Positions 1 to 64,000 of a DNA stretch of 64,000 nucleotides are shown here, piece by piece; the first letter of the stretch is position 1, and every line of letters starts with the position of its first letter. The translations under genes and the position numbers were made by a program. The stretch is taken from the NCBI RefSeq assembly GCF_051105105.1, contig NZ_CP185339.1, one strand, 5' to 3'. The DNA comes from Nannocystis pusilla. GTDB taxonomy: Bacteria > Myxococcota_A > Polyangia > Nannocystales > Nannocystaceae. The notes under the pieces are model-generated. The model worked only from the letters and a program-made list of their open reading frames with translations. It was not told where the DNA came from and ran no database searches.

Positions 1-689
1 CGCTCTATCGCCTCGGTCGCTACGAGCAGGCCCTGGGCGCGCTCGAGCGGGCGCGCCAGCTCGACAAGGGCAACGCGCTCACGCTCGCGGTGCTCGGCGG
101 TTGGCGGCTGTCGGCCGCCGATTGCGACCTCGACGAGGCGCTCGGCCTGCTCTACGGCGCGCTCGACCTGCTCGAGCGGCGCTACGCCCAGGATCCTGGG
201 CAGCTGGGCTACTGCAGCCTGGTCGCGGAGGAGATCTTCGAGGCGCTGTGGCAGAACGGCCGCCAGGGCGAGGCCCGCGAGGTCGCGCGGCTGGCCGGCC
301 AGCGCGAGTGGATCACGCCGCACATCCTCGACTGCCTCAACGAGGCCGACCACGGGCGCTCGCCGCAGGTCAGCATGTACACGGTGGTCGCCCGCGCGGA
401 GGCCGGCGAGCGGCCCGAGCACTGGCCCGAGAACACCGACGGCTACACCACGGGGCTGACCGTGCTGGCCACCGACGAGAACGAGGCGCGCGAGTTCTGC
501 CTGCAGTACCTGCGCTCGATCGAGCCGTCGCCCGACATCCGCTTCACCCTCGACGTGGTGCCGCCGCAGTCGCCGAGCGACCCGAGCCCGTCGCTCGAGA
601 TGATGGCCGAGCTGCGCGGCGCGATGCAGCCGCGGCCGCGCGGCGTCGCGCGAGTCCACGGCCAGCGGGCCTATACGTTCCGCACCTGA
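1..689 (+). CDS. C-terminal fragment of a hypothetical protein, 5'-truncated by the window edge (TPR-like motif at the edge)
   Basis: Frame 3 is open from nt 3 (LYRLGRYEQALGALERARQLDKGNALT..., TPR-like) to the stop at 687-689. ORF-track 90..689 is only the internal-Met part. The remainder is unassigned. Confidence 0.4.
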   Translation, partial: LYRLGRYEQALGALERARQLDKGNALTLAVLGGWRLSAADCDLDEALGLLYGALDLLERRYAQDPGQLGYCSLVAEEIFEALWQNGRQGEAREVARLAGQREWITPHILDCLNEADHGRSPQVSMYTVVARAEAGERPEHWPENTDGYTTGLTVLATDENEAREFCLQYLRSIEPSPDIRFTLDVVPPQSPSDPSPSLEMMAELRGAMQPRPRGVARVHGQRAYTFRT

Positions 690-821
690 GCGCCCGCCGC
701 TGCAACGTGTTGCAGCGACGAGAGGGGCCTCCGGGCCGCGATGAGCAGCCCTGGCGGGTCGCGCAGGCGTGTGCGACCCTGCCGTGGTCGACTGTTTGAC
801 TTGCGGGAGCGACTACCGGTG

Positions 822-2627
822 ATGCGAACTTCCCTTTTGTTGTGTGCGGCGCTGGGCGCGGCGTGGACCCTGGCGCTGCCGCAGACGGCCGAGGCGTGCG
901 GCGGCGTGTTCTGCGACGGCGGCCTGCCGAACTCGATGCCCGTCAATCAAGACGGCGAGAACGTGCTCTTCGTCCTCAATCAGAACGAGGTCGAGGTCCA
1001 CATCCAGATCAGCATCGACCCCAATACCAACGCGCAGAAGTTCGCGTGGCTGATCCCGATCGCCCAGATCCCCGAGTTCGAGGTCGGCTCGCAGCCGCTG
1101 TTCGACGCGCTGCTGAACTCGTCGGTGCCGACGTACCAGCTGCAGCAGACCTTCGAGGTGTGCGGCGAGGACGGCGTGTCCGGTGGGCTCACGACCAACG
1201 CGACGGGCTCCGGCGCCCCCGGTGACTCGGCCGGCGGCAGCACCAGCGGCGCCGAGACCGACGGCGGCGAGGATCCGGTGGTGTTCAAGACCACCGCGGG
1301 CGCGTTCGAGATCGTGGTGCTGCAGGATCAGACGATCGAGCCGATCAAGCAGTGGCTGATCGACAACGACTATCAGTGGATCGACGGCTCGGAGATGGTG
1401 CTGCAGCAGTACCTCGACGAGGGCCAGGTGATCGTCGCGCTCAAGCTGGCGGCGGGATCCGACGGCGGCGACGTGCACCCGATCGTGCTGCGCTACCCGT
1501 CGAACGAGAACTGTTTCCCGCTGCGGCTGACGCGGTTCGCGTCGATCGAGAACATGGACATCCGCGTGTTCGTGCTCGGCGACAGCCGCGCGGCGCCGAC
1601 CAACTACCGCCACGTCCTCGTCAACCCGCTGAAGATCGACTGGCTGCAGTTCGCGGCCAACTACAAGGACGTCATCACCAAGGCGGTCGACGACCTCGAG
1701 GCCGAGGGGCTGGCGTTCGTGACCGAGTACGCCGGGCCGTCGAGCGTGGTCCAGCCGTTCGCGTTCAACTTCTACAGCACGTCGTGGAACGAGTCGGCGT
1801 TCGTCGGCCTGGCGCCCGAGCAGGTCGTCAATACGCTCAACGATCAGGGGCTGGCCAACTGCTTCGGCGCCGACTTCTGCTTCTACGACCACCCGCTGGT
1901 CGAGAGCCTCTTGAGCGACTTCCTGCCGGTGCCCGACGGCCTGTCGGCGGAGGAGTTCTACGCCAACCTGCCGGCCTACGCCGACCAGATCGACGCGATG
2001 GCGTGGGGCGACGGCAGCGCGTTCGCGCAGGCGCTCGACAGCCGGATCATCGCGCCCGGCGAGCACGCACAGGAGCTGATCGACAGCTACACGTACCTGA
2101 CGCGCATGTACACGGTCATCTCGCCCAACGAGATGATCGCGGACCCGATCTTCCACATCAACCCGGACCTGCCGGAGGTGCCGAGCTTCCGCTCGGCCAC
2201 CGAGTACAACCTGTGCGACGGCAACAGCGTGGTGACGCTGCCCGACGAGCGCGAGATCTTCGTGCCGAACGGCGGGCCGTGGCCGGACTTCATCGGCGAG
2301 ATGTGGTGGGCCGAGGAGGTCCAGCAGGTGGCGCTCAAGGGCAAGCCGATGCACCTCGTGAACAACACGGCCGCGATCAACAAGAAGATCGAGGAGTGGA
2401 ACCTGGCCCACGGCTGGCCCCGCTTCCCCGAGGGCGCGCCGACCACCAGCGCGAGCGACACCGACACCGACAGCTCAGGCAGCAGCGACAGCGGGCCCGA
2501 CTCTGCCACCGGCGGCGGGCAGAGCGACGCCAGCGGCTGCGGCTGCCGCAGCGACGGCGGGCCGGGCGGGGGCCTGCTGGCGCTCGCGGGGCTCGGTCTG
2601 CTGGCGGGGCGACGCCGCCGGCGCTAG
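822..2627 (+). CDS. secreted protein with N-terminal signal peptide and C-terminal MYXO-CTERM sorting/anchor motif
   Basis: Internal Met at 822 starts a classic signal peptide (MRTSLLLCAALGAAWTLALPQTAEA/CGGVFCDGG). The C-terminus GCGCRSDGGPGGGLLALAGLGLLAGRRRRR matches the MYXO-CTERM pattern: GC motif, then a hydrophobic helix, then an Arg cluster. ORF-track 741..2627. Confidence 0.6.
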   Translation: MRTSLLLCAALGAAWTLALPQTAEACGGVFCDGGLPNSMPVNQDGENVLFVLNQNEVEVHIQISIDPNTNAQKFAWLIPIAQIPEFEVGSQPLFDALLNSSVPTYQLQQTFEVCGEDGVSGGLTTNATGSGAPGDSAGGSTSGAETDGGEDPVVFKTTAGAFEIVVLQDQTIEPIKQWLIDNDYQWIDGSEMVLQQYLDEGQVIVALKLAAGSDGGDVHPIVLRYPSNENCFPLRLTRFASIENMDIRVFVLGDSRAAPTNYRHVLVNPLKIDWLQFAANYKDVITKAVDDLEAEGLAFVTEYAGPSSVVQPFAFNFYSTSWNESAFVGLAPEQVVNTLNDQGLANCFGADFCFYDHPLVESLLSDFLPVPDGLSAEEFYANLPAYADQIDAMAWGDGSAFAQALDSRIIAPGEHAQELIDSYTYLTRMYTVISPNEMIADPIFHINPDLPEVPSFRSATEYNLCDGNSVVTLPDEREIFVPNGGPWPDFIGEMWWAEEVQQVALKGKPMHLVNNTAAINKKIEEWNLAHGWPRFPEGAPTTSASDTDTDSSGSSDSGPDSATGGGQSDASGCGCRSDGGPGGGLLALAGLGLLAGRRRRR

Positions 2628-2654
2628 GCGACGACGGCAGCCGAAGGGCCCTCG

Positions 2655-2740
2655 ATGCGCCGAAGGGCATGTCCTGCCGGACACGCCCTTTCACTTATGG
2701 TCTCGAGGACATGTCTCTCCGGACATGCCCGCAGAGACAG
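2655..2740. repeat. CATG-centred palindromic repeat cluster (between convergent gene ends)
   Basis: AGGGCATGTCC-TGCC-GGACACGCCCT hairpin, then GAGGACATGTCTC, GGACATGCCC and GAGACAG. Confidence 0.7.
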
Positions 2741-2742
2741 CC

Positions 2743-3564
2743 TCAGCCGATCTGGGCGTTGGCGATCCGGTGGACCAGCCAGAACAGGTTGGGGCCGTGG
2801 CGGTCGGGCAGCTCGCGCTTGACCGCGCGGAGGCTGTCGCACAGCTGCTCGAGGCCGCGGTCGAGGACGGCGGCGCGGCGGGCCTCGAGGCGCTGGCCGA
2901 CGCCGATCGGCTGCCAGCTGGTGCCCCACGGGATCGCCCAGGTCAGCACGCGGTCGCCCGCGCGCAGGGCCTGCGACAGGTTGCTGTCGGTGAGGGTGAC
3001 GGGCTCGTCGCGCAGCAGGTCCTTGCCGCGCACGCGCTGCTTGCCGGGGTTCACGTCGTCGACGGCGACCAGCAGCAGGCGCGCCTGCAGGCAAGCGTCG
3101 AGGGCGGCGCGCTGGCGGCCCTCGAGCGGCACGCCGGCGCTGGTGAACATGTCGACCAGGCGGATGCCCTTGGGGTCGCGGTAGCCGTACAGGCAGAACG
3201 TCTGGGCGGCGCGGCGCAGGTCGGCGTTGTTCTTCTCGGCCGGCGTGGCGCCGCCGAAGAAGCCGTTCATCACCTGGGCGACGAACGGACCGAACCGCCG
3301 GGTGGCGAAGCTGCCCAGCATCGACTCGACGCGCTCGAAGTCGGCGCGCTCGTAGCGGCCGAACTTGGGGGTGAGCGGTCGCTCGTTCGTCAGCGCCGCC
3401 GCGGGGGCCGGATTGCGCGCGCGAGCGGCCTCCTGGGCCTGCGCGATCTCCTGCTCGGCGGTGAGGAACGGGCCGGTGCCACGACGCTTGCGCCGGGAGT
3501 CCGAGCGGGGCGTCGACGCGGCGGGCGGGGCTGCAGTGCCGGGTTGTTCGGGTGTGTCGGTCAT
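2743..3564 (-). CDS. hypothetical cytoplasmic protein (disordered Arg/Lys-rich N-terminus); last gene of a four-gene lipoprotein operon
   Basis: Within ORF 2743..3789-, Met (MTDTPEQPGT...) at 3564 overlaps the stop of the upstream gene by 4 nt (ATGA). Upstream of that Met the ORF is Arg-rich junk. No family recognised. Confidence 0.5.
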   Translation of the reverse strand: MTDTPEQPGTAAPPAASTPRSDSRRKRRGTGPFLTAEQEIAQAQEAARARNPAPAAALTNERPLTPKFGRYERADFERVESMLGSFATRRFGPFVAQVMNGFFGGATPAEKNNADLRRAAQTFCLYGYRDPKGIRLVDMFTSAGVPLEGRQRAALDACLQARLLLVAVDDVNPGKQRVRGKDLLRDEPVTLTDSNLSQALRAGDRVLTWAIPWGTSWQPIGVGQRLEARRAAVLDRGLEQLCDSLRAVKRELPDRHGPNLFWLVHRIANAQIG

Positions 3565-4914
3565 GGGTCCGTCATTTCGGCGCACGCGCCGTCGAAGGCG
3601 ATCCGCGGCAGCTCGATGGCCAGGCTCGCGTTCGGAGCGGTCGGCGTCGGGTCGTCGCCGTTGCCGTAGCACGGCTCGTCGGAGCCGGCGGCGTACGCCT
3701 CGATGCGCACGTACAGCTCCTCGTGGGCCATCGGCGCGTCGTCCCACACCAGCGGCTCGATGTCGCGGATCTTGCCGAGTTCGTCGCAAGGGACGGTGGT
3801 GACGCCGTCGAGCACGATCGGCGGGTTCTGGCCGTCACGCAGGGCGGCCGTCGGGACGACCTGGAGGTCGGCGTCGAGGACGGTGATCCGCGCGCGGTCG
3901 ATCACGAGGCCCGGCTCCGGAGTGCACGTCGTGAAGGGCAGCTCGTCGGGGCCGCTGAGGAGCGCCAGCGAGAACGAGAAGCCGGCCTCGATCGGCGCGA
4001 GGAAGCTGGCGATCGTGAAGTCGGCGAACAGGTCGACGCTCTGGAAGCCCTCCGGCACCAGCGTGAAGGACGTGACGTCGGCGTCGAGCATGGGCACGGC
4101 GAGCTTTTTGCCGTTCGCGCCGAGGCCGGCGACCGAGAGGGTGTAATCGCCCGGATCGAGCGACTCGGTGAAGGTCTGGGCGGTGGTGGTGCAGGGGAAG
4201 CGGAGCTTCTTGGCGGTCGGCCCGTCGATCGCCACCTCGATGTCGGTGAGCGCGAGGCCGCCGCAGAAGGCGCTCGGGTTGCCGCTCATGAGCTCCGGAC
4301 GGACGACGAGCTGAGCGCCGGCGCTGTCGCCGACCTCGAGGCCGGCGCGATCGCCCGCGCAGGACGGGTCGGCGAGGTCGGTGTAGCCGTCGCGGTCGTT
4401 GTCGATGCCGTCGCTGCACTGCGGGGCGCCGACGATGACGACGTTCGAGCGGCTTGCCCTCGCCGGCCGCGCTGATCACAACGTCCTGGGCGGTGGAGGC
4501 GAGGACCTTCTTGCAGGAGGTGTCGACCTCACTGCCGTCGGTGTCGACGACGCTGGTGGGCTCGTCGGCGCAGAACTGGACGTCGCGCCGGCCTAGCGCG
4601 GTGACCGTGACGCTGTACGTGCCGGCGCCCACCTCCGGCCCGGGCGCGCGGGCGTCTTGGTCCTCGAAGCCGGCGGGGAAGCACGGGAACTCGCGCTCGT
4701 CGAGCAGGGCGTTGCCCCCGTCGCGGGTGCTGACGCGGATCCGGCTGATGCCGAGCTCCGTGCACTGATCGACCGAGACGAGCTCGGCGGCGTCGCTGAC
4801 CTCGGCCTGGTCGAGCGGCTGCAGGCGCCAGCGGACCCAGAAGCTGGGGTCCTCCGCGCAGCCGGCCGCGGCGACGGTCGCGAGCGCGAGGGGAGCGAGG
4901 CGGGCGCGGAGCAT
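3561..4914 (-). pseudogene. lipoprotein with CarboxypepD_reg-like beta-sandwich repeats and a CxDGxDNDxDGxxDxxDxxC motif; reading frame broken by a 1-nt indel near 4443
   Basis: The N-terminal half reads in the frame of ORF 3835..4950- (MLRARLAPLALATVAAAGC lipobox; ...VISAAGEGKPLE). The C-terminal half reads in the frame of ORF 3561..4289-, which is open back to a stop at 4476-4478 (...VVIVGAPQCSDGIDNDRDGYTDLADPSCAGDRAG...). The join is at about 4443. Motifs LRPGTY / VGAGTYSVTV / LDPGDYTLSV recur. Confidence 0.5.
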
Positions 4915-4924
4915 CAGGGCCGGT

Positions 4925-5683
4925 CTATCCGTCACAGGCGGGGTTTTCAAGGTCCAGGGCGACCAGAAGGGGTGAGTCTTCGATTGTCACGGCCCGCGAG
5001 CAGCTGCGGCCGTCGATCTGGAGGTCGAGGCGATAGCGGCCGGGGTCGACGTCGGCGACGCGGTGCGCGCCCTGGAGGCCCGCGCAGCTCTGCTCCTGTC
5101 CGCCCAGGCGCAGGCCGCGGTCGCTGCTCAAGTTCTGGCGGTACAGCGCCGGCGGCTCGTCGGCCTCGGCGAGGAACAGGTCGGCGGCGGGGTCGGCGTA
5201 GCGCAGCGCGACCACGAGGTCGCTGCAGGCGCCGGTCAACGCGAGGTCGAGCGGCTGGGGGGCGCGCTCCAGCTCGAGGTCGACCGCCGTGATCGCGTGG
5301 CTCTCGACCTCGCCGATGGCCGCCGCGGCGACGAGCGGCGCCTCCTCGGCGGCCCGGCCGCTGGCCGCCAAGGCGTAGGTGCCGGGGCGGAGATCGAGGA
5401 AGATCTCCGGCGCCTCGACGGCCCGCGCCGCCGGCGACATGTTGCCGGTCTCACACGCGTACGCGAACACGCGGTCGCGCGCCGGGTCCTCGGCGTCGAT
5501 CACCCGCACGGTCACGCCGGACAGACCCGCCCCCTCGCAGGTGCGCACCCGGCGAGCCTCGGGGCCGTCGACCGCGTTGGCCTCGCGCGCGGTCCACGTC
5601 AGCTCGAGGCCGGTGGCGCCGCCCGCGGGCAGGACGCACGCCGGCCCCAAGAGCCAGGTCCCTAGGAGCAGCCTTCGCAGCAT
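4925..5683 (-). CDS. lipoprotein, unknown function (PGTYAL-type beta-sandwich motif)
   Basis: Tail of the spurious ORF 4925..8665-. Met at 5683 starts MLRRLLLGTWLLGPAC (lipobox), 252 aa. It overlaps the upstream gene by 22 nt, and its stop lies 10 nt before the next lipoprotein start. Confidence 0.55.
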   Translation of the reverse strand: MLRRLLLGTWLLGPACVLPAGGATGLELTWTAREANAVDGPEARRVRTCEGAGLSGVTVRVIDAEDPARDRVFAYACETGNMSPAARAVEAPEIFLDLRPGTYALAASGRAAEEAPLVAAAAIGEVESHAITAVDLELERAPQPLDLALTGACSDLVVALRYADPAADLFLAEADEPPALYRQNLSSDRGLRLGGQEQSCAGLQGAHRVADVDPGRYRLDLQIDGRSCSRAVTIEDSPLLVALDLENPACDG

Positions 5684-6324
5684 CCTACGAGGTCCATGAC
5701 GGTGCGGCCCTGCTCCGGCGGCTCCTGCACGCAGGCGTCGAGGCCGGTGAGCACGAAGAGGTAGACCTGCAGGTCGGTCAAGAGGCCCGGCTCGACCGTG
5801 CGGGTGCGCGGGCCGGGGGTCAAGGCGCAGGCGGGGCCGAGCTCGCAGACGCATTGGTCGTCGAACTCGGCGACCAGCGCGACCTCGAAGTCGTAGGGCT
5901 CCTCCTCGCGGGCGGTGACGATGGAGAACCCTCGGGCGGCCTCGCAGCCGTAGGTGAGGACGTTGAGCTGGCAGGACTCGTCGGCGGCGCAGGCCTCGGG
6001 GCAATCGGGCTCGCACAGGCGGAGCTGCGCGTGCAGCCGGTAGGGGCGGCGCGGGCCGTCGGGGGTGGTGCGGCCGATGAAGCCGCACAGGTCGCCGAAT
6101 TTGTCGCCGCCGACGTTGCCGCCGCAGATGTCGTCCAGCTCGCCGGCGGGGAAGATCGAGCGGCCGGCGGCGTCGACGACCGTCCAATTGAGCTCGACCT
6201 CGCCTTTGTCGCGGACGCACGCGGCTGCCGTGGCGAGCGCGAGGATCGCTCCCGCCGCCGGGCTCGGGCGCCGCCGCAGGTGCGAGCCCGGCGCGGGCGC
6301 GAGCGCTTGGGTGGGGCGAGGCAC
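5662..6324 (-). CDS. cysteine-rich lipoprotein, unknown function; first gene of the operon, divergent from tolQ
   Basis: ORF-track 5662..6324-. ...AILALATAAAC lipobox followed by about 16 Cys (CEPDCPEAC, CVCELGPAC, GCCEGCS). The start codon is uncertain because the N-region is long. Confidence 0.5.
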   Translation of the reverse strand: MPRPTQALAPAPGSHLRRRPSPAAGAILALATAAACVRDKGEVELNWTVVDAAGRSIFPAGELDDICGGNVGGDKFGDLCGFIGRTTPDGPRRPYRLHAQLRLCEPDCPEACAADESCQLNVLTYGCEAARGFSIVTAREEEPYDFEVALVAEFDDQCVCELGPACALTPGPRTRTVEPGLLTDLQVYLFVLTGLDACVQEPPEQGRTVMDLVGCCEGCS

Positions 6325-6406
6325 GGCCGGGAGGATAGCAAAACGTTAACCGTCGGGGGCGGCCCGCGGTTTGACGGGGCCGGGCGGGGGCGTGTAGCCT
6401 GCCGGC

Positions 6407-7111
6407 GTGTTGCTTCCCGCGCCCAGCTTGCTCGCCGAGATCGACATCATCCACCTGCTGTTCGGCGCCAAGGGCCTCGTGCTCGTGGTCGCCATCCTGC
6501 TGGTCGTCTCGATCTTCACCACGATCTTCGTGATTCTCTACAAGCTGATCCACATCAGCCAGGCGCAGTCGCAGTCGATCACGTTCCTCGACCGGTTCTG
6601 GGAGTCGAAGCGCCTCGACGACATCTACCGGGTCGCCGAGCAGCTCAAGTACAGCCCGCTGGCGGCGATGTTCCGCGCCGGCTACATCGAGCTGTCCAAG
6701 GTCAAGAAGGGCCAGAACGAGGCCACCGGCTCGATGCACGAGAAGATGGACGGGCTCGAGAACATCGAGCGCGCGCTGGCCCGCGCCAAGGTCAGCGAGA
6801 CGACCAAGCTCGAGAACCTGATGCCGCTGCTGGCCACCATCGGCTCGGCCGCGCCGTTCGTCGGTCTGCTCGGCACGGTGTGGGGCATCATGGAGGCGTT
6901 CTCCGCCATCGCCGCGTCCGGCTCGGCCGACCTGGCGACGGTCTCCGGCCCGATCGCCGAGGCGCTGGTAGCGACCGCGACGTCGCTGATGAGCGCGATC
7001 CCGGCGGTCATGGCGTACAACTACTTCAACCGCCGCATCAAGGTGCTCGGCGCCGAGATGACGACGTTCGGCAGCGACTACACCAATATCGTCAAGCGCC
7101 ACTTCTTCTAA
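6407..7111 (+). CDS. tolQ: MotA/TolQ/ExbB proton-channel protein (TolQ)
   Basis: Three TM segments plus the conserved C-terminal core (LATIGSAAPFVGLLGTVWGIMEAF...AEALVATA). First gene of a tolQ-tolR-tolA-tolB cluster. Confidence 0.85.
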   Translation: MLLPAPSLLAEIDIIHLLFGAKGLVLVVAILLVVSIFTTIFVILYKLIHISQAQSQSITFLDRFWESKRLDDIYRVAEQLKYSPLAAMFRAGYIELSKVKKGQNEATGSMHEKMDGLENIERALARAKVSETTKLENLMPLLATIGSAAPFVGLLGTVWGIMEAFSAIAASGSADLATVSGPIAEALVATATSLMSAIPAVMAYNYFNRRIKVLGAEMTTFGSDYTNIVKRHFF

Positions 7112-7141
7112 TCGGTCGCCTGCTACGATCACGGTGTACGC

Positions 7142-7588
7142 ATGAGCAGCAAGGTCACAGCAGACGCGATCCAGGGCGAGGGCCCGGTCTCGGCGATCAA
7201 CGTCACGCCGCTGGTCGACGTGATGTTGTGTCTGCTCATCATCTTCATGGTGTCGACGCCGATGATGGCGCCGAAGCAGCCGCAGAAGATCGCGGTGCCG
7301 AAGGCCAAGGCGCAGGCGATCGCGCAGGAGCAATTCCTGCTGGCGACCGTCTCGGTCGACGCGAAGGGCAACGTCTTCATGGGCACGGTCGCGCTCTCGC
7401 GCGACCCCGCGACCATGGCCAACGAGCTCAGCAGCAACGCGCGCCTCAAGCAGGACGGGGTGGCCTTCATCCAGGGCGACTCGAACATCGAGTTCAGCCG
7501 GATCGTCGAGGTCCTCGTCGCGTTGCGTACGGCCGGGGTGTCCAAGGTCGGCTTCCTGACCGACCCGAAGGTCCCGCCGCGCACCTGA
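7142..7588 (+). CDS. tolR: ExbD/TolR biopolymer transport protein
   Basis: INVTPLVDVMLCLLIIFMV TM segment plus periplasmic domain, typical of the ExbD/TolR family. Sits between tolQ and the TolA-like gene. Confidence 0.8.
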   Translation: MSSKVTADAIQGEGPVSAINVTPLVDVMLCLLIIFMVSTPMMAPKQPQKIAVPKAKAQAIAQEQFLLATVSVDAKGNVFMGTVALSRDPATMANELSSNARLKQDGVAFIQGDSNIEFSRIVEVLVALRTAGVSKVGFLTDPKVPPRT

Positions 7589-7601
7589 GAGGGAACGAGC
7601 G

Positions 7602-8456
7602 ATGTCCGAGATCAAAGTCCGCACCGTGCCGATGCTGCTGTCGCCGTTCGTCGAGCTGGGCCGCCAGTTCGGCGACATCCTGCGCAACCCGACGGCGTTC
7701 TTCGGCAGCCTGCTGGGCTCGGCGCTGCTCACCGGCGGAGTGGCCGCGCTGGTGATGTTCGGGCCGACCTTCGAGGTCTCGGCCGACGAGGACGACGACG
7801 AGCTCGAGATGGAGTTCATGCCCGGCGAGCTGGTGCGGCTCGGGCCCAAGCTCGACCCGACGGAGATCCCGGAGAAGATCATCGTCGAGAAGACGGTCGC
7901 GGCCGAGCAGGCCGCCGAGACGACGGTGACCGACGACGAGAAGGCGAAGCCGACCACCGAGCCGAAGAAGAACGAGCCGAAGAAGACCGACAGCAAGTCG
8001 ACCGAGAAGCCCGACCCCAACAAGAAGGGCGCCAAGGAGTCCGACAAGAACCAGGACTCGAACACGCCGCACAACGACCTGCCGACGGTCAAAGAGCTGC
8101 CCGGCGATCCGTTCGGCTCGAAGGACGGCTGGTCCGACACCTTCAAGGAAGGCGACCCGTGGGCCACCGAGGTCATGAAGGTGCTAAACGGCATGAAGGT
8201 CGGCACCTTCGGCGCGGAGGGCAAGGACGCGACCTTCAAGTTCCGCCTCGAGGTCTGCCCCGACGGCAAGCTGTCGGCGCAGCAGAAGGAAGGCACCGGC
8301 GACTCCACGCTGGACGCGCGGATCAAGAGCACCATCGAGGGGCTCAAGGTCAGCGTCCCGGCGGGCGTGGCCGACCTGCTCAAGGGCAAGTGCAAGAAGA
8401 TCCAGTACGAGTTCACGTGGCGCGGCAAAGGCCAAGGCGCCGGCTCGGTCAAGTAG
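7602..8456 (+). CDS. tolA: TolA-like/TonB-family energy transducer (N-terminal anchor, Lys/Pro/Glu-rich linker, C-terminal domain)
   Basis: TM anchor (LLGSALLTGGVAALVMFG), a charged KPTTEPKKNEPKKTDSK linker and a C-terminal globular domain. Position between tolR and tolB. Confidence 0.55.
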   Translation: MSEIKVRTVPMLLSPFVELGRQFGDILRNPTAFFGSLLGSALLTGGVAALVMFGPTFEVSADEDDDELEMEFMPGELVRLGPKLDPTEIPEKIIVEKTVAAEQAAETTVTDDEKAKPTTEPKKNEPKKTDSKSTEKPDPNKKGAKESDKNQDSNTPHNDLPTVKELPGDPFGSKDGWSDTFKEGDPWATEVMKVLNGMKVGTFGAEGKDATFKFRLEVCPDGKLSAQQKEGTGDSTLDARIKSTIEGLKVSVPAGVADLLKGKCKKIQYEFTWRGKGQGAGSVK

Positions 8457-8670
8457 GCCAGCGGGCCTAACCGTCGCCCGGCGCCGCCGCGGTTGACATT
8501 TTGTCCGCGAACGGCCGGGAAGGGCCGCCGTTCGGCCGGTTGCGGCGGCCGGTCGGTGCAGCGGGCCCCCAGCACGGTCGCGGCCGCCTGGGCCACAATT
8601 GGCCCGCGGGGGGGTTCCCCAGGGCTTGACGGGCGGGTATGGTTGGCACGCTCAGAAGGTGCCATCGCCC

Positions 8671-9945
8671 ATGAAGCGGACCCTGCTCGGAACTTCTTTC
8701 CTCGCCACCCTCCTGCTCAGCGCCTCGTTTTACGCGGGCAAACAGCCGGCCCTGGCCAACGCGGCTCCGGCCGCGGGCTCGGAGGTCGACCTCGGCGGCG
8801 GGTTCACGCTGCTGCGTCTCGCGGTCCCGGCCGACGGCCGCATCGGCGACATCCTGCGCAAGAACGCGTTGATCTCGAGCGGCTTCGAGGTCATCGACCG
8901 CCGCAGCATCCCGGCCGCGCTGATCAAGGCCAACGACTTCGACCAGAAGGGTTGGCAGGACATCGGCGCCCAGGCCGTGATCCTCGCCGACGAGGTCGGC
9001 GGTCAGTTCAAGTTCCGCCTGTTCGACATGGGCGCCGGCGGCAAGCCGGTGCTGTCGCGCGGCTACGCGGCCAACGACCCGCTCAAGGCCGCGAACCGGT
9101 TCATGAACGACGTGATCGAGCACTACACCAAGATCCCGGGTGTGTTCGGCTCGCGCATCGCGTTCGTCCGCACCAACCGCACGCCGACGGTCACGAAGAA
9201 CGTGTTCACGGTCGAGATGAACGGCGAGTCGCCGGCCTCGATCACCAACAACCGCTCGCTCAACATCTCGCCGTCGATCGGCCCCGGCGGGCAGGTGCTC
9301 TTCACCTCCTACGCCAAGCGCAACCCCGACCTGTGGATGAGCTCGGGCGGCTCGCTGAGCCGGATCAGCACCCAGCGCGGCCTCAACCTCGGCGGCGTGA
9401 TGAGCCCCGACGGCTCGAGCATCGCGCTGACGCTGTCGAAGGACGGCAACTCCGAGATCTACCTCATCGACACCGGCGGCACGATCAAGGCCCGCCTCAC
9501 CAACAACGCGGCGATCGACGGCTCGCCGACGTGGAGCCCGGGCTCGAACCAGCTCGCGTTCGTGTCGAGCCGCTCGGGCGGCCCGCAGGTGTTCCGCATG
9601 GGCTCCAACGGCGCCGGCGCGACCCGCCTGACCAAGCAGGGCAGCTACAACCAGACGCCCGACTGGAACCCCGGCCAGGGCGCCCGCGCCAACCTCGTCG
9701 CCTACGCCGGCCGCGATAACTCCAACCGCTACGACATCTTCTCGATCAACGTCGGCAGCGGCAAGCTGGCGCGCCTGACCCAGAACCCGGGCCGCAACCT
9801 CGACCCGACCTGGTCGCCCGACGGCCGCATGATCGCGTTCCAGTCGACCGTCGGCGGCATCGTCGTCGCCAACGACAAGGGCAACAACCAGCAGGTCATC
9901 GCCAAGGCCGGCACCACGCCCGACTGGGGCCCGCGCAGCGAGTAG
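8671..9945 (+). CDS. tolB: Tol-Pal system beta-propeller protein TolB
   Basis: Signal peptide MKRTLLGTSFLATLLLSASFYAG at the internal ATG 8671 (RBS AGAAGG upstream). Repeated PD40 motifs (SPDGSSIAL, SPTWSPGSNQLAF, DPTWSPDGRMIAF). ORF-track 8599..9945. Confidence 0.85.
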   Translation: MKRTLLGTSFLATLLLSASFYAGKQPALANAAPAAGSEVDLGGGFTLLRLAVPADGRIGDILRKNALISSGFEVIDRRSIPAALIKANDFDQKGWQDIGAQAVILADEVGGQFKFRLFDMGAGGKPVLSRGYAANDPLKAANRFMNDVIEHYTKIPGVFGSRIAFVRTNRTPTVTKNVFTVEMNGESPASITNNRSLNISPSIGPGGQVLFTSYAKRNPDLWMSSGGSLSRISTQRGLNLGGVMSPDGSSIALTLSKDGNSEIYLIDTGGTIKARLTNNAAIDGSPTWSPGSNQLAFVSSRSGGPQVFRMGSNGAGATRLTKQGSYNQTPDWNPGQGARANLVAYAGRDNSNRYDIFSINVGSGKLARLTQNPGRNLDPTWSPDGRMIAFQSTVGGIVVANDKGNNQQVIAKAGTTPDWGPRSE

Positions 9946-9952
9946 GTCCTTC

Positions 9953-9965
9953 GGGACATGTCCCC
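9953..9965. repeat. single GGGACATGTCCC palindrome unit between tolB stop and ppx start
   Basis: Perfect 12-bp palindrome. Its ATG is the ppx start codon. Confidence 0.6.
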
Positions 9966-10908
9966 AAACTCAGGTGAGCCTGCGACGCCGCGCGCCGCGG
10001 ATCCGCGAGGATCCTGGCGCGCGGTCATCGATATCGGGACCAACAGCGTCCTGCTGCTGGTCGCCCGCTGGCGCGGCCAGGAGATCGAGATCGCGCTCGA
10101 CCAGGCGACGATCACCCGCTTAGGCAAGGGCGTGGCCGCGACCGGCGTGCTGGCGCCGGAGTCGATCGCCCGCACGCTCGAAGTGCTGAAGCAGTACCGC
10201 GCGACCGCGGCCCAGTACGGCGCGACGCCGCTGGCGGTCACGACCGAGGGCGTTCGCCTGGCCAACAACCGCGACGATTTCCTGCGGCCCGCGGCCGAGG
10301 TGCTCGGCGCTCCGGTGCGGCTGCTCAGCGGCGCGGAGGAGGCCGAGCTGTCGTTCCGCTCGGTGGCGCAGGAGACCGGCTCGGCCGGGCCGCTGCGCGT
10401 GCTCGACATCGGCGGTGGCTCGACCGAGCTGGCCGTCGGTGAGGGCGAGCGGCTGGTCTCGTCGGTGTCGCACCCGATCGGCGCGGTGCGGCTGTACGAG
10501 CGGTTCGTGACGCACGACCCGCCGGAGCCGGCCGAGGTGGCGCAGATCGAGCTCGCGGCGCTGGACACGTTCCAGCGCGGGCAGCCGCTCGCGGCGTACC
10601 CGATCCTCACGGGCCTCGCGGGCACCGTCACGACCGCGGCGGCGATGCTGCGCGAGCTGCCGGCGTACGACCGCGAGGCGGTCGACGCCACCGCGTTCGC
10701 GTACGGGCAGGTCCGCGACCTCCGCGACCGCGCGGCGCAAGTGACCGCCGCGGAGCGGTGCCGCCTGTGGCCCGCGCTCGACCCGGCGCGCGCCGACGTG
10801 ATCGTCGCGGGGTTGACGATCCTGGTGGCGGCGATGCAGCACTGCGGTGCCACCAGCCTGGTCGTGCGCGACCGCGGCCTGCGCTACGCGCTGATCGAGA
10901 GGGATTGA
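9958..10908 (+). CDS. ppx: Ppx/GppA family phosphatase (exopolyphosphatase / pppGpp phosphohydrolase)
   Basis: AVIDIGTNSVLLLVA ... LDIGGGSTEL motifs of the Ppx/GppA actin-like fold. The ATG lies inside a GGGACATGTCCC palindrome. Confidence 0.8.
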   Translation: MSPNSGEPATPRAADPRGSWRAVIDIGTNSVLLLVARWRGQEIEIALDQATITRLGKGVAATGVLAPESIARTLEVLKQYRATAAQYGATPLAVTTEGVRLANNRDDFLRPAAEVLGAPVRLLSGAEEAELSFRSVAQETGSAGPLRVLDIGGGSTELAVGEGERLVSSVSHPIGAVRLYERFVTHDPPEPAEVAQIELAALDTFQRGQPLAAYPILTGLAGTVTTAAAMLRELPAYDREAVDATAFAYGQVRDLRDRAAQVTAAERCRLWPALDPARADVIVAGLTILVAAMQHCGATSLVVRDRGLRYALIERD

Positions 10909-11735
10909 TGCGCGTCGACCTGCATTGCCACTCGACCTGCTCGGACGGCAGTCTGTCGCCGACCGAGGTGGCGACGCGGGCGCAGGCCGAGGGCGTGCAG
11001 CTGTTCTGCCTGACCGACCACGACTCGGTGGCCGGCTACGAGGCGACCGCGGCGGCGCTGCCGACCACCCGGGTGCTGCGGGGGGTCGAGCTGAGCTGCC
11101 GCCACGCCGGCAAGACGGTCCACCTGCTGATCTACGGGGTCCGCGAGGGGAGCGGGCTGACGGCGCTGCAAGGCCGGCTCGAACATGTCCTCGAGGACAG
11201 GCGCACACGGCTCAAGGCGATCATCGCCCGCCTGCGCCGGCTCGGGGTCAAGCTCGACGGCGAGAAGATCCTGATCGCCACCCACGGCCACACGCCCGGC
11301 CGGCCCGACGTGGCCCGCGCGCTGGTCGAGGCCGGGGTGGTCCGCTCGCAGCGCGAGGCGTTCGAACGCTACCTCCACGACGGCGGCCCGGCCGACGTCG
11401 CGCTCGAGCGCGTGTCGCTCGACGACGGCCTCCGCCTCGGCCGCAACTCGGGGGCGAAGATGTCGCTGGCCCACCCGCACACGCTGCGCTCGCCCCAGCT
11501 GGTCGACGAGATGTTCGCGCAGTACAGGTCGGCCGGGCTCGAGGGCATCGAGGCCTACTACGGCCGCTACGGGGCGCAGGAGCGCGGGCTGTGGCTGAAC
11601 GTGGCCAAGCGGCGCGAGCTGGTGGTCACCGGCGGCTCGGACTTCCACGGGGCGGCGGTGCCGGAGATCCGTCACCCAGGCATCGAGCTGCCGGACCGCC
11701 ACGCGGAGCGCCTGCAGGCCTGGCTGGCGGAGTGA
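10908..11735 (+). CDS. PHP-domain metal-dependent phosphoesterase (TrpH/YciV-like)
   Basis: MRVDLHCHSTCSDGSLSP...CLTDHDS is the PHP signature. The ATG overlaps the ppx stop (TGATG). ORF-track 10758..11735 with an internal Met. Confidence 0.75.
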   Translation: MRVDLHCHSTCSDGSLSPTEVATRAQAEGVQLFCLTDHDSVAGYEATAAALPTTRVLRGVELSCRHAGKTVHLLIYGVREGSGLTALQGRLEHVLEDRRTRLKAIIARLRRLGVKLDGEKILIATHGHTPGRPDVARALVEAGVVRSQREAFERYLHDGGPADVALERVSLDDGLRLGRNSGAKMSLAHPHTLRSPQLVDEMFAQYRSAGLEGIEAYYGRYGAQERGLWLNVAKRRELVVTGGSDFHGAAVPEIRHPGIELPDRHAERLQAWLAE

Positions 11736-11818
11736 GCCGAGGCTGCGGCGCGCGGGCAGTCGTGACTGTGCGACATGTGTGAAGGGCCAGGTCGGAAGCG
11801 ACAGGGCCGAAGGGGCAG

Positions 11819-13438
11819 GTGGAGGTGAGCGCGGGCGGCGGCGAGACCGGGGCAGAGCGGCCAGGCGAGGACCGGCCGGTGCTGCTGCGCGTCGAGGGGC
11901 TGACGATCGCGCGGCCCGACGGCGCGCCGCTGGTCGAGGCGCTGGCGCTGACGCTGCGGGCCGGCGAGACCGCGGCGGTGTTCGGCGCCAGCGGGGCCGG
12001 CAAGTCGACGCTGATGGCGGCGCTGCACGACGCGGACGGCCTGCGAGCGCGCGGGTTCGCGGTCCGGGCGGCCACGTTCACGGCGGCCGGCGCGGTCGGG
12101 ATCGTGCCGCAACGCGGGGCGCTGCTCGACCATTTGAGCGCGGCCGGCAACATCGCATTGGCGCTGCGCAACGCCGAGCAGCCGGTGTCCGCCACGCCGC
12201 AGGAGGTCGAGCGCTGGATCGCCGCGCTCGACCTGCCGCGGCGCTGGACGGGCGAGGCGCAGGCGGTCGCGCACGTCAGCGGCGGCGAGGCGCAGCGCCT
12301 GGCGGTCGCGCGCACGCTCGCCGGCGGGCGGCGGATCTTGCTGCTCGACGAGCCGTCGGTCGGGCTCGATCCGCTCCGCGTCGATCGGCTGGCGGCGGCC
12401 CTGCGCGGGCAGATCGCCGGCCAGGGCGCGGCCGCGCTGGCGATCACCCACGACCTCGAGTTCGCGGCCGGGTTCGCCGATCGCTTCCTCTACCTCGACC
12501 CGGCCGCGGGGCGGCTCGTCGAGCTGCCGATCGCGCGCGGCGAGACGGCGGCGGCGACGGTCGCGGCGCTCGGGGCGGCGCTGCGCGATCTGCTGGCCAA
12601 AGAGACAGGTCAGGCGGGCGGGCGGCCGCGGCGGCGCCTGGGGGCACGGCTGCGAGCTGTCCTCGGAGACATGTTGGCGCCGTTCGCGGTGCTGGTCCGG
12701 GCCCTGGCGGCCGCTCCGGCGGCGCTGGCTCGCCCGCGCGACTTCGCCGAGGTGGCGCGGGTGACCTTCGCGCAGGGCCTGTGGCGCCCGCTCGGCTTCA
12801 TCGCCGCGGTGTCGCTGCTGGTCGGCTTCACCCTGCTGTACATCTTCCACCGCGCGTTCTCGGGCGGCGGGGTGCCGGTGCGGCCGGACAAGATCTTCGC
12901 GCTGATCGGGTCGATGCATGTGCTGGCCCTGGCGCCGCCGCTGTCGGCGATCCTGTTCGCGGCGACGTCGGGCAGCGCGGTCGCGGCCTGGCTCGGCGGG
13001 ATGTCGCTGACGCGCCAGACGGCGGCGCTACGCGGGCTCGGGATCGCCGAGGCGCGCTACTTGTGGCTGCCGGCGGTGCTCGGGCTGGCGCTGGCGTACG
13101 TCGTGCTGGCGGGGGTGTTCACCGGCGGGATGGTGCTCGGCGGGCTGCTCTACTTGAAGCTGCAGGTGCCGGCGCTCGCTGAACCGTGGCTGGTCGTCAC
13201 CGCCGACCTGCTCGATCCGCCGGCCGCGCGCGCGCCGTTCCGCGCGCGCGCGCTGGTGCTGGTCGCGCTCTACGCCGGCGGGATCGCGGCGGACGCGGTG
13301 GCGAAGGGGTCGAGCGACAAGGCCAGCGCCGACGCCGTGACCGCGGCGATGGTGCGCAGCGTGATGGCCTGTACGCTGTGGGTGGTGGCGCTCGAGCTGG
13401 CGTCGCTGGTCGTGCTGTATGGCGCTCGCGGAGGATAA
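11819..13438 (+). CDS. ABC transporter with fused ATP-binding domain and MlaE-like permease domain
   Basis: Walker A GASGAGKST, signature VSGGEAQRLAVAR, Walker B LLLDEPSVGLD, then about 260 aa of multi-TM permease (FAQGLWRPLGFIAAVSLLVGFTLLY...) in the same frame. Confidence 0.6.
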   Translation: MEVSAGGGETGAERPGEDRPVLLRVEGLTIARPDGAPLVEALALTLRAGETAAVFGASGAGKSTLMAALHDADGLRARGFAVRAATFTAAGAVGIVPQRGALLDHLSAAGNIALALRNAEQPVSATPQEVERWIAALDLPRRWTGEAQAVAHVSGGEAQRLAVARTLAGGRRILLLDEPSVGLDPLRVDRLAAALRGQIAGQGAAALAITHDLEFAAGFADRFLYLDPAAGRLVELPIARGETAAATVAALGAALRDLLAKETGQAGGRPRRRLGARLRAVLGDMLAPFAVLVRALAAAPAALARPRDFAEVARVTFAQGLWRPLGFIAAVSLLVGFTLLYIFHRAFSGGGVPVRPDKIFALIGSMHVLALAPPLSAILFAATSGSAVAAWLGGMSLTRQTAALRGLGIAEARYLWLPAVLGLALAYVVLAGVFTGGMVLGGLLYLKLQVPALAEPWLVVTADLLDPPAARAPFRARALVLVALYAGGIAADAVAKGSSDKASADAVTAAMVRSVMACTLWVVALELASLVVLYGARGG

Positions 13439-13454
13439 GTGGCGGCTCGCGTCG

Positions 13455-15281
13455 ATGGCCGGCCTGGCCGGTCTGGCGCTGGCGGGCGCGCTGCTGGCGG
13501 CCGGGCGCGGGGCGCTGATCGAGGCGGCATCGGTCGAGCCGTTCCGCGTCGAGGTCGCAAGCCCGCACGCGCCGGCGGCGGACGGGCGCTGGTCGGGGCG
13601 TGTGGTCCCGCCGGAGCTGGCGGCGCGGGCGGTGGTGCGGGTCGACGGGGAGATTCGCGGCGGTCCTGAGGGACATGCGCAAAGGGACATGTCCGGAGAG
13701 GGGCAGGTGGTCGAGCGCCGGACGCCAGTGGCCGGTCCTTCAGGGCATGTTCGAGAGGACATGCTCTATGGCGCAGCCAGTGATGCGAGCGACGGGCAGC
13801 GCAGCGCCGAAGGACATGGCCTCGGAGACAGGTCGGATGGGGCGCTGTCGGTCGCGCTGGGCGACGCGCCGGGGCTGCGGCTGATCGAGGTCGAGCTGCC
13901 GCGCCAGGGCGGGGCCGAGGTGGTGACCGACGCGGCGCTGGTCGGGCCGTTCCGCGCCCGCTACGACGACTCGCCGGGCTGCGGCGCGGGGGTGCGGGTG
14001 GCGGCGAGGGCGATCGATCGGCTGGTGCTGCCGCCGCTGCGCGACAAGCTGCTGGCGGCGGCGCCGTCGATCGGGCTGCTCGGGCCGGGGACGACGCTCG
14101 AGGAGGCGAGCGTGACGCTGCGGGGCGACGCGCTGTGGTTCCGCGTGGCGCTGGCCGGCGAGCACCGGATCGCGGTGTCGGGGGCGCTCAAGGTGCGGGT
14201 GGCCGGGCCGCGCCAGCTCGGCGTGCGCCTGGCCTCGCTCGGGCCGGTCGAGTTCACGGGCACGCTGCGCACGCGGGCGACGCTCGGCGCGGCGGGGCTC
14301 GGGGCGCTCGTGACGGGGCCATTGGCGCCGCTCGGGGCGCTGGCCGGCTACGCGCTGGCCGACGGCTACATCGATCGGCGCGCGCGACAGGAGGTCGAGA
14401 CGCAGCTGACCGCGGCCCTGGCGGTGGCCAGCGCGATCCCGCTGATCCCCGAGCGCGCCGAGCTGATCGTCGGCGAGCCGCGCTCGCGGGCGACGCTGGC
14501 GTTCTGCGCGGTGGCCATCGAGTCGGGCGGGATCGCGGCGCACCTGTCCGTACGGCCCGATAAACCTGACCCGAAGACCAGCCAGGAGGCGAGCCGGGTG
14601 CGCACGCGGCTCGCGGCGATCCCGGGGCCGGCGCGGCACGGGCTCGAGCTGCCGCCGCTGCGGCCGGTGGCGCCGACGGCCGACGCGGAGGTCGAGCTGA
14701 GCCTCGACACGGTCGACGCGCTGCTCGACGCGTGGACCGCCAACGGCCTGCTCGGCGACCTGATGGGGCGGGCGCAGTGGGTCGAGCGGGTCGACGAGGC
14801 GCTCGGTGAGTGGACGACGCTCGGCTTGGCGGAGATTGAGGTCCGGCTGCCGCCGTCGCTGTCCCCGGGGACAGGTGACGGCTGGGCCTTGACTGTCGCG
14901 GGGCTGCGCCTGGGGCTGACCGGCAGCGAGGGCGAGGACCCCGGGGAGGTGCTGGTCGCGGGGCGCGGGGTCGTGCGCCCGCACTACGACGCGACGCGCG
15001 GGCGGCTGGCGCTGTCGGGCACGATCGACCGCCTGCGCCTGTCGTGCGCCCGCGCGGGAGCGCTGTGGCCGTGCTTCGGCGCGCTGCTCGAGATGGGCAA
15101 CGTCGAGGCTCGGCTCGACGCGCTGCTGGCCCCGGGCGCCGCCGGGCTGCCGGGGATCGAGGTGCGGGCGCTGCTCCGCGACGGCACGCGAGCGCTGCGC
15201 GACGGCGGGCTGGAGCTGGCCGATCTGGCGATCAGCTATCCACAGCCGGGCGTGCTGCGGGTCGCGGCCGAGGTGCGCTGA
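13455..15281 (+). CDS. hypothetical membrane-anchored protein (possible partner of the ABC transporter); contains an in-frame repeat cluster
   Basis: ORF-track 13419..15281. N-terminal TM segment MAGLAGLALAGALLAAG. Residues encoded at 13665-13835 derive from the CATG-palindrome repeat (EGHAQRDMSGEGQ...HVREDMLYGA...). No family recognised. Start is uncertain. Confidence 0.35.
   Translation: MAGLAGLALAGALLAAGRGALIEAASVEPFRVEVASPHAPAADGRWSGRVVPPELAARAVVRVDGEIRGGPEGHAQRDMSGEGQVVERRTPVAGPSGHVREDMLYGAASDASDGQRSAEGHGLGDRSDGALSVALGDAPGLRLIEVELPRQGGAEVVTDAALVGPFRARYDDSPGCGAGVRVAARAIDRLVLPPLRDKLLAAAPSIGLLGPGTTLEEASVTLRGDALWFRVALAGEHRIAVSGALKVRVAGPRQLGVRLASLGPVEFTGTLRTRATLGAAGLGALVTGPLAPLGALAGYALADGYIDRRARQEVETQLTAALAVASAIPLIPERAELIVGEPRSRATLAFCAVAIESGGIAAHLSVRPDKPDPKTSQEASRVRTRLAAIPGPARHGLELPPLRPVAPTADAEVELSLDTVDALLDAWTANGLLGDLMGRAQWVERVDEALGEWTTLGLAEIEVRLPPSLSPGTGDGWALTVAGLRLGLTGSEGEDPGEVLVAGRGVVRPHYDATRGRLALSGTIDRLRLSCARAGALWPCFGALLEMGNVEARLDALLAPGAAGLPGIEVRALLRDGTRALRDGGLELADLAISYPQPGVLRVAAEVR
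13665..13835. repeat. CATG-palindrome repeat cluster lying in-frame inside ORF 13455..15281
   Basis: GAGGGACATGCGC, AAAGGGACATGTCCGGAG, CAGGGCATGTTCGAG, GAGGACATGCTCTATGG, GAAGGACATGGCCTCGGAGACAGGTC. Confidence 0.65.
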
Positions 15282-15602
15282 GGCGAAGACGGTGAAGACC
15301 GCGGACTCCGGCGCTGGGGAGCTGCTGACCGCGAGCTACGCGTTCATGACCGACGAGCTAGCGAGCTACTACGGGGTCGAGGCCGGCGCGGGCGAGCCCG
15401 ATCTGGGCGGCCCCAAGCGGGCCGACACCGGCGCGGCGGCGGGCCTCCTGACGCACAGGCGCTCATGACGACGCACGCGCTGTCGGGCGCGTCTCTCAGC
15501 GCTGCCCCAAGTGCGCTCCCGTACGGGTCGGGGACGGTCTCGTCGAACGGCGACGATCGGCACCTCCGACCCATCGGCGCGTCAGCCGCGAACGCGACGC
15601 GG

Positions 15603-15668
15603 TTGGACATGTCCTTTCAGAAATGTCCGGATGGACATGACGTTTCAGACATGTCCATTCGGACACTG
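15603..15668. repeat. CATG-palindrome repeat cluster (convergent intergenic)
   Basis: TTGGACATGTCCTTT, GAAATGTCCGGATGGACATGACG, TTTCAGACATGTCCATTCGGACAC. Confidence 0.7.
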
Positions 15669-15679
15669 TGCTGCGCGCG

Positions 15680-16069
15680 TCAGTCCTGCCGGGGCGGGTC
15701 TTTGCGGTCGAAGCGCTCGCGGGCGCGGGCGATCTCGCCGCGGTGATCGCCGGCCCAGGCGGCGAGGGCCTGGACCGGGTCGAGCAGGGTGCGGCCGAGC
15801 TCGGTCAGCTCGTAGTCGACGCGCGGCGGGACCGACGGGGTGACGGTGCGGGTGACCAGGCCGTCGCGCTCGAGGCCGCGGAGCGTCAGGGTCAGCATGC
15901 GCTGCGAGATGCCCTCGATCGCCCGCCGCAGCTCGTTGAAGCGCAGCGGGCGGTCGCTCAGCATGCTGACCACGAGGACGCTCCACTTGTCGCCGACGCG
16001 GCTCAGGACGTCGCGCACCGCCACACAGGTCTCTTGCTGATGCATGTCGCGGACTCGGTTCCCTTTCAT
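15680..16069 (-). CDS. HxlR-family winged-helix transcriptional regulator
   Basis: [23 protein letters not shown]...RFNEL...[19 protein letters not shown] is the HxlR signature. Start at ATG 16069 or ATG 16045 (the latter has an AAGGGA RBS). Confidence 0.7.
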
Positions 16070-16131
16070 AACCCAGGCCGCGAGCCGGATGAAGCCGGCC
16101 CTGCGTCTGGCTCGCGGCGACAGGCGCGCCG

Positions 16132-16470
16132 TCATCGCCGGCCAGGCTCGCCGCCCGCATGGGAGACACCCGGCTGGCCGGCCGCCAGCATCGCCTGGAC
16201 TGCGGCCGGGTCGGTGTAGGGGATGGCGGCGCCACAACCGGCGCACACGCGCAGGGACATCGGCGCGCGCAGGATGTCCGACTCCGAGGGCCGGCTGAGG
16301 AAGCCGCGCTCCGGGACGTGGGCGCAGGTCTGCACGGGCTGGGCGTACCAGCCGTTGACGCCGTGCTCGAGGTTGCGCCACGGCGAGAGGAAGTAGAACT
16401 CCCGACCGTGGCAGATCGAGCACGGCGTGGTGGCGAGGGCGGACGACGGCGAGGGCGAGGACGAGGCCAT
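16132..16470 (-). CDS. small hypothetical protein with two CxxC pairs (zinc-ribbon-like)
   Basis: Tail of spurious ORF 16132..17568-. [10 protein letters not shown]...[11 protein letters not shown]...[10 protein letters not shown], 112 aa, directly upstream of the HxlR gene. Weak evidence. Confidence 0.25.
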
Positions 16471-16569
16471 GCCGAGGAGTATGCCGCGGACGCCGCCGCG
16501 GCGGCATCGTGGAGACTTCCGTGGCGGACCGCCGATGCGTGGGGTGCATGACGGATCCGCGCGCTTGCG

Positions 16570-16620
16570 GGCCTGTCCCGGGGGACAGGCGAAAAGAAGA
16601 TGTCCTTCGAGACATCTCGG
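16570..16620. repeat. repeat cluster of the same family (CAGG and ATGTC variants)
   Basis: GCCTGTCCC-GGG-GGACAGGC hairpin and AGATGTC-CTTCGA-GACATCT hairpin. Confidence 0.55.
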
Positions 16621-16646
16621 AGGCGGGAGACCAGCGGGCGCCGAGT

Positions 16647-17921
16647 TCAGCGGTGGCGCGGGCGTTTGGGCGCGCTGCCGGGCAGCTCGGCCTCCGCTGC
16701 GACGGCGTCGAGGCGGCGGCCGATGTCGCTGATGGTGGCAGGGGCGACCTCGACCGCGCGCGCCTCTGAAGGCCAGCGCGCGAGGGCGGTTCGCACCTCG
16801 TCGACGATCGCTCGCGCGGTCTTCTCGTCGATCGAGGCGCGTCGGGCCAGGCGCAGCATGTGCTGCCAGGTCGGGCGCCGGCCCTCGCCGTCGAGCGTCA
16901 TCGTGTGCTCCCCGCCGGGCCCGGCGACGAAGTTGAGGTCGTAGGCGGGCGACAAGCGCCAGCCGCCCTCGCGGTCCATGAGGAAGGAGAAGTTCTTGCC
17001 GTGGTCGTCGCGGTTGTGCGCGAGCACGTTGAACACCATCTGCCGGAAGGCCCGGCGCACGTCGGGCTGGGCGCGCGTGAGGTGCATGGTGACGCGCAGC
17101 AGCATGTCGTAGTCGAGGCTCGGCTCGCGGAAGTCGGCGTCGAGCAGGCCGGCGAGGGTGTGGACGTGGGTGCGCGCGCCGGCCTCGTCGCGGTCGAACC
17201 GACGCACGCCGAAGAAGCGCTGGCCGCTTCTGGCCACGAACAGCCGCGTGTCGGGCACCTCGAGCCCCGCGTGGCGCGCGAGGCGGGCGTAGACGTGCTC
17301 GATCGCCCCGGCGTCGCGCTGCTCGTCGCCGGCCCAGAATTTGATCAGCCACGGCTCGTGATCCGGCGGCGGCACGGCTGTCCCATAGACCATGCTGTCC
17401 CCGCGGACAGCCACGAGCACCTTCGGCCGCGCGCCGCCGGGCGAGCCGCCGGCGTGCTGCAGCACCGGCAACAGCTCCGACGGGTGACCGCGGTAGACGT
17501 CCTCGGCGGCGGCTGCCAGCTTGTCGAGGGCGATCGACCGGTCCGCGACGGGCTCGGCGTCGGTGCACGGGTGGAACGTCAGGGCGCCCATGGTGCGCGC
17601 GCCGAGGTGCGCCAGGCGGTCGAGCGGCGACAGCTGCTCGGGCACGAGGCCGCGCTTGCGGAACAGCCGGTCCATGAGCAGGAGGCCCCAGCCGTCGGGC
17701 AAGGCGTCGGCGAACACGCCGTGCAGGCGGGCGGCGGGAGCTTTGAAGATACCTGGCTGAAGGGCCAGCTTGAGCGGCGAGAGCGAGGGACCGCGGGCCA
17801 GCCAGGTCGCCGCGTATTCGAAATAGATCGCGCGTTCGTGCAGCAGCAGGTGGCCGACGACCTCGCGGTCGTCGGGGGCGCGCTCGAGCCGGACCTCGAG
17901 CTTGCGGGTCACCGGGCTCAA
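16647..17921 (-). CDS. hipA: HipA-family serine/threonine kinase toxin (type II toxin-antitoxin)
   Basis: HipA N-terminal domain plus the kinase core (GGARPKVLV; [11 protein letters not shown] motif). Overlaps the upstream HTH gene by 4 nt. Confidence 0.85.
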
Positions 17922-18211
17922 CGCCGGCCTCGCTGACGCGCGGGCGCCTGCCCGCGCTGCTCGAGCTCGGCCAGCGAGCGCGCCGGCGGCGGGGCGAACA
18001 CCGCCTCGAACTGCTCGAGGCAGCCGAGCGCGAGCGCCAGCTTGAGCAGGTTGTCGAGCGCGATCTGGCCGGTCGTTTCGAAGCGCTTGACGGTGCCGGC
18101 GCTGATGCCGGCCCGCTCCGCCAGCGTCTCGCGCTTCCAGTCGCGGGCCAGTCGCAGCGCCTTCATGCGCCCGGCCAGGCGCTGGGCGACCTCCTCGGCG
18201 GTGTACAGCAC
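17918..18211 (-). CDS. hipB: HipB-like XRE-family helix-turn-helix antitoxin
   Basis: LRLARDWKRETLAERAGISAGTVKRFETTGQ is an XRE HTH. GTG start. ATGA overlap with hipA. Confidence 0.65.
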   Translation of the reverse strand: MLYTAEEVAQRLAGRMKALRLARDWKRETLAERAGISAGTVKRFETTGQIALDNLLKLALALGCLEQFEAVFAPPPARSLAELEQRGQAPARQRGRR

Positions 18212-18212
18212 A

Positions 18213-18280
18213 AGGGATAAGATAGTTGCTTTTGTGCAGGAGACAAGGTGGTTAAGGATAAAATATTATCTATTATCCGA
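18213..18280 (-). promoter_or_regulatory. AT-rich palindromic operator/promoter island upstream of hipBA
   Basis: GGGATAAGATAG (18215-18225) and the 23-bp palindrome GGATAAAATATTATCTATTATCC (18256-18278), within a local AT island in a very GC-rich genome, immediately 5' of hipB. Resembles HipB operator half-sites (TATCC/GGATA). Confidence 0.45.
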
Positions 18281-18290
18281 GCGGCGGAGC

Positions 18291-18328
18291 GCGACAAAGC
18301 CCGCCGCCTCGAGTGAGGGAGCGGGCTT
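18291..18328 (-). terminator. putative intrinsic terminator after pntB
   Basis: Inverted repeat AAGCCCGC...GCGGGCTT. On the minus strand it is followed by TTTGTC, just 3' of the pntB stop (18350). The T-tract is weak. Confidence 0.35.
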
Positions 18329-18349
18329 GGCGGGGTGCCAGGTGCCAGC

Positions 18350-19762
18350 TCAGCCGCGGAGCTTGCCGAGCAGGGCGTCGACGTTCTTCTTGGCGTCGCC
18401 GTAGAGCATGCGGGTGTTCTCTTTGTAGAAGAGCGGGTTGTCGACGCCGGCGTAGCCGACGCCCTTGCCGCGCTTCATGACGATCACCGTCTTGGCCTTC
18501 CACACCTCGATCACGGGCATGCCGGCGATCGGGCTGGAGGGGTCGTCCTGGGCGCCGGGGTTGACGATGTCGTTGGCGCCGATGACCAGCACGAGGTCGG
18601 TGTTCGGGCAGTCGTGGTTGATCTCGTCCATCTCGAGGACGATGTCGTAGGGCACGTTGGCCTCGGCCAGCAGCACGTTCATGTGGCCGGGCAGGCGGCC
18701 CGCGACCGGGTGGATGGCGAAGCGGAAGTTGGCGCCCGCCTTGCGCAGGATCTTGGCGATCTCGGCCACCGGGTGCTGCGCCTGCGCGACCGCCATGCCG
18801 TAGCCGGGGACGACCATGATGTTGCGAGCGGAGCGCATCAGCTCGACGGTGCCGTCGAGGTCGATCTCGCGGCACTCGCCGACCGGCTGGGCCGCCGCGC
18901 CCTTCGGCGCCGGGGCGCCGCCGTCGGAGCCGAAGCCGCCGGCGATGACGCTGAGGAACGAGCGGTTCATCGCCCGGCACATGATGTACGAGAGGATCGC
19001 GCCGCTGCTGCCGACCAGCGCGCCGGTGACGATCAGGAGGTCGTTGCTCAGCATGAAGCCGGCGGCCGCGGCGGCCCAGCCGGAGTAGCTGTTGAGCATC
19101 GACACCACGACGGGCATGTCGGCGCCGCCGATGGCCATGACCATGTGCACGCCGATCACGCTGGCGATGCCGGTCATGATGAGCAGCGGGGTGAGTCCGT
19201 GGTGCGGGTCGGCCAGGAACTGGTAGCCGAGGAACACGCAGCCGAGCACCATCGCCAGGTTGAGCAGGTGGCGGCCGGGCAGGGTCAGCGGCTTGCCGCC
19301 GATGCTGCCGCGCAGCTTGAGGAAGGCGATGATCGAGCCGGTGAAGGTGATCGCGCCGATGAACACGCCGATGTAGACCTCGACGTTGTGGACCGTGTCG
19401 GCGTGGCTCGCGGCGCCGAGGTACGACGACAGGCCGACCAGCACCGCGGCGGCCCCGACGAAGCTGTGCAGCACCGCGACGAGCTCGGGCATCGCCGTCA
19501 TGGCCACGCGCGCGGCCAGGACGGCGCCGATCAGCGCGCCGGGGACGATGGCGGCCGCGAGGATGGCGAAGCCGCTGCCGCTGATGTTCATCAGCTTGTC
19601 GGCGTTCATGCCGACGGCGGTGGCGACGACCGCGAGCAGCATGCCGATGATGCCGTAGAGGTTGCCGCGGCGGGCGGTGTCCTGGCGCGAGAGACCGCCG
19701 AGGCTGAGGATGAACAGCGCGCTGGCGGCGATGTAGATGACGGTGAGGAGGCTGTACGACAT
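18350..19762 (-). CDS. pntB: NAD(P) transhydrogenase subunit beta
   Basis: Multi-TM N-terminus plus the NADP(H)-binding dIII domain ([15 protein letters not shown]...GANDIVNP...VIVMKRG). Confidence 0.9.
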
Positions 19763-19780
19763 CGTGGTGGTCCCCGCCGC

Positions 19781-21379
19781 TTACTTGCGGAACATCTTCA
19801 GCATGCGCTGGGTGACGAGGAAGCCGCCGGCGACGTTGATCATCGCCAGCAAGATGGCGGCCGCGCCGAGCAGGGTCGCCGCCGAGGTCGGGGCGCCCGA
19901 GATCTGCAGCATGCCGCCGATGATGATGATGCCGCTGATCGCGTTGGTGACGCTCATCAGCGGGGTGTGCAGCGCCGGCGAGACGCTCCAGACGACCTGG
20001 TAGCCGATGAAGCAGGCCAGCACGAACACGGTGAAGTGGCTGAGGAAGCTCGACTTGTCGTCGACGCCGAGGCCGATGCCGACCAGCGCGAGGCCGGCGA
20101 GCACGAGCGGCCACGGGCTCGACTCTCCCGCGGGCGGACCGTGACCGTGGCCGTGGCTCTTCGGCGGCGGCGACGAGGGGCGCGGCGGCTCGGGTGCGGC
20201 AGCGACCGGCGCGGCGGGCTTGGGCGCGGCGGCGGCAGGGGCGGGCGCCTGCGCAGGCGCGGCAGGCCGCGGCGGGGGCCACTTGAGCTCGCCCTGGTGG
20301 GTGATGAGGCAGCCGCGCACGACCTCGTCGTTCTCGTCGATGCGGAAGCCCGCGGCCTTGCCCATGTCGTCGAGCAGGTGGCACAGGTTGGTGCCGTAGA
20401 GCTGGCTCGACTGCGCGGCCATGCGGCTCGGCAGGTCGGTGTACCCGATGATCGTGACGCCGGCGTGGACGACCTTCTCGCCGGGCGAGGTCAGCTCGCA
20501 GTTACCACCTGTCTCGGCGGCCAGGTCGACGATGACCGAGCCGGGCTTCATGCGCTCGACCATGTCGCGCAAGATCAGCTTGGGCGCCGGCTTGCCGGGG
20601 ATCAGCGCGGTCGTGACGATGATGTCGACCTCCTCCGCCTGGCGGCGGAACAGATCCATCTCGGCGGCGATGAAGGCCGGGCTCATCTCCTTGGCGTAGC
20701 CGCCGACGCCGGTGCCGTCCTCGTGGAAGTCGAGCTCGAGGAACTCGGCGCCCATGCTCTCGACCTGCTCCTTGACGACGGGGCGGGTGTCGAAGGCGCG
20801 GACGATCGCACCGAGGCCGCGGCCGACGCCGATGACGGCGAGGCCGGCCACACCGGCGCCGATGACCAGCAGCTTGGCCGGCGGGACCTTGCCGGCGGCG
20901 GTGATCTGGCCGGTGAAGAAGCGGCCGAACACGTTGGCGGCCTCGATGACGGCGCGGTAACCGGAGATGTTGCCCATCGACGACAGGGCGTCGAGCTTCT
21001 GCGCGCGGGAGATCCGCGGCACCGCGTCCATGCCGAGCACGGTGACGCCGCGGCTGCGCAGGCGCTCGACCAGGTCGGGGTTCTGCGCCGGCCAGATGAA
21101 GCTGATGAGCACCTGGCCCTCGCGCGCGAGGTCGGCCTCGAAGCTGCTCGGCGGGCGGACCTTGAGGACGATGTCGACCTGTCCCCAGAGACCTTCGGCA
21201 TCGGCCGCGATCCCGCAACCGACGCTGGCGTAGGCGTCGTCGCCGAACTCGGCGGCCGCGCCGGCGCCAGACTCGACCACCACGGAGAAGCCCTGGCTCT
21301 GCAGGCGCTTGGCGGTGTCAGGGGTGGCAGCCACCCGGCGCTCGCCCGGGTAGATCTCCTTCGGAATGCCGATCTTCAT
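19781..21379 (-). CDS. pntA: NAD(P) transhydrogenase subunit alpha (dI domain fused to membrane dII-alpha part)
   Basis: MKIGIPKEIYPGERRVAATP...LVIGAGVAGLAA Rossmann-like dI domain, then a Pro/Ala linker and the TM region. 18 nt upstream of pntB. Confidence 0.9.
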   Translation of the reverse strand: MKIGIPKEIYPGERRVAATPDTAKRLQSQGFSVVVESGAGAAAEFGDDAYASVGCGIAADAEGLWGQVDIVLKVRPPSSFEADLAREGQVLISFIWPAQNPDLVERLRSRGVTVLGMDAVPRISRAQKLDALSSMGNISGYRAVIEAANVFGRFFTGQITAAGKVPPAKLLVIGAGVAGLAVIGVGRGLGAIVRAFDTRPVVKEQVESMGAEFLELDFHEDGTGVGGYAKEMSPAFIAAEMDLFRRQAEEVDIIVTTALIPGKPAPKLILRDMVERMKPGSVIVDLAAETGGNCELTSPGEKVVHAGVTIIGYTDLPSRMAAQSSQLYGTNLCHLLDDMGKAAGFRIDENDEVVRGCLITHQGELKWPPPRPAAPAQAPAPAAAAPKPAAPVAAAPEPPRPSSPPPKSHGHGHGPPAGESSPWPLVLAGLALVGIGLGVDDKSSFLSHFTVFVLACFIGYQVVWSVSPALHTPLMSVTNAISGIIIIGGMLQISGAPTSAATLLGAAAILLAMINVAGGFLVTQRMLKMFRK

Positions 21380-21575
21380 AGCTTTGAAGGCGTGCGAGGC
21401 GGACCTGGCGAGGCCGCGGCAGCCGGCCCGAGAGATATCACGAGGTCGTTCGCGGCTCTAGCCGTTTCCTCGCGGGAGTTCGGCAAATCAGCCGCGCGGC
21501 GGCCGACCGCAGGCGTGTGAGCTTGAGCGGGCCCACGGCCGCACGACCTCGCCTCGGCGGGCGCTAGCCTCGGCC

Positions 21576-22060
<485 letters not shown>

Positions 22061-22064
<4 letters not shown>

Positions 22065-22669
22065 GCGAGGCGCGAGTCGAGCGGTTCGCGGGGGCGGCAG
22101 GAGAGCTGCGCGGGCCGCTCGGGCGGGCGTTCTGCGACAACCCCGGGATGGTCGCCACGCTCGGCGACGAGCGCCCGCGGCGGCTGGCGCGGGCGACCCG
22201 GTTGATGGGCGGGCTGTCCGGGATGGCGCTGGCGAGCGGGACGGTCGAGGTGGTCCGCGCGGGCGGCAGAGTGGCGGCGGCGAGCCTGTCCTACGGGCCA
22301 GATCAGAAGCCGCGCGGGCGAGCGCTGCTGCCGATGTACCTCGCGGGCCTCAGCACCGGCCCGCGCGCGCTGGTCCGGCTATTGCGGCTCGACGAGTTCC
22401 TGCGCACGCACCACCCGCGCGCGCCGCACTTCTTCCTCGCGGTGCTGGGGGTCGAGCCGGAGCTGCAGGGGCGCCAGCTCGGCTCGGCGCTGCTGCGCGC
22501 GCTGTCGGCCCGCGCCGACGCGGCCAGGCTGCCGTGCTACCTCGAGACCGACCGCGAGCCGGCCAAGCGCCTTTACATGCGCCACGGCTACGAGGTCGTC
22601 GGCGAGCACGACCTGACAAACCTCGGCGGGGTGCGGTTCTGGCGGATGGAGCGGCCGCCGCGTCGGTGA
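22061..22669 (+). CDS. GNAT-family N-acetyltransferase
   Basis: GTG at 22061 overlaps the moaC stop (GTGA). Acetyl-CoA-binding region [13 protein letters not shown]...[22 protein letters not shown]-track 21803..22669. An alternative start is Met at about 22147. Confidence 0.55.
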
Positions 22670-22723
22670 CTCGTCACGGACGCGGCGAGCGAGCGCAGGT
22701 CGCCGATAGGGCGATGAAGCCCG

Positions 22724-24583
<1,860 letters not shown>

Positions 24584-24770
24584 GATGAAATTCTCCTGGC
24601 GAGAGGGGGCCGTGAGAGGGGAGTACCCCGAGCGGGCCCGATTGAGTCCCCGGAGGGCCTTCGAGGCAGCTCGGGCCGCGCGAGGCGCGAGCGAGCCCCG
24701 TACGCGCGAAGGGGGCCTCGCGCTTCCGCGGGGCCCCCTTTGGGGTATCACGAGCCGCCGCGGCGGTCGA

Positions 24771-26366
24771 TTACTTGGCCGGGGCGGGCGCGGGCGCCGG
24801 CGCGGCACCTGCGGCCGCGAGGGCGTGGTTGGCGGCGCAGAAGGTGGTGTCCTTCTCGAGGCACTTGAGGTCGGTGTCGTAGTGGACGATCGTGGCGTCG
24901 GGCAGCGCGTCCTTGATCTGCGGCTCGGCCTTGTCGGCGCGGCCGACGACGACCACGACCGGCACGTCGTTCATGAACTTGCGCGCCATGGTCTTCATGT
25001 CGGCGATCTGGGCCTTGCGGACCTCGTCGCGGTAGGTCTTGTAGTAGTCGCTCGGCAGGCCGTAGGTGAGGATAGTGCGCACGCGGCCGGCGACCTGATC
25101 GGCGGTCTCGATGCTCAGCGGGAAGCTGCCGATCGCCTCGCGCGTCACGTCCTCGAACTCCTTGGTCGTGACGTCGGTGTCGCGCATCTTCGTGATGTGG
25201 CCGAAGATGGCCTTGAGCATCTCGCCGGTGGTGGCGGTCTTGGTCTTGGTCCAGATCCGCCAGGTGCCCGGAGCGACGCCCGGCTCCATCTTGGTGTAGA
25301 TGCCGTAGGTGAGGCCCTTCTCCTCGCGGACGTCGAGGAACAGGCGCCCGGTCGAGCCGCCGCCGAGGATGTCGGAGGCGAGGTCGAGCTTGATCCAGTC
25401 GGGGTTCTTGCGCGCGAGCGCGAGGTTGCCGACGCGGATGTCGGACTGGGCCGAACCTGGCCGATTGACCAGGTGGACGATCAGCTTGGGCGGGTGCTTG
25501 TAGGCCTTGAAGCCGTTCAGCGGGTTGGCCGGGGCCTGGCCCTCGATCGGCTTCCACTTGGCGAACACCTCGTTGCCGAGCTTCTCCGCCTCGGGCACGG
25601 TGATGTCGCCCGAGAGGATCAGGTAGCTGTTGTTCGAGCGGTAGAAGGTGTCGTGGAACTTCTTGACCGCGTCGACGGTGACGGCGTCGATCTGCGCCTC
25701 GGTCGGCAGCGGGCGCCCGTACGGGTGGCCGGACGGGTAGGCGACCATGTCGAACAGCTGGTCGGCGAGGACGTTGGAGTTCGACTTCATCGCCTTGAGG
25801 TTGGTCTTGGCCTTGTCCTTCAGCTTGTCGAGCGCGGCCGGCGGGAACGCCGGGTTCATGACCTCGTCGGCCATCAGCGTCAGCGCCAGCTTGACGTCGC
25901 GCTTGAGCACCTGCGTGTACACGCTGGTGTCGTGGACGCCGGCGCCCGCGCCGAGGCTGCCGCCGACGAACTCGATCTCCTCGTCGATCTTGGCCTTGGT
26001 GCGGGACTTGGTGCCCTCGCCGAGCATGTTGGCCGTCATCTCGGCCAGCTGCTCGTCGTCCATGGTGCCGGCCTTGATCACGAGCTGGGCCGTGACCAGC
26101 GGGACCTCGTGGTTCTCGACGACGTAGATCTCGAGGCCGTTCTTGGTCTGGATCTTCTGCAGGTCGGGGAACTGGACCTCACGCGGCTCGGTCGGCGGCG
26201 GCGGATCCTGGTAGACCCGCGCGGGCTTGTCGGCGACCGGCGGCGCCTCGACCGGCTTGGTGTCGGTCGGCGGCGTGGTCTCGCCCTTGGGCTTGCCGCA
26301 GCCGGGGGCGGCGAGAGCGGCGACGACGAGGGCAGTGGCGAAGGAATTCGTGGTGCGCGTAAACAT
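24771..26366 (-). CDS. M16-family peptidase, non-catalytic type (no HxxEH), lipoprotein
   Basis: AAPGCG lipobox. M16 fold without the zinc motif. Paired with the upstream active M16 gene. Confidence 0.75.
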   Translation of the reverse strand: MFTRTTNSFATALVVAALAAPGCGKPKGETTPPTDTKPVEAPPVADKPARVYQDPPPPTEPREVQFPDLQKIQTKNGLEIYVVENHEVPLVTAQLVIKAGTMDDEQLAEMTANMLGEGTKSRTKAKIDEEIEFVGGSLGAGAGVHDTSVYTQVLKRDVKLALTLMADEVMNPAFPPAALDKLKDKAKTNLKAMKSNSNVLADQLFDMVAYPSGHPYGRPLPTEAQIDAVTVDAVKKFHDTFYRSNNSYLILSGDITVPEAEKLGNEVFAKWKPIEGQAPANPLNGFKAYKHPPKLIVHLVNRPGSAQSDIRVGNLALARKNPDWIKLDLASDILGGGSTGRLFLDVREEKGLTYGIYTKMEPGVAPGTWRIWTKTKTATTGEMLKAIFGHITKMRDTDVTTKEFEDVTREAIGSFPLSIETADQVAGRVRTILTYGLPSDYYKTYRDEVRKAQIADMKTMARKFMNDVPVVVVVGRADKAEPQIKDALPDATIVHYDTDLKCLEKDTTFCAANHALAAAGAAPAPAPAPAK

Positions 26367-26399
26367 GGTCGTTGGCTCCTGTCCTTGAGGTCAGCGCTG

Positions 26400-27863
26400 T
26401 CAGCCGGGGCCCATCATCGGCGCGCCGGTCGAACCGGGGTTGATCTCGAGGGTCAGCCAGTTGGCGCCCAGGTACTCGGTGGCGACCCGCTTGATGTCGG
26501 CGGGCTTGACCTGCTGGTACTTCTCCAGGTCGGTGAGGATGTGCTTGGGGTCGTTGTGGAACAGGGCGCCCTGGGCGATCTCGCCGGCGCGGCCGGCGTT
26601 GGTGGCCAGCGTCTCGACCGTGTCCATGACCTTCTTGTTGATCGCCTTCTGCAGCTCCTTGGCGGTGATGCCGCTCTTCTGGATCTTGGCGACCTCGTCG
26701 CGCACGACCTGCTTGATCGCGTCGAACTTGACGTCCTTGTTGGGCAGGGCCTGGATGAACACCAGGCCGACGTCGCGCTGGGCGAAGTGGGTGCCGCCGC
26801 TGAAGGCGGTCAGCTTCTTCTCGTCCTGCAGGATCTTCGGGATGCGCGCCGACTCGCCGACCAGCAGGATGTTGCCGAGCAGGTCGAGGGCGTAGCGGTC
26901 GGGGTGGTCGGCGCCGACGGTGTGCCAGCCGAGCAGGAACAGCGACTGCTGGGCCAGCGGGTCCTCGACGACGGTCTCCAGCGGCTTGCTGCGGTCGACC
27001 TGGCCGATCGCGGTGGGCGTGCGATCCGGGCCCTTCTTGATGTCGCCGAAGTACTTCTCGACCTTGGTCTTGAGGTCACCGAACTCAACGTCGCCGACGA
27101 ACACCAGCACCGCGTTGTTGGGCGCGTAGTACTTGTCGAAGAACGCCTGCACGTCGGGGGTCTTGGCGGCGTTGAGGTCCTCGAGGCTGCCGATGACCTC
27201 GTGGCCGTAACCGGTGCCGGCCCACGCGGCCGACAGCCACTTCTGCACGGCGGCCGAGTACGGCACGTTGTCCATGCGCATGGCCTTTTCTTCCTTCACG
27301 GCCGAGCGCTGGTTCTCGAAGTTGGCGTCGGTGATCTCGAGCGAGCGCAGACGATCGGCCTCCAGCCACAACCCGAGCTCGAGGTACTGGCTCGGCAGGT
27401 TGTTGTAGTAGAGCGTCATGTCGTAGCTGGTGCCGGCGTTGTTGTTGCCGCCGACGCGCTGCACGAAGGTGAGGTGGCCCATCGGCGGCACGTTCTTGCT
27501 GCCCTCGAACATCATGTGCTCGAACAGGTGGGCGAAGCCGGTGCGGCCCTGGACCTCGTCGCGCGAGCCGACGTCGTACAGCAGCGTCATGTTGAAGGCC
27601 GGGGTCGAGTGGTCCTCGACCACGTAGACGCGCAGGCCGTTGGCGAGCGAGAACTCCTGGATCGGCAGGTCGAAGCCGAGACCGCCCTTGGCCGGCTTCT
27701 TGGCCGCGGTCTTGGCAGGCGCAGGATCCGCCGCCGGCGCGGCGTCAGCGGCGATCGGCGAGATCGACAGGCCGCCGCAGAGGGTGAACAGGGCGAGGGT
27801 GCGTCCGGCGCGGCCGGCGAGGGCTCGGCGCGATCGTCCGTGAGACTTCAGCGTGGGCGACAT
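26400..27863 (-). CDS. M16-family zinc peptidase (active-site HxxEH present)
   Basis: HLFEHMMFEG inverzincin motif. Signal peptide starting at Met 27863 (MSPTLKS...LALFTLCGG). ORF-track 26400..27992. Confidence 0.8.
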   Translation of the reverse strand: MSPTLKSHGRSRRALAGRAGRTLALFTLCGGLSISPIAADAAPAADPAPAKTAAKKPAKGGLGFDLPIQEFSLANGLRVYVVEDHSTPAFNMTLLYDVGSRDEVQGRTGFAHLFEHMMFEGSKNVPPMGHLTFVQRVGGNNNAGTSYDMTLYYNNLPSQYLELGLWLEADRLRSLEITDANFENQRSAVKEEKAMRMDNVPYSAAVQKWLSAAWAGTGYGHEVIGSLEDLNAAKTPDVQAFFDKYYAPNNAVLVFVGDVEFGDLKTKVEKYFGDIKKGPDRTPTAIGQVDRSKPLETVVEDPLAQQSLFLLGWHTVGADHPDRYALDLLGNILLVGESARIPKILQDEKKLTAFSGGTHFAQRDVGLVFIQALPNKDVKFDAIKQVVRDEVAKIQKSGITAKELQKAINKKVMDTVETLATNAGRAGEIAQGALFHNDPKHILTDLEKYQQVKPADIKRVATEYLGANWLTLEINPGSTGAPMMGPG

Positions 27864-28200
27864 GGGAATTGGTCGTCTCCTGCGAGGCCCGCAACCTAGC
27901 ACACGGGTAAAGGTGGCTGTGGGACAAAGCGGGACCCTCGCACGGGCCCGAGACCCACAAACCCACCCGACTTGTGCCCCGCTCCCGAGCAAGAGAACTC
28001 ACGAGATTCGCGGGGCGTCCGCGACGCGAGACCGGGCCTCGGACCCCCAATTCACCGCACCATCCGCCGGGCCCTCGGACCAGGTCGTCAGGGGCAGGCG
28101 CAGGAGGCGCCCGGGCCAGGCGCCGCCACGAGCCGCCGCCGTGTGACCCGTCCGACGTGGGCTCAGCGCCCGGATGTCGGGTTCGGCGCCGGTAGGACGG

Positions 28201-28230
28201 TTGACAGCGCCTTTGGGCTAATCCTATAAA
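28201..28230 (+). promoter_or_regulatory. near-consensus sigma-70-type promoter (TTGACA-N18-TATAAA) upstream of tRNA-Gln/prs
   Basis: TTGACA at 28201-28206 and TATAAA at 28225-28230, 18-nt spacer, about 100 nt upstream of the tRNA. Confidence 0.5.
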
Positions 28231-28334
28231 GCGCGCGCCCTGGGGGGCGTTCCTGCGATCCCCAGAGTACGGGCAATTCTCTCGATCCGGTCCTTCGGGA
28301 CCTGCAGGGCCCGGCCGCACCGGGCCGAACATTC

Positions 28335-28406
28335 TGGGGCGTCGGCAAGTGGTAAGCCAGCGGTTTTTGGTTCCGCCATTCGTAGGTTCGAATCCTACCG
28401 CCCCAA
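28335..28406 (+). tRNA. tRNA-Gln (anticodon TTG); CCA not encoded
   Basis: Manual fold: acceptor TGGGGCG/CGCCCCA (U1-A72 as in E. coli tRNA-Gln); D-arm GGC-AAGTGGTAA-GCC; anticodon arm GCGGT-TTTTGGT-TCCGC (anticodon TTG, U33 present, U31-U39 mismatch); variable loop CATTC; T-arm GTAGG-TTCGAAT-CCTAC; discriminator A. Confidence 0.8.
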
Positions 28407-28440
28407 TTCTCTCCGCTGACCTTCGACCGAGGACGCGCGC

Positions 28441-29388
<948 letters not shown>

Positions 29389-29508
29389 CGCAGGCCGACG
29401 AGCACGACCTCTGCCCAACCGGCGGCGAGCCCGATGGTGTGGCTCCCACCCGGCGGCGAGACAGGGATCCCGAACAGGGGACCCGACAAGAGAAGCGAGA
29501 CAATCACC

Positions 29509-30201
29509 ATGAATCAGCAACGCGAAATCACGGTCCAGGTCCGCACGGGCACCGGCAAGGGCGCCGCCCACAAGCTCCGCGCGGCCGGCAAGATCCCGGG
29601 CGTGATCTACGGCCACGGCGGTGAGCACCTGTCGGTCGCCATCGATCCGCTGGTCCTGCGCAAGGCCGTCGATCCGGCCCGCAAGCGCAACACCTGGTTT
29701 GCCGTGCGCGTCCAGGAAGAGGGCAAGGCCGACCGCGTCGAGTCGTGCATCATCGTCGACCGCCAGCTCGACCTGGTCCGCGACAACGTCCTGCACGTCG
29801 ACTTCCTGCGCGTCGACCCGAACCGCGAGCTCGAGGTCAAGCTGCCGCTCGAGTTCTCGGGCCGCGCGGCCGGCGTGGCCGTCGGCGGTACGCTGAAGAC
29901 GATGGCCCGGCAGATCCGCGTGGCCGTCAAGCCGGGCGACATCCCGACCAGCTTCGTCGTCGACGTGACGCCGCTCGAGGGCGGGCAGACGCTGCGCGTG
30001 CGCGACGTGAAGTTCCCGGAGGGCCGCCTGCTCGACAACCCGAACATCCCGCTCGTCCTCGTCGAGGCCGCCAAGGCCAAGAAGGAAGAGGGCGCGGAGG
30101 CTGCGGGCGGCAAGAAGCCGGCCGCGGGCAAGGCTGCTCCGGCCAAGGCCGCTCCGGCCAAGGCGGCCGCCGCTCCGGCGAAGGACGCCAAGAAGAAGTG
30201 A
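29509..30201 (+). CDS. rplY: 50S ribosomal protein L25 / general stress protein Ctc
   Basis: Internal ATG at 29509 (MNQQREITVQVRTGTGKGAAHKLRAAGKIPGVIYG). Lys/Ala-rich C-terminal tail. ORF-track 29434..30201. Confidence 0.85.
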   Translation: MNQQREITVQVRTGTGKGAAHKLRAAGKIPGVIYGHGGEHLSVAIDPLVLRKAVDPARKRNTWFAVRVQEEGKADRVESCIIVDRQLDLVRDNVLHVDFLRVDPNRELEVKLPLEFSGRAAGVAVGGTLKTMARQIRVAVKPGDIPTSFVVDVTPLEGGQTLRVRDVKFPEGRLLDNPNIPLVLVEAAKAKKEEGAEAAGGKKPAAGKAAPAKAAPAKAAAAPAKDAKKK

Positions 30202-30233
30202 GCCTCCACCGCCGATGTTGAGGGCGCGCGCAG

Positions 30234-30812
30234 ATGGCCGACCAGGCGCCATGGCTCCTCGTGGGCCTCGGGAACCCCGGGGCCCGGTACGCGCGCACGC
30301 GCCACAACATCGGCTTCATGGCGGTCGACGCCTGGTGCGACAAGGCCACGAGCTCGCCGAGCTGGTCCGAGAAGTGGAAGGCGCAGGTCGCCACCATCGG
30401 CACCGGCTCTTCGCGCGTCGTGGCCTTGAAGCCGCAGACCTTCATGAACCGGTCCGGCCAGAGCGTCGTCCCGGCCGCTCAGTTCCTGCGCGTGCCGCCG
30501 GCGCAGATCCTCGTCGTCCACGACGAGGTCGACTTCCAGCTCGGTCGCCTCGCAGTGAAGAAGGGCGGGGGTCACGGGGGGCACAATGGCCTGCGTGACA
30601 TCCTGCAGCTGCTCGGCAACGGCGACTTCCTGCGGATCCGCCTCGGCGTCGGCAGGCCCGTGCACGGCGAGGTCGCCGATCACGTGCTGTCCGACTTCCG
30701 GCCCGACGAGGGCCAGGTCGTCGACGACCTGCTCGAACGCGCCGTGGCGGCGATCACCTGCGTGACCCGCGACGGCGTGGTCGCGGCGATGAACAAGTTC
30801 AACACCACCTGA
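30234..30812 (+). CDS. pth: peptidyl-tRNA hydrolase
   Basis: LLVGLGNPG...RHNIGFMAVD...MNRSGQSV...HNGLRDI motifs. Confidence 0.9.
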   Translation: MADQAPWLLVGLGNPGARYARTRHNIGFMAVDAWCDKATSSPSWSEKWKAQVATIGTGSSRVVALKPQTFMNRSGQSVVPAAQFLRVPPAQILVVHDEVDFQLGRLAVKKGGGHGGHNGLRDILQLLGNGDFLRIRLGVGRPVHGEVADHVLSDFRPDEGQVVDDLLERAVAAITCVTRDGVVAAMNKFNTT

Positions 30813-30881
30813 CCCTGGCGCTTCGCCAGCTCTCCCATCTCAGTTCCCGGCCCCTTCGGGCCCGAGTAAAGGACTCCCCCC

Positions 30882-33101
<2,220 letters not shown>

Positions 33102-33153
33102 TTTAGGCCCCGCGGCCCCCTTGCAGGGGGACGCGTTCGGGGGTACACCTCGC

Positions 33154-33194
33154 GGCCCGTCCGGATGTTCCGGGCGGGCCGTTCGCTTTTTGTC
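33154..33194 (+). terminator. intrinsic terminator downstream of hppA
   Basis: Hairpin GGCCCGTCCGG-ATGTT-CCGGGCGGGCC followed by TTCGCTTTTTGTC. A second hairpin CCCCC-TTGCA-GGGGG lies at 33116-33130. Confidence 0.5.
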
Positions 33195-33294
33195 CCGACA
33201 GCCATCCGGCTGATGGGGCGGCGAACGGCGAGGCCCTCCGGGGCCTTCTCCTTGCTCCCGTGGTGGGGGCCAGCAAGTCCACAAGGAGACTTAC

Positions 33295-33795
33295 ATGTCC
33301 GAGAACACAGTCGGCCAGGTCGTCTCGGTCCAGTCGCGCAAGGGTACGAAGCGCGAGTACGAGACCGTCATCATCCTTCGGCCCAACGTCAACAAGACCG
33401 GGATCCTCGAGCTCGTCAACAAGATGCAGGGCGTGTTCGAGAAGTACGGCGCCCGCCTGATCAAGATCGAGAACTGGGGCAGCCGCACGCTGGCCTTCCC
33501 GATCAAGCGCTCGCCGACCGGCATCTACCTCTACTGGCGCTTCCTCGGCGGCTCCGACATCGTCCACGAGTTCGAGCGCAACCTGCAGATCGCGGAGTCC
33601 GTGCTCCGCTACTACACCGTGCGGGTCGAGGACGACGTCGACCCCGACGCGCGGCCCTCGGAGATGACCGAGGACCTGCTGCAGGCGGTGGCCGAGCCGC
33701 CGCCCGAGCCGGAGCCGCAGCCGGAGCCGGTGCGCGAGGAAGAGGACCGTTTCGTCTCGGACGACGACGGGGACGACGAGGAGAGGAGGCGCTAA
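33295..33795 (+). CDS. rpsF: 30S ribosomal protein S6 (long acidic C-terminal tail)
   Basis: AAGGAG RBS. S6 fold (YETVIILRP...). Glu/Asp/Pro-rich tail. Confidence 0.9.
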
Positions 33796-33798
33796 GCC

Positions 33799-34038
33799 AT
33801 GAGCGACGAGAAGACTTCATCCCGCCCGAGCAAGGCCAGCCGTGCTTCGCTGCTCGCCAGCGACAAGACCCTGGTCATCGACTACAAGAACCCGCAGCTG
33901 CTCCGCGCCTTCCTCACGGATCGCGGCAAGATCGTCCCGGCCCGGATCTCCGGCGTGACGGCCAAGCAGCAGCGCCAGATCACCAAGGCGGTCAAGCGCG
34001 CGCGCATGCTGGCGCTGCTGCCGTACACGGTGGCCTGA
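33799..34038 (+). CDS. rpsR: 30S ribosomal protein S18
   Basis: [51 protein letters not shown]. Confidence 0.9.
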
Positions 34039-34066
34039 CCTTCGAGGACAGAAAGGTTTTTCGCTC

Positions 34067-34513
34067 ATGTTGGAACTCATCCTCCGCAGCGACGTCCCCG
34101 GCCTCGGCCGCGCCGGCGAGGTGGTCAAGGTGCGCCCGGGTTACGGCCGCAACTACCTCATCCCGCGCGGGCTGGCGCTCGCCGCCACCCGCGGCAACAT
34201 GGCCCAGCTCGAGCACCAGAAGCGCCTGATCGCCGCCGAGCAGGCGCGCGTCCTCGCCGAGCACAAGGCGATGGCGCAGAAGCTCAAGGGCGTGTCGGTC
34301 TCGATCGCCCGCAAGAAGGGCGGCGAGGGCAAGCTGTTCGGCTCCGTGTCCACCAAGGACATCGCCGAGGCGCTGGCCAACCAGAACATCACGATCGACC
34401 GCAAGCTGATCAAGCTCGACGAGCCGTTCAAGAACATCGGCACCTACGAGGTCCCGGTGCGCTTCAGCGGCGACATCACCGAGACGATCCGCGTCAACGT
34501 GGTCGGCGTGTGA
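34067..34513 (+). CDS. rplI: 50S ribosomal protein L9
   Basis: MLELILRSDVPGLGRAGEVVKVRPGYGRNYLIPRGLA is the L9 N-domain. Confidence 0.9.
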   Translation: MLELILRSDVPGLGRAGEVVKVRPGYGRNYLIPRGLALAATRGNMAQLEHQKRLIAAEQARVLAEHKAMAQKLKGVSVSIARKKGGEGKLFGSVSTKDIAEALANQNITIDRKLIKLDEPFKNIGTYEVPVRFSGDITETIRVNVVGV

Positions 34514-34556
34514 ACGCCGCGCCGGCCCGCCACGGGTCGGCCGCGTGCGTGAAGGC

Positions 34557-34604
34557 GAGGGGTCCGCGGCGCGGGCCCCTCGTTTCTTGCTTTCTTTGCT
34601 TTGC
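34557..34604 (+). terminator. intrinsic terminator after rplI
   Basis: GAGGGGTCCGCGGCGCGGGCCCCTC hairpin followed by GTTTCTTGCTTTCTTTGCTTTGC. Confidence 0.5.
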
Positions 34605-34629
34605 GGCCGCGGACGACCGCGGCGGTCGG

Positions 34630-34866
34630 CTACTCGCCCTGGAGGCGCTGGGCGCTGCAGTCGCCCATGAGGCACTGGGCCGAGTAGACGCCCTTCTGAC
34701 CGCAGCCGGCGACGTGGTACTTGCCGTAGACCTCGTCGCCGCGGACCTTCAGCTTCTCGGCGTCGCACTTGAAGTCGGCGGCGGCCTGGGTGCGCGTGAC
34801 TTTCTCCAGCTTGCCGGCGCAGGCGGACAGCGCGACGGCGGCGAGGGCGACGAGGACGGGGCGCAT
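34630..34866 (-). CDS. small cysteine-rich lipoprotein, unknown function
   Basis: MRPVLVALAAVALSAC lipobox. 78 aa with 6 further Cys. Convergent with rplI. Confidence 0.4.
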   Translation of the reverse strand: MRPVLVALAAVALSACAGKLEKVTRTQAAADFKCDAEKLKVRGDEVYGKYHVAGCGQKGVYSAQCLMGDCSAQRLQGE

Positions 34867-34912
34867 GCGGTCACCTTGCCACGACGGGCCGCGGCGTGAA
34901 AGGGTGGAGCCG

Positions 34913-35410
34913 ATGGAACGCCACTACCTCGCCGATTACGACGCGCTCGGGCTGCCGCCGGACGAGGCCCTGCGCCGCGTGATCGCCCGCGCCGACGCCG
35001 ACTCGCAATTCTTCGAAGACCTCGAGCAGTTGATGTTCGAGCTCGCGCCGATGACTCCCGACCAGCTCGACTGTCACGCGCCCAAGTTCTTCGTGGTGGC
35101 GATGGACGGCGGAGGCAGCGCGTTCGGTCGCTACGTCGACCCCCAGGTCGCGCGCACCGTCGGCCTCCCGTGGGTGATGTGGGATCACGAGGATGACGCG
35201 CTCGTCTTCCTCGCCGACGACACCGCCGGCTTCTTCTCGGGCCTCATCGATTTCCGCTGCCATCACAAGCCGAACGATCCGAGCGCTCGCCGCGTGCGCG
35301 CGGTGCTGACGGAGCTGGGGCTGCAGCTCGGCGCGCCCGGCAAGAGCATGCCGGGGTTCCTCGCCGGCAAGCCCGCCGCGTGGTTGCCGGCGGGACCGCT
35401 GTCGCACTAG
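34913..35410 (+). CDS. SMI1/KNR4 (SUKH-1) family protein, immunity-protein-like
   Basis: Internal ATG 34913 with a GGTGGAG RBS. FFVVAMDGGGSAFGRYVD...VMWDHEDDALVFLADDTAGFF matches the SUKH/SMI1-KNR4 core (..dgggn.y.ld....v.fwdhe...). The ORF-track 34769 start overlaps the antisense lipoprotein gene. Confidence 0.5.
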   Translation: MERHYLADYDALGLPPDEALRRVIARADADSQFFEDLEQLMFELAPMTPDQLDCHAPKFFVVAMDGGGSAFGRYVDPQVARTVGLPWVMWDHEDDALVFLADDTAGFFSGLIDFRCHHKPNDPSARRVRAVLTELGLQLGAPGKSMPGFLAGKPAAWLPAGPLSH

Positions 35411-35477
35411 GACGAGCCGTCGCGCCGCGCGCGACTCGACAGGAGGCGCGCGGCTCGGGCATCCTCCGGGGCTGGCC

Positions 35478-36893
35478 ATGGTCGGACGTACTCTCCCGCA
35501 CAACAGCGAGGCCGAGGCGGCGATCCTCGGCGGCATCATCTTGCGCGGCGATCAGGCGCTGCTCGACGTGCTCGACGTGGTGCGCGAGGAGGACTTCTAC
35601 GTCCCGGCGCATCAGGCCGTGTTCCGGGCGATGCGGGCGCTGTCGGAGAAGCGCGAGCCGATCGACACGGTCACGCTCGAGGCGCAGCTGCGGGCCAGTG
35701 ACGAGCTCAAGCTGGTCGGCGGCATCGAGGCACTGTCGCGGCTCGCCGATCGCTACGCGACCAGCCGCAACATCACCCACCACGCCGAGATGGTCCGGCG
35801 CCAGGCGACCATCCGCAACCTCGTCGTCGTCACCAAGGAGATCGCCGAAGAGGGGATGGGCGACCTCGAGAGCCCGGACGAGTTCATCGACCAGGCCGAG
35901 AAGCGGGTGCTCGAGGTCAACGAGCGCGGGCGCAAGACCGGCTACGTGTCGTCGCGCGACCTGCTGATCCAGGTGTTCAACAACATCTCGGAGCGGGCCA
36001 AGCGGAAGAACCCGATCACCGGGGTGCCCACCAACTTCACGCAGCTCGACCACATGACCGGCGGGCTGCAGCCGGGCGACCTGGTGATCATCGCGGCGCG
36101 TCCGTCGATGGGCAAGACGGCGTTCGTGCTCAACCTGGCGCAGGCCGCCTGCATCATGCCGCAGCGCTTCGACGGCCTGCCCGACAGCGAGAAGCCGGTG
36201 ATGCACCCGGTGCTGTTCTTCTCGCTCGAGATGGGCGCGAGCCAGTTGGTCGAGCGCGTGCTGTGTGCCGAGGCCCGCGTCGACGCGGGCAAGCTGCGCA
36301 CCGGCAACTATCTCGAGGAAGAGTGGATCCGCATGACCAGCGCGGCGTCGCGGATCGCCCAGAGCAAGTTCTACATCGACGACCAGGCGGCGCCGTCGAT
36401 CCTCGAGATGCGCGCGCGCGCGCGCCGCTTCAAGGACGACAAGAGCATTTTCCCTGGCATCGAGGGCCAATTCGGGATGATCATCGTCGACTACCTGCAG
36501 CTCGCGCGCGGCGGCAAGTCCCGCTACGACTCGCGCGAGCAGGAGATCAGCGAGATCTCGCGCGGCCTCAAGGCGATGGCCAAAGAGCTGCGGATGCCCG
36601 TCCTGGCGCTGTCCCAGCTCAACCGCGCGGTCGACACCCGCGCCGACCACCGGCCCCAGCTGTCGGACCTGCGCGAGTCCGGCGCCATCGAGCAGGATGC
36701 GGACGTCATCATGTTCATCTACCGCGCCGAGCGCTACGCCGCGACCGAGGACGAGAAGAAGAAGGTCGAGAACCAGGCCGAGATCATCATCGGCAAGCAG
36801 CGCAACGGGCCGATCGGCGAGGTCCCGCTGATGTTCATCAAGCACATGACGCGGTTCGAAAACCCGGCCGAACCGGGCTTTCATCGCGACTGA
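35478..36893 (+). CDS. dnaB: replicative DNA helicase DnaB
   Basis: N-terminal primase-interaction domain. Walker A ARPSMGKTAF. H1a, H2 and H4 motifs (SLEMGASQL, IIVDYLQL, ALSQLNR). Confidence 0.9.
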   Translation: MVGRTLPHNSEAEAAILGGIILRGDQALLDVLDVVREEDFYVPAHQAVFRAMRALSEKREPIDTVTLEAQLRASDELKLVGGIEALSRLADRYATSRNITHHAEMVRRQATIRNLVVVTKEIAEEGMGDLESPDEFIDQAEKRVLEVNERGRKTGYVSSRDLLIQVFNNISERAKRKNPITGVPTNFTQLDHMTGGLQPGDLVIIAARPSMGKTAFVLNLAQAACIMPQRFDGLPDSEKPVMHPVLFFSLEMGASQLVERVLCAEARVDAGKLRTGNYLEEEWIRMTSAASRIAQSKFYIDDQAAPSILEMRARARRFKDDKSIFPGIEGQFGMIIVDYLQLARGGKSRYDSREQEISEISRGLKAMAKELRMPVLALSQLNRAVDTRADHRPQLSDLRESGAIEQDADVIMFIYRAERYAATEDEKKKVENQAEIIIGKQRNGPIGEVPLMFIKHMTRFENPAEPGFHRD

Positions 36894-37082
36894 GGCGCGG
36901 ACTCCTGCGGCCGTGGGGGCGCGCGCGGGCCAGTGAGGGTCCTCGCCGGGGTGTTCGCGCCGGTGCCTGCGCCGTCGCCGAGAGGTGGCCGCGGCGCCCG
37001 CAGGATCGCCTGGAAGGGCCGCAGCGGCCGTTTGGTCGCAACGTAGCGGCGCCGGCGCGGTCCGTGCTAGGTTCTGAGGGCG

Positions 37083-38130
37083 ATGTCGTCGGTTCCGACC
37101 CAGATCGGCCCCTACAAGGTCAAAGGCCTCGTCGGCAAGGGGGCCATGGGGGAGGTCTATGAGGGCGTCGACGCCGGTCTCGGCCGGCGGGTGGCGATCA
37201 AGATCCTCGGCAAGAAGCACCGCGAGTCCGAGGAGTTCAAGACGCGGTTCCTCCGCGAGGGCAAGGCCCTGGCGCAGATGAATCACCCCAACGTGGTGGC
37301 GGTGTACTTCATCGGCGAGCACGAGGACCGGCCCTTCCTGGCGATGGAGTTCCTCGACGGCGAGGACATCGGCGCGATGCTGAAGAAGCGGGGCGCGCTG
37401 CACCCGGGCGACGCGGCGGAGGTCATCCGCCAGGCGGCGATCGGGCTCGCCGAGACCCAGCGAGTGGGCGTCGTACACCGCGACGTGAAGCCGTCGAACC
37501 TGGTCGTGACGTTCGACGGGCATCGTCAAGGTGACCGACTTCGGCCTGGCCAAGGCGCTGCAAGAGGACCTGTCGATCACCGCCACCGGCGTGTTCGTCG
37601 GCACGCCCGACTACCTCGCGCCCGAGCAGGCGATGGGCAAGGAGGTCGACGCCCGCGCCGACGTTTATGCGCTCGGCTGCTCGCTGTTTCACATGTGCAG
37701 CGGTCACCCGCCGTTCCGCAAGGGCGGCCAGGACGACCACTACACCGCGGTGGTGCGCCGCCACCTGCGTTCGGAGCGGCCGGAGCTCAAGTACGAGATC
37801 AAGGGCTTCGACGAGGCGCTGTCCGACCTGTGCCGGCGCATGATGAGCCGCCGCCCCGACGTGCGCCCGTCCTTCGAGGAGCTCAAGGTCGGCCTCACCG
37901 AGATCTCGAAGCGCCTCGGCGGGCAGGTGCCCCCGCGTCACGCCGACGTGGAGCTGCGCTCGCCCGAGGAGATCAGCGAGAAGATCCGGCAGGAGCAGAA
38001 GAAGACGCCGCCCGGCGCGGCGCCCGGCTCGCCGCCGAGCGGGGCGACGCGGACGACGATGATCGCGGTCGGCATCGGCGTGACGATCGGCATCGCCCTC
38101 GGCGTTGTGCTGGCCGTGATGAGCCTGTAG
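37083..38130 (+). pseudogene. Ser/Thr protein kinase with C-terminal transmembrane tail; frameshifted in a GGG run at about 37518-37521
   Basis: Kinase subdomains I-VIb in the ORF 37083 frame (GKGAMGEVY, AIK, HRDVKPSNLVV). Subdomains VII-XI in the ORF 37531 frame (VTDFGLAKAL, GTPDYLAPE), ending in the TM segment MIAVGIGVTIGIALGVVLAVMSL. The frames join only if GGGC becomes GGC (FDG/IVKVTDFG). Confidence 0.7.
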
Positions 38131-38143
38131 AGCTTGGCTCTGC

Positions 38144-38968
38144 ATGCTCCACTCGGAAGACCCGCACTACCACCGCGCCGCCGAACACCTGCGTGAACGC
38201 CTCGAGGGCGCCAAGATCGACTGGGTCGTGGTGTCCGGCTCCGGCTTCGTCGGCATGGCCGGCGACGGGCCCGACGGGCTCGGCATGACGGTGGAGGGCT
38301 CGATCCCGCTGCGCGGCCTCGGCCTGCCGGTGCCCACGGTCGCCGGCCACGGCACCGCGCTGGTGTTCGGCACCGTCGGCAAGCTGCGCGTGTGCGTGCA
38401 GACCGGCCGGATCCACCCGTACGAGGGTCACCCGATCAACGTCGTCACCGCGCCGCTGTGGGCCATGCTGGCGAACGGCGCGCGCGGAGTGTGCCTGACC
38501 TGCGCCGTCGGCGGGCTCGACCCGGCGCTGCGCACCGGCCAGGTGGTGCTGCTCAAGGACCAGATGAACCTGTTCGGCCCGACCCCGCTGGTCGGGGCCC
38601 GCTTCATCGACATGAGCCAGCTCTACAGCCCGCACCTGCGCGCGCGCCTGCAGGCGATCGACCCCGGGCTCGGCGCGAGCAAGCTGGCCGAGGTGGTCTA
38701 CGCCCACGCCCGCGGCCCGCAGTACGAGACCCCGGCCGAGACGTTGGCCCTGCGCGCGCTCGGCGGCCAGGTCGTCGGCATGTCGACCACCTACGAGGCG
38801 ATCCTCGCCGCCGCCCACGGCGCGGCGGTCTGCGGCGTCGGCGTGGTCACGAACGCGGCCAGCCAGGTCGGTCTGAACCACGAAGAGGTCCAGGAGCGCA
38901 CCCGCGCGGCCAAGCCCCAGGTGGCCAGCCTGCTGCGCGGGCTGCTGGCGCAGCCGCCTGGCGCTTGA
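38144..38968 (+). CDS. punA: purine nucleoside phosphorylase (PNP family 1, PunA/MTAP-like)
   Basis: VVSGSGF...GKLRV..GRIHPYEG...GMSTTYEAILAA motifs. Confidence 0.8.
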   Translation: MLHSEDPHYHRAAEHLRERLEGAKIDWVVVSGSGFVGMAGDGPDGLGMTVEGSIPLRGLGLPVPTVAGHGTALVFGTVGKLRVCVQTGRIHPYEGHPINVVTAPLWAMLANGARGVCLTCAVGGLDPALRTGQVVLLKDQMNLFGPTPLVGARFIDMSQLYSPHLRARLQAIDPGLGASKLAEVVYAHARGPQYETPAETLALRALGGQVVGMSTTYEAILAAAHGAAVCGVGVVTNAASQVGLNHEEVQERTRAAKPQVASLLRGLLAQPPGA

Positions 38969-39025
38969 GGCATGCTCGAAAGCGCATGTCCGAAGGGGCA
39001 TGCGCGAAGGGGCATGTCTGAGCGA
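38969..39025. repeat. CATG-palindrome repeat cluster after punA
   Basis: GCATGCTCGAAAG, CGCATGTCCGAAGG, GGCATGCGCGAAGG, GGCATGTCTGAGCGAA. Confidence 0.7.
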
Positions 39026-39427
39026 ACAGGCTGCCGGAAGGAGCGCCGTGATCGATGAACCGGTGACGCCGCCGCGCGCCGGAGCGTGGCGGCGCTCTCG
39101 CCTGTACGCGTTCGCCCGCTGACCCGCTGCACGGACGCGCTCCGCAGCAGGTCGAGGCGTGGAGCACCCCCGGGGTCGACGCGGCGCTGCAGCGCGCGGC
39201 CTACGAGGCGGTCGTGGTCCTCGATCGATCCCGAGACCCCCGCGAATCCGCGAGGTCGAGCGACGCGGGATCGCGGAGCGATGGGGCGCCCCCGAAGCGC
39301 GGGTCGGTCGCTGCTGGAGCCGCGCGAGGGTCGACGCCCGCATCGGCGCACGCGTGAGCGACGAGGCAGGTCGGGGCCGTCGTCGGCGAGCCGCGCGTGC
39401 GCCTCGGCGTGGTATGACCGGGGCGTC

Positions 39428-40489
39428 GTGAGCGTGAAGCCCGAGCGGATCGCGGCCGCAGCGCGGGCCCGCCAGGTCGCCTTGCTGGGGCTCCTGGCCG
39501 CGCGGGCCGACGCGATCGGCGAGTCGCTGGCGCGCACCCACGGGATGGTCGCGTGGGATCGGCACAAGACGATCGGCAAGCTCCAGCGCGGGCTGTGGGC
39601 GCTCCGCGAGCAGCGCTTCCACGGGCTCGGGGGCCCGCCCGCGCGGGTGTGCGAGCGCAAGGACCAGCCGCTCGAGAGCCTGCTGATCGTCAGCACGCTG
39701 CTGCGCCAGGGGAGGCGCGTGCACCTCGAGGTCGAGGCGGGCGCGAGCGCGGTGGTGCCGGAGCTGCTGGCCGAGCTGCGCGACGAGCTGTCGCGCGAGC
39801 AGGCCGGCGAGGCGCTGACGATCGGGGCGGCCGGCGAGGCGGCTCCGGACGAGGCGCGCGCGTGGGAGCGGGTCGGGGTGACGCCGGCGCGGCCGCGGGT
39901 GGCGGCGGTGCACGCGGACGCGGACCGCGAGCTGGCCGCGTATGCGCTGGCGCTGTCGGGGCTGCGCCGCGGCGGGGCCGATCCGCGGCGCATCGTGCAG
40001 GCGTTCGTGGCGGGGCCGCTGGAGCGGCTGGAGCGGCACCTGCACCGGCTGTGGGTCGGCGCGGCGTTCGGGCCGCCGGACGACCCGGAGATGTTCGCGG
40101 GGCCGGTCGAGCCGGCGCTGGCCGAGGTGTACCGGGTCGCGTTGGCCGCGTGGTCGGCTGTCCCCGGGGCCAGGGTGCTCTGTCCCGGAGGACAGCTCGA
40201 GCGCCCGGGCGATCCGCGGACGTACCTCGCGCCGGCGCTGCTGCGCGCGCCGCCGATCGAGCCGCCCCCCGCCCACGCCGGGGCGATTGGCCCGCTGGTG
40301 GTGCTGCACCCGTGCGAGCCGGCCACGCTCGACGCGGCGCTGGCGGCCTGTCGGGCCCGCGGAGACGTGATCCAGCCGCTCGGGCCGGAGGCGTGGCGCC
40401 AGCGCGTCGGCACCCCGCCGATGGCGCCGCTGCAGCCGCTCGCGCTGGGCCGCTTGCCGCCCGGTCTGCCCGAGCCGCGGCCGACGTGA
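39428..40489 (+). CDS. hypothetical protein
   Basis: In ORF-track 39086..40489 the first about 114 codons are Arg-rich junk overlapping the repeat region. A plausible protein begins at GTG 39428 (VSVKPERIAAAARARQVALLGLL...). No family recognised. Confidence 0.35.
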   Translation: MSVKPERIAAAARARQVALLGLLAARADAIGESLARTHGMVAWDRHKTIGKLQRGLWALREQRFHGLGGPPARVCERKDQPLESLLIVSTLLRQGRRVHLEVEAGASAVVPELLAELRDELSREQAGEALTIGAAGEAAPDEARAWERVGVTPARPRVAAVHADADRELAAYALALSGLRRGGADPRRIVQAFVAGPLERLERHLHRLWVGAAFGPPDDPEMFAGPVEPALAEVYRVALAAWSAVPGARVLCPGGQLERPGDPRTYLAPALLRAPPIEPPPAHAGAIGPLVVLHPCEPATLDAALAACRARGDVIQPLGPEAWRQRVGTPPMAPLQPLALGRLPPGLPEPRPT

Positions 40490-40857
40490 CGGCGAGCGTG
40501 ACGAGCAGAGGGGTGACGGTCGGGGCGTCGTCCGTGGCGCGTGGGTGATTCGCACCGTCGCGCTCGCATCGGTCTCGCAGCCCCAGACTCGTCGAACCAA
40601 GACGCGTGGAGCCGCGACGGGACCGACGCGCTCGGGCCCGCGGGTAGCGAAGCGATGCGGGGCGCCGACCTTTCGCGTCGGTCAGGAAAAGGCGGCGTCC
40701 AGTTCGCGGGTCGCGGGAGCAGACCGGTCCTCGTGCGCGCTCGGGGGTCACGAGCGAATCGGGGTCGTGGGCGCGGCGGTTGCGGGCGCGCCGCCGAGCC
40801 TGTTGCGGGCGCTCTGCGGCCCCGGAGGGGCGAGGCGGCTGACAGCGCAGCCCGGTC

Positions 40858-43809
40858 GTGCTAGGCGACCGCCCCGTGCGAGCTCTCCTCGATGCAGTGC
40901 GCGCCGCGTGCAGCCCCCGCGACTGGTCTCGCGGGGTCGAGCTCGCGCGCGCGCGGGCCGTCGCGGGGGTGCGGCGCGAGCGCGACGAGGTGGTGCTGCG
41001 GGTCGCGATCAAGGGCGCGGGCAAGAGCCCGACGGTCGCGCTGTACCCCGGCGACGCCGAGTGGAGCTGCGACTGCGACGACGCCGGCGAGTGCTGCTTC
41101 CACGTCGCGGCGGCGGCGATCGCCCTCCAGCGCGCGGTCGAGGCCGGCGAGGCGCTGCCGCGCGGCAGCGAGCGCGCGGGTCGGGTCGGCTACCGCTTCC
41201 GCCGGGCCGAGAGCGGGCTCGAGCTGGTGCGGGTGCGGGTGTCCGAAGGGACAGGTCCCGAGAGCAAGGAGACGCCGCTCGGCCATAGCCTGGCGGCGAT
41301 CACCGGCGGCAAGGTCGAGGGGCCGGGGATCGTGGCGACCGCGGCCGACTTCGAGGCCGAGGGGGCGCTGGGGATCTACAAGCGCGGCTCGCTGGCGCCG
41401 GTGATCACGCGCAAGCTGCTGCCGGCGCTGGCGGGCTGTGAGGACATCACGCTCGACGGCAAGAAGATCAAGGCCGGGGCCGAGCCGGCCGGCTACCACG
41501 GGCGGGTGGCGGCGTTCGAGGGCGGCAAGGGCTTCCGCCTGTACATCGTCCGCGACCCGACGATCACCGAGGTGTTCCCGGCCAGCGGGGTGGTGCTGTG
41601 CGGCGACGTGCTGCGCTGCTTCGACAACGGCGGCATCGGGCCCAAGGAGGCGGCCGAGCTGCGCGTGGGGCTGCAGTTCCCGCCGGAGCGCGCGGGCGAG
41701 CTGGTGGCCGAGGCCATCCCGGCCCTGCGCGCGCGGGTCAAGGGCTTCAAGGAGAAGACCGACCGCCTGCCGGTGCTGTCCGACGCGCGCCCGCGGGTGG
41801 TGTTCGAGGTCGGGCGCGCGGGCACCGGCATGTCTGTCCTTCCGGTCCTGGTCTATGGGACACCCGAGACGGCGCGGGTCGAGGCCGGGCGGCTGGTGAT
41901 CCGCGGGCGCGAGGTGCCGCGCCGCGACGCGCTCGCCGAGGCGTCGCTGGTGCGCCGCCTGAGCGAGCTCGGGCTGCAGTTCGGGCGCACCACCAGCGCC
42001 GTCGGGCCGCTGGCGGTCGGCCTGGCCGAGGCGCTGCGCGGGTTCGAGGGCGGCGAGATCGCCGGCGAGTCGCACCGCGAGTTCGTGCGCAAGGGGCCGC
42101 TGGCGGCCCGCATGATCGCCGGCGAGGGCGGCCGATTGGGCATTGCCTTCGAGACAGGTTCTTCGGGCCATGTCTCGCAGGCGGACGCGCGGCGGGTGCT
42201 CGAGGCGTGGCAGGCGGGCGCGACCGAGGTGGTGCTCGACGACGGCGGGGTGGCGCCGCTGCCGGTCGACTGGCTGTCGCGGTTCGGCTCGGAGGTGACG
42301 CTGCTGCTGGCGGCGCGCGAGCAGGGCGGCGAGCCGGCGACGTGGGCCCGGCCGGCGCTGGCCGAGCTGTGCCGCGCGCTCGACTACCCGCCGCCGCCCG
42401 AGCTGGCGGGGCTGGCGGCGCTGGTCGAGGGCTTCGAGGCGATCCCCGAGACGCAGCTGCCGGCCGAACTGCAGGTCGAGCTGCGCCCGTACCAGCGGCG
42501 CGGCGTCGACTGGCTGGCGTTCCTGCGCGAGGCCGGGCTCGGCGCGCTGCTCGCCGACGACATGGGCCTCGGCAAGACGCTGCAGGCGCTGTGCGCGGTG
42601 CGAGGCCGGACGCTGGTGGTCGCGCCGACCAGCGTGATCCACAACTGGGCGGCCGAGGCGGAGAAGTTCCGACCTGGCCTTCGGGTCAGCGTGTACCACG
42701 GGCCCAAGCGGCGCCTCGATCCGCAGGCCGACCTCACGCTCACCAGCTACGCGCTGCTGCGGCTCGACGCCGAGGCGCTGGCCGGCGAGCGCTGGGACGC
42801 GGTGATCCTCGACGAGGCGCAGGCGATCAAGAACCCCGAGAGCCAGGTCGCGCGGGCGGCGTTCGGGCTGCAGGCCGGCTGGCGGCTGGCGATGACGGGC
42901 ACGCCGGTGGAGAACCGCCTCGACGAGCTGTGGAGCCAGATCCACTTCATCAACCCGGGACTGCTCGGCGGGCGCGCGGACTTCCAGGAGCGGTTCGGCC
43001 GGCCGATCGGCGACGGCGACCAGGCGGCCGCCCGGGCGCTGCGGCGGCGGATCGCGCCGTTCGTGCTGCGTCGGCGCAAGCAGGAGGTCGCGCGCGAGCT
43101 GCCGCCGCGCACCGAGGTGGTGCTGCGCTGCACGCTCGACGCGCGCGAGCGGGCCGTCTACGACGCGGTCCGGGCGGCCACGCACGAGGAGGTGGTGGCG
43201 CAGCTGCAGGCCGGCGGCGGGGTGCTGGCGGCCCTCGAGGCGCTGCTGCGCCTGCGTCAGGCGGCGTGCCACGCGGCGCTGGTGCCGGGCCAGTCGGCCA
43301 CGCGCTCGTCGAAGCTCGAGCTGCTGCTCGAGACCCTGACCGAGGCGATCGCCGAGGGCCACAAGGCGCTGGTGTTCTCGCAGTGGACCAGCCTGCTCGA
43401 CCTGTGCGAGCCGGGGCTGCAGGCGGCGGGGCTGTCGTTCTGCCGCCTCGACGGCTCGACCCGCGACCGCGCCGGGGTGGTGAACCGGTTCCAGGACCCT
43501 GACGGGCCGCCGGTGATGCTGATCTCGCTCAAGGCCGGCGGCACGGGCCTCAACCTGACCGCCGCCGATCACGTGTTCCTGCTCGACCCGTGGTGGAACC
43601 CCGCGGTCGAGGACCAGGCGGCCGACCGCGCCCACCGCATCGGCCAGGAGCGCCCGGTGATCGTGCACCGCCTGGTGGCCGAGGAGACGGTGGAGGAGCG
43701 GATCCTGGCCCTGCAGGCGCGCAAGCGGGCGATCGCCGAGGCGGCCCTCGAAGACGCGGCGGGCGCGGCGGCGATCACCCGCAGCGACCTGCTGGCGCTG
43801 CTCGAGTGA
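40858..43809 (+). CDS. SNF2-family DNA helicase/ATPase with N-terminal SWIM zinc finger
   Basis: SWIM motif [21 protein letters not shown]2 motifs ([28 protein letters not shown]) and the helicase C-domain ([14 protein letters not shown]...[21 protein letters not shown]). Confidence 0.8.
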
Positions 43810-43819
43810 AGTCGTCGTG

Positions 43820-43890
43820 AAAGACATGCCGGTTCGGACATGCCCGAATGGGCATGGCCTCCGCGACATGCCCGCAAGGACATGTCCATG
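43820..43890. repeat. CATG-palindrome repeat cluster (convergent intergenic, SNF2 / FG-GAP)
   Basis: AAAGACATGCC, TTCGGACATGCCCGAA, TGGGCATGGCC, CGACATGCCCGCAAGG, GGACATGTCC. Confidence 0.7.
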
Positions 43891-43893
43891 GGG

Positions 43894-45225
43894 CTAGGGC
43901 CGGTTGATGGCGACGGTGATCGAGGAGATCCCGCTGCCGAGGCCGATGATGTCGGGGCTGCCGTCGCCCTCGAGGTCGGCGATGTGGAGCCCGTCGCCCT
44001 CGTTCAGGAGTTCGAGATAGGCGGTCATGTGCGGGGCGAAGCCCCCCTGGCCGTCGCCGCGGCGGATCGACACGGGGCCGGTGCCGGCGGTGACGAGGTC
44101 GAGGGCGCCGTCGCTGTCGAGATCGCCGACGGCGAGGAGGCGGGCGCCGCAGTGGACCGGGTAGCGGCCCGTGAGCGGGAAGTCGCCGTTCTTCTGCGCG
44201 AAGACGACGAGCTCGCTGGTCTCGAATTCGGTGTTGGTGGCGACGCCGGCGAGGTCGCCGAGGCCGTCGCCGTCGAGGTCGGCGACGACGAAGTCGTGGA
44301 ACCACAGCTCGGCCGGCATGCTCGGGGCGGAGATCGTCTGGACGGCGCCCTGGTTGTGGACGATCCGCCCGCTGCCGCCCTCGGTGAACACGAAGTCGTC
44401 GGCGCGGCCGTCGGCGTCGAGGGCGCCGAGGACGTAGCCCGGCGTGGCCTGTTCGATGGCCGGCCCGACGCTCTCCGTGAAGGCGCCGGCGCCGTCGCCG
44501 AGCAGCACGAGGAGGCCGTCGAGCGCCTCGGTGTTGGCGACGGTGACGATATCGAGGTGGCCGTCGTCGTTCCAGTCGACCGCGTCGAGGGTCATGACGT
44601 TGTCGGCGAGGTGGACGACCTGGTCGTCGGCGAGGCCGCCCTGGCCGTCGAGGAAGAGGACGTGGACGCTGACGCCGTCGGGGCCGATCGAGTGGGCGAG
44701 GACGTCGAGGACGCCGTCCTCGTCGAAGTCGCCGCTGGCGCGCACGACCGGCTGGTCGCCGATCGACTGCGGCCACGGCTTCGAGTCCGAGGTCGCCGGT
44801 GCGAACAGCTCGGCGCCGAGGGTGCCGTCGGCGAAGGTCATGAGCAGGTCGGCGCCGTGGAGATCGTCGAGCGGGACGACGAGGCTCGAGGTGACCGGCT
44901 GCGAGCCGAAGCCGACGGTGCCGAGGATGCACAGCTCGCCCGCCACGAACTGGCCGTCGAAGCAGGTGGCCTCGGCGGCGAAGCTGTCGACGAGCTCGCA
45001 GGTGCCGAGCTCGCCGCCGGTGTCGGTGGGGTCGATGCCGGTGTCGCTGTCGGGGGTGCCGGAGTCCGTGGAGGGCTCGTCGGTGGTGTCGCCTGGTCCC
45101 TCGGAGGTGTTGCCGGATCCGCCGGACGCGTGCTCGCAGTCGCCGATGCAGTGCTTGATATCGAGGTCACAGGCGGGGAGGAGAGAGAGGAGGATAGGGA
45201 GGGTCGAGATCGCCGGGATACGCAT
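43894..45225 (-). CDS. FG-GAP/VCBS-repeat lipoprotein
   Basis: LLSLLPAC lipobox. Repeated DxDxDGxxD loops (DFDEDGVLDV, DWNDDGHLDI, DLDGDGLGDL, DLDSDGALDL, DLEGDGSPDI). Confidence 0.6.
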   Translation of the reverse strand: MRIPAISTLPILLSLLPACDLDIKHCIGDCEHASGGSGNTSEGPGDTTDEPSTDSGTPDSDTGIDPTDTGGELGTCELVDSFAAEATCFDGQFVAGELCILGTVGFGSQPVTSSLVVPLDDLHGADLLMTFADGTLGAELFAPATSDSKPWPQSIGDQPVVRASGDFDEDGVLDVLAHSIGPDGVSVHVLFLDGQGGLADDQVVHLADNVMTLDAVDWNDDGHLDIVTVANTEALDGLLVLLGDGAGAFTESVGPAIEQATPGYVLGALDADGRADDFVFTEGGSGRIVHNQGAVQTISAPSMPAELWFHDFVVADLDGDGLGDLAGVATNTEFETSELVVFAQKNGDFPLTGRYPVHCGARLLAVGDLDSDGALDLVTAGTGPVSIRRGDGQGGFAPHMTAYLELLNEGDGLHIADLEGDGSPDIIGLGSGISSITVAINRP

Positions 45226-45502
45226 GGTGGCCTTTCAGCGAGTGAGTGCTTGGGGGCCTCGGGTTCCGTTCGCCGATCTTCGCGCCCTCGATGCGGCGGT
45301 GGGCGAGGTCTTCGCAGGTGCGTCACGGCGCGCTCGCCGGCGCGAGGTGGCGAGCGTCCGCGCGTGGTGCGTGCAACGTCTCGCCGGAGCGCAGCGGTCG
45401 TCCGGAGAGGCGAGGCGCTGGCAAGGATGGAGCGGCAGCAGCGATCGTGACCTGTCCGCAGGGACGTGCACGGCGAGGTCGCGGCGCGGGCGATGATGCG
45501 CT

Positions 45503-45590
45503 GAGATGTCTGGAGGGACAGGTTCCTGCGAGCGAGGAAGATGTCCATGGAGACATGCTCTATGGAGCAGGTCGCAAGGGACAGGTCGGG
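45503..45590. repeat. repeat cluster (CATG and CAGG variants) upstream of the FG-GAP gene and 3' of the ECF sigma gene
   Basis: GAGATGTCTGGAG, GGGACAGGTTCC, GAAGATGTCCATGGAGACATGCTCTATGGAGCAGGTC, GGGACAGGTCGGG. Confidence 0.65.
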
Positions 45591-45614
45591 CGAGACCGCG
45601 TCGCCGGCCACGGC

Positions 45615-46817
45615 TCACGAGCGGCACAACGCGGACACGCGGGCGGCCAGGGCGGAGGCGGGCCAGCGGGCGACGAAGGCGGCGGCTTCGCGGCGGGCGC
45701 GGTCGCGTTCGCCGAGGCGGCAGCGGGCCTCGATGGCGGCGGCGGCGGTCTCCTGGGCGAACACGCCGGCGGGGAAGCGGCGCTGGTGGCGGGCGGCCAG
45801 CTCGAGGGTGGTGCGGTCGTCGGCGGCGAGCAGGGCGGCGCGGATCGACTCGACGAGGGTGAGCTCGGCGGCCAGCGAGGGCTCCTCGCCGCGAGGGGTC
45901 GAGCGTCGCGCGGGGGCGGCGGAAACGGCCGGAGCGGAGGGGGGCGGGATCGGTGTGGCCGCGGCCGCGAGCGCGACCGGCTGCGGCTGGGGCTGCGCGG
46001 GCGCGGGCTCGTGGGCTGCGGCGACGATGGTTGGTGGCGGCTCGGGCGGTGCATAAGGGCGGCCGAACGCCAGCACCGCGAAGAGGCCGGCGCTGGCGAC
46101 CGAGAGGCCGACGACCGGGCTGCCGCCGGCGATCGCGGCCGGCGCTGCGGCATGGCCCATCGACCATGTCTTTGCGAGCATGTCCGCGACGACAGCCGGG
46201 TCGCGCGCGCCGGCCAGCCGCCACGGGGGCGGCCAGGGCGGGTCGACCACGACCAGCGCGGCGAGCACGTGGGCGCCCTGGCGCGGCCGGGCCCGGCGGT
46301 CGCGGGCGTCGAGGCGGCGGACCATGCGGTCGAGCTCGCGGCGAGCGGCGCGCAGGCGCGAGTAGACGGTGTTGAGGTTGACGCCGAGCTCGGCGGCGAT
46401 CTCGGGGGCCTGCCACTGCTCGAGCTCGGTCATGACGAAGACGACGGCCTGGTCGCGGTCGAGGCCGTCGAGGAAGCCCTGGAGGATCGCGGCGGCCTCG
46501 GCCTGCTCCACGGGGGCCTCGACCGCGGGCGCGAGGACCTCGGCCTCGCTCAGGGCGATGCGGCGCGGCTCCTCGCGCGCGGCGCTGCGCCGGTAACGGC
46601 TGGCGATGCGCCGCGCGATCTCGAACAACCAGGTGCGCACCGCGGCGCGCCCGGCGAACTCGGGCAGGCGGCGGTAGACGACCAGGAAGGTGTCCTGGAC
46701 GGCGTCGTCGACCCGCGCCGGATCGACGCCGAGGTGCCGGACGGTGCGCCAGACGAAGCCGTAGTTCGCGCGGTAGACGGCGGCGAAGTCGGGGAGGGCT
46801 TCCTGGGGGAGCGGCAC
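45615..46817 (-). CDS. ECF sigma-70 factor with a long C-terminal extension containing a TM segment (possible fused anti-sigma-like domain)
   Basis: Region 2 (FVWRTVRHLG...DAVQDTFLVVYRRL) and region 4 (ELGVNLNTVYSRLRAARREL). A further about 210 aa follow, including the hydrophobic stretch GSPVVGLSVASAGLFAVLAFG. GTG start. Confidence 0.7.
   Translation of the reverse strand: MPLPQEALPDFAAVYRANYGFVWRTVRHLGVDPARVDDAVQDTFLVVYRRLPEFAGRAAVRTWLFEIARRIASRYRRSAAREEPRRIALSEAEVLAPAVEAPVEQAEAAAILQGFLDGLDRDQAVVFVMTELEQWQAPEIAAELGVNLNTVYSRLRAARRELDRMVRRLDARDRRARPRQGAHVLAALVVVDPPWPPPWRLAGARDPAVVADMLAKTWSMGHAAAPAAIAGGSPVVGLSVASAGLFAVLAFGRPYAPPEPPPTIVAAAHEPAPAQPQPQPVALAAAATPIPPPSAPAVSAAPARRSTPRGEEPSLAAELTLVESIRAALLAADDRTTLELAARHQRRFPAGVFAQETAAAAIEARCRLGERDRARREAAAFVARWPASALAARVSALCRS
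46151..46190. repeat. repeat units in-frame within the ECF sigma gene (junction of sigma domain and C-terminal extension)
   Basis: CATGGCCCATCGACCATGTCTTTGCGAGCATGTCCGCG encodes DMLAKTWSMGH on the minus strand. Confidence 0.5.
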
Positions 46818-46838
46818 GATCGGGTCTGTCTCCGCGGG

Positions 46839-48209
46839 TCAGCGATTCCGTGGCCCGAATTGCAGGTCGAGGCCGAAAGTGGTGCGCAGGCCCGCGCGGC
46901 CGCCGCGATAGACCTCTTCGTCGCCGACGGTGAAGATCGGGCGATTGACGGCCACGAGGCCCTCGACGGCCAGCCACAGGCCGAGCGGGCCGGCGACCCG
47001 CCAGCGCAGCGCGGGGCCGAGGAAGAAGCTGGCCCATGGGGCCCAGCGCGGGCTCGGGACGCTGACGTCACGGGCGACGCCGTGGAGCGCGCCGACCTCG
47101 AGGCCGGCGCACAGGAGGATGGCGAGCGCCGGGCGCGGGTGCCAGGTCGGACAGATCCGCACGACCCCGCCGAGGCGGTCGAAGCGGCCGCCGGGGCGGT
47201 CACTGACGCCGGGGAGGATCCGGCCGGGCGCGCCGACCAGGCCGGCCTCGAGGCGCAGACGCGGCAAGGTGACGCCGCCGAACAGGCCGACGAGGCCCCC
47301 GACGCCGGGAAGGACGCCGACGTCGAGGCCGCCTTCGAGGCGGAGGTGGCCGAGCAGGCGCGGCGATGCGGCAGGCGGGGGCGTTCGCGCGGCGGTGAAC
47401 TCGGCTGTCTCTTCGGTCATGTCCTCGGGAGCGAGCGGGCGCGACGAACCCGCGGGCGGTCGCGGAGGCGCAGGCGAGGCGAGCCGGCCGGCCGGGGAAG
47501 AGGATGAATCTGGCCGGAAGGACAGGTCGGGAGCGGCGGGGATCGAGGGGGCGCGGGACGGGTCGGACGCGAGCGGGTCGGGCGGCAGCAGCGGTGGGAC
47601 CGGCCTCGTGGACGAGTCGGGCGGCGGAGCTGGGGATGTCCGCGAGGACAGGTCGGTGGGCGGGGCCGTGCCGGACGCGGAGGTCGTGGATGTCCGCGGG
47701 GACAGGTCGCTGGGCGGAGCCGTACCGGGCGGAGAGGTCGTGGATGTCCGCGGGGACAGGTCGAAGGGGCCCGGCGGTGGGATCGTGGCTGTCCCGGAGG
47801 ATAGGTCGGGCGGCAGGTCCGGGGGCGCGGGCGGGACGACGGCGGCCGCGGGCAAACTGCGGGTGACGGCCAGGGGGTCGAGGTGGATGGCGATCAGGAG
47901 AGCAGCGGCGCGCGCGAGGAGCGGGCAGCTCTCGGCGCGGACGGTGCGGCGGTAGTCGCTGCCCCGCCCGCGCAGCACGAGCCGCAGCTCCCACGTCGCG
48001 CCGACGCGCGTGACGAGCCCGCGGGCGACGGCGCGACCTGGCGCGTCGTCGCCGGTCGGCTGACGCAGCAGGCCGGCGACCATGTGCAGGACGGCGTCGC
48101 CGTCGGGGCACTCGCCCGGTGCCTGCCAGGTCAGGTCGACCGGCGGCGCGGCGGGCGACGGCGCGGCGGACGAGAGGCGAACGAACACCAGCGCGGCGAG
48201 GGCGAGCAA
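46839..48209 (-). CDS. putative outer-membrane beta-barrel-like protein with Pro/Ser/Thr-rich tandem-repeat linker
   Basis: ORF-track 46839..48494-. Signal-like LLALAALVFVRLSSAAPS (TTG start near 48209; uncertain). Repeats DLSPRTSTTSxxGTAPP. C-terminus with alternating hydrophobic residues ending GLDLQFGPRNR. Confidence 0.4.
   Translation of the reverse strand: MLALAALVFVRLSSAAPSPAAPPVDLTWQAPGECPDGDAVLHMVAGLLRQPTGDDAPGRAVARGLVTRVGATWELRLVLRGRGSDYRRTVRAESCPLLARAAALLIAIHLDPLAVTRSLPAAAVVPPAPPDLPPDLSSGTATIPPPGPFDLSPRTSTTSPPGTAPPSDLSPRTSTTSASGTAPPTDLSSRTSPAPPPDSSTRPVPPLLPPDPLASDPSRAPSIPAAPDLSFRPDSSSSPAGRLASPAPPRPPAGSSRPLAPEDMTEETAEFTAARTPPPAASPRLLGHLRLEGGLDVGVLPGVGGLVGLFGGVTLPRLRLEAGLVGAPGRILPGVSDRPGGRFDRLGGVVRICPTWHPRPALAILLCAGLEVGALHGVARDVSVPSPRWAPWASFFLGPALRWRVAGPLGLWLAVEGLVAVNRPIFTVGDEEVYRGGRAGLRTTFGLDLQFGPRNR
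47517..47830. repeat. imperfect tandem repeat of about 57-60 bp (about 3-5 copies), coding for the Pro/Ser/Thr linker of the 46839..48209 protein
   Basis: GGATGTCCGCGRGGACAGGTCG...GAGGTCGT repeated at about 47634, 47695 and 47743, with degenerate copies upstream. Encodes DLSPRTSTTS-type units. Confidence 0.6.
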
Positions 48210-48404
48210 GCGAGAGTCCTGGCCCGGATGATCGTGTCCGGGCAGACGGGGGGCGTCAACTGCCGGGCGGCGAAGGTCGCGGCCGCGCGGGCCGGCGTGC
48301 AGGCGAGCGGGTCGCGCGGGCGCGTGAGCAGGGCGGCGCGGACCGGTCCGTGAAGGCCGGCAGTCGGGGCGCGGACCGACCCGCCGGCGTGGGCGGCCGG
48401 GAAA

Positions 48405-48635
48405 TATCTGGTCTTCGAGACAGATGGTGAGGCGGCCGGTCGGGCGACGTGATGGCGATGGATACGTCGCCGGAATGGAGCGGCGCGACTTCATCTGGCC
48501 TTCGGGACATCTCGCGCGCGACGGGCCGGCGATCCGGCGGCGGGCGGACCCGGTCGGCGGAATGGAGCGAAGGCCATGTTTTTAGAGACATGTCCTCCAA
48601 GACATGTCGCCCGGGGCATGTCCGAAGGGCCCGGT
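48405..48635. repeat. large composite repeat cluster between two minus-strand genes
   Basis: ATCTGGTCTTCGAGACAGATGG and CATCTGGCCTTCGGGACATCTCG units. Direct repeat CGGAATGGAGCG x2. Then GAGACATGTCCTCCAAGACATGTCGCCCGGGGCATGTCCGAAGGGCCC. Confidence 0.7.
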
Positions 48636-48637
48636 GG

Positions 48638-49640
48638 CTACTTCGCCGGCTTGCGGCCGATCTCGAGGTCGTAGGCGGTGGCGGGGTCGACCGCGCCGGG
48701 CTTCAGGAGGCCGAGGTCGACGAGCTGGTCGGCGAGCGTCTTCCAGCGGGCTGGGTCGATCGCGCCGAGCGTGCCGCCTTCAGGGGCCGCCAGCGGCTTG
48801 AGGGCGGCGGCGCCCTTGGCCAGGATCTCGGGGCTGAGCTCGGTGTTGCGGGCGCGGATCTCGGCGTTGGCGGCGCTCGAGTCGCGCAGGTACTGCTCCC
48901 ACCCGCGCAGGGTCGCTGCGACGACGCGGGCGACCAGCTCGGGGCGGCTCGCCAGCAGCGACTCGGAGGTGACGAGGACGCTGGCGTAGGGGTTGAAGCC
49001 GAGGTCGGCGACGAGGATGCAGCGGACCTTGGCGCCCTGCGACTCGGCGATGATCGGCTCGCTGAAGACGTAGGCCTGCTGGACGGCCTTGGGGTCGAGC
49101 AGGAACGGGGCGACGCTGCCGCTGTAGGGGACGATCTGGACCGCCTCGGGCCAGCGGTACTGGGCGCGCAGGAAGCTGGCGAACGGCTCGCGCACGCTCA
49201 GCTGCACGCTGCCGCTCTGGAGGTCCTTGAGGTCGGTGATGCCCGAGGCCTCGTGGACCATCATGCAGCGCGGGCTCTTCTGCAGGCCGGGGACGAGCGC
49301 GACTATCGGGGCGCCCTGGGCCCGCGCGAGCAGGATCTCGCTGGCGTCGGCGACACCGAAGTCGACGCGACCTGCGGCAACCTGCGGCAGCACCGGGGCG
49401 TCCGGCCGCCCGGGCACGAGCTCGAACGTCGAGGCCCTCTTCCTTGTAGTAGCCGTGGACGAGGGCGGCGAAGTAGCCGCCGTGCTCGACCTCGGGGAAC
49501 CAGTTGAGGGCGATCCGCACCTGCTGCGAGTCCTGCGGGCGGCCGCACGTGACGAGCAGCAAGCCGAGGCAGGCGACGAGCAGGCGGACGAGGGCGCCGA
49601 ACCGCGGGCGCGGCGGGACCGGTCGGAGCGGAGCGCGCAT
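48638..49640 (-). pseudogene. NMT1/SsuA-like ABC substrate-binding lipoprotein; frameshifted near 49430
   Basis: The N-terminus (MRAPLRPV...LLVTC lipobox; RIALNWFPEVEHGGYFAALVHGYYKEEGLDV) is in the frame of ORF 48780..49874-. The remainder (ELVPGRPDAPVLPQVAAGRVDFGVAD...) is in the frame of ORF 48638..49756-. A 1-nt change at about 49430 (AA run) rejoins them. Confidence 0.6.
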
Positions 49641-49714
49641 GTGGGAAGCGTACACCCGAGCGCCACGGACGCACCAGCAGGCTCGACCGCGTCGCGGGGC
49701 GGATCGCGGGGGAT

Positions 49715-49760
49715 GGTTTCGAGGACATGACGAAAAGAGCATGTCCCGAGGGGCATGTGA
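49715..49760. repeat. CATG-palindrome repeat cluster
   Basis: TTTCGAGGACATGACGAAAAGAGCATGTCCCGAGGGGCATGTGAACGG. Confidence 0.65.
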
Positions 49761-49898
49761 ACGGTAGCGGGCAGCGCGGGCAGGGGCTCGCGGGCTCGCG
49801 GGTCCGCGCGGTGGAGCGCCGCGGAGACGGCCTCTCGCGGCTCGTGGCCCGGTACGCTCCGCCGCGCGGCACACAGGGACCGCCCGCCGGTGAGTCGG

Positions 49899-50948
49899 TC
49901 AGGCGACGGGGATCGGCGGTGGGACGATGCTGCCCGGCTGGCCGCCGGCGATCCGCGGGCGGCTGCTCTCGACCTGCTGGTGCGGGGTGCCGAGGGCGAT
50001 CGCGCTGGCGGCGTCGAGGCGGGCGAGCTGGGCCGGCGCGAGCTCGAGGGTGAGCGCGGCGAGGGCGGCGTCGAGGTGTGGGCGGGTGCGCGGGCCGAGG
50101 ATGGGGATCCGCGCGGTCGTGGAGCGATCGGCGTGGGCCAGCGACCAGGCGAGGGCGACCTGGGTCGGGGCCACGCCCGCCTCGGCGGCGACGGCGACCA
50201 CGGCGTCGAGGATGGCGGTCTCGCGCGCGGTCTTCTCGGTGTGGACGAGCATGCCGAGGCCGGTGAGGCGGCCCTCGTCGCTGGTGCGGTACTTGCCGGT
50301 GAGGAAGCCGCCGCCGAGCGGCGACCACAGGGCCGCGCCGAGCCCCAGCGCCTCGGCCATCGGCAGCAGCTCGCGCTCGCCGGTGCGCTCGACCAGGCTG
50401 TGCTCGATCTGCACGCCCGCGAGCGGGGTCCAGCCGCGCAGCTCGGCGATCGCGTCGCCTCGCGCGACCCGCCAGGCGGGGAAGTTCGACAGGCCGCCGT
50501 AGAGGATCTTGCCGGCCCGCGCGAGGTCGTCGAGGCCGCGCACGATCTCTTCGATCGGGGTCAGGCCGTCGGGGAAGTGGACCCAATACAGCTCGATGCG
50601 ATCGGTCCTGAGCCGGCGCAGGCTGGCCTCGAGCGCGGCGATCATGGTCTTGCGGCTGTTGCCGGTGGCATGCAGGCCGCCCCCGACGCCGAGGGTGTAC
50701 TTGCTGGCGACGACGAAGCGGTCGCGCTCGGCCGCGAGGAACTCGCCGAGGAGCTGCTCCGACTGGCCGACCTGGTAGGTGTCGGCGGTGTCGATGAAGT
50801 TGCCGCCCGCCTCGGCGTAGGCGTCGAAGATCCGCCGCGCCTCGGCGGGCTCGCTGCCGTGGCCCCAACCAGTGCCGAAGTTGCCGGTGCCGAGGGCGAG
50901 CTCGGAGACGCGTAAGCCTGTGCGACGACCGAATGTCCTGTACCGCAT
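49899..50948 (-). CDS. aldo/keto reductase
   Basis: GLRVSELALGTGNFG...IELYWVHFPD...GLSNF motifs of the AKR family. Confidence 0.85.
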   Translation of the reverse strand: MRYRTFGRRTGLRVSELALGTGNFGTGWGHGSEPAEARRIFDAYAEAGGNFIDTADTYQVGQSEQLLGEFLAAERDRFVVASKYTLGVGGGLHATGNSRKTMIAALEASLRRLRTDRIELYWVHFPDGLTPIEEIVRGLDDLARAGKILYGGLSNFPAWRVARGDAIAELRGWTPLAGVQIEHSLVERTGERELLPMAEALGLGAALWSPLGGGFLTGKYRTSDEGRLTGLGMLVHTEKTARETAILDAVVAVAAEAGVAPTQVALAWSLAHADRSTTARIPILGPRTRPHLDAALAALTLELAPAQLARLDAASAIALGTPHQQVESSRPRIAGGQPGSIVPPPIPVA

Positions 50949-51081
50949 CGTGTGCTCCTGATGTGGTTCCTAGATTATGATCGTCATATGAAATCGACAA
51001 GGGGATGGCGCGTGAGTTCGGTTGATTCGGTGAGGGCGGATCCGCGCGGCGCGGGCTTGCGATTCGAATTGGATTCGTTCA

Positions 51082-52458
51082 ATGATTGAACGTATGGAGA
51101 TGCGTCTGTCCCCGTTGGTCGTGGCCAGCCTGGCCGTGTTCGCGGTGTTCCTCGACACGACGGTGCTGTTCGTGGCGTTCCCGTCGATCGCGGCGACCTT
51201 CCCGGCGGTGCCGACGGCCGAGCTGTCGTGGGTGCTGAACGCGTACACGATCGTGTTCGCGGCCGCGCTGGTGCCGTTCGGTCGGCTCGCCGATCGCTGG
51301 GGTCATCGGGCGACCTTCTTGGCCGGGTCGATCGCGTTCACTCTGGCGTCGCTGCTGTGCGCGGCGGCGCCGACCCCGGGGCTCTTGGTGGCCGCGCGCG
51401 TGCTGCAAGCGGCCGGCGGCGCGGCGCTGGTGCCTTCGTCGCTGGCGCTGGTGATGCGGGCGACGCCGCGCGAGAAAATGCCGGTGGCGCTGGCGGTGTG
51501 GGGCGCGACGGGGGCGGTGGCGGGGGCGGTCGGGCCGACGCTCGGCGCGGCGCTGATCGAGGCGTGCGGCTGGCGCTGGGTGTTCGCCATCAATCTGCCG
51601 GTCGGGCTGGTGACGGTGCTGCTCGGGCGCCGGCGACTGGCCGAGTCGCGCGATCCGGACAGCGTGCTGCCGGCGCCGCTCGGGGTGGTGCTGCTGGTGC
51701 TCGCGGCGGTGCTGATCACTCTGGCGCTGGTGCTCGGCGAGTCGTGGGGCTGGACGTCGCAGCGGACCGCGGCGACGCTGGTGGCCGGGCTGGCGACGCT
51801 CGCCGTGTTCGTGATCCATCAGGCGCGCTCGCGGGCGCCGACGATCGATCTGTCGCTGTTCGCGGCGAGCAACTTCCGCTGGGCCAACGCGGCGACGCTG
51901 ACGTTCGGCGCGGCGTTCACGGCGATGTTCCTGGCCAGCGTCCTGTTCCTCACCGCGGTGTGGGACTGGTCGATCCTCGCGGCGGGCTTCGGCGTGGCGC
52001 CCGGGCCGCTGCTGGTGGCCGTGCTGTCGCCGCGGTTCGGGCGGCTGGCGGCGCGGATCGGCCAGCGACCGCTGCTGATCGCCGGCGGGCTGGCGTTCGC
52101 GCTCGGGGGGCTGTGGCGCCTGGTGATGCTGTCGGCCGAGGTCGACTACGCGGTCGACTATCTGCCGTCGATGCTGCTGACCGGGACGGGGGTGGCGCTG
52201 TGCCTGCCGCAGCTGTCGAGCGTGGTCGGCCAGGCGCTGCCGGCCAATCGCCTCGGGGTCGGCGGAGCGGTCCACCAGGCGCTGCGCCAGTTCGCGGGGA
52301 CGCTCGGAGTGGCGCTGGCGATCGGGCTGACGGCCGGGGCGAGCGGGCCGGCCGACGCGCTGGCGCGGTTCGACCGGGTGTGGTGGGTGATGATCGCCGG
52401 CGGGGTGGCGACGGCGCTGTGCTCGCTGCCCCTTCGGACAGGTCCGGCCCGGGCGTGA
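51082..52458 (+). CDS. MFS transporter (DHA2/EmrB-like drug:H+ antiporter, 14 TM)
   Basis: 458 aa, 14 predicted TM segments. GRLADRWGHR motif (MFS motif A). Confidence 0.8.
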   Translation: MIERMEMRLSPLVVASLAVFAVFLDTTVLFVAFPSIAATFPAVPTAELSWVLNAYTIVFAAALVPFGRLADRWGHRATFLAGSIAFTLASLLCAAAPTPGLLVAARVLQAAGGAALVPSSLALVMRATPREKMPVALAVWGATGAVAGAVGPTLGAALIEACGWRWVFAINLPVGLVTVLLGRRRLAESRDPDSVLPAPLGVVLLVLAAVLITLALVLGESWGWTSQRTAATLVAGLATLAVFVIHQARSRAPTIDLSLFAASNFRWANAATLTFGAAFTAMFLASVLFLTAVWDWSILAAGFGVAPGPLLVAVLSPRFGRLAARIGQRPLLIAGGLAFALGGLWRLVMLSAEVDYAVDYLPSMLLTGTGVALCLPQLSSVVGQALPANRLGVGGAVHQALRQFAGTLGVALAIGLTAGASGPADALARFDRVWWVMIAGGVATALCSLPLRTGPARA

Positions 52459-52495
52459 TACAATGGGCCCCGTGCGACGCAAGCGACTCGACCGG

Positions 52496-52927
52496 ATGCA
52501 GTGCTCGATCGCGCGGGCGCTCGATGTCGTCGGCGATCCGTGGACGCTGCTGATCGTGCGCGACGCGCTGCTCGGGGTGACCCGCTTCGAGACGTTCCAG
52601 GCGCGGCTGCACATCCCGCGGGCCACGCTGACGGCCCGCCTGGAGCACCTGGTCGACGCGGGAATTCTGGAGCGCCGGTCCTACCAGGAGCGCCCGCCGC
52701 GCGAGGAGTACGTGCCGACGGCGAAGGGCCGCGGGCTGCGGCCGGTGATCGTGACGCTGATGCAGTGGGGCGACGAGTTCGCCCGCGACGATCCGCCGCC
52801 GACGGTGCTGGAGGACGCCGCCACGGGGCTGCCGATCGAGCCGGTGCTGGTCGACCGCGTCAGCGGGGCGCCGCTCACGGCGTTGCGCGTGCGCGCGGTC
52901 GGACCGGTGGTGCCGCGGCGGGGTTGA
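52496..52927 (+). CDS. HxlR-family transcriptional regulator
   Basis: MQCSIARALDVVGDPWTLLIVRDALLGVTRFETFQARL is the HxlR signature. Start at ATG 52496 or ATG 52463. Confidence 0.7.
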   Translation: MQCSIARALDVVGDPWTLLIVRDALLGVTRFETFQARLHIPRATLTARLEHLVDAGILERRSYQERPPREEYVPTAKGRGLRPVIVTLMQWGDEFARDDPPPTVLEDAATGLPIEPVLVDRVSGAPLTALRVRAVGPVVPRRG

Positions 52928-52998
52928 AGGGGCATGCTCGCAAGAGCATGTCCGCGAGGGCATGAAGGATGGGGCATGTCGGATGCGACATGCGCGAA
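52928..52998. repeat. CATG-palindrome repeat cluster (convergent intergenic, HxlR / ABC permease)
   Basis: GGGGCATGCTCGCAAGAGCATGTCCGCGAGGGCATGAAGGATGGGGCATGTCGGATGCGACATGCGCGAAAGG. Confidence 0.7.
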
Positions 52999-53001
52999 AG
53001 G

Positions 53002-53790
53002 TCAGTGGAGGGCGAGCTCGCGGCCGCGCCAGCGGCGGAGGGCGAGCTCGCCGAGCAGGGCGACGAGGCCGAACAGCAGCAGGCCGAGCAGGGTGGCGGT
53101 GAAGATCGCGGCGAACAGGTAGGCGGTCTGCAGGCGGCCGGAGGTCTGGAGGATGAGGGCGCCGAGGCCGAGCTCGTCGGCGCCGAAGCCGGCGAAGAAC
53201 TCGCCGACGATGGCGCCGATGACCGCGAGGCCGCCGCTGATCTTGGCGCCGGCGACGAAGTAGGGCAGCGAGCCGGGCAGGCGCAGCTTGAGCAGCAGCT
53301 GCAGGCGCGAGGCGTCGCTCATGGCGAACAGCTCGAGCAGCTGCGGGTCGACGCGGACGAGGCCGGTGGTGCCGTTGGTGATGATGGGGAAGACGCTGAG
53401 GATCGCGGCGGTGAGGACGACGCTCTGCAGGCCGGTGCCGAACCACACGACGATCAGCGGGGCGACGGCGACGATCGGGACGGTCTGGAGGAAGATCGCG
53501 TACGGGTAGAGGCTGCGCGCCGCCGTCTGCGACTGCGAGAACAGGACGGCCACGAGGCCGCCGACGACGAGGCTGGCCCCGAGGCCCCCGAGCGCGCCGA
53601 GGGCGGTCAGCAGCGCGGCCTGGGCGAGCTCGCCGACGTGGGCCGCCGCCTCGCGCGCGACCTCGGCCGGCGTCGGCACGAGGTAGGCCGGCAGCGCCAG
53701 AGCGCTGCAGGCGAGCTGCCACAGGCCGAGGAAGGCGAGGAAGACGAGGAGCGGCGGGGACGCGGCTCGAGCGGCCGATGCGAGGGTCAT
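53002..53790 (-). CDS. ABC transporter permease (NitT/TauT/SsuC family)
   Basis: 6 TM segments. BtuC/EAA-like loop (SVFPIITNGTTG). 262 aa. Confidence 0.75.
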   Translation of the reverse strand: MTLASAARAASPPLLVFLAFLGLWQLACSALALPAYLVPTPAEVAREAAAHVGELAQAALLTALGALGGLGASLVVGGLVAVLFSQSQTAARSLYPYAIFLQTVPIVAVAPLIVVWFGTGLQSVVLTAAILSVFPIITNGTTGLVRVDPQLLELFAMSDASRLQLLLKLRLPGSLPYFVAGAKISGGLAVIGAIVGEFFAGFGADELGLGALILQTSGRLQTAYLFAAIFTATLLGLLLFGLVALLGELALRRWRGRELALH

Positions 53791-53899
53791 GCGCGGAGGC
53801 AGAGAGGAGGAGTGGCGAGAGGCGAGGCGCGGGCGCCAGGCGAGGGTGCGGGGAACGTGGGGAGGAGGAGAGCCGGGCTGCAGCGGCGGGGCGGGATGG

Positions 53900-53990
53900 G
53901 GAGCTGTCCCCAGGGACTTGCGCGAAGAGACAGGTGTGAAGGGACAGGGCGGAGAGGTCAGGTCCGAACGGGCAGGTCCGAAAGGTCAGG
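53900..53990. repeat. CAGG-variant repeat cluster between the ABC ATPase and permease genes of one operon
   Basis: GAGCTGTCCCCAGGGAC, AGAGACAGGTG, AAGGGACAGGG, GGTCAGGTCCGAACGGGCAGGTCCGAAAGGTCAGG. Confidence 0.55.
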
Positions 53991-54764
53991 CGGGGCGGCG
54001 GCGCGCAGGCGGGCGCGGACGTCGGCGGCGATCGCCGCGAACTCGGGGCTGCCGATCAGGGCGGCGCGGCGCGGGCGCGGCAGGGCGATCGGGATGTCGG
54101 CGACCACGCGGCCGGGGCGGCCGGACAGGACGACGACGCGGTCGCCGAGCAGGACCGCCTCGGCGACGCTGTGGGTGACGGCCAGGGCGGTGAAGCGGTC
54201 GCGCTCCCACAGGCGCAGCAGCTCGTCGTTGAGCCGCTCGCGCGTGAGCTCGTCGAGGGCGCCGAACGGCTCGTCGAGGAGCAGCAGCTCGGGCCGGGTG
54301 ACGAGCGCGCGGGCCAGGGAGGCCCGCATCTTCATGCCGCCCGAGAGCGCGGTCGGGGGGGCGGCGGCGAACTCCGACAGGCCGACGAGCGCGAGGGCGG
54401 CGTCGGCGGCGGCGGTCTGCTCGGCGATCGGGGCGCGCGCGAGCTCGAGCGGGAGGCGGACGTTGGCGTGCAGGCTGCGCCACGGGAGCAGGGTAGGGTC
54501 CTGAAACACGAAGGCGACCGCGCGGCGCGCCCGGGCCCGCTCGGGGGCCTCGCCGGCGACGGTGAGGGTGCCCGCGCTGGCGGGCGCGAGGCCGGCGGCG
54601 ACGCGCAGGAAGGTCGACTTGCCGCAGCCCGAGGGGCCGATGAGGGCGAGCAGCTCGCCGCGGCGGACGACGAGGTCGAGGCCGCTCAGGGCCTGCACGC
54701 CGCCCGCGAACTGCACGCCGAGGCCGCGGGCCTCGATGTGCGGGGCTGGGACCGGCTCGGTCAC
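53958..54764 (-). CDS. ABC transporter ATP-binding protein (NitT/TauT/SsuB family)
   Basis: Walker A GPSGCGKST, signature LSGGMKMRASLARAL, Walker B LLLDEPFGALD. GTG start at 54764. Its 3' end is overlapped by a repeat cluster. Confidence 0.8.
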   Translation of the reverse strand: MTEPVPAPHIEARGLGVQFAGGVQALSGLDLVVRRGELLALIGPSGCGKSTFLRVAAGLAPASAGTLTVAGEAPERARARRAVAFVFQDPTLLPWRSLHANVRLPLELARAPIAEQTAAADAALALVGLSEFAAAPPTALSGGMKMRASLARALVTRPELLLLDEPFGALDELTRERLNDELLRLWERDRFTALAVTHSVAEAVLLGDRVVVLSGRPGRVVADIPIALPRPRRAALIGSPEFAAIAADVRARLRAAAPPDLSDLPVRT

Positions 54765-54985
54765 GCGAGGGACGCTAACACAGCGGCGGACGCCCCGTGC
54801 GCCGTGAGCCGCGGTCGGGCGACGCCCGGGGCCGTGCGGCGCGCAGACACCGAAGGAGCGGCCGGCGACGACGGACTCGTCGCCGGGGTTCGGGCACCGA
54901 CGGCCGATGCGAGAGCCCGTGTCCTGGGGGCGCTGCCGGGTGGTGCGCCCGGCTCGGTCGCGGCTCGAGATCTCGCGGCCCGGCG

Positions 54986-55765
54986 TCAGGCCTTGCGAGG
55001 GCGCGAGCGGCGGGCGCGGGCCGGCTTGGCCGGGGGGGCAGGGGGCTCGGGCTCGTCTGCCTCTTCGGGCATGTCCTCGAGGTCCGGTGCTTCCGAACCT
55101 GTCGCTTCGGACATGTCCTCGGAGCCCTCCTCGGCCGCGGCCTCGGGGCCGGCCTCGGGGGGGTCGGACGGGGCCGCCTCGAGGCCGCTGTTGCGGAGGG
55201 TGCGGGGCGGCAGCAGCTCGGGCTCGCTGACGACCTTCTTGGCCAGGAAGATGGCGGCGTCGATCTGGGAGAAGCTGCGGGCGCGGTAGAACTGGAGCGC
55301 GCGCTTGTTGTTGGCGGCGACCTCGAGGACGAGGTGGGTGCAGCCGCGCACGCGGGCGAGGTGCTCGAGCTGCTCGATGACGAAGCTGCCGATCCCGCGG
55401 CCCTGGAAGTCGGGGTGGATGGCGATCTCCTCGACGAACAGCGGCCGCATGTCGCGGCTCTCGAAGTAGCGCTCGTTGATCCAATTGTCGGAGCCGATGA
55501 CCTCGTAGGCGCACTCGGCGTAGCCGACGATCACCGGCGCGTCGCCCTCGTGGATCTCGAACAGCAGCTGCTCGATGCCCTCCTCCTCGTAGATCTCGAG
55601 GAAGCGGGTCTTGGTGCGGGGGCGCTGGTACTCGACGGTCTCGCGGTTGACCGAGCGGAACACGCGCTTGAGGAACTCCCACACCTTGTTGAGGTCGCGG
55701 CGGTGGATCCGGCGGACACGGATGGTCGGCTCCGTGACGGCGGGCGCGGGCTTGCGGGAGGCCAC
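54986..55765 (-). CDS. GNAT-family N-acetyltransferase with repeat-derived acidic C-terminal tail
   Basis: Acetyl-CoA motif (IAIHPDFQGRGIGSFVIEQL). The C-terminal 60 aa (EDMSEATGSEAPDLEDMPEEADEPEPP...) are encoded by the CATG-palindrome repeat copies at 55062-55125. Confidence 0.6.
   Translation of the reverse strand: MASRKPAPAVTEPTIRVRRIHRRDLNKVWEFLKRVFRSVNRETVEYQRPRTKTRFLEIYEEEGIEQLLFEIHEGDAPVIVGYAECAYEVIGSDNWINERYFESRDMRPLFVEEIAIHPDFQGRGIGSFVIEQLEHLARVRGCTHLVLEVAANNKRALQFYRARSFSQIDAAIFLAKKVVSEPELLPPRTLRNSGLEAAPSDPPEAGPEAAAEEGSEDMSEATGSEAPDLEDMPEEADEPEPPAPPAKPARARRSRPRKA
55062..55125. repeat. CATG-palindrome repeat units in-frame in the GNAT gene tail
   Basis: CTTCGGGCATGTCCTCGAGGTCCGG...GAACCTGTCGCTTCGGACATGTCCTCGGAG. 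Confidence 0.65.
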
Positions 55766-55840
55766 GGCCGAAGTCTAGCACCGCCGAGGGGGCGCTCGTC
55801 CGCCTTGCGTGTCTGCGCACGTGCGTGGCATGCTCGGCCG

Positions 55841-57662
55841 ATGCGTCCCCGCGCCGCTGCGTCCGCTGCCGAGCCCGCGCGTCGTTGTGGCCAACGTCCC
55901 GGCGCGGGCCTGCGCCGGATCGGGCTCGGGTGCGTGGCCGTCGCGCTCGCTTGCGGACCGGGCGAGCAGAAGGCGCAGAAGGTCGAGGCGAACCCGAACA
56001 TGCCCGACCGGGTGCAAGCGCCCGCGCCCGCGCCGCGCCGGCCGGAGATCACGGACTGCCCCGAGGCGCTCCGCGAGCCCGAGCAGGTCGACCGCGTGAT
56101 CGGCTCGGCCTGCAAGTCGGTGACGGTCCACCCGGGCTACCGCGTCGAGAACGGGTCGCTGACGATCGAGGCCGGGGTGACCCTGCAGTTCATGCCCGGC
56201 GCCGAGCTGGCGGTCGGCTTCGAGCGCCCGGCGACGCTGCATGTGCGCGGCACGCCCGAGTCGCCGGTCCGCTTCACGGCCGCGGGCGATCAGGCCAAGC
56301 CGGGGGCGTGGAAGGGGATCGCGCTGTACGACCACGCCGACGGCTCGGAGATCGCCGGGCTCGTGCTCGAGTTCGCCGGCACCGACCTGCGCGGGGCGAT
56401 CTACGTGCAGGCGACCGACGTGAAGATCGACGGCTCGACGGTGCGCGACAGCCAGAACGTGGCGGTCCACGTCACGTCGAAGGGCCACGTCAGCAGCTTC
56501 AAGGGCAACCGGCTCGAGCGCGTGAGCTCGCCGGCGCTGCTGCTGCCAGCCCGCTCGGCCGGGTCGGTGACGCCCGACAACACGTTCCCGCCCGACTCGG
56601 TGATCCACGTGCTCGGCGGGGCGATCCGCGACCGCGCCCGCTGGGACGTGCCGAAGGTGCCGTTCGTGATCGGCGGGGTGATCGAGATCGAGGGCCCCGA
56701 CGACAAGCACGAGGCGATGCTCGAGCTGGCGCCGGGGACAGTCCTGAAGTTCGACGACGACGCGTACTTCACCGTCGGCTACGACCACCCGGCGGCGCTC
56801 ATCGCCGAGGCGGCGGGCAAGGAGCCGATCGTGCTGACGTCGGCGACGCGCCAGAACGTCGCACGCGTGGCGCGGGGTCAACCTCTACCGCTCGGCCAGC
56901 GCGAGCTTCAGCAACGTGGTGTTCGAGTACGGCGGCCAGCGCTCCGACCGCGGGGTGGTCTACGCCAACAACGAGGCGCGCCTCAGCGCGAAGGGCTGCA
57001 CGTTCCGCGACAACGGCGGCGGCGTGACGCTCCAGGGCGCGAACGTCCGCCTCGGCGAGTTCCGCGACAACACGTTCGAGCGCTCGCACCCGGCCTTCGA
57101 CGTGAGCCCGCAGCTGTTCGGGATGATCCCGGCCGAGAACAAGCTCGACGCCGCGACGACGGTCCAGGTCGAGGGCGGCGAGGTCAGCAAGGACGCGGTG
57201 TGGCACGACTTCGGGGTGCCGATCGAGGTCAAGCGCCCGGTCTGGGTCGACAACCAGGCGACGCTGACGATCCGCGCCGGCGCCAAGCTGCGCGTCCACG
57301 ACGGCTTCTCGCTCGGGGTCGGCGAGTTCGGCGGCGGCTCGCTGCGCGTCGAGGGCACGGCCGAGCGCCCGGTGCAGATCTTCGGGACCACCGACCGCCG
57401 CGGGACGTGGGACGCGATCCGGCTGTACGAGAAGGCCCGCGGCAACCTGTTCGAGCACGTGCAGCTGCGCAACGCCGGCGGCGAGGGGGCGATCAACGTC
57501 GCCATGGGGGTCGACGCGGTCGTCCGCGACGTGTCCTGCGTGCGCTGCTTCAGCCCGACGCTGACATGGGCCTGCGGCTCGCGCGTGACGTCCGAGCGCG
57601 TCGCGGGCGGGGCCGAGACGCCGGCGGCGACGCTGCCGCCGTTCGGCTGCGACCCGGCCTGA
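55841..57662 (+). pseudogene. secreted lipoprotein with beta-helix-like repeats; frameshifted in a GGGG run near 56871
   Basis: LGCVAVALACGPG lipobox in the frame of ORF 54797..57709 up to ...TSATRQNVARVARG. It continues in the frame of ORF 56916..57662 (VNLYRSASASFSNVVFEYGGQ...). Removing one G at 56871-56874 joins the frames. Confidence 0.45.
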
Positions 57663-57811
57663 GGCCGCGCGCTCGACGGGCTAGCGAGGGGGCACGAGAT
57701 AAGGGGTAATTTTTTGAGCCGCAAGGGCCGTCTCTTGCGGATAAAGGTGCATATATGGGCCTTTGTTTCGCGCGGCCTGTCGCGGCAGCACGGGCGCCGG
57801 CATGACGTAGG

Positions 57812-57885
57812 GAGCATGTCGACAGGGACATGCTCGGAAGGGCATGCCCTGAAGAGCATGTTCTTCGAGTCATGGCCGTGAGGGC
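57812..57885. repeat. CATG-palindrome repeat cluster overlapping the 3' end of the STK-TPR gene
   Basis: GAGCATGTC-GACAGG-GACATGCTC hairpin, AGGGCATGCCCT palindrome, AAGAGCATGTTCTTCGAG. Confidence 0.7.
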
Positions 57886-60620
57886 AGGTGTGTCCGCGGG
57901 CCGGTGCGGGTCAGCAGGCGCTCGCTGGCGGCCAGCTGGCGGGCGAAGCTGGCGCCGGCGCTGCGGTAGAAGGCGAGCGCGGCCCCGAGGTGCGGGCGGG
58001 CGGCGGCCACGGCGGGCGGCGTGGCGGTCAGCAGGGCCTCGGCGAGGGTGCGGTGGGCGCGAGCGAGGCGCGGGGCCCAGTGCGGGTCGTCGGCGGCGAG
58101 GACGGTGAGCTCGGCGACGGCCGCGGCCAGCGGGACGCGGGCCTCGAGCGGCCGGCCGCGGACGAGCAAGTTCTGGCCGAGGACCAGGCGCAGCTCGGCG
58201 ATCTCCTCGCTCGACCAGGTGGCGTCGGGCATGCGCGCGAGGGTGGCCTGGAGGTGCTCGACGGCGGTGTTGTCGTCGACCAGGCCGGCGAGGCCGCGAT
58301 AGCCGGCGAGCAGGGTCGCCTCGGGCCCGAACAGGCGCGTGCCGGACAGCTCCGACAGCTCGGCGGCGGCGCGGAAGACCGAGGCGGCGTCGTCGTCGTC
58401 GCCGATCTCGGTGGCGGCGCGGCCGAGGTGGAACAGGCACCGCGTGCGACGCACGAGGTCGTCGGGCAAGAACCGCTCGAGGGCGACGCAGCCGGCCTGG
58501 AGGATCGACCAGGCCTCGCCGGGCTCGGCCAGCTGGGCGGCGGTGATCCGCGCCTCGATCGTGGCAGGGTGGACGACGCCGAGCTCGGCGTCGAAGATCT
58601 CGAGGGCGCGCGCGAGGAGGTCGTCGCGCGCGGCGCCCGGATCGGTGACGGCGGCGAGGTTGAGGAGGGTGTAGCCAACGTCGCGGTGGCCGGCCGACAG
58701 GGCGCCCTGGCGCACGCTCAGGGCCTCGGTGAAGTAGCGCCGCGCCTCGGAGGTGTTGCGCTGGGCGAGGTTGGCGACGCCGAGGTTGTGCAGGACGAGG
58801 CCGCGCAGGGCCTCGGGGGCGGCGCCGCGAGAGGCGAGGGCGAGGGCGAGGGGCTCGTCGGCGAGGGCGCGAGCGACCATCTCGGGCCGGCGACTGGCGG
58901 CGACGATCCGCGAGGCCACGGCCTCGGCCGCGATCGCGTCGCCGCGCGACTCGATGCCGCTGCGCATGGCCCGGGTCGACCACTCGAGCTCCTGGCCGGT
59001 CTCCTCGGAGGTGTTGAGCGAGAGCCGCCCGCGCAGCAGCGCGACCTCGGCGCGTAGCGGGGCGTAGCCGATCTGCTCGGCGGCGGCTTCGATGTCGGCG
59101 GCCTGATCGACCGCGTCGTGGATCCGCCCGAGCTTGGCCAGCGCCTCGGCCCGCGCCATGTGGTTGCGCAGGTCGGCGACGCGCTCGCCGAGCTCGGGGT
59201 CGTCGGGCGCCGGCGGCTCGGCCTTGAGGAAGGCGAGCTCGTGGCAGGCGGAGGGCGGGACGAGATCGCTGGCGGCGCCGAGCGCCCGCGGGGCCATGTC
59301 CATGTCGGCGATCGACAGGGCCTTGACGGTCTCGTCGAAGGCGTCGCGCCGACGATCGAGGCAGCGGCGCTGGCGATCGAGCAAGGCCTCGGTGTAGCGG
59401 CCCTGGTGCTCGGCGAGACAGGTGTCGCGGTGGTTCTCGGCCCACGAGGCGGCGAAGCGGTCGAGCTTGTCGGCGACCCTGGGCCACAGCACCGCGGCGT
59501 AGTTGGGCGCCGCGTCGCGCAAGGCCGTGGCGACGGCGTTGCGCTGGGCCGGGCCCCACACGCGGGCGATGTCGGCGTCGGCGTCGGCGCACGGCGACTC
59601 GGCGGCGGCCTCGGGCACGAACGCGAGGCCGGCGGCGCCGGCGGTGAGGGCCAGCGCCAGGGCGGCGCCGACGAACCGCCAGGTCCGCCCGCGCGACGGG
59701 ACGAGCGCGCCGAGCAGCGCCTCCATCGACGGGTAGCGGTCGCGCGGCTCGGTCTTGAGGCCGCGCATGAGCGCGGCGATGAGCCACGCGGGCACGCCAT
59801 GGTTGCGCGGCGGAGGCCGCAGGTGGCCGTTGGTGATCGCGTGCGAGAGCGCGAGGATGTCGTTGCCGGCGAACGGCGGCAGGCCGAACAGGGCCTCGTA
59901 GAGGGCGACGCAGAAGCTGAACTGATCGGAAGCCGGCTCGGCCGCGCCGCCGCGCCAGCGCTCGGGCGCGAGATAAGCGGGGGTGCCGAGGATGTCCTCG
60001 CCGTCGTCGCCGACGCGGATCCGCATGCTCTGGCTGGCGCCCGAGGACAGGTCGAGCAGGCCCGGACGATCGGGGGTGGCGCGCACGAGCCCGAAGTCGA
60101 GGACACAGGCGCGGCCGGTGGCGTCGATCATGACGTTGCCGGGCTTGAAGTCGCGGTGCAGGAGGCCCACCTCGTGGGCGGCGGCGAGGCCTCGCGCGGC
60201 CTGGGTGAACACGTCGTGGATCTCGCGCCAGGTCCGCGGCCCGGCGGCCAGCCAGGCCGGCAGCGCGGCGCCGCGGATCAGCTCCATGGCGACGTAGACC
60301 TGGCCCTTGATGACCCCGGCCTCGAGCACGGTGATGACATTGGGGTGGCTGACGCCCGCCATCGCCTGGGCCTCGCGCAGCAGCCGGATCTGGCCCTTCG
60401 ACCCGGTGTCGGGCAGGACCTTGATCGCGACCTTGCGGTCGAGGAGCTCGTCGTAAGCGGCGTAGACGACCGCCGTGCCGCCGCCGAGGCGCTCGAGGAT
60501 GGTGAACCGACCGAGCCGCGGAGGCAGGATCGCAGGGACCGAGATCGCGACACCAGGCAGCGACTGCGTGATGTCCACCGAGATCCCCGACGCGTCCGTA
60601 TCGGGAATGATGACGCTCAT
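57870..60620 (-). CDS. Ser/Thr protein kinase with large C-terminal TPR/helical-repeat domain
   Basis: Kinase motifs (GGGTAVVYAAYD, AIK, HRDFKPGNVMI, DFGLV, GTPAYLAPE), one TM segment and about 550 aa of TPR-like repeats. Start at the internal ATG 60620. ORF-track 57870..60662 (TTG). Confidence 0.8.
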   Translation of the reverse strand: MSVIIPDTDASGISVDITQSLPGVAISVPAILPPRLGRFTILERLGGGTAVVYAAYDELLDRKVAIKVLPDTGSKGQIRLLREAQAMAGVSHPNVITVLEAGVIKGQVYVAMELIRGAALPAWLAAGPRTWREIHDVFTQAARGLAAAHEVGLLHRDFKPGNVMIDATGRACVLDFGLVRATPDRPGLLDLSSGASQSMRIRVGDDGEDILGTPAYLAPERWRGGAAEPASDQFSFCVALYEALFGLPPFAGNDILALSHAITNGHLRPPPRNHGVPAWLIAALMRGLKTEPRDRYPSMEALLGALVPSRGRTWRFVGAALALALTAGAAGLAFVPEAAAESPCADADADIARVWGPAQRNAVATALRDAAPNYAAVLWPRVADKLDRFAASWAENHRDTCLAEHQGRYTEALLDRQRRCLDRRRDAFDETVKALSIADMDMAPRALGAASDLVPPSACHELAFLKAEPPAPDDPELGERVADLRNHMARAEALAKLGRIHDAVDQAADIEAAAEQIGYAPLRAEVALLRGRLSLNTSEETGQELEWSTRAMRSGIESRGDAIAAEAVASRIVAASRRPEMVARALADEPLALALASRGAAPEALRGLVLHNLGVANLAQRNTSEARRYFTEALSVRQGALSAGHRDVGYTLLNLAAVTDPGAARDDLLARALEIFDAELGVVHPATIEARITAAQLAEPGEAWSILQAGCVALERFLPDDLVRRTRCLFHLGRAATEIGDDDDAASVFRAAAELSELSGTRLFGPEATLLAGYRGLAGLVDDNTAVEHLQATLARMPDATWSSEEIAELRLVLGQNLLVRGRPLEARVPLAAAVAELTVLAADDPHWAPRLARAHRTLAEALLTATPPAVAAARPHLGAALAFYRSAGASFARQLAASERLLTRTGPRTHLPSRP

Positions 60621-60662
60621 GGGACTCGACCAGTCTTGCACCGACCCGCACACACGCCCCAA

Positions 60663-61763
60663 GCGTGAGGTCGTGAGGCCGATGCAGCGCGTTCAAGCGG
60701 CGCCGCCGGCCCGTGGCGCGTGTCCGCCCGACCGCGACGCGCAGCGGGCGCTAAGCCTCGCCTGTCCCAAAGTTCTAAATTGATGTGTGCGACGAAACGC
60801 CGGCAGAAGCGCGCGCAAGGCGGTCAGACCGCCGTTCTCGCCGATCGGCCGAGGGCCCGCGGTTGTGCGGCGGATCAAGGATCGATCGGTGATCGAGGCG
60901 GTGAAACACAGGGTATCGGCGGGCGTATCGTGCATGGACGCGATCGTGGCTCGTAGGCGAGACGGGGACGGATCACGGGCGCCGCGCGGCCGCGAATGGC
61001 ACTTGTGCAGTGCGCCACGATGAAGGGTTCTCGAACGGTCGAGCTCGCCGTCGGCGCGTGCGCCCGGCGTGGCGACGAGGCGGACCGCGACGCGGGAGCC
61101 GCCGCGCTGGATCGAGGCCTCCACGACCGCGAACGCGTGAAGGCCGGGCGCGAGGGCGCCGGCGTGGTCGGTGTCACGCTGGCGGCAGCGAGGCGGCGAG
61201 CGAGCGACAGGCGGGGTTCGAGCCTCGCGCGATGGACGACGTCGGCGCGGGGACGTCGGCGCGGAGTGATGATTTGTCTTTCGGGACAGGTGGATGAGTG
61301 GACGCGGCAGTGCGGGGTTCGGCGGTGAGACTTGCTGCACAGGCGGCGCAGGATCGCGGCGCGCCGGCGCGAGCGGCGAGGGATTCGCGGTCGGCGCAGG
61401 CGAGGCCGGGCGTGTGGCCGGCGGAGCGCGGGTCGAGGCGGCGAGGCCGGCAAGCTCGCTGGAGCGCGCATACGAGACGCTCTTGGGCGTTGCGAGCGGT
61501 ACCTCGGCGAGGCGGCTGGCACGGGCGGCCTCGTGAGCGCGCCCGCGGGGGCACGCAGGTCTCGCGGGCGGCGCGAACACGGCGTCGCGTTCGCGGCTCC
61601 CGGGCGGCGCGAACACGGTGCGCTTGCGGGTACACGCAGGCGAGGGCGGCGCGAACACGAGGTCGCGCTCGCGGGCCGACGCAGGACTCGCAAGCGCTCG
61701 TACGAGCACTTTGGCGCGCGACCGGATTGCGCGCGGCGGCGGCAACGGGCACCTTCGGCCCGG
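60663..61763. other. about 1.1 kb region without a convincing protein-coding ORF (upstream regions of the divergent STK and guaD genes)
   Basis: All six frames give only Arg/Ala-rich low-complexity ORFs with no family signature. Contains an AT-richer patch (about 60760-60800) and the tandem hairpin repeats. Confidence 0.4.
61553..61710. repeat. about 3.5 imperfect tandem copies of a roughly 40-45 bp hairpin-containing unit upstream of guaD
   Basis: ACGCAGG...GGCGGCGCGAACACG(G/A)...GCG(Y)T(Y)GCGGG recurs at about 61553, 61600, 61634 and 61679. Each copy contains a CGCGAAC / G(T/C)TCGCG inverted repeat. Confidence 0.55.
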
Positions 61764-63059
61764 ATGTCGACGATCACCGACGGCCCCGCGAAGACCCCGT
61801 CCCGCGCCCGCGTGCTGCGGGGGCGCATTCTGTGCCCCGATCCGCGGCAGGCGAAGATCGAGCGCATCGCCGACGGGCTGCTGACGATCGGCGAGGACGG
61901 ACGGATCGCCTCGATCGCGCCGGCGCCGGAGGACTGCCCGCTGCCGCAGTCGTACCCGGGGGCGGTGATCTTGCCGGGCTTCGTCGACACTCACGTCCAC
62001 TTCCCGCAGACCCGCGTGATCGGCAGCGCCAGCGGGCCGCTGCTCCGCTGGCTCGAGCGGAGCGTGTTCCCCGAGGAGCAGCGGTTCCACAGCGTGCGCT
62101 ACGCGGCCGCGGTGGCGTGGGAGTTCTGCGAGGCGATGATCCGCCAGGGCACCACGTGCGCGGCGATCTACGCCTCGAGCCACGAGGCCGCCACCGACGT
62201 GCTGTTCCAGGAGCTGAGCCGCTGCGGGCTGCGGGCGCTGGTCGGCATGACGCTGATGGATCGCGGGGCGCCGCCGGGGCTGCTCGTCGCGGCCGACGAG
62301 GCGATCGCGGGCTGCGAGCGGCTCATCGCCCGCTGGCACGGCCACGACGGCCGGCTCGGGTTCTGCGTCACGCCGCGGTTCGCCCTCAGCTGCACGCCGG
62401 AGCTGCTGCGCGCGGCCGGGCGCCTGGCCGAGGCGCACGGCTTACATGTCCAGACGCACCTGTCCGAAAATACCGATGAGCTGGTGCACACCGCGGCGGC
62501 CTTCCCGGCGGCCCGCGATTACCTCGAGGTGTACGAGTCGCACGGGCTCAGCGGGCCGCGCTCGTTGTTCGCGCACTGCGTGCATTTGTCGGACGGCGAG
62601 TGGGATCGACTGGCGGCGGCCGGCGGAGCGGTGGCACATTGCCCCGACAGCAACTTCTTCCTCGGCAGCGGCTGCATGCGCCTGCGGGCGGCCACCGGGC
62701 GGGACATCCGCGTCGGGCTCGGCACCGACGTCGGCGCCGGCCGCAGCTTCTCGCTGCGCCAGGTGGTCGCGAGCGCCTACGACGCGAGCCTCATCGCCGG
62801 GGCGCCCGCGACGGCCGAGGAGCTGTTGTGGCTGGCGACCCGGGGCGGAGCTTGCGCGCTGGGGATGGCGGCCGAGCTCGGTTGTCTGCAGCCCGGCTAC
62901 TGGGCCGATCTGGCGGTGATCGACGCGCCCGAGATCGCGGCCGCCGACGGGCTGTTCGACGCTCTGGCGTTCCGGCGCGACGCGGCGCCCGCCCGCGCGG
63001 TGTTCGTCCGCGGGGCGCTGCTGCGGGGCGCGGTCGCTGCCGGTCCCGAGGTGGTGTAA
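61764..63059 (+). CDS. guaD: guanine deaminase (amidohydrolase superfamily)
   Basis: PGFVDTHVHFPQ metal-binding motif. HLSE and DxGAG motifs. 431 aa. The ATG is at 61764 inside the spurious ORF 61332..63059. Confidence 0.8.
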   Translation: MSTITDGPAKTPSRARVLRGRILCPDPRQAKIERIADGLLTIGEDGRIASIAPAPEDCPLPQSYPGAVILPGFVDTHVHFPQTRVIGSASGPLLRWLERSVFPEEQRFHSVRYAAAVAWEFCEAMIRQGTTCAAIYASSHEAATDVLFQELSRCGLRALVGMTLMDRGAPPGLLVAADEAIAGCERLIARWHGHDGRLGFCVTPRFALSCTPELLRAAGRLAEAHGLHVQTHLSENTDELVHTAAAFPAARDYLEVYESHGLSGPRSLFAHCVHLSDGEWDRLAAAGGAVAHCPDSNFFLGSGCMRLRAATGRDIRVGLGTDVGAGRSFSLRQVVASAYDASLIAGAPATAEELLWLATRGGACALGMAAELGCLQPGYWADLAVIDAPEIAAADGLFDALAFRRDAAPARAVFVRGALLRGAVAAGPEVV

Positions 63060-63068
63060 ACCGAGGCA

Positions 63069-64000
63069 ATGCTCCGCGAGACATATCCCCTGTTCCTCGG
63101 CGGCCGCGCGGTGCAGGCCAACTTCGACCTGCCCGTGCTGGACAAGTTCTCCGGCGAGGAGGCGGCCCGCGTGGCCCAGGCCGACCCGGGCACGCTCGAC
63201 GCGGCGATCGCCGCCGCCGCCGGGACGACGCGGGCGATGGCCGCGCTGCCGCCCTACGCCCGCCAGGCGGCGCTCGAGCACTGCGCGCGCCGGTTCGAGG
63301 CGCGCGCGTCGGAGCTGGCGCGGGTGCTGTGCATCGAGGCGGGCAAGCCGATCCGCGACGCTCGCGGCGAGGTGGGCCGCCTGATCGAGACGTTCAAGGC
63401 CGCGGCGGCCGAGGTGACGCGCCCGGCCGGCGAGGTGCTGGCGATGGCGACCAGCCCGCGCCTGCGAGGTTACCGCGGTCAGTGGAAGCGGGTGCCGATC
63501 GGCGCGTGCTCGCTGATCTCGCCGTTCAACTTCCCGCTCAACCTGGCGGCCCACAAGATCGCGCCGGCGATCGCCGCGGGCTGCCCGTTCGTGCTCAAGC
63601 CGGCCAGCGCGACCCCGATCTCGGCGCTGCTGATCGGCGAGGTGCTGGCCGAGACGGACCTGCCCGAAGGGTCATGGTCGATCGTGCCGTGCCCGCGCGC
63701 CGGCGCCGACGCGCTGGCCAGCGACGACCGCCTCAAGCTGCTCAGCTTCACCGGCTCGCCGGCGGTCGGCTGGGCGATGAAGGCCCGCGCCGGCAAGAAG
63801 AAGGTGGTGCTCGAGCTCGGCGGCAACGCGGCCTGCGTGGTCGACGAGACCGCCGACCTCGAGAAGGTGGTGCCGCGGCTCATCACCGGGGCGTTCTACC
63901 AGTCGGGCCAGAGCTGCATCAGCGTGCAGCGGATCATCGCGCACACGTCGATCTACGCCGAGCTGCGCGAGCGCCTGGTCGCGGCCACCAGCGAGCTGCG
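63069..64000 (+). CDS. aldehyde dehydrogenase family protein (3'-truncated by the window end)
   Basis: ATG 63069. ISPFNFPLNLAAHKIAPAIAAGCPFVLKPAS...LELGGNA...GQSCIS shows ALDH motifs including the catalytic Cys region. No stop before nt 64000. Confidence 0.7.
   Translation, partial: MLRETYPLFLGGRAVQANFDLPVLDKFSGEEAARVAQADPGTLDAAIAAAAGTTRAMAALPPYARQAALEHCARRFEARASELARVLCIEAGKPIRDARGEVGRLIETFKAAAAEVTRPAGEVLAMATSPRLRGYRGQWKRVPIGACSLISPFNFPLNLAAHKIAPAIAAGCPFVLKPASATPISALLIGEVLAETDLPEGSWSIVPCPRAGADALASDDRLKLLSFTGSPAVGWAMKARAGKKKVVLELGGNAACVVDETADLEKVVPRLITGAFYQSGQSCISVQRIIAHTSIYAELRERLVAATSEL

Follow-up and report, generated by a model that had tools for sequence, protein, structure and literature searches.

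A chromosomal hipBA toxin–antitoxin operon in Nannocystis with a predicted pair of HipB operators spaced 41 bp apart

The 64-kb stretch of Nannocystis DNA analysed here (hereafter the window) encodes what is probably an intact hipBA operon, a chromosomal type II toxin–antitoxin module that the Nannocystis lineage carries between pntAB and hxlR, with an AT-rich island ahead of it that is predicted to combine a promoter with a two-part site for the HipB repressor; this likelihood attaches to the explanation as a whole. The toxin–antitoxin assignment, already made in the preliminary description, is well supported: domains, catalytic residues and fold agree with it, the two genes overlap by 4 nt and are under purifying selection, and homologues are found on plasmids. 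The operon lies on the minus strand and consists of hipB (17918–18211), encoding an XRE-type helix-turn-helix antitoxin and repressor of 97 aa with a GTG start, followed by hipA (16647–17921), encoding a HipA-family Ser/Thr kinase toxin of 424 aa with a TTG start. The hipB stop and the hipA start overlap by 4 nt that read TTGA, not ATGA as previously described, while ATGA occupies the same position in close relatives. Among 167 related loci, 123 have a helix-turn-helix gene upstream and 98 of these 123 share the 4-nt overlap with hipA; of 93 family members, 85 have a Shine–Dalgarno-like run of purines ahead of the hipA start codon and 13 use TTG or GTG as that codon. Close relatives (N. punicea, N. 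pusilla and others) were fetched singly via contigs encoding homologues, and contig scans of genomes and metagenomes recovered, among the matches listed, relatives of 39–53% identity.

The module sits amid the genes noted previously on its two sides, with PntB (18350–19762) and PntA (19781–21379) upstream and an HxlR regulator (about 15680–16069) downstream, but hipA and hxlR are not adjacent, as a conserved Cys-rich open reading frame of 112 aa (16132–16470) intervenes. The order pntAB-hipBA-hxlR is common to N. punicea and N. pusilla. The GC content of hipBA matches that of the genome and its housekeeping flanks keep their synteny across Nannocystis species, and on these grounds the locus bears no sign of a recent mobile element. 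Past the pntB stop, a GC-rich hairpin (inverted repeat at 18297–18328, minus strand; 14-nt arms, 86% complementary), whose sequence is kept in relatives, is probably the pntB terminator; it also bounds the regulatory island of hipBA on its upstream side.

HipA is full-length and retains an intact P-loop serine, catalytic aspartate and Mg-binding aspartate. The protein matches Pfam HipA_C (PF07804; 2.9e-51, 174.6 bits over residues 160–383, cut-off 30.5) and Couple_hipA (PF13657; 6.2e-17, 62.4 bits over residues 20–116, cut-off 22.5), the latter representing an N-terminal subdomain fused to the kinase, and the GGARPKVLV motif and second, 11-residue kinase motif earlier ascribed to this 424-aa product are both present in the minus-strand reading frame. 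Among proteins of solved structure, the closest in sequence is E. coli HipA (E=2.5e-12), in an alignment that pairs S160, D305 and D328 with E. coli S150, D309 and D332 and places SPGGARPK against S150-VAGAQEK, the Gly-rich loop with the autophosphorylated serine. Across 20 homologues of 49–92% identity, D305, D328 and K194 do not vary, and conservation of S160 is 90% or higher. The AF2 model (pLDDT 78.5, pTM 0.83) gave E. coli HipA 3dnt as top Foldseek match (E=1.6e-16, TM 0.69), followed by S. oneidensis HipA. Both genes are under purifying selection, with dN/dS of 0.18–0.35 for hipA against relatives and 0.14–0.20 for hipB, and HipA is 91% identical to the N. punicea homologue and 86% identical to that of N. 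pusilla. Identity to every characterised HipA is only about 20%, so that the kinase target cannot be inferred from sequence. Homologues of 39–45% identity, annotated as HipA toxin and encoded next to a helix-turn-helix regulator, were found in 937 plasmid records, and conjugative and mobilizable plasmids commonly carry them.

The XRE-type HipB-like gene previously placed upstream of hipA is borne out by a match of its 97-aa product to Pfam HTH_3 (2.8e-08). Against the NCBIfam HipB equivalog NF007271 the protein reaches 21.9 bits, below the cut-off of 79, and E. coli HipB chains match it at only E=0.017. The helix-turn-helix of the N. punicea protein is identical to that of the window HipB, and the recognition helix is conserved across the family together with a basic C-terminal tail (R-x-RGRR; RQRGRR in the window). 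This tail was considered as an AT-hook-like reader of the minor groove; the RxRGRR codons also encode the purine-rich Shine–Dalgarno-like run for hipA, and conservation of the tail therefore cannot separate the two explanations.

Immediately upstream of hipB, GC content falls to 0.45 in the 100 nt from 18200 to 18299 and to 0.38 over the 72 nt ahead of the gene, compared with 0.73 for hipBA, in agreement with the AT-rich island of the preliminary description. Between relatives the island is 51–61% identical and its low GC content (0.35–0.50) is conserved. Two sequences singled out there previously are GGGATAAGATAG at 18214–18225 (plus strand) and the 23-bp palindrome GGATAAAATATTATCTATTATCC at 18256–18278 (plus strand). 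The latter is unique, being found a single time in 64 kb and in none of 100 shuffles, but it is imperfect, with an 11-1-11 structure complementary at 9 of 11 positions. Its outer arm, an extra upstream half-site GGATAAT at 18272–18278, is a tandem copy of GATAATA and is not conserved in N. punicea, N. pusilla or metagenomic relatives.

An operator motif was derived from 117 related hipBA upstream regions, in which the recurring element is a 16-bp palindrome, nGATA-N6-TATCn, usually present twice. GATA-N6-TATC occurs in 15 of the 117 regions against 0.1–0.5 expected, and six is the only enriched GATA/TATC spacing. In a first matrix run, sites of 9 bits or more were present in 90 of 117 loci compared with 2.5 in shuffles; part of this signal could stem from promoters, as the matrix is AT-rich and forced symmetric and is centred on a TATAAT -10 box in many AT-rich genomes. 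Under a second matrix, with the window and its close relatives excluded from training, the two best sites lie 40–42 bp apart in 80 of 83 related loci. By these family features, the region upstream of hipB carries a predicted, family-typical pair of GATA-N6-TATC palindromes 41 bp apart, the second of them weak. The predicted main operator, O1 (AGATAATATTTTATCC on the coding strand, 18256–18271; core 18257–18270), extends from -60 to -45 relative to the hipB start and is the inner 16 bp of the 23-bp palindrome. GATA-N6-TATC is found once in 64 kb (0.01 expected), and the second matrix assigns O1 11.9 bits, the best score in all 64 kb, with 2.6 for the next best window site. Since GATA-N6-TATC is the family motif and N=6 alone is enriched, we consider this inner segment the probable HipB operator. 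The predicted second site, O2 (AGCAACTATCTTATCC, 18215–18230; -19 to -4), lies 41 bp downstream of O1, contains GGGATAAGATAG and shares positions with both the -10 box and the predicted start of transcription; it is a poor match (1.4–2.0 bits, ranking third to fifth of about 64,000 window positions), and the 41-bp direct repeat was found independently by a repeat search. The earlier proposal of GGGATAAGATAG as an operator is thus retained in so far as this sequence forms part of a weak site at the family spacing, but it also coincides with the -10 box. In N. punicea, O1 reads GGGCAAAATTTTAGCC and scores 4.5–6 bits despite the identical helix-turn-helix, and the sites in N. pusilla and metagenomic relatives are weaker still; these degenerate sites suggest either that the exact GATA/TATC bases are not strictly required or that repression varies between species. 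The pair is placed at -60/-19 in the Nannocystis clade and at -48/-7, -86/-45 or -101/-60 in other subgroups.

Upstream of hipB, conservation points to a -10 hexamer TATCTT (18219–18224, minus strand) 7 nt ahead of the GTG and, across a 16-nt spacer, to a -35 hexamer TTGTCT (18241–18246, minus strand) with a weak match to consensus. Five distinct upstream sequences from relatives show TATACT, CATAAT or TATTCT in the -10 register, then 7 nt and ATG or GTG, with TTCCTC, TTGCTT or TTGTCT in the -35 register. The hexamers are weak (8 of 12 consensus matches, below the scan threshold) and a consensus promoter scan gave no coding-strand match at threshold, so that conservation is what the proposed promoter rests on. 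The same scan returned an antisense match, GAGACA-18-TATTAT (18240–18269, plus strand), which was taken as a by-product of the AT-rich palindrome. As the -10 box is 7 nt from the start codon and the hipB upstream region lacks a Shine–Dalgarno sequence, the hipB mRNA is probably leaderless; a literature search on hipBA in myxobacteria or on leaderless hipB brought up no specific report. The preliminary description had overlooked the promoter, the likely absence of a leader and the use of TTG as the hipA start.

Taken together, these features suggest a model in which transcription from a weak sigma-70-type promoter (TTGTCT-16 nt-TATCTT, with the -10 box 7 nt ahead of GTG) would yield leaderless hipB, and hipA would be translated through coupling from a weak TTG codon, which should leave more HipB than HipA. 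Dimers of HipB, with HipA as a probable co-repressor, would bind O1 just upstream of the -35 hexamer and the weaker O2, covering the -10 box and start site, with O1 and O2 on the same helix face about four turns apart. In this way the operon would repress itself and HipA would be kept sequestered; upon loss of HipB, free HipA would arrest growth by phosphorylating an essential target. If the analogy with characterised HipA and HipT kinases extends this far, the putative target would be an aminoacyl-tRNA synthetase.

The preliminary description had read the island differently, with the whole 23-bp GGATAA-N11-TTATCC element and GGGATAAGATAG as E. coli-like HipB operators of unusual spacing. That the palindrome is real and unique in the window, that three GGATAA-like half-sites all lie within the island (the outer arm being a third GATAAT copy) and that GATA-N13-TATC also occurs in two further loci, L030 and L038, are consistent with this reading, which we nevertheless regard as unlikely. 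A spacing of 13 is unenriched in the family (3 loci against 0.5 expected), in contrast to the 15 loci with N=6, and the outer arm is not conserved in N. punicea and N. pusilla despite near-identical HipB. Half-sites about 17–18 bp apart centre to centre would misfit a compact helix-turn-helix dimer, unlike the 5-N6-5 operator of S. oneidensis (PMC4150777). The E. coli half-sites moreover have the reverse orientation, and TATCC-N8-GGATA is no commoner than chance predicts: the window holds two matches at up to two mismatches against four expected, and TATC-N10-GATA occurs in one of the 117 upstream regions against 0.3 expected. Of the earlier proposal, the idea that the island holds HipB operators is therefore upheld by the family motif, but neither its geometry nor its E. 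coli-type half-sites are. A shade less probable again is that the island serves only as a promoter, UP element or DNA-melting region and that its palindromes are by-products of AT-richness. Low GC content is kept among relatives while the sequence diverges, O1 occupies the usual position of an UP element and the centre of the family matrix looks like TATAAT, all of which would fit; composition-matched shuffles, however, seldom yield the palindrome, as the counts for both motif and matrix indicate, and its G and C flanks fall outside any -10 or UP consensus. Neither the strict 40–42 bp pairing nor the overlap of sites with start codons in another subgroup is a property of promoters.

Two further alternatives concern the module rather than its operators. 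An intact HipA–HipB module might act mainly in phage defence by abortive infection, or in addiction as part of a former mobile element, and not in persistence or stress arrest. The frequency of homologues on conjugative and mobilizable plasmids favours such a role, reviews list defence and stabilisation among the roles of toxin–antitoxin systems (PMC8262856), and PADLOC linked HipA to the candidate defence family PDC-M03A (E about 1e-3) and HipB to RmrA/CapH-type regulators. These matches are marginal, however, and the housekeeping flanks, Nannocystis-wide synteny and genome-like GC content of the locus speak against recent mobility, and this role is unlikely. It is a question of biological role and would be compatible with the molecular mechanism proposed above. 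We consider it highly improbable that hipBA is a decaying or inactive remnant with a non-toxic kinase and a hipA poorly translated from TTG. The TTG start where relatives use ATG and the weak matches of O2 and the promoter could be seen as signs of decay, but both reading frames are full length and 91% identical to those of N. punicea, dN/dS is 0.14–0.35, the aligned catalytic residues are all intact and TTG or GTG starts recur elsewhere in the family.

Taken by itself, the module is one more hipBA, and the sister-species copies are already annotated as such by NCBI. The window HipA is typical of a subfamily with DxLPDGWG, GGARPK and NRDDHGKN motifs (NCBI: type II toxin-antitoxin system HipA family toxin), and a homologue search returned at least 6,098 proteins at E<=1e-10 (8,000 candidates scored). 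Its members have the HipB architecture, the 4-nt overlap and the predicted layout of two operators in common; the window stands apart by its hipA TTG start and the Nannocystis clade by its leaderless-type promoter. No member appears to have been characterised so far. The comparative gain is that the two-site layout recurs in Myxococcota, Planctomycetota, Acidobacteriota, Bacteroidota, Proteobacteria and plasmids, providing a concrete, testable regulatory model with defined operator sequences, 41-bp phasing and a predicted leaderless start, and correcting the assumption that HipB operators in general resemble E. coli TATCC-N8-GGATA. Only tentatively, and well short of an even chance, do we propose a very large, phylum-spanning HipBA subfamily with its own repression architecture, comprising two GATA-N6-TATC operators at a fixed 41 bp (about four helical turns), a HipB with an SxxEL motif and basic RxRGRR tail, and a 4-nt coupled hipA start. 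The fixed spacing would suggest a HipA-bridged HipB2-O1/HipB2-O2 complex unlike the E. coli and S. oneidensis assemblies, and the kinase target may be other than GltX, TrpS or LysS.

Compared with known systems, the locus recalls E. coli K-12 HipBA (Hip Tree clade I; PDB 3DNV, 4YG7) in its bicistronic hipB-hipA order, with an XRE-type antitoxin and repressor ahead of a two-domain HipA kinase, in the aligned P-loop serine, catalytic and Mg-binding aspartates and fold (TM 0.69), and in the several palindromic operators, here predicted, in the promoter region. In E. coli K-12, gaps of 10, 21 and 10 bp separate four TATCC-N8-GGATA operators (PMC3920265, PMC4150777), whereas in the window two GATA-N6-TATC sites are predicted, with 41 bp between their centres and with oppositely oriented half-sites. 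The gene overlap is of 4 nt in the window and of 1 nt in E. coli (PMC4150777), the HipB tail is basic (RQRGRR) where that of E. coli ends in a C-terminal Trp, and the E. coli kinase, which targets GltX, is about 20% identical to the window HipA. Membership of the E. coli K-12 type was ruled out by the HipB equivalog score and the chance-level occurrence of TATCC-N8-GGATA. The operator of S. oneidensis MR-1, GTGTA-N6-TACAC, is a 5-N6-5 palindrome (PMC4150777), and its HipAB (PDB 4PU3–4PU5) shares with the window this geometry and a regular site spacing with one site reaching the hipB start, both as predicted for the window, together with a HipB C-terminal tail thought to be functionally important and a matching HipA fold. 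The half-site sequence differs, as do the number and spacing of operators (four with separations of 34 bp, against a predicted two whose centres are 41 bp apart) and the gene junction (3 bp apart, against overlapping), and S. oneidensis HipA resembles the family profile only in the catalytic motif (about 45 residues, E=7e-08). HipBST of E. coli O127 and Legionella pneumophila has a homologous kinase core and a helix-turn-helix HipB encoded upstream, with HipT(Lp) matching the family profile at E=8e-16 and Foldseek TM values of 0.79–0.82 (target-normalised). That system is tricistronic, its HipA N-terminal subdomain being split off as the antitoxin HipS, and HipBST membership was ruled out for the bicistronic window operon, with its 424-aa HipA and fused Couple_hipA domain. 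The searched part of Table S1 of the Hip Tree (Gerdes et al. 2021, PMC8262856) holds no sequence with NRDDH(GKN), PDGWG or GGARPK, and the gene organisation of hipBA fits Hip Tree clades I, II and IV–VIII (PMC8262856).

The only point worth pursuing at this locus is a predicted family-wide two-site operator with 41-bp phasing; the hipBA module itself is genuine and intact, and is a further member of the already known HipA/HipB type, within a widespread subfamily without characterised members. The 97-aa hipB ORF (18211–17918, minus strand, GTG start) is directly followed by the 424-aa hipA ORF (17921–16647, minus strand, TTG start), and the gene-level reading as hipBA is upheld by HipA and HipB domains, aligned catalytic residues and fold. 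HipA matches the Pfam families HipA_C (2.9e-51) and Couple_hipA (6.2e-17), contains both kinase motifs previously named (GGARPKVLV and an 11-residue motif) and has E. coli HipA as its best solved relative by sequence (E = 2.5e-12). In the alignment, SPGGARPK pairs with E. coli S150-VAGAQEK, D305 with catalytic D309 and D328 with Mg-binding D332; D305, D328 and K194 are invariant in 20 homologues of 49–92% identity, with S160 conserved in at least 90% of the same set. A structure search with the AF2 model of HipA (pLDDT 78.5, pTM 0.83) ranked E. coli HipA (TM 0.69) and S. oneidensis HipA at the top, followed by HipT and CtkA.

The preliminary description had hipA translationally coupled to hipB through ATGA, and placed the module between pntAB and an HxlR regulator. 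A 4-nt overlap is present, but it is TTGA with a TTG start (cgt-TGA in the hipB frame, ttg-agc in that of hipA); ATGA occupies the same position in relatives. PntB and PntA lie upstream and the HxlR regulator downstream as described, but a 112-aa Cys-rich ORF (16132–16470, minus strand) separates hipA from hxlR. This ORF had no match in a Pfam search and carries a CxxC...C...CxxC pattern (a 10-residue stretch...CSICHG...CAGCG); it is kept in N. punicea (86%) and the metagenomic locus L167 (72%), and is absent from N. pusilla (L082) and the related loci L169 and L170. Upstream of the hipBA island, a GC-rich hairpin (18297–18328) is probably the pntB terminator. By sequence, HipA is nearest to the proteins of Nannocystis punicea (91% identity) and N. 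pusilla (86%), and the order pntA-pntB-hipB-hipA-(small ORF)-hxlR is common to both genomes and two metagenomic contigs, which argues that the module is an old resident of the Nannocystis lineage. Its GC content is in line with the genome, and dN/dS against five relatives is 0.14–0.20 for hipB and 0.18–0.35 for hipA. HipA homologues of 39–45% identity, adjoining HTH regulators, occur on 937 plasmid records. In the 3195–3640 region of N. pusilla L082, the pntB-hipB spacer measures 516 bp, compared with ~140–150 bp in the window and N. punicea, and holds two copies of a ~100-bp GC-rich repeat (roughly 3360–3465 and 3500–3605), suggesting an inserted repeat element.

Family comparisons covered 166 loci, made up of matches listed from genome and metagenome collections together with the close relatives (167 sequences including the window). 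A detectable hipB homologue lies directly upstream of hipA in 123 of the 167 sequences, with a 4-nt overlap in 98 of these 123. Family HipBs conserve a recognition helix (S-x-[AG]-[ST]-[LVI]-[KR]-[RK]-F-E), an S-[IL]-x-E-L motif and, across phyla, a basic tail ending in R-x-RGRR (window codons 17921–17941, minus strand). These last codons double as a purine-rich Shine-Dalgarno-like run 7–14 nt before the overlapping hipA start (SD-like core in 85/93 loci, G at -10 in 91/93), so that protein function and a translational-coupling signal are inseparable by sequence as reasons for their conservation.

Among 117 non-redundant upstream regions, GATA-N6-TATC occurs in 15, compared with 0.1–0.5 expected from shuffles; of the spacings 0 to 16, tried in both orientations, this one alone is enriched. 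With a symmetric 16-bp matrix (consensus tGATAyTATArTATCa), 90/117 loci have a site of at least 9 bits (2.5 in shuffles); because the matrix centre coincides with TATAAT in AT-rich genomes, promoter signal feeds some scores. For the two top-scoring sites of each locus, the spacing is 40–42 bp in 80 of 83 loci, with a value of exactly 41 bp in 58. A matrix retrained with the window and its close relatives (L081–L086) left out ranks the predicted main operator O1 (18256–18271) first in the whole 64-kb window (11.9 bits; runner-up 2.6), and the exact core occurs once in the window against 0.01 expected. The second-best local site, predicted O2 (18215–18230; 1.4–2.0 bits, ranking third to fifth of ~64,000 positions), lies 41 bp from O1, and a repeat search independently gave the same 41-bp direct repeat. 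The placement of HipB operators in the AT-rich island is favoured, but three details of the preliminary description do not stand: the geometry, with N6 the only enriched spacing; the analogy to E. coli; and the start codon.

The island itself is AT-rich, as described, with a GC of 0.45 at 18200–18299, and of 0.38 in the 72 nt ahead of hipB compared with 0.73 in coding sequence. GGGATAAGATAG is present (18214–18225, plus strand) and is the right half of the weak predicted O2. The 23-bp palindrome GGATAAAATATTATCTATTATCC (18256–18278, plus strand) is also present, in a single copy in the window and with no occurrence in 100 shuffles, but is imperfect (11-1-11, 9/11 complementary); it reads as family operator O1 plus an extra upstream GGATAAT copy (18272–18278), an outer arm that is not conserved in the relatives compared, N. 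punicea with its identical HipB helix-turn-helix included. The 72-nt island is 51–61% identical to relatives (18140–18283 against L081, L082, L167, L169 and L170), whereas hipB third-codon positions are 69–78% identical to the same loci, a rough comparison because high GC3 inflates third-position identity; island GC stays low (0.35–0.50) despite the divergence. Sites at -60/-19 in sister species are much weaker matches (-8 to 6 bits), consistent either with drifting regulation or with HipB recognising mainly DNA shape and the AT-rich core AAnATTTTA. Upstream of hipB in three related loci (L083, 3666–3692; L170; L171; 65–75% identity), another inverted repeat, CTTTATCGG-N9-CCGATAAAG in TATC...GATA orientation, brackets a strong -10-like TAGAAT or TATAAT and could represent either an extra operator or one that has diverged; these loci also carry GG(G/A)CCATATTTGGTCC-type 16-mers 41 bp apart. 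A large subgroup whose HipB starts M-[IV]-S-L (e.g. L056, L033, L032, L104, L129) has its first predicted operator at -48, with TATAAT at the centre, and its second at -7 across the hipB start codon (e.g. GATATAATGATATC), so the first hipB codons (ATG ATA/GTA TCA) belong to the palindrome.

Aligning the window with five relative loci on their hipB start codons revealed a -10-like hexamer (TATCTT, TATACT, CATAAT or TATTCT), 7 nt (AyCyCTT) and ATG/GTG in a register kept in all of them, with no Shine-Dalgarno sequence ahead of hipB in any, which points to a hipB promoter and a leaderless mRNA that would begin near G18211. The -10 box is preceded, at a distance of 16 nt, by a TTGnnT-like hexamer; these hexamers are weak (8/12 matches) and were not reported by a consensus promoter scan. 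The only sigma-70-like consensus match in 16400–18500 (GAGACA-18-TATTAT, 18240–18269, plus strand) is antisense to hipBA, towards pntB, and probably a side effect of the AT-rich palindrome. Predicted O2 overlies the -10 box and start site, and predicted O1 sits a short way upstream of the -35 box. HipB, likely with HipA, would occupy both sites on the same DNA face and repress the leaderless hipBA transcript; hipA would be translated by coupling to hipB, and its weak TTG start in the window should keep toxin below antitoxin. The target phosphorylated by free HipA would be essential and, by analogy, an aminoacyl-tRNA synthetase, but the ~20% identity to characterised HipAs is too low to name it.

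HipB matches Pfam HTH_3 (2.8e-08) and is a generic XRE protein, distant from E. coli HipB (21.9 bits on the NCBIfam HipB equivalog against a cut-off of 79; E = 0.017 to E. coli HipB chains). E. coli operators are four copies of TATCC-N8-GGATA with separations of 10, 21 and 10 bp, and those of S. oneidensis four copies of GTGTA-N6-TACAC with 34 bp between them (PMC3920265, PMC4150777). The predicted layout in the window is unlike both in sequence, number and phasing, while sharing the 5-N6-5 geometry of S. oneidensis.

Follow-up and report, generated by a model that had tools for sequence, protein, structure and literature searches.

The question raised by this locus is whether a conserved Ser/Thr kinase gene, which begins at position 37083 and appears as two open reading frames, is broken in the organism or only in the sequence deposited for it. 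The gene was analysed within the window, by which we mean the whole stretch of 64,000 nucleotides of Nannocystis pusilla DNA that was examined. The initial annotation had regarded both frames as parts of a single kinase gene parted between subdomains VIb (HRD) and VII (DFG), had attributed the split to a miscounted GGG run, and had predicted a tail-anchored membrane protein once the frame was repaired.

The existence of one split gene and the assignment of the frames were borne out. In the frame of the ATG at 37083 (frame 0) the N-lobe and the catalytic loop are encoded as far as HRDVKPSNLVVT, followed by (FDG), and the +1 frame reads (ST)GIVKVTDFGLAKAL and carries STGIVKVTDFGLAKAL and the following residues to a TAG stop at 38128-38130. 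Past HRDVKPSNLVVT, what follows in frame 0, up to 38288, is out of frame and low in GC3. Along the gene, GC3 stays at 0.90-1.00 in frame 0 as far as about 37500 and at 0.93-1.00 in frame +1 beyond it, with a clean switch between 37500 and 37560; taken over their whole lengths, codons 1-143 (37083-37511), read in one frame, and codons 144-348 (37513-38127), read in another, each have a GC3 of about 0.95. The upstream half matches positions 1-132 of the Pfam Pkinase profile (PF00069) and the downstream half positions 137-257, and since these are adjacent segments of the profile the halves represent adjacent parts of one domain. As deposited, the gene has no uninterrupted frame, the break lying at 37512/37513, and removal of one T restores it.

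The position of the lesion differs from that originally proposed. The range given for it (37512-37524) includes the true site, but the indel is not at the GGG run and was misplaced by six bases. DNA alignment with eight related Nannocystis genome sequences locates a single extra T at 37512/37513 (ACG-T-TCG), the window having GTGACG-T-TCGACGGGC and the relatives GTGACGTCGAC(C/G)GGC. The extra T is found in none of these eight sequences and in none of three metagenome contigs, all of which read GACGTC. Degenerate pattern scans accepting either allele over 185,579 species genomes and the JGI metagenomes matched five Nannocystis species genomes and three metagenome contigs, all lacking the extra base, and recovered the extra-T allele nowhere else.

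These alignments bear directly on the proposal of a homopolymer-length error, namely one G too many at 37518-37520. Homopolymer errors are the commonest long-read artefact, they are present in other Nannocystis assemblies, and deletion of one G does restore an open frame. The repair of GGGC to GGC, however, writes VVT-FD-GIVKV at the junction where the closest intact orthologues have VVT-ST-G-IVKVTDFG; although more distant orthologues differ in the residue pair that precedes the invariant Gly, F-D occurs there in 0 of 16 aligned orthologues, and the +1 frame, which is open already from 37509 and reads R-S-T-G-I-V-K-V, supplies S-T-G without any such repair. The orthologues compared are intact single-frame kinases. 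Every DNA alignment places the gap at TT and not at GGG, and the N. pusilla relatives carry the same ACGGGC in an intact, unshifted kinase gene. In the long-read N. pusilla assemblies L003 (GCA_049060185.1) and L013 (strain Na p29, GCA_026626665.1) the errors are numerous deletions of a single base in homopolymers (G, C, A or T) at least four long, which split dnaB, pth, the H+-pyrophosphatase (H+-PPase) gene, S18, SNF2 and others. No homopolymer-length error of this type was found in the window, whose anomalies lie only at GACGTC. A miscounted GGG run is thus refuted as the mechanism, the extra base being a T inside a GACGTC palindrome. P0098, a public protein, represents this same kinase with two frameshifts.

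Table 1. Positions in the window of the kinase gene and its parts, and of the altered GACGTC sites in this and other genes.
Feature	Position	Strand	Details
Ser/Thr kinase gene, whole	37083..38130	+	1048 nt including the extra T and TAG; without the T 1047 nt = 348 codons + stop
Kinase, upstream part	37083..37511	+	codons 1-143 (M...HRDVKPSNLVVT); G-loop GKGAMG 18-23, VAIK 37-40, HRD 132-134 (nt 37476-37484)
Extra-base site GACGTTC	37508..37514	+	extra T at 37512 or 37513 (equivalent placements); palindrome GACGTC in all relatives
GGG run	37518..37520	+	ACG (Thr145; synonymous with ACC in N. exedens) then GGC (Gly146); not the indel site
Kinase, downstream part	37513..38127	+	codons 144-348, +1 frame (STGIVKVTDFG...); DFG 152-154 (nt 37537-37545), APE 179-181
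C-terminal hydrophobic helix	38056..38127	+	residues 325-348, MIAVGIGVTIGIALGVVLAVMSL; essentially no residues beyond
Lipoprotein gene	3561-4914	-	lesion GACGTTC at 4440..4446 (relatives GACGTC); repaired 450 aa; intact orthologues 445-452 aa
NMT1/THI5-type ABC substrate-binding protein gene	48638-49640	-	GAACGTC at 49424..49430 (relatives GACGTC); repaired 333 aa; P0121 intact, 333 aa, 96%
Beta-helix repeat protein gene	55934-57662	+	GAACGTC at 56854..56860 (relatives GACGTC); orthologue in L023 (2009-3736) intact, 575 aa
Window-private GACGTC>AACGTC/GACGTT	4480, 7370, 9748, 24299, 27087, 29785, 31599, 37660, 55893, 58677		
H+-pyrophosphatase Asp238>Asn (DNVGDNVG[D>N])	31599..31604	+	AACGTC; GACGTC in all relatives; third Asp of DNVGDNVGD

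With the T removed, the gene encodes a protein of 348 residues that is 99% identical to its best match, P0001 of N. exedens (348 aa), and whose downstream part is 99.5% identical to the N. pusilla orthologue. The repaired protein scores 180.1 bits against Pkinase PF00069 (cut-off 31.7), compared with 93.4 and 73.6 bits for the halves, and has all the Hanks motifs (GKGAMG at 18, VAIK at 37, HRD at 132, DFG at 152 and APE at 179). More than 5000 homologues were found for the joined protein, and among the best 120 are numerous intact ones, 339-356 aa long, whose sources are Nannocystis, Enhygromyxa, Paraliomyxa and uncultured Nannocystaceae. The gene has the same neighbours, dnaB on one side and a purine-nucleoside phosphorylase gene on the other, in the window, in N. 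exedens and in the two N. pusilla assemblies examined for this.

The proposed membrane anchor was upheld by the hydropathy of the repaired protein. A single stretch at the C-terminus, residues 323-348 of 348, exceeds a Kyte-Doolittle 19-residue mean of 1.6, with a peak of 2.62; the tail is conserved in 16 of 16 aligned orthologues and is shared by the intact orthologues of 339-356 aa. A proline- and charge-rich linker of about 55 residues separates the kinase domain from this lone, extreme C-terminal helix, and there is neither an N-terminal signal peptide nor another membrane segment. At the level of sequence, these features support a Hanks-type, RD-class Ser/Thr kinase that is predicted to be a tail-anchored membrane protein. 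The closest solved structures to the catalytic domain are those of Mycobacterium tuberculosis PknB and PknA (PDB 3orm, 1mru, 4ow8), which it resembles over residues 10-276 (E = 4e-48) with all the Hanks motifs and an RD-type loop; unlike them, the window kinase has no extracellular PASTA or sensor domain, and its membrane helix lies at the extreme C-terminus and not mid-protein. Membership of the PknB/Stk1 PASTA kinases (NCBIfam NF033483, PknB_PASTA_kin) was rejected, as the score of 264 bits is below the cut-off of 450, the match covers the kinase domain only and the protein ends after the helix. No NCBIfam model reached its cut-off, and no named equivalog could be assigned. The kinase adds a new member to a well-known family, and its gene is very probably intact.

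The window (72% G+C) is closest to two N. pusilla assemblies (L013 and L014), at about 97.6% nucleotide identity, and is 94-97% identical to N. exedens DSM 71. In the collections searched, exact look-ups of three window proteins (PNP, the purine-nucleoside phosphorylase; a 401-aa ORF; and HxlR) gave no match, and those of S6 and L9 yielded only relatives at 95-99.5% identity. The dN/dS of the kinase gene is 0.022 overall and 0.03 downstream of the break, where 11 synonymous changes stand against 1 non-synonymous change; these values are indistinguishable from that of the adjoining DnaB (0.025).

Other broken genes were sought by tblastn of the closest relatives' proteins against the window over 1-13.4 kb and 24.7-57.7 kb (about 46 kb, 43 genes), and candidate frame switches beyond the kinase were flagged by a GC3 frame scan of the whole 64 kb. 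Four of the 43 genes compared are split, those of a lipoprotein, the kinase, an NMT1-type ABC substrate-binding protein and a beta-helix repeat protein, and the other 39 are unbroken. The scan candidates at about 7619 and about 48215 were discarded as frameshifts, being antisense or ordinary gene boundaries. On repair the four proteins measure 450, 348, 333 and 575 aa, and each has an intact orthologue of the same length; for the lipoprotein these include P0241 (94%, 450 aa), and N. exedens P0244 is likewise intact (447 aa). In all four genes the frame-breaking indel is a +1 insertion by which GACGTC, the ancestral form, became GAACGTC or, on the complementary strand, GACGTTC. The chance that four of four random insertions would fall at GACGTC is about 1e-9 to 1e-13, or about 3e-7 when the first case is discounted and a correction is made for all hexamer palindromes. 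Where GAACGTC or GACGTTC occurs naturally at other places in the window, the relatives have it too. The four broken genes are under purifying selection in the relatives (dN/dS 0.02-0.38), and no decay was seen after the breaks, each gene regaining its exact orthologue length on removal of one base.

Substitutions accumulate at the same palindrome. About 40 ancestral GACGTC sites were recognised, of which 20 are unchanged, 4 carry an insertion and 16 a substitution, and at 5 further sites GACGTC is peculiar to the window. Of the 16 substitutions, ten are private to the window and identical in kind, consisting of G>A at position 1 (AACGTC) or, on the other strand, C>T at position 6 (GACGTT), so that about 14 of 40 sites (about 35%) are altered either by insertion or by this stereotyped change. 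With the window's own rate of private G>A/C>T changes, which is 0.39% per G/C position, as the background, about 0.3 such changes would be expected in 80 positions (P about 1e-12), and even with a generous background of 1% the P for ten changes is about 9e-9; for the concentration of the four frame-breaking indels and the ten G>A changes at GACGTC, P is at most 1e-8. A global excess of private substitutions was considered and dismissed: the 130 found in 16.4 kb are unremarkable, most of them at GC3, and only 2 of this filtered set lie in GACGTC. Since the private changes are otherwise ordinary, the anomaly is specific to the motif and does not reflect a global drop in quality. Pairwise comparison of other Nannocystis genomes revealed no similar pattern at GACGTC but only ordinary synonymous GTC/GTG turnover, and no significant flanking-base rule distinguished affected from unaffected sites (Fisher p = 0.13).

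Five of the ten G>A changes are synonymous (GTC>GTT), four are non-synonymous and one is intergenic; the reading frames were computed for seven of them, and two of the synonymous changes (24299 and 58677) and the intergenic one (55893) were placed manually with the ORF coordinates. Each of the four non-synonymous changes replaces Asp by Asn at a position that does not vary among the relatives available (ExbD D77N, Tricorn-like D360N, ribosomal protein L25 D93N and H+-PPase D238N). The H+-PPase residue aligns with Asp287 of the Vigna radiata membrane pyrophosphatase, which together with one other Asp coordinates the water molecule in the catalytic step (PMC9405524), and the remainder of the H+-PPase gene is 98.6% identical to its orthologue. 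Selection seems not to have acted on the G>A changes, as synonymous and non-synonymous ones stand at roughly the 1:1 expected in its absence.

Stereotyped changes confined to one 6-bp palindrome, affecting about one third of its sites, blind to selection and shared with no relative, argue for a systematic base-calling or consensus error and not for evolution. We therefore favour, with a probability of about 0.85, the reading that the kinase gene is intact and that its extra T is a systematic consensus error at a methylated GACGTC, probably in a native-DNA long-read assembly. A sequencing or assembly cause, which the initial annotation had already had in mind, thus stands as the likeliest, in the form of a motif-specific set of changes. 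From the error pattern we infer that the strain would have an AatII-type methyltransferase producing G(m6A)CGTC, whose modified adenine would disturb base calling: G-m6A read as A-A would give the substitution AACGTC, and G-m6A read as G-A-A would give the insertion GAACGTC, or GACGTTC on the other strand. The error would be kept in the consensus at about one third of the sites, and in the kinase gene its insertion form, falling between HRD and DFG, would split the frame.

M.AatII methylates the adenine of GACGTC (PMC3287169), and this adenine is the base duplicated in the insertions and the neighbour of the miscalled G in the substitutions. The recognition sequence is that of the AatII system, although an AatII-type enzyme in this strain is suggested by the error pattern only, no methyltransferase or restriction gene having been seen within the 64-kb window. 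Methylation motifs dominate nanopore consensus errors, of which polishing clears only 70-80% (PMC6591954); both methylation-linked G>A and A>G miscalls and motif-bound error-prone sites in assemblies are on record (PMC11610603; bioRxiv 10.64898/2026.01.14.699587), as are strand-specific miscalls at 6mA/5mC motifs (PMC11610603). The window resembles such native-DNA cases, for example Dcm CCWGG (Wick et al. 2019, PMC6591954; PMC11610603), in the single short motif, the partial occupancy of sites, the survival of polishing, the G>A bias and the accuracy of the rest of the assembly. It differs from them in the motif itself, GACGTC, in that 4 of the 14 changes are one-base insertions creating frameshifts, and in that the native long-read platform, the methylation of GACGTC and the origin of the insertions alongside the substitutions are deduced here from the pattern; the literature on methylation-linked nanopore errors that we consulted deals mainly with substitutions or unspecified motif errors, and no explicit one-base insertions at m6A were found in it.

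The principal competitor to a consensus error is a genuine and very recent frameshift that made the kinase a fresh pseudogene through a real, lineage-specific mutational process at GACGTC. A mechanistically conceivable route would be self-restriction of the AatII type followed by end-joining with a one-nucleotide fill-in, GACGTT and AACGTC arising by deamination of methylated cytosine. Specificity for a motif suits a site-specific enzyme as well as a site-specific error. AatII cuts GACGT^C, and the inserted base sits at that cleavage position. Moreover, the 12-30-fold excess of C>T at position 6 would be of the size known for 5mC hot spots. Against a consensus error it may also be held that only about 35% of the GACGTC sites are affected, with no clear flanking rule, and that the assembly is generally accurate and otherwise devoid of homopolymer errors. 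Like a genuine frameshift pseudogene, the kinase gene is conserved yet divided into two overlapping ORFs by an indel of one base. The kinase departs from such pseudogenes, however, in that constraint is not relaxed, that the allele occurs in no relative and no metagenome contig, and that one motif is lesioned in four genes and also substituted at invariant residues. Furthermore, 4 of 43 comparable genes, all under purifying selection in the relatives, would have been broken without secondary decay downstream of any break, the substitutions are unfiltered by selection (5 synonymous, 4 non-synonymous) and destroy a catalytic Asp of the H+-PPase, and extrapolation of about 10% frameshifted GACGTC sites to a genome of about 12 Mb would imply several hundred broken genes. 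A real mutational origin is therefore improbable. Its more specific version, in which both the insertions and the G>A changes are scars of restriction-modification autoimmunity (cleavage at GACGT^C, end-joining fill-in and deamination of the methylated base), appears more improbable still; if true, it would constitute a natural record of hundreds of rewritten sites, with about 8-10% of the genes knocked out.

The perfect coding signature in both halves would also be compatible with programmed +1 ribosomal frameshifting or another form of recoding, or with halves that work as separate polypeptides. Yet the shift occurs in no orthologue, all of them being single-frame, and the site is not a conserved recoding site; ACG-UUC-GAC offers no slippery heptamer, stop codon or rare A-site codon. 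The recurrence of the lesion at GACGTC in three unrelated genes points to a cause at the level of DNA or of base calling. Separate function is opposed by the position of the cut, between HRD and DFG, which leaves a complete active site in neither half. Programmed frameshifting is excluded, and to this group of explanations as a whole we give the least credence of all.

The split of the kinase gene is thus real in the deposited sequence, and its cause is most likely not biological. As biology, the kinase is an ordinary, conserved Hanks-type enzyme, and the practical value of the case lies in quality control. In the window, four genes that look like pseudogenes and at least four seeming Asp>Asn variants trace to GACGTC; annotation, pseudogene counts, variant calls and inferences on enzyme function drawn from this assembly need correction at that motif, and frameshift findings from the same genome should be weighed jointly and not singly. 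The pattern also predicts an active G(m6A)CGTC methyltransferase in the strain.

Two further observations concern other parts of the window. A 14-nt unit, GCATGYNCGAARGG, is present in four tandem copies directly after the stop codon of the purine-nucleoside phosphorylase (PNP) gene (38970-39024) and recurs between genes elsewhere, at 52932-53000 and, as a single copy each, at 13745 and 48616. With 13 matches where 6.4 would be expected its enrichment is weak, and it may represent a small family of intergenic repeats. On the minus strand at 57870-60662 there is another Ser/Thr kinase gene, far larger than the first (about 916-930 aa); its orthologue in L023 combines a Pkinase domain with TPR repeats, and the GACGTC>AACGTC site that it contains, at 58677, is synonymous.
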